A stretch of 20,000 nucleotides of DNA, from positions 192,240 through 212,239 of the forward strand of contig JBNGIO010005951.1 of assembly GCA_049999805.1 (NCBI GenBank). The letters run 5' to 3'. This document shows, piece by piece, positions 1 through 20,000 of this stretch. The notes under the pieces were generated by a model that was given only the letters and a program-made list of their open reading frames with translations, made no database searches and was not told the origin of the DNA. The stretch's first letter is position 1. Each line of letters starts with the position of its first letter. The translations under genes were made by a program, and so were the position numbers. This DNA is from Folioceros fuciformis. Taxonomy: Eukaryota.

Positions 1-2700
1 CATCTGCGACACCCAGAGGAAACAAACATGTTCCCACGTCTTACAGTCTCACCTACGCTGGCAAACACACAGGATTTCCCGAGACCATGATTCCCGGACA
101 CAACTGTCGCTGCCCTCCAGTCCAACGTGATGCGCCAGGACTTTCTCCGAAATAGCGGATGATTTCACTGGCAGCTGTCACCAATTCCTGATACCATCCT
201 CCAGATAACGATCCCGCTGCAACTTGGACTCTCCGATGAACTTGCAGGGAAGGATCAGGCACCCGGGATGCAATCCGTGGGAGCTGCAGATCTCCAAGGT
301 CCAAAGCAGATTTGGCTTAAACTCTCCTCATGCTGCATCCTAGCCGTGGGCGATACCAAGGAAGTTCGGGACTAGCCGCCTATAGAGGGGCATTTGCATT
401 GAAAACAGGTAATGCTAGACGGTTTCCAGTTGGGTCCTGGGGCTTACGGTCATTCATTTGCTGCAGCCAGTGCTTGTCTGGCTTGGGGAGGTGGGCGATC
501 CTGTGGCCGGCCATGCGACCCATTGTCAGCAAGCTGTGACCAGGAAAGGATGGCAGCGATGTGCGGCATGTGCAGGGAATGCCATGTTCCTGCAATGTTC
601 ATCTCTGTCACAGCAGCTCAAGGATCAGCTGTGTCAGCCGTGTCATTGTGGTCAGGACCCAGCTCCTGGAATTTGAAACGACGGAATGTTCCTAGCTTTG
701 TCACAGGCAGAAGGAGGTTGGCGGGCTCCGTTTTGTCTGTGAGAATCGTGTCGCTGATGCAGAAGCTGGAGACCTTTCCGCTTTTTCTCCCGACTGATGT
801 GGAGAAGCTCCAGGAAAGAGCTGCTCGGGATATGGCTGCCAGGATTCAGCAGCTTCCAGTGCAGGTTTTGTGGCGTCTTCGTTTGGTGCTGGATGCTGCG
901 GCTTGAGGTTATTGCTCCCCTGATTTTGGTCCTGACAGACGAGCCTATCCGCTGATCCAATTTTGACAAGTTGCGTGGCACCTTCGGGTGCTCACAAGGA
1001 CTGGCCACCACTCATGCTGCTGCATGGGTTTGATAGGTGATACTTGCTTCGGCGGTTTTTGCTGGCCTTATGGTGTGCTTCTGTGTGTCCTTTCCCTCTG
1101 GAGATCAGTGTTCAGGGGGATTTTATGTACTGCGAGCAACTAAAGCTGCTGTTTTTTTGTTGCGTCTTTTGGTAATGACCTCATGGTAGCTCGTGTCTAG
1201 AATGGCGGAGGACTTTCCCTCTGCTTGAGAAGGCTGGTCTTCGGCCATGGGCTATTGACATCCTTGGCTCGGGATTTTCGAACACAGGCAAGGCCACTGC
1301 TCCTTCTTATCTCTAGTTGAGCATGGGAACCTGAAGCCCGGAGAATACTTTCATCCACTAGCTAGCTAGTGTCTGTGATGGCTGATTAATATGCTGTGTG
1401 CAGCTAAGGGGATCTCATCCTTTGGAGTGGTTGCCAAGCGAGAGCACCTCTATGAGGTACGTCAATGGATTGGTTGTGTGTGACCCTGTGCAGTTATCAT
1501 GTCATGTTCTCAGGTGAGATACAAGGTAACAAGTAGGAATCTCTTCATTGTAGTTTTGGAAGACTCACATTGGAGAGCCTGTCATATTGATCGGGGCAAG
1601 CCTTGGTGGTGCAACTGCTTTGGACTTCACATTGGCTCACCCAGATGCCGTAAGCTTTCTGTTTCTACTGCCCTCATCATGCATACCATACGAAAGGAGC
1701 TCTGTGGAATAATTTGTAGTGGACTGGCTGATTTGCTCACCTTCAGGTCCACAAGCTGGTGCTCATAAATGCTCAAGGATATGCAGAAGGTATTGGAGAA
1801 AAAGATGCACTGCCGAAGTACTTGGCGTACATTGGAGTACGTTCTCGTCCTTTGTATCGATTCGGAAGCATGATGTGCCTGTAGACCTGTTTCTTCGGTC
1901 ATAATGTCTTGTCATTCCTTGAATCAGGCAGCAGTTCTCAAGAGTGTGCCATTGAGGGCGTATGCGAATACTTTGGCATTCGGCAAGATTTCTGCAGAAA
2001 TCCTCTTCGACTCCATGCGTGTACTGCATACCCCATCCTCTTTGTCTGTCTCCCATCTTGCTTTGTGGTCAGCCAAGGGTGTAACTCTCCTGATCCAGTG
2101 CACATTCATGTTCTTTGAGTTTGCCCAACTTCACAGGTTGGGAGATTGCATTGCCTCATGCCAGGCTGGGCGGACGCGTTGGTTGACTTCATGCGAAGTG
2201 GTGGCTACAATGTTAGTTCGCACGTCCAAGAGGTCTGCTTGACTCTTCCTTTCAGATTGCAGCAACTCTGCAATCTGCACGAGGTTAGGGTAGCTCGTGT
2301 TTGAAACGTTTCATTACGAGTGCATCAAGGGGAAGTTCTTGTTTTTTGGGGGTGTGCACTCGATGCAGGTGCAAAAGGAGACTCTAATACTATGGGGGGA
2401 GAAGGACAAGATTCTTCCTAAAGAGTACCCTGAGGTTCTCATTTTGCTGTGCTGATTTCTTGTCCAAACCTGCTAGCCTAGCGGTCCCACCCTTGCCTGT
2501 TGCTGTTGCTGAAGGCAATTCTGGCTGCCTTTGCAGATGTTTAAGGCAGACCTGCAAAACTCTGTTCTGCACTATATTCCGGACGGTGGTCACATACCAC
2601 ATGTGCAAAATCCGGAAGTCGTGTCATCTCTGGTATCAGACTTTGTCAAGAATCCGTTCCTGGAGAGCCGCCAGATTCACCAGTGAAGCGGGGACAAGAA
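1..2700 (-). mobile_element. Probable highly degenerate non-LTR (LINE-like) retrotransposon relic, running off the left edge
   Basis: Minus-strand translations are broken by stops and frameshifts but show motif-like remnants in LINE ORF2 order. RILDKV and CDHRP (~2580-2660) resemble APE endonuclease RLDR/SDH. VFAYALNGTLL..EETGL (~1880-1975) resembles RT YADD plus GLxIN. SLRHLGEP (~1635-1660) resembles YLG. NPVCLP..KTWEHVCF (~20-80) resembles the C-terminal zinc knuckle ETxxHLF. Motifs are degenerate and boundaries approximate. Confidence 0.4.
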
Positions 2701-3161
2701 TGGGCGACGAGAATGGTAGGCCAAAGGAACAAAAGTGGGGAGGCAACGGCCCCGTCTCAATCCCTAGTACCTACTCGGAGTCCCTGGGGCATGTAGCTTT
2801 CTTTCGCTTCTTCGCATGATAATGGACTACTATCATTAAGGCACGCAGGTTTAGTGGACTGCATTAGTCTTAATTCTCTCTTGTGCCTTGGTGTGTTCAC
2901 AACCGGTCCTTCAACTTGAGCACATGCTGACTATCGTGCGTGCCGCAGCACGAGAGCTATCTGCAAGGCAGATGAACGTAGAGGAAGTGGGACTGAGGGA
3001 ACCGGCACATAGCTGCAGTGTCAAGTCCTTAAATTGACCTCGATACAATTCTAACATGTTCGTTACAGATGATGTGTACAGCGAATGGCAACAATCGAAT
3101 GTCTCTATCTGGATCGAATGACGCTGCTAGCTGGCAGCTACGTACACATTCTGTTCGAGGC

Positions 3162-6022
3162 TCAGGTTCGTGTCACCATGCCCAACATCTCCAAAGCTGC
3201 CCGAGGTTGATCCGCAGGAAGCTGGACGACACACAGCACAACCAAAACAGCAACGTTACCAGATGCATCTGATGTTCACGGGCACTGGTTATGGTCGTAT
3301 GACTTGTGAACACACCAAATGTCCGGCGTTGAGAATCCAATAGAATGCCAGATTCCGGTACTGCTTCACAAATCCAACAGTCGACTGTTCTCCGAAGTAC
3401 AAGGGTTTTCGCCTGGCCGCATTGAAGTGTGCCAGGCCCCGCCACCTGAAGAAAGAATTATCACGTACGGTGGGGGCTTGTCAGAAGGTCCCCTTTGTCA
3501 ACTGCTTTTGGCACCTTTTAAGAACTCCACCTCTGTGCAAGCATCCCAGGAAATCGTCTCGTCCCTTACTTGAGCTTCTGAACCCAGGCTTCTGTTCCGG
3601 GAGTAGCGCAAATGAGGTCCAGCTATCATCCGAGACACCATTTCCCCACACATCAGTCTCAGGTGCTGACGTTCATGGAGCATCATGTGGACTAGAGTCT
3701 TCGAAGGCTTGCAGATAACACTACGTTGTATCTGGATACAAGGTACTGTATTTGGATGGTGCTAACCTGGCCATTGTAAACGGTGACATTGACGCCGAAC
3801 TCCAGCAGTGCGGTTACCTGCAGGTTATGTACAAACAGGTTTGAACAGCCGGTGGGATGAACGGGCCTCGAAAGTGAGAGGAAATGCTAGCCCTTCCAAC
3901 GGAGGCGAACGAGATAGAGTTACCTGTGCAATGGTGTCTTGCATGAAGTCTCCGGCAAGGGCAGCAAAAACCACATCGGAGGATGTCACCCACCTGCTCA
4001 GAGACCGGAAATTGTGTGAAGCCACAAGCGCGCACAGGTCTGGCAGCAGACACTCGTGACTGTAGCAGGATACAAGAAAAGTCTAGACCATACTCACGTC
4101 CAGTTGGCAGGAACGATACCAAGTTTTTGTCTGATTGGCCCATTCATGAGCTCCTCCAACAGGCCGTCTACATCAGAATCATGTGTTTGGAACTGCAGTG
4201 CCCGATTGCGCAGGTAAGGGGCAGGGGCAGGGGCAGCGGTAGTCCCAGTACCAGTCTGGCCAACAAACGCCTGTTGACCACCCTGCGGTGATGCGTTTGC
4301 CAAATCGGGAGCCAGAATGTTGTAAAAATTCTGCGGCACATGAATCACATCCTCATGAGTCCGGTTGAGAATTACAAGAGTCCTGGCCCAGTCTCACAAG
4401 GTCTCCGAAGCCATGCTACTGCTCTTGTTTCCACCCACCACGCCGTTGGAGACTTGGAGAACGACGGCCTCCAAGGCCCGCCAGGCTCGCTCTGCGTCAA
4501 GCCAACGCTGGGCCTCTACCAGGTGCACTAGATTATCTGTCGCACTACACAAAACAGCCCGGGCCAAAAACACGATGTATAGCAAGCAGCATCCTCATCA
4601 TTGCACAACAGCTTCCACCAACTGTGGCTGTCTAGCAGCCCAGAGGAAGGTTTCGATGCCCCAGTACCTCTTTATGCTGGCAGCTGCTTCGTAATCTACC
4701 CGAGACATGCTCTGAAGGAAAGGACCCCACGAAACCTGCCCACAAACATGCACCTGTATGCTCAAACCTGGCCTTCAGACACTCGTAAGCTCTTCCAACA
4801 ACATGCCCCAGCTGGAGAGGCACTATCATTGTGCCACGTACCACAGAATCGAGAGGTGAGATCCAGGCATCACCAAGAGCCACTCCTGCCATGGTGTGTC
4901 CACCGAACGGGGTTAGCAAGAATCCAAGCACCTCGAGTCCGATGCACAGCTTCATAAACAATGCCACACTTGCTCGAGATTGGAGCACCACACGAACCCG
5001 ACGACACGATCATCAACAAGTGAGTCTGGCCAATCTACCAGCAAAGTTCACATGGAGCTCCCCGGAACGGGTGGCATTGTGAAGGGCCAGGCCCAGCTCC
5101 GTCGCAAACTTTCCGCCATACGATTCGCTGAAGACATACAAGGGATTCGCTGCCAGCGCCGGGTGCTTTTTGTAGAACTCGGTCAAGAGGCACATGAGAT
5201 CGGCAGTCACCTGTGCGTTGGTGGTCGTGAGCAACGCCGTGTCGTCCACATAGCTGAAACCTTGGGCACCCAATTCCCACAATCCCACACTCAGCCATGG
5301 ATCTCGATCGAGAAACCACAAAATACTTACCTCAAATCCACGACCTCGACTCTCACACAAACTATTAAAGATTCACGAACTCGCCATTCCCCTCACTTCT
5401 CACCTGTGCCCACTGGATTATCCTGCACTCCATCGCATCGCACCAACCTTGTCAGCAACTCGGCCACTGCCACAAAATCTCACCCAGTCCATCTATCACC
5501 ACCACCCTCCGCTTACCACGAACAGAAGGTGCGCCTTCTTCAGCCAGGTGTGCGGATTGGGCTGGAGCCTGGTGTCCAAGGGCCCGATTTCGGAGAAATC
5601 CCCATACCCGATCCCCGACGCCCCCTGCACGCAATATCGGACTTTCCAGCTCTGAAATTCAAAACCAAGATTCATCCACAACCCAATAAACCCAATTCAG
5701 CCATCTCACCGGGCCGCCTTGGAGCCACAGCAGTAGGGGAACAGAAGCAGCCGACCCCTCCTTCCCGGGACTGTGGTACAGCCACCAGAACAAGTGCGCA
5801 CCTGCCATGCCAACATCAATCGTGACTGACTCTTGCTTGGTTGTCGCCCCTGTCTGTATCATGTTCCAAAAGCCACCAGCAATGGTCACCTGGGCGCACG
5901 TCAATGTACCCCCACTCCTCCGCACGGTCGGAGGCGCCGTTGCTCACGTCGCCCAGAACCGCCCTGACGAGAAGCAGCAAGACTAGCAGACTCCTCACTG
6001 CAATGCGGCTGCCGCGGGCCAT
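3162..6022 (-). CDS. Serine carboxypeptidase-like protein (peptidase S10; SCPL51/SCPEP1-type), 14 exons, ~462 aa, secreted
   Basis: Exons: 6022-5890, 5801-5710, 5624-5517, 5422-5404, 5260-5039, 4885-4842, 4735-4668, 4544-4439, 4330-4098, 3993-3924, 3817-3767, 3622-3570, 3445-3316, 3221-3162. All introns are GT-AG and the frame is continuous (1389 nt). Signal peptide MARGSRIAVRSLLVLLLLVRAVLG. Motifs: WGYIDVRPGAHLFWW, LWLQGGPGASG, DNPVGTGFSY, catalytic SESYGG, GVALGDAWISP, YNGQLDLIC (Asp), NAGHLLPADQP (His). Confidence 0.93.
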
Positions 6023-6557
6023 TTCGGATTCGAAGCTGGAATCCGGGCCAGGCTGATGGTTTGCGAATTCTGAGGCTGAAAGCCCTGCAGAAAATGCAGA
6101 AATAACACACGCCTGCGGCTTCACGCCCTCCGCTTCCAACGTCGCCGAGGCGAAGCAAGGCACCCGTGACATGGCCTGACGGCAGTACCTTGGACCCCTC
6201 AACTGGACATCGATTGCGACGAAGAAATCTTGACAAAGTTTTTCGTCGCCAGTCAGTGAACAACTTCCTTTCCAGGACAGTAACCTGAATCACTCGTGAG
6301 CCTCGTAGGATTTGTTCCAACTTTGCATGGAGGTCAAAAACGTCCAGTTGTTTGTGAACCAGTATTGTTTTAGAGGTAGTTTTTGCGATCGATAGAACAT
6401 TTAAAGAGTCCCATCTTCTGCTATTTTATCGAAGGGTCTCTGCCTCAGCGCAGAGTTCGCGGCCGAACGCAACAAGTGATGTCCACTGGGAGCGAGCAGA
6501 AAGCCTTGCTTCGCATGCCATGAACGGCCAAGGCCAAGGTCCGAAGATTCGAATGCA

Positions 6558-7746
6558 CTAGAAATCCTCCGCTTCGCCATCCAGGTAAAATCTGTCTGAT
6601 TGCAACTCACTTGCTGGCGACAAAGCGAGCAACACGCCATCGCTTGCTCCTTCAGCAGCAGTCCTCCATACCGTTCCGGGAGGAGCCCGGCGGTGTCCCC
6701 AGGCCCACTCGCTGATATCGGTGACAGTCCAGTTAGGGCAATAAGAGATCACATGCACCTTTTGCCCTGGAGGCCTGTCACCAAGCTGCGCAGCCAAGAT
6801 CCGAGAATACGCGTTCACAAGGGCCTTGGAAACGTGGTAGTGAGTGATGGCCCATTTGTCTTTCTCGGGCTCCTCCTTCAGAGATGCGTAGTATTCCTGC
6901 ACCAATTTGTCCAACACTTCCTCTGAAAGTTTGTCCACTTCTTCCAGAGTCTGCCTCACTGAATCCTTGTTGATGTACTGGGAAGCGGGAAACAGGGTGA
7001 GCTTTGCAGGTTAATCAAGAAACAGCACAAGCGGGAGAGTCCATGACTTAGAGGAAAAATGGAGGGAACAAAAGACTGTACTTACCTTCAACAGCCCTGC
7101 CCTAGAGCTAACGATGATCATTCGAGCCCCGGCCTCTGATGCTCTCAGCAGAGGCAGGATGCTTCGGGTCACAATCTTGACGCCGTAGAAGTTTGTGTTG
7201 ATGGTCGGTGCAGCATCTTCAGGTGTGTTGTCATAGAAGAAGATGCCAGCATTGTTAACCTGACAGAAAGAAGACGGAGCCGTAAGAACGGCACTTGCAG
7301 ACAACAGAATCTCATCCAACAGCTAACAGGGCACGAAAAAAATAGCGTTCGGCATCAATCACCCAACCAGTATGTCAACAGCATCGTACTGTTCCTTCAA
7401 CCAATTTGCAAGCTTCTGTGCCGACTCCTCGCTTGCAACATCCAGCTGATGATACACAACCGGAAGCCCCTCATCCACCAGCTTCTTCACAGCATCTCGC
7501 CCTCTCGTCTCGTCCCGTGAGGTCAGCACTGTGGTTATCCCGTTCTGTGCGAGCTGCTTGGCTATCTCGAAGCCTATGCCTTTGTTGCCCCCGGTAACAA
7601 CAGCCACGGTATCCTTGGACCACCACCTGATTGCACCACACCAGGGTACTGGCTAGGTAAATACAGTTGCGTGCTCGAGAAATGACAGCCACTGGCATAT
7701 CACAGATTTTCCAGGACGGGCCAGACCTCGCCTTCTCACTCGTCAT
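6558..7746 (-). CDS. Short-chain dehydrogenase/reductase, carbonyl reductase (CBR1/neomenthol dehydrogenase-like) family, copy A, ~290 aa
   Basis: Exons 7746-7727, 7626-7368, 7259-7086, 6977-6558 with GT-AG introns (873 nt, in frame). Motifs: RWWSKDTVAVVTGGNKGIG (TGxxxGxG), HQLDV, DILVNNAG, NFYG, IVSSRAG, catalytic YHVSK, CPNWTVTD, TAAEGA. Confidence 0.92.
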
Positions 7747-8353
7747 TGTAAAGCCTCAAGTTGGAGCTGCGTTCACACTCTGATGCCACGAAATTGCAAA
7801 TGACACTACAAGCTTGTCCCTTGTGATGCAGAGTCGTGGTGACACGCGGGAATAAGTGCACAACTGGAGTGCTGAATGGCGCTTTCGAACAACCTCCAAC
7901 CATAAAACACGGAACTCTTTCTCCCACACGTCGTGTCGTGTCACCTCGCCCTGACGGAGGTTTCTTGGGAAGATGCTGTACAGTACTGTACGTGGGTTCC
8001 TGGCAACTACTACCCATTTCCTTTCCCTGGTCTTGTAATCTTGGGAGCGGGAAGTAGCTCAGGAAAAGCTGTCTTTGACTCCGGGCCGGCTTGTCGAGGG
8101 TTGCGTGCGCGGCCATGGATGGTCTTCCCAGCTGTGCTAATATGTAAATGTAAATATGGTATTTTACGGAACTCATTTGAAGGCCAACACATTCAGCAAC
8201 GAAAGCGAGAGCTCAGCCTCAGGGCAGGGCTAGCAGCGGACAGCCCAAGAGGTGCCTGCAGGGGGCAGGGTACATGTCTTCATAGAGTTCACGAGCACAC
8301 AGACTTGCTTTGCCTTTCATGAAGGGACCAAGAAAAACACAAGTCCGACTGCA

Positions 8354-9537
8354 CTAGAATTCCACCACTTCCCGATCCGCGAAAAATTTGCCCGAGCTGT
8401 TTTGCAACTCACTTGCTGGCAACAAAGCTAGCCACACGCCATCCGCTGCTCCCTCAGCAGCAGTCTTCCAGACTGTTCCGGGAGGAGCCGCGTTGTGTCT
8501 CCGGACATCATCGGTCATATCCGTGAGAGTCCAGCCGGGGCAGTATGGGATCACATATACTTTTTGCCCAGCGGGCCTGTCACCAAGCTGCTTAGCCAAG
8601 ACCCGAGAATACCCGTTCACAAGAGCCTTGGAAAAGTGGTAGTTAGTCTGGGCCCACCTTTCTGTCTCCGGGTCCTTCAGAGATGTGTAGTATCCTTGCA
8701 CCAATTCGTCCAACACCTCCTCCGAAAGCTTGTCCACATTTTCCAACGTCTGCCTCACAGACTCCTTGCGAAGACGCTGGAACAAGAGAACCGTACAGGA
8801 TTAGCTTTGCAGTTTGGGCGGGAGATAGTCCATGACGATCGAGCTAGCGACAGGCAGACTGAAGTAGAGAACACAAGACTGGACTCACCTCCAACAGCCC
8901 TGACCGGGAGCTAACGATGACAACTCGCGCGCCGGCCTCTGACGCTCTCAGCAGAGGCAGGATGCTTCGGGTCACAATCTTAACCCCGTAGAAGTTGATG
9001 TTGATGGTCTCTTCAGCACGGTCACCGGCTAAGGCGACGCCTGCATTGTTAACCTGACAGAAGACGGAACCTTCACAACGGCACTCGCAGACAACAGATA
9101 CTCATCCAACAGCTGACACGGCAAAGAAAGAAATAGCTTTCGGCATCAATCAACCAACCAATATGTCAACAGCACCATACTGCTCCTTCAACCAATTTGC
9201 AAGCTTCTGTGCCGACTCCTCGCTTGCAACATCCAGCTGATGATACACAACAGGGAGCCCCTCGCCCACCAGCTTCTTCACAGCATCTCGCCCTCTCCCC
9301 TCATCCCGTGAGGTCAGCACTGTGGTTATCTCCATCTGTGCGAGCTGCTTGACAATCTCGAAGCCTATGCCCTTGTTGCCCCCGGTAACAACAGCCACAG
9401 TATCCTTTGTCCACCATCTGCTAGAACTACAACAGGGGACAGGCTGCGTAAGTACACTAGCGTGCTCGAGAAATCAGAGCCACTGCCACAACACAGACAT
9501 TTCAAAGCCATCCAGACCTCGTCTTCCCCCTCGTCAT
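8354..9537 (-). CDS. Short-chain dehydrogenase/reductase, carbonyl reductase family, copy B (tandem paralogue), ~288 aa
   Basis: Exons 9537-9518, 9417-9159, 9053-8889, 8776-8354, with the same intron positions and phases as copy A (867 nt). Motifs: RWWTKDTVAVVTGGNKGIG, DILVNNAG, catalytic YHFSK, YCPGWTLTDM, SGKFFADREVVEF. Confidence 0.92.
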
Positions 9538-10187
9538 TGTAAACCCTCGGATTCCAGATGCGTTCACGTTCTCACTCCTCGAAGTTGCGAATGGCACCAA
9601 TCTATTGTTCCTGGTGTCACATTTCTGTTCCTCAACAAACAAGCACCTCAAGCAGAAATGCTGGTGGGTCTCCTAGGCAACCCGTCTCCATCTCATTTGA
9701 CGATGGCAAAGCAGTTCACCTACCCGGGCAGCGCATAGAAAACACAAAAACTAACTATGCTCATACAAACATAGCACTAGAATAATGAAAATGTGGACAG
9801 TAACATCCAAAAAGGTATATAAGATCAAAGGGTGTGAAGATCACAGATCATGTCACCTTCTAACCTAAGACTGAACACGTCTCAAAGATTCCAAGGATTA
9901 GAACTTGTGATTGCAAAAGTGGCCAACTGCTTACATTCAATAACATGGATGGATTCATATGATTGAACTGTAAGAAATCCTCACCACATTGGACTACACG
10001 TCCAAGCTAGAAACCACCCATGTTGTGACAAACTGTGTCTCCTCCTTATTCCTATTGTTGTTGTTATTGGACGGAGGGAACATATCTCTAAGCCTCGGGA
10101 CAGAGGAAGCATGCTGCTATCAAGCTAGCCCTAAATTCCACGAAGGGAAACGAGCTAACCAAGCACGGAGACAAGGTGACGTTGTAG

Positions 10188-12015
10188 TTAGCGAGGGTGC
10201 TGGTAGTTCTCTCCAGGTGCAGCGTGGGTGAACCAACGGCCAACCAGGACGCCGGGCTTGACGTTGTAGCGGGCAAGGTAGTCCGCATCCGCCACCTTCT
10301 GGACCCCGTTTTGCGACTTGGGGCAGGAACGGAATGCCGGGTAAAGGCTGAAGACGGGCGAGGAAGGCGCCACCCCGAAGTCGAGCCCGTTGAAGTCCGT
10401 AAACTGCATAAGCTTGCTGGTAAGCGGGGGGGCCGTGTAGTTAAGGCTGTTAAGAGTGCGCACCACTGGGACGTTAGAGCAGCTGAGATAAGTAGGCGTG
10501 TTCTTGGGCTTGCGAGGATCCACGATCACCAGCTCCAGCCGGTTCCCGGTTGGAATGCCGCTGCAGCCGCCGGTCACCTCGGTGGGTGCGCTGGCGGGCG
10601 GGTTGCAGCCGACGCCTCCGAACTGGGTGAGCTTGCAGAAATCCGTGAGCCAGGGGTACGCCTTGCGAAAGGCGGGCGAGCTGTAGGACGCGATCCGCTG
10701 CGCATCCCAGAACCTGCCGATCTCGGCCCGGCAGTTGTTGAGCTCGAAGTTCTGGCAGCTGATCCATCCCGGGAGGTTGGCGCCCACGACGACGAAGCTG
10801 GAGATGACGTTTGAGTGCCCGGTGTTGAGCTTGAGCCCGGAGGACTGATTGAAGCACACCATGCCGTCCACCTGGACCCCGGACGAGGCCCAGTCCAGGT
10901 ACATGCACTGGGGGCCCCCGACGGCGTAGTTGCAGGAGAGGTAGTTCCCGGGGTTGATCCAGTGCGAGGCGAAGTAGATGGCGGCTGCGTCGGATGCCGT
11001 CGGGTAGCCCGGGGTGACCGTGATGTAGTTGTTGACGATGGAGTTGAGCATGCAGTCGCCCACGTTGTGCTGCCCTGTCCCGCACTGCACCCCGGCGAAG
11101 GCCTGGTTGCGGAACACGTTGTTGGAGATGGAGACGCCCACCGACATGCGGCGGAGAAACGCGCCTACCTTGGCGCCTGTGACCACGCTGTTGGTGAGGG
11201 AGACGGCGGCAGGGATGCGGTCCGGCCCGTCGCCCACGAACCCGAAGTCGACGGCGGCGACGTCGGACGGGAGCGTGGCCACGGCCAGGGAGTCGAGGCT
11301 GATTTGGGTCGATTCCTGCACGTCAATGCGGCCCAGAATGTGGGTGGACTTGGCGATCTGGATGCCCCAGGAGCGGTAGATGAGGATCGCCGGACACAAC
11401 ACCGACCCCGAGTACGTGTCGTGCGGGAACGACGACTCGCAGTCGCCGTCCGCTGCCCCTGGCGCGTCCAGCGGGAGGTGGAAGTTGATGTTCTGGATCA
11501 GGACGTTGGAGGCGTTCCACACCACCAGGACCGGTCCCGCCGTCGCGTTGTTGTCCAAGAATATGGTGGCTGGCCGGTCGCCCGTGCTCGTCAGGATGGT
11601 GCATGAGAACTCCTCCGATAGGGTTATGGTGGACGGGCTTTTCAGGTCCGTTGCCACTGCCAGAGTTACCGTCGTGTTGGCTGGGTACAAGGTCCGCTTG
11701 TACAGGTCCGCCGGCGTGTTCACCACGATTCGTTTTGCGTTCACATCCGAGGAGCACGGCCCGCCTGCAGAAACGAGTTCTTGCTTGTCAGCATCGTGAA
11801 TTTCCTCCGTGGCACCATCCTGAATGCATCATGTTAGCCCAGTGAATCGAGGTCCGAGTGCATGCAATGCCATGAAGAGGAGGGTTGGAGGAGGAAATGG
11901 AGATGGAGAGGATACCTTTCGCAGATACCACGGTGGGTTGGTGGCAAAGGGTGGCCAGCACTGAGATGCATATCACCAGGCCGGACTGGAAGAGAGCTGC
12001 ATGGCTTCTAGCCAT
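10188..12015 (-). CDS. Secreted right-handed parallel beta-helix (pectin lyase-like fold) protein, 2 exons, ~558 aa, function unknown
   Basis: Exon 1 (12015-11916) encodes a signal-peptide-like MARSHAALFQSGLVICISVLATLCHQPTVVSAK and ends at AAG|GTATCC. The intron runs to TTTCTGCAG|. Exon 2 (11764-10188) is in frame with the 518-aa ORF. Repeated beta-helix/Asn-ladder motifs: NVLIQNINF, VSISNNVFRN, NSIVNNYI, DAAAIYF, GNYLSCNY, MYLDWASSG, GHSNVISS. Strong G/C bias at third codon positions. Confidence 0.8.
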
Positions 12016-12633
12016 TTTGCTCCCCAGCGAAGAGAGAAGAGAAGAGACTGAAGGGAAGAGTGCTCCTGTGTCTTGGACATGGCAACAGGGGGAATGCGGG
12101 CTTCATATACTCTGGGGAGACCAGCTCCCATCATTGGGGCCACTGCGTTGGAGACGCAAGTCTTGGAAGTGTAGAGGTTGGAGATGTTCGGTTTCAGAAA
12201 TTCATTGCTTGTTGGAAGCCCTCGTTGTGAGCATCGGCCTTTGGCCTTCACGATTCCTCTCCACTGTCTTTTAATCCTAAATGGGCGGATAAAATTTTAA
12301 TTCCTTACGTGCAAATTGGAGAAGGATCACCATCACGGTGCTTTGTTTGTAAGCCTGAATTCAGTAGCGGGGAAGGGATGACTAGTGAATTAAACGCGCA
12401 GCTGAAAACCGTCAGGCTCTTCAAGGTAGTCCTCTGGCATGGACCAAGGAAGAAGCGGGCGTTAAAGGTTACAAACCTTGTAATGCGAACCCACACTCGT
12501 TGAACCGAAGCGTGTTGCTATCCGAGGTAGGACGATGGGGACTCTCGCATTCGATCAAGAGGAGGAGGGGGATGTAGTAAAATTGAGGGGGCGAGGCTAG
12601 GGCAGAGTAGGGGTGGTTACCTGATCAGGTGGT

Positions 12634-13780
12634 ATGGCGGCAGCGGTGAGGGGCGTCCGGCACCTGCTGGGAAGGCTCGTAGTAAATCCGATTTCGGAAT
12701 GTCAGTCGCAACCGCTGGCATCGGCATCTGCGGCAGGGGCAGGGGTGGAGTGGTTGCACCGTGGGCGTATGAATGGGGTGAGTGCGCTTGCTGCGCAGCT
12801 GAGAGGTCTGTCCACGCTGCCCTCCGCCCTCGAGAGCCCTGCTGCTGAAGCTGTGGAAAGCACGGAAGGTGGTATCGGGCAGCAGGGAAGCCCTGCTCCG
12901 GCTGCCCCCAAGTACACCCCAGCGGCTGTGAAGCAGGCTACGGATGTTGGGTACAGCGTACAGGGACGCTTCGACGGCAGCCACATATGGATCAAGCGGC
13001 AGCAAGCTTTCGCAGTTGTGCAGGTGGGTAGGGTTGCCGGCTGTGGTGGTTGCGGGATCCGATGCTGGACTCTGGTCTTACGTACTGGTTGGGTATATCG
13101 CAGGTGGGGTCACACCAATTCAAGGTCACTCCAGGGGATCTCATCTACACGGAGAAGCTCAAGTACACTGACATCAATGACAAGGTAGTAGGAAAGGGCG
13201 AAGAGAAGCATTGACGTAAGTTTTGCAAGCGCTGGGCCGGGCTGGCTTCTCATGGCTTGGCTTTCCATGTTCAGCTGGCGTTGGAGAAAGTCTTGTTGGT
13301 GGGTACGACCACCAAAACCATTATCGGCAGACCCACAGTACCCAATACCACTGTGTATGCAGCTGTGGAGGAGCATGTAAGCAAGCATGGTGACCTCTCT
13401 ACTGCCGTTGCTCCAGTCATCCACATTCTCTTCGTCTGCTTCATGTGGAATGGCTGATGGGGTGCAGGCACTGGATGCTAAAGTGATCATCTTCAAGAAG
13501 AAAAGGAGGAAAAATTATCGTAGGTGCAAAGGCCATCGGCAAGTAAGCGACGCCATGCAGTGGCCTCGTGTGATGGACCTTCCCCTCCTTCTTCGGATGT
13601 GGCTCAGGGGACTCATCCACACCACACTTCTGTATGCAAGGTTGCTAGAAACCTTAGATGCCCAGACTGTGAAGATGACTGACAGTTTCCTGGTTGCAGG
13701 AGCTGACTGCTCTGAGAATTCTCAACATCAACGGGTTCGAGGAAGCGAAGGATGCAGAACAGCTTGCCAAGGCTGCCTGA
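12634..13780 (+). CDS. RPL21: Organellar (probably mitochondrial) 50S ribosomal protein L21 (bL21), 5 exons, ~242 aa
   Basis: Exons 12634-13023, 13104-13184, 13275-13376, 13468-13542, 13700-13780 with GT-AG introns (729 nt). bL21 motifs: [60 protein letters not shown]. The N-terminus MAAAVRGVRHLLGRL resembles a mitochondrial presequence. Confidence 0.93.
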
Positions 13781-14715
13781 TGAGTTCTTCCTGGTGCCTG
13801 GCAAGTGAAGTGTTCTGCATTTGCAAGGGGTGCATTTCCAAGACGGATGGATACCTGGCCATAAGAGACCTTCTGACGTGCAGAACACATGTGGTGTAAA
13901 TTGGCGGTTTGGATACCAGGCCATCAAATCCCTTGGAGTCGCTTTCTTCTTACATCTGACCCAGTGCCTTGGCGTCAGGAGCTTGAGTTGTCGGCTATAC
14001 TCCATTTCCGGACAAAACGGGCAGGATTTTTGTGACATGTTCCCTGTCTTCTTGTACCTTCCCAAGTTGGGCTGGCCAGAACCTCCAGTTCTGGAGTCTT
14101 GCGTGACTGCGAAGGTCAGAGACTGTTTTTGTGGCAGAGAAATGCTTTAAAAACATGTGCCTTAGCTGTGCTACTTTTCTTCCATTGTATGTAGACGTCT
14201 GTGTGCATGTACAGACACTGACTGACGTATCTTACGTATCTTCAGCTTGCGTCTCACCCGTGAGCTGCTTAGAACGTTCACGTGACTGCAGTTACATAGG
14301 GTTCGTCGGTGCATCTGACTACGTGAGATTCTTGAGTCACAAGGTTCACATCTAGTATGTTTGTATGTACGTAGTAGTGTCTGTACCTCGGACTTCGGGT
14401 GAAAGCGTTGCTAACATGTTATTGCTGCTCAAGGATGAATTCACTTGATATTGGTGAAGAGCCTTCTGCTGGGTTGAAGGTGTGGCTAACGTATGCACTT
14501 ATTCCTGTTCAAGAATGAATGCGACTTTACATTGGGGAACCTAAGTCTCCATCTGTGGAGTAGTTCCGACCAAAAAAGGATCCCCTATTTTCGAGTTCGT
14601 GCATAAATACAAGATGAATTACGGTAGTCTGGAGGAGGATTGGACCTCTATCCTACGGCGGTTGTCATGGAAAACGAATCGGTAAGCGTGTCCCAGCTTT
14701 TGAGGCAATTGTAGC

Positions 14716-16506
14716 TCATCTGGTCATCTTGTTTACAGTTGGAGTGATCCGTGTCTTTCTCAAGTTGTGTTCTTGAACAAGCTGCTCGGCGAACCAGTCC
14801 AAACGCTGCGAGTTGCTTTGAGAAAGCTCCCTTTTACCACCAAAGGGGTTGTGCTCCATCCCATTTTGCCCCAGCAAATCATCTGCTAGCTTCATCAGTC
14901 TGTTCACGTTGGTCCTGCTGGGATCGTCCATCTCAGTGAGACAACGGTCTGGGAGACCAAAGACCTATTACACAAAGACAAGTCGTGATTAGATACCAAA
15001 TGATTTTAATGATACGCTTTCGACACTGATACCGTTGTTAACACTGGTGGTGGGTGGTGCCATTTGGCATCGCTTGGTATTCCAAACCCCCCACAAAGCA
15101 AACAGGTCAGGTATTTCTGTTACCTGTATACGGACGTAGTTCTGACGATGCGCTCCAAAGGATATACAGATTGTGTGGTCCACGATGTCAGAGATGCCAT
15201 CGAGCACAATTTTCACAATAGGTTTTGCCCACTGAAAGGCTCCCCACTGGCGAATCTTCTGATACTTGTAGGTGCGATCGAACTGGCCCGTGCCAATCGA
15301 CAGCACAAGAAGATCATGGACTCCTCGGACAGAAGGAAACTCACGCTTATTGTGCAACACATGGGTGATTGCCGCTGCAGTGGGATTGTTCATCACCAGC
15401 CCCCCATCCACCGCTGTGCACGTTGTTTTGCCGTCTATGGATGTCAAATGCGCTGGCTTGAAGAAGGCAGGCACAGCAGAAGTAGCCCGGCAAACCTCCC
15501 ACAGCCGAAAGTCCCAAGTCTCTGCACCCAGTGCGTCAGCTCTTGAGAACAGAAAGGGTCCCGCGCTACAGAGATCATAACAGGGAATGAGCACTGGTTT
15601 GATGGTATCCCTCAACGTCAGGGCACGTCCATCCCTCACCAGATGCTCTTTCAATACTTCCTCCAAATACTTAGAAGAGTACCTGGGAGTCAGGATTCCC
15701 CGAAGTTTCGACCATGGACGCTGCAGCTTCGGTATCTTGAAAATCTTTCTGCCCTTATCAGCAATAAGTTTCCAAGTCTCCTCTCCCCGAAACAGGGGCC
15801 GACCCTTCCCATCGTCCGTGAAAAGCATAGTGGCAAGTATGCCGCCCACACTCGTCCCCGCTGCTACATCGAAATAATCCACAATTCGGGCCTCGGAATC
15901 CCCACTCTTCGTCTTCAGAGCGTCCTCCAGGTATGCCAGAACTCTTCCCGCAATGATGCCTCTCATGCCGCCTCCATCGATGGACAGTATACAGACTTTC
16001 CCCCTCTCCGCGTCCAGTGCGCTGTAGGAGTCACCCTCAGCCTTCTCGGGTTCCGACGACATTCTCGCATCCTCTGCGACCTCAACGTTCACTTGAGGAG
16101 GCTCCGCGAAGAGGTGCGGACGCTGCTCCTCATTTTGTATCAAGTCAGTAGGAACCTGAGTTGAACGAAGCGGAGAAGCAGGACCTCGAAGCGGAGACGA
16201 AGGACCTCGAAGCGGAGAAGCAGGACCTCGAGTCGGAGAAGGTGCGCTACTGCCACCCGACACACGATTCCTGACGGGGCTTCTCCCAGGCGAAGGTGTG
16301 ACATGACTTGTGGAATGTCTGGGCCTTGCCGGACGATTGTGTGAGGCTGACAAAGTACCAATCTTGGACGCAGTGCCGACGGTTTTCCTCGGGGACTCAA
16401 CAGTCATAAATGAAGGAGGTTCACCAGCGGCTGCCGCAGATCGATTTCCATAAACACCTTCGGCGTCATCATCCAGCTCCGGGAATAGGCTAAGTAACCT
16501 CGGCAT
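14716..16506 (-). CDS. Patatin-like phospholipase A, group III (pPLAIII/PLP6-7-like), 2 exons, ~543 aa
   Basis: Exon 1 is 16506-15124 (CAG|GTAACA) and exon 2 is 14964-14716 (TAATAG|GTC). Motifs: CILSIDGGGMRG, DYFDVAAGTSVGG, LIPCYDL, PFLFSRADA, VCRATSA, VDGGLVMNNPTAAAITHVLHNKREFP, LLVLSIGTG, YVRIQ, C-terminal RLDWFAEQLVQEH. The start codon is less certain because the N-terminus is low-complexity. Confidence 0.92.
16166..16241. repeat. 21-bp tandem repeat (~3.6 copies) inside the patatin CDS
   Basis: cgaagcggagaagcaggacct / cgaagcggagacgaaggacct / cgaagcggagaagcaggacct / cgagtcggagaag. On the minus strand it encodes SPTRGPASPLRGPSSPLRGPASPLR. Confidence 0.9.
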
Positions 16507-18035
16507 GACGCAAAATTCTCAGGCTGCTACAACCATCTCAAGTCAGTTAAGGCAGAAATCCAATTCTCGCCTCCTAGCTACCGTCCTAGCTTGAGCTGTC
16601 CAGGAAACCGCAACCGCGAGTGTCAATCACAGGTTGAGCAAAGAAGAAATGACATTCTCCAGGCCAGGACCGGCCCCGCGAGAAACGGACAAAGGACTTC
16701 ATGCCGGGAGGAAACACAATCTACGGACACAGGCAACCACAGGGCAGCAGAGTGTGAAACAATGTCACGGAATGCAAGCTAAGCTACTGGTACCTTTCAC
16801 CAGCAAGGGAGAAAAAGCATTTAGCAACAGCAGCACTCCGTTCCTCAGTGTCTAAGCCAGTACCGCACTCAATTGCGAAGATTGGCGAACACGAGGGGCT
16901 TTGTCGCGCCAATCCGCACTGTCCCGCAGCCGGAACAAACCCCTGCACGGCTGACCATCACTCTACAGGGCCGGGCACAGTGGAACAGCTGGAATTGTAG
17001 CACCTCCGAAACAGAACACAGTACGACACTGCTAAAACAGTAATGCTCTGCTCCTCCAGCTCCAGTAAACTTCCCCGCGCGGCCGCAGTGACATGTGCCG
17101 ACTCGCTCGCTACCTCCCTCGCACAATTGTTCCTCCATTCATGTCCTGCGAGGAGGAGGGGAAGCAGTGATCGGGGAGGCTTGCAAGGGCAAATCCTATG
17201 CGGAATTGCGGTGAAACCCGCAAGACATGAGTGTGCAGCCGTCGGCCGCTGTCCCAGTTGCTACAACGGCTGTCATTCACTGCGCCGGCGCCGAATTCCC
17301 GATATGCAACATCAATGCGCAACGGCATCGGGGCGAAGCCAGAAGCCTGTCTCGTGTTCTGCCCGTTCACCACAGCTGCAGTCGTTAACAAACAATCCTC
17401 TTGAAAATACACTCACTTTAGGGATTGCGTAACAGCCATTTCAAGTCACCCATAACTATAGGTGGTGTCCCAATTCGGTCCGCACGCACATGGTATGTAC
17501 TGCAGGCCTATCGTGTTCGCCGACAAAACACCGAGCAACCTTTTCTCACTCTATCCTCACAAGCTTCATTTTTCCCGGTTATCTCGTAGAATAAATATAC
17601 AACCTTTTTCAGTGAATAAACACTTCAGAAAAGGAAAAGAGATGGAATACGAGGAGGACCAATCAACCAGAGGGCAAAGAACCAAGAAGAGGAGCAGTGA
17701 CACGGGATCCAATACATTTTTAATACTTCTAAATATTCATACAAATAAATATTAGAAACAAATCACCATAAATTCAGGGTGCTGCCTTTTTCCGGAAAGG
17801 TGAACACTTTCCTTTGCGAGAGTATGGCAGCGGGGGCTCCGGAGGCCAGTTTTGGGCCTGGCCTTTGTGGGGCATGGGAATCTGTAGGCTACAGGCCGCC
17901 CCAAGCCATACCGGGGTGCCTGGTAACATCGGGTGAAGGCTTTTCTCCTCACGGGAAAACTGTGGAGAGGAAGGCAAGTCTGTTGTCCGGATGCAGCCCA
18001 TGGCACGGCAGTGGAACCAGCCAACACTTCAACGA

Positions 18036-18055
18036 CAGCAGCAGCAGCAGCAGCA
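18036..18055 (+). repeat. (CAG)6 microsatellite
   Basis: cagcagcagcagcagcagca read directly from the sequence. Confidence 0.85.
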
Positions 18056-18619
18056 TGGGCCCCACGGCATGGCGGATGGGCTGATGGGTGGCTAGCAGTA
18101 TGGGCAAACACTGGAGGTCTGAAGTATTCAGAAAGAACTACTGTACTGTATGTGACACGAGATGTGGATCTCCTTTTCCCAGTTGCTGTTACTTCTACTA
18201 CCTTACTTGCTTCAGTAGCAAGGCCCAGCAGCTGGAAGCCAGCCCTCCTTCAGAGAGCAGAGAGCTAGAGTTGGCTTCATCTGCAGCAACTGGGTTCTGT
18301 GCTTGGATACTAAGCTGATCTGGGACGAGTATGTGCACACAGATTCGGTCTGCGTGATTGGGATGCTAATGGCTTTCCTTAACTGACCGTGTACTGAAAC
18401 ACCTACTGCTTCTTTTGCAGCACTTATGGCTGCATTAGCTCTCTCACTTTGCCTCCCTCTTGTTGTTGTTGTGTCTGATAGTCACAAACAACCGTACCAT
18501 GTCAGGAGCACTGAAGATAAGAGTGGATACAGGTCTTGAAGTCAAAGTGCCCATTATGCGTACCTTTTGAGCTTTTTGGCTGTAGCTCATCCTTTCCCAC
18601 ACCGCAAGCGTGCTTTGGC

Positions 18620-18734
18620 CTCTTTCTGGGCGCGTGGAGGCCAGAAAGAGCTCTTGCAAAGAGGCTCTTGTAAGTGCCAGAAAGGCTCTTGTAAGTGCCA
18701 GAAAGGGCTCTTGCAAAGAGGCTCCTTTCTGGCC
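18620..18734. repeat. Compound short direct and inverted repeat
   Basis: Two tandem copies of the 21-mer ggctcttgtaagtgccagaaa (18663-18704). Direct repeats gctcttgcaaagaggctc at 18650-18667 and 18707-18724. Inverted pairs: ctctttctgg (18620-18629) with ccagaaagag (18641-18650), and ggccagaaag (18639-18648) with ctttctggcc (18725-18734). Confidence 0.8.
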
Positions 18735-20000
18735 CAGCACAAGTTCAGTTTCATATTTGCTCATGAGCATTTCCGCATTGACTTCGTGGTGCACTTTCTT
18801 CTTCCTGCAAGGAGACACGTATACTCCTAGGGGGCTACTACTGACACATGAGCATTTTCCCTACTTGCAGGCAACAATCACAATCTAACTAACATGTTCC
18901 CTTGAGGTTTAGGCCACGCACGGACGTGACTTCGTTTAACTGATCAATGGTCTGATAAGCATCACCACCCGCGACTTTCTGCAGCCCAACAGAAGAAGCT
19001 ACCTACAGCCCAGCAAAATGCCAGACCTCCTCGTCTACCCTGGGAAACCGAGATGATTCTGCTCATGCCAGATGCTTTCTTCTGGAAACCCCGAGCCCCG
19101 GAGTTCGCCCCTACTGCTAACCCTCCATCTGCAGTACAATTGGACCGATGCCCTGGCTCTAATGCCCTACAACGTCTCCATCCCTGTAGTCGGTCCTTGC
19201 TTACCGGAGATAGCACAGGTATTGCGAAGACAGTCTAACGATAATGATACTTATGTTGATGATGGCCGTTTAAATGAAAAATGCAACGTGCTTCCTGTCG
19301 CCAGTCACCTGTAACTTGAAGGGAGACGAATCACAGCGATCGACATGAATTCAACGGCGACCTCTTCCTCTGCCTACGACTTCCACAAGAGTGACCAGTG
19401 CTGCGAATTTGCTTCGTAGGTGCCCAGATTGTTGTCCTGATCAACAGGGGAGCATGGTCTCTTGGTGCTGCGCCTGCGCAATTTTCAATTTTCGTACACC
19501 AGGAGCAGCTGGTTGATTTTCGTGGAAGATTGTGTGGCACGGCTGCGAGCTTGATGGGCACTCGGACCGCTGGGTGCGATGGATCCTTGATTTCTCAGCA
19601 ATTTTCTTGAAGATGACGAGGTACTTTTGGAGAATTTTCGGGCGGTAGTGACAATTTTCTCACACTCTGAGGAGATTGTGCTCAAAGGCGTGAAGAAGTT
19701 GTTGTCTTGTTACAGGATGATGAAATGGCTGTTCCCTGGTCGGATGATGCTGTAGATGCTCCCTGGTCGAGTGCTGCTGCTGTAGATTCCTATGCGGCGG
19801 AGGTGAACAGATATGTCATGAGCGGAAGAGTGGCAGCGGAGGCTGCAGAAGCCGGGTATGGGCTTGATTGGGTGGGGAATGAGAATTCGCAGTCTTCACC
19901 CCAGCCCAGGCCCGTCGCTTCTAGTGCGCCTCATGAGTGTGAAAGAGGTGAGACCACAATTGAGAAGGAGCAGGGTCGTCCGCGTGTCTGTCACAGCTGG

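Follow-up and report, generated by a model that had tools for sequence, protein, structure and literature searches.

The founding member of glycoside hydrolase family GH141 is BT_1002 of Bacteroides thetaiotaomicron, and the family also includes the xylanase XynE (Cthe_2195) and the endo-fucanases Wf141_1 and Wf141_2. The characterised enzymes act on polymers that contain fucose or xylose and cut xylan, sulfated fucan and a side chain of RG-II. In BT_1002, two papers name D523 as the putative nucleophile and D564 as the putative acid/base, both of them essential (PMC10154630, PMC12786026). The first of these describes the catalytic mechanism of GH141 as still undemonstrated and puts 98% of the family's members in bacteria (PMC10154630).

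The window analyzed here (the whole stretch of DNA, 20,000 nucleotides) carries a gene that had been flagged as a bacterial-like beta-helix enzyme gene and a candidate horizontal acquisition. Profile and pairwise comparisons place it in a small family, confined to eukaryotes, with a remote relationship to the bacterial GH141-type beta-helix glycoside hydrolases. By the same comparisons, the family is without the beta-sandwich insertion of those enzymes and has acquired conserved cysteines. The locus is probably an intact, vertically inherited streptophyte nuclear gene for a secreted GH141-like hydrolase of wall or mucilage polysaccharide.

The gene and its link to GH141

In the open-frame translation, a minus-strand frame of 546 codons runs from stop to stop across 10188..11828, and the preliminary description was right to see the mature domain as one uninterrupted exon; the beta-helix and the C-terminal cap are both encoded entirely by the main exon (Table 1). 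The extent then proposed, 10188-11764 with no strand given, is correct at its lower limit and at its upper limit cuts off about 55 bases of the exon. The five motifs quoted at that stage are all present in the translation (DAAAIYFASHWINPGNYLSCNY, CMYLDWASSG, SYSSPAFRKAYPWL, PTGNRLE and DFNGLDFGVAPSSPVF). No ATG occurs in the main frame ahead of residue 228, and a sole phase-compatible donor/acceptor pair links it to the signal-peptide frame upstream. From the letters we infer a gene of two exons in which the leader is encoded apart from the main exon. The hydrophobic core of exon 1 was assigned by eye; other family members likewise begin with hydrophobic leaders, and the exon 1 stretch is kept in a contig of one related organism (11890-12205). 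In run X3, the sole contig that spans the intron (11779-12225) is unspliced. The contigs of that run, whose RNA nature was only guessed, fall within 9941-12225.

Table 1. Features of the GH141-like gene, in window coordinates
Feature	Position	Strand	Details	Basis
Main exon	10188..11819	-	543 codons + stop; TAA 10190-10188	open frame
Inferred intron	11820..11928	-	GT..AG, 109 nt, phase 0	read from sequence
Exon 1, coding part	11929..12015	-	29 codons, MARSHAALFQSGLVICISVLATLCHQPTV; signal-peptide-like N-terminus	
Codon GAC, Asp280 (ORF)	10989..10991	-	Asp306 of the 572-aa precursor	profile alignment with BT_1002 D523
Codon GAC, Asp312 (ORF)	10893..10895	-	Asp338 of the precursor	profile alignment with BT_1002 D564

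A Pfam scan of the ORF protein (P0001) at E<=1 returned NosD alone (E 0.066), NCBIfam gave no meaningful family for it, and a phmmer search of PDB sequences found no match at E<=10. The Beta_helix model PF13229 matches eight of 30 family members (best E 3.1e-08), P0001 not among them; P0120 scores 30.8 bits against a cut-off of 25.9. The GH28, PL1 and CE8 models found neither P0001 (E<=1) nor any of the 30 members (E<=0.01), in keeping with the earlier remark that the protein is unlike these plant enzymes by sequence, and PF21231 (GH141_M) likewise has no match in P0001 or in any of the 30.

Searched against PDB sequences, a profile of the family places BT_1002 first, with a marginal E of 0.0022 over about 115 residues, and the alginate lyase AlyF at E 0.6-0.9. 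The resemblance to bacterial beta-helix proteins that was proposed at the outset is real though distant, as BLASTP aligns the ORF with the bacterial-type protein P0202 (E 1e-9, 23% identity, 292 residues) and brings exactly the quoted motifs into register. The patterns set beside those motifs at that stage are those of a large bacterial family, the GH141-like proteins (P0202, P0203 and loci L001-L080), which come from genomes titled Planctomycetota, Armatimonadota, Verrucomicrobiota, Acidobacteriota, Bacteroidota and others. These proteins, about 690-790 aa long, have an N-terminal part and a GH141_M insertion that are both missing in the algal proteins, and they are without the conserved cysteines; against the 27-bit GH141_M cut-off, P0203 lies above (28.9 bits) and P0202 below (21.3 bits). 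With hhalign, the algal family matches ten of the bacterial sequences at a probability of 99.0% (E 2.9e-18, 375 columns), the match beginning past the GH141 insertion at template position 282, and a profile of those ten sequences matches BT_1002 at 4.6e-26.

Distribution, phylogeny and origin of the family

The family search gave 169 matches among 1.84 billion representatives, with family members scoring 300-560 bits. Thirty of the 169 clusters were looked up; 21 carry an organism name, every one of them eukaryotic, and nine are without one. The named members of this multi-copy family come from Closterium, Spirogloea, Mesotaenium and Netrium, from two chytrids and from one diplonemid; land plants, and streptophytes beyond these four algal genera, are absent from the 21 named clusters. 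Word-indexed profile searches returned at least 11 and at least 8 proteins. Among 982 sampled bacterial genomes, 45 have any match, the best at 55 bits and none full length; the best bacterial match anywhere reaches 68 bits at about 23% identity and covers the core only, and the best bacterial matches as a group show 20-25% identity across the catalytic core. Scans for the conserved pattern gave eight pattern matches in prokaryote genomes and 81 in viral contigs, none of them related. Relatives of P0202 are encoded in 490 of 600 scanned stretches of prokaryote genomes.

Two trees, both unrooted, were built: a quick PMSF tree of 58 rows, and a careful LG+G4 tree of 54 rows, made without four long-branch rows (L087, L100, P0105 and P0146), in which the bootstrap was not fully settled (correlation 0.988). 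The bacterial side comprises 30-32 relatives, namely one subfamily plus matches from four phylum samples. A single long branch parts the eukaryotic rows from the bacterial ones (99 with PMSF, 100/96 with LG+G4) and occurs in 100% of the 200 bootstrap trees of the LG+G4 analysis. The algal family forms one clade (96; 98/94) to which the chytrid proteins are sister (85; 100/97). In both trees this gene nests among paralogues from Spirogloea, Mesotaenium, Closterium and Netrium, and in neither does it nest among bacterial sequences, the point fixed beforehand. The proposed horizontal acquisition by this genome is not supported, since the family is one clade, un-nested in bacteria, and its nearest non-algal relatives are chytrid.

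An older event deserves more weight. An ancient bacterial GH141-like gene may have entered a eukaryote, dropped its insertion, gained disulfides, and then spread from one eukaryote to another, as from zygnematophycean algae to chytrids or the reverse; such a history would be compatible with the functional explanation given below. It draws support from the patchy eukaryotic spread of so few matches (four algal genera, two chytrids and one diplonemid), from the placement of the chytrid proteins next to the algal family, from the abundance of P0202 relatives in prokaryotes and the overwhelmingly bacterial makeup of GH141, and from named matches that include no land plant and no streptophyte beyond the four algal genera; we give it a little less than an even chance. 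Weighing on the other side, the trees are unrooted, so that donor and direction cannot be read from them; the algal family has the chytrids beside it as its sister and not within it; the same unrooted tree would result if the gene had descended vertically from far back and been lost many times; the bacterial sample is narrow; and only 21 named clusters stand for the 169 family matches. Vertical inheritance in the streptophyte lineage is the reading that we prefer, and any bacterial origin would be ancient.

Predicted fold, active site and composition

The AF2 model of the ORF protein (pLDDT 88.7, pTM 0.90) is an uninterrupted right-handed beta-helix with strands across 32-357, and its only low-confidence loop is at 121-140. 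VIA-align comparisons with beta-helix enzymes give Z scores of 24-26. BT_1002 (5mqp_A; Z 24.6, rmsd 3.3, 308 aligned residues, range 31..514) has the highest identity among the VIA-align matches listed, at 15%. Scores no lower than that of GH141 go to the epimerase AlgE4 (Z 26.0) and to NosD (Z 25.4); further matches are an alginate epimerase/lyase (Z 24.9), several PL6 lyases (Z 22-24) and PfbA, an adhesin (Z 22.5). Foldseek ranked GH136 and PL6 at the top. As far as the predicted model goes, these structural matches are generic to beta-helix proteins. Such neighbors, with PL6 lyases among the best Foldseek E-values and AlgE4 among the top structures, would suit a beta-helix protein that is no glycoside hydrolase at all, be it a polysaccharide lyase, a C-5 epimerase, or a wall protein that binds carbohydrate or adheres and has no catalytic activity, and the undemonstrated mechanism of GH141 itself leaves room for one. 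We nevertheless regard this as distinctly improbable: the profiles favor GH141, with BT_1002 well ahead of AlyF, the hhalign match extends to GH141-like bacterial proteins over its full 375 columns, and the Asp pair that is essential in BT_1002 is invariant or nearly so.

In the profile alignment, D280 and D312 fall on D528 and D569 of the BT_1002 SEQRES record, the only Asp pair spaced by 41 in the aligned stretch, and a numbering offset of 5 converts these to D523 and D564. D280 is kept in all 17 algal and all 32 bacterial alignment rows, and D312 is invariant in all 58 aligned rows. The two residues are thus the predicted counterparts of the BT_1002 pair. Together with N267, N300 and Y310, they are identical in the bacterial GH141-like proteins; C398, C408 and C422 are kept in every eukaryotic group, and the bacterial proteins lack them.

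The composition of the gene sets it apart from its surroundings. GC is 0.65 at 10501-11500 compared with 0.517 in the remaining window, and the main exon, at 0.856, has the highest GC3 of the window. The preliminary description had called the gene richer in GC and GC3 than neighbors with many introns, and this is borne out on both counts: the flanking genes, with Pfam matches to Peptidase_S10, adh_short, Ribosomal_L21p and Patatin, consist of short, separate exon pieces with GC3 values of 0.53-0.80 (patatin-like ORF, 0.53; six SDR exon pieces, 0.60-0.67; bL21 exon, 0.64; three SCPL exon pieces, 0.70-0.80). Recent or lineage-specific uptake by this genome of a gene from a bacterium would fit that difference, as it would the whole domain in one long exon, the motifs in common with bacterial proteins, and the nearest ESM Atlas clusters. 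These are bacterial beta-helix proteins throughout, with hints of Pseudomonadota and Gemmatimonadota among them, and as their counts of shared features are low (118-138 of 256) they serve as a lead only. It is very improbable all the same, given bacterial matches that are faint and confined to the core next to the scores within the family, the position of the gene inside a clade of zygnematophycean paralogues in both trees, the eukaryote-specific cysteines, and a leader in a separate exon. Recent transfer from a bacterium to a plant is contradicted by the trees and has no close bacterial homologue to draw on. Since the family is old in the lineage, codon bias is a more likely cause of the high GC3 than foreign origin.

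The unlike composition might also hint at an assembly contaminant, a pseudogene or a chance ORF, which is scarcely credible for a frame that stands in one stretch between intron-split eukaryotic genes, is covered by DNA contigs of run X1 spanning 9800-12400 (two pieces, overlapping at 10926-10953), keeps all of the invariant family residues intact, and has orthologous contigs in two related organisms that are 89-93% identical to the main exon and differ from it mainly at third codon positions (by manual count, 24 of the 38 in-exon differences among 40 listed, 186 more existing). Paralogue contigs are present in the same organism.

Predicted function and comparison with known enzymes

The product had been described from the outset as secreted and glycan-active, and so it looks. 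The enzyme would be secreted to the wall or mucilage, where the groove of the helix would accommodate a polysaccharide chain and Asp280 and Asp312, as carboxylates on successive coils, would hydrolyze a glycosidic bond; the protein closes with a C-terminal cap that bears conserved cysteines. Because the characterised GH141 enzymes cut such polymers, the most likely substrate would be a fucose- or xylose-bearing pectic or mucilage polysaccharide of the organism's own extracellular matrix, and the enzyme may serve in wall or mucilage remodeling.

No living group is closer to land plants than the zygnematophycean algae, and the chemistry of the walls and mucilage of these algae is central to ideas on terrestrialization. 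Chytrids are fungi that attack or live on algae or pollen. A multi-copy, secreted, GH141-like family that these algae retain, and that has no land plant among its named matches, would give them a matrix-remodeling tool specific to the lineage, and clear outside relatives in chytrids only would make it a concrete and testable case of gene sharing between algae and their fungal associates; this link is the lead of most interest. In its boldest form, which we put forward tentatively and on balance doubt, the proposal is of a sister family of GH141, undescribed and restricted to eukaryotes, insertion-less and disulfide-stabilized, with many tandem and dispersed copies in algae, shared almost only with chytrids through at least one alga/fungus transfer atop an ancient bacterial origin, and acting on fucose/xylose-rich pectin or mucilage. 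Among the listed papers on zygnematophyte HGT and glycoside hydrolases, titles and abstract openings contain no mention of the family, although supplementary HGT gene lists could hold one; a literature search found no paper on Zygnematophyceae and GH141 together, and a single, unrelated one on Zygnematophyceae and beta-helix. Most members are missed by Pfam, and CAZy-type annotation would need a dedicated model.

The chytrid proteins (Podochytrium sp. JEL0797 KAJ3063238.1; Blyttiomyces helicus RKO94211.1, RKO91858.1 and RKO93673.1) are full-length, have the same architecture at 25-27% identity, and have C398, C408 and C422 in common with the algal proteins. They differ in the replacement of H289 and W290, in a C-terminal transmembrane-like tail on at least one of them, and in their fungal, as opposed to algal, occurrence. 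The plant GH28, PL1 and CE8 enzymes have the same general fold (Arabidopsis PGLR, Z 23.2; a fungal endopolygalacturonase, Z 23.7), and differ in that their Pfam models are without a match in P0001 or the 30 members scanned. With BT_1002 (PDB 5MQP), the founder of GH141, the family has in common the right-handed parallel beta-helix catalytic domain, the motif around both aspartates, and a C-terminal cap with a D-F-x-L-x(3)-S-P-like motif at its end, at an identity of only about 15-23%. The beta-sandwich insertion of BT_1002 (residues 109-295, GH141_M) is absent from the family, which in contrast to BT_1002 has eukaryote-specific conserved cysteines and a eukaryotic leader.

Structure, composition and constraint of the beta-helix gene

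The beta-helix gene centers on a minus-strand stop-to-stop frame whose translation contains all five motifs quoted in the preliminary description. The first ATG within this frame comes no earlier than residue 228, so the start codon must lie upstream. A candidate first exon, encoding a signal-peptide-like leader (MARSHAALFQSGLVICISVLATLCHQPTV), can be joined to it through the sole phase-compatible GT-AG pair, and the predicted precursor would be 572 amino acids. In the only bridging contig (record 16 of sequencing run X3, possibly an RNA run), the putative intron is kept, which could reflect intron retention, pre-mRNA or DNA within X3.

Features of the window, with third-position GC (GC3)
Feature	Position	Strand	Detail	GC3
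Stop-to-stop frame	11828-10188	minus	546 codons	
Exon 1 (candidate)	12015-11929	minus	ATG at 12015; 29 codons	0.69
Intron (putative splice)	11928-11820	minus	GT at 11928, AG ending 11820; 109 nt	
Exon 2	11819-10188	minus	read from sequence	0.856
Bridging X3 contig	11779-12225		intron kept	
Most conserved motif-coding stretches	10731-10781; 10924-10978			
SDR gene, two tandem copies	6558-7652; 8354-9473	minus	exon pieces, n = 6	0.60-0.67
SCPL exon pieces			n = 3	0.70-0.80
bL21 gene	12625-13900	plus	exon	0.64
Patatin-like frame	14989-16518	minus	509 codons, uninterrupted	0.53

X1 DNA contigs span the entire gene stretch. Orthologous contigs differ from it at 49 of 735 and 70 of 841 bases in related organism B and at 169 of 1551 in organism C; in a listing of 40 differences (186 further ones lie beyond it), 38 fall within the exon, and 24 of these occupy third codon positions by hand count. 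On the evidence of these contigs, this is a genuine gene evolving under constraint. Several same-organism contigs (X1, X3) match just the two most conserved motif-coding stretches, with 4-5 differences, and diverge beyond them, and thus represent paralogues of the family at other genomic sites. Among them, an X3 contig reaches a depth of 111, versus 23 for the gene's own contig.

The flanking genes are ordinary eukaryotic ones split by introns (Peptidase_S10, adh_short in two tandem copies, Ribosomal_L21p and Patatin), in line with the earlier reading of the SCPL, SDR and RPL21 neighbors. The beta-helix exon had also been called richer in GC and GC3, which holds against the window's neighbors: GC is 0.65 in the exon core versus 0.517 for the remaining window, and GC3 exceeds every neighbor's. 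The patatin-like frame is likewise long, and its low GC3 indicates that long exons in this region are not necessarily GC3-rich. That frame carries, N-terminal to its patatin-like phospholipase domain (Pfam E 1.8e-26), a Ser/Pro-rich region with the repeated unit GPASPLRGPSSPLRGPASPLRS. The SDR copies have almost identical exon pieces (e.g., RWWSKDTVAVVTGGNKGIGFEI and RWWTKDTVAVVTGGNKGIGFEI), and by sequence the pair looks like a recent local duplication. The gene for bL21, an organellar-type ribosomal protein, lies on the opposite strand ~600 bp upstream of the beta-helix gene start, and the two probably have a common short bidirectional promoter region.

Eukaryotic relatives and remote homology to GH141

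Alone, the protein (P0001) matched no Pfam family (NosD at E 0.066) and no PDB sequence. HMMER comparison with 1.84 billion representatives recovered 169 proteins at E<=1e-3, 67 of them at <=1e-30; the maximum identity to any database protein is 47%. Organism look-up covered 30 clusters, 9 without an organism name and 21 with one, all 21 eukaryotic: Closterium (11), Spirogloea muscicola (3), 'Mesen1' ME000157S... entries that we take to be Mesotaenium endlicherianum (2), Netrium digitus (1), the chytrids Blyttiomyces helicus (2) and Podochytrium sp. (1), and a transcriptome of the diplonemid Namystynia karyoxenos (1). No land plants occur among these named hits. Among the papers searched, none joins "Zygnematophyceae" with "GH141", and "beta-helix" accompanies the former in one unrelated paper.

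Spirogloea family genes are clustered on scaffolds s46, s47, s56 and s221, in loci of ~3 kb versus ~1.7 kb of coding sequence, which therefore contain non-coding sequence. Four Spirogloea and Closterium gene models of 1000-2000 amino acids (P0013, P0014, P0015, P0159) hold two or three domain copies and may represent either genuine tandem fusions or adjacent genes that were merged. Outside the algae, the closest relatives are chytrid proteins of two species (P0094, P0149, P0146, P0163); one ends in a hydrophobic tail, and a second is fused at its C-terminus to a long stretch of unrelated sequence.

Searching with a profile of the diplonemid-type subgroup (A4) led to two bacterial-type proteins, P0202 (E 1.7e-9) and P0203 (E 2.2e-5), which both match Pfam Beta_helix strongly; for PF21231, the GH141 insertion domain, the 27-bit cut-off is exceeded by P0203 (28.9 bits) but not by P0202 (21.3 bits). 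Aligned by BLASTP (E 1e-9, 23% identity, 292 residues), the window's ORF and P0202 line up at exactly the motifs in which the preliminary description saw a bacterial resemblance, and this resemblance reflects a true remote homology with enzymes of the GH141 type. In prokaryote genomes, P0202 relatives are common: 490 of 600 scanned stretches encode one. The 80 loci retained belong to genomes titled Planctomycetota, Armatimonadota, Verrucomicrobiota, Acidobacteriota, Bacteroidota and others.

The algal family profile recovers GH141-like genes in 5/5 source genomes (E 3e-12 to 4e-9) and matches 99 open frames across 100 loci (top 67.9 bits). When the algal alignment was compared profile to profile with 10 bacterial sequences, the probability was 99.0% (E 2.9e-18, 375 columns), and the match began C-terminal of the bacterial insertion domain. 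Against PDB, the bacterial profile finds BT_1002, the founding GH141 member (4.6e-26), and entry 9rx2 (2e-54); the algal profile ranks BT_1002 first among all PDB sequences (E 0.0022). Among 982 genomes sampled from the four GTDB phyla containing loci L001, L078, L017 and L019, 45 matched the algal profile (20/301, 14/301, 5/79 and 6/301, respectively), with a top score of 55 bits versus 300-560 for family members; the matches were confined to profile positions ~200-365 (sometimes to 418) and the C-terminal motif. Algal-family patterns scanned in prokaryote and viral contigs found nothing related.

Phylogeny and origin

Sequences were trimmed to the homologous core and aligned with MAFFT L-INS-i. 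A quick PMSF tree used 58 rows and 326 columns; a careful LG+G4 tree, its bootstrap not fully settled, used 54 rows and 317 columns, with four long rows left out. Bacteria lie together on one side of a branch (quick 99; careful 100/96, and 100% of 200 bootstrap trees), the algal family is one clade (96; 98/94) that joins the chytrids (85; 100/97), and the diplonemid-type group stands apart (100; 100/99). The window's protein is sister to the Logan protein P0002, amid Spirogloea, Mesotaenium, Closterium and Netrium paralogues. Locus L042 (1212-3284), on a 4-kb contig from a MAG titled Nitrososphaerota archaeon, holds a GH141-like gene with 49% identity to P0202; its place inside the bacterial sequences of the quick tree suggests binning error or transfer.

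The beta-helix gene is a member of an old, multi-copy zygnematophycean family. An ancient bacterial origin for the whole eukaryotic clan is plausible, as is an exchange of genes between algae and chytrids. The preliminary proposal that this genome acquired the gene horizontally finds no support, because the gene belongs to that old family, has a eukaryotic leader exon and conserved cysteines, and is not nested among bacterial sequences in either unrooted tree.

Fold and comparison with BT_1002

The AlphaFold2 model, computed from an alignment of 30 sequences (pLDDT 88.7, pTM 0.90), has a right-handed beta-helix at ~residues 32-357 and, after it, a mixed helix/strand cap that extends to ~530. 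Foldseek matched it best to GH136 and PL6 (E 5e-5 to 1e-3). An independent structure search gave Z 20-26 against many beta-helix enzymes, including AlgE4 epimerase (26.0), NosD (25.4), BT_1002 (24.6, range 31..514, with the top identity in the list, 15%), PL6 lyases (22-24) and polygalacturonases (21-24). In the model the beta-helix fold is certain, yet fold alone names no family.

Two reports give D523 (putative nucleophile) and D564 (acid/base) as essential in BT_1002 (PMC10154630, PMC12786026). In the chain stretch matched by the algal profile, the sole Asp pair 41 apart is SEQRES D528/D569, which implies a numbering offset of 5, and this pair aligns with D280 and D312 of the family. In the 58-row alignment D280 is kept in 17/17 algal and 32/32 bacterial rows, D312 and N300 in 58/58, and N267 in all rows but one chytrid row, which has a gap there. 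The gene product would be a secreted glycoside hydrolase using D280 and D312, probably on fucose- or xylose-bearing matrix polysaccharides. For this reading the fold, the homology and the residue conservation are established, while we infer secretion, activity and substrate. Every eukaryotic group conserves cysteines C398, C408 and C422, whereas the bacterial GH141-like rows lack them.
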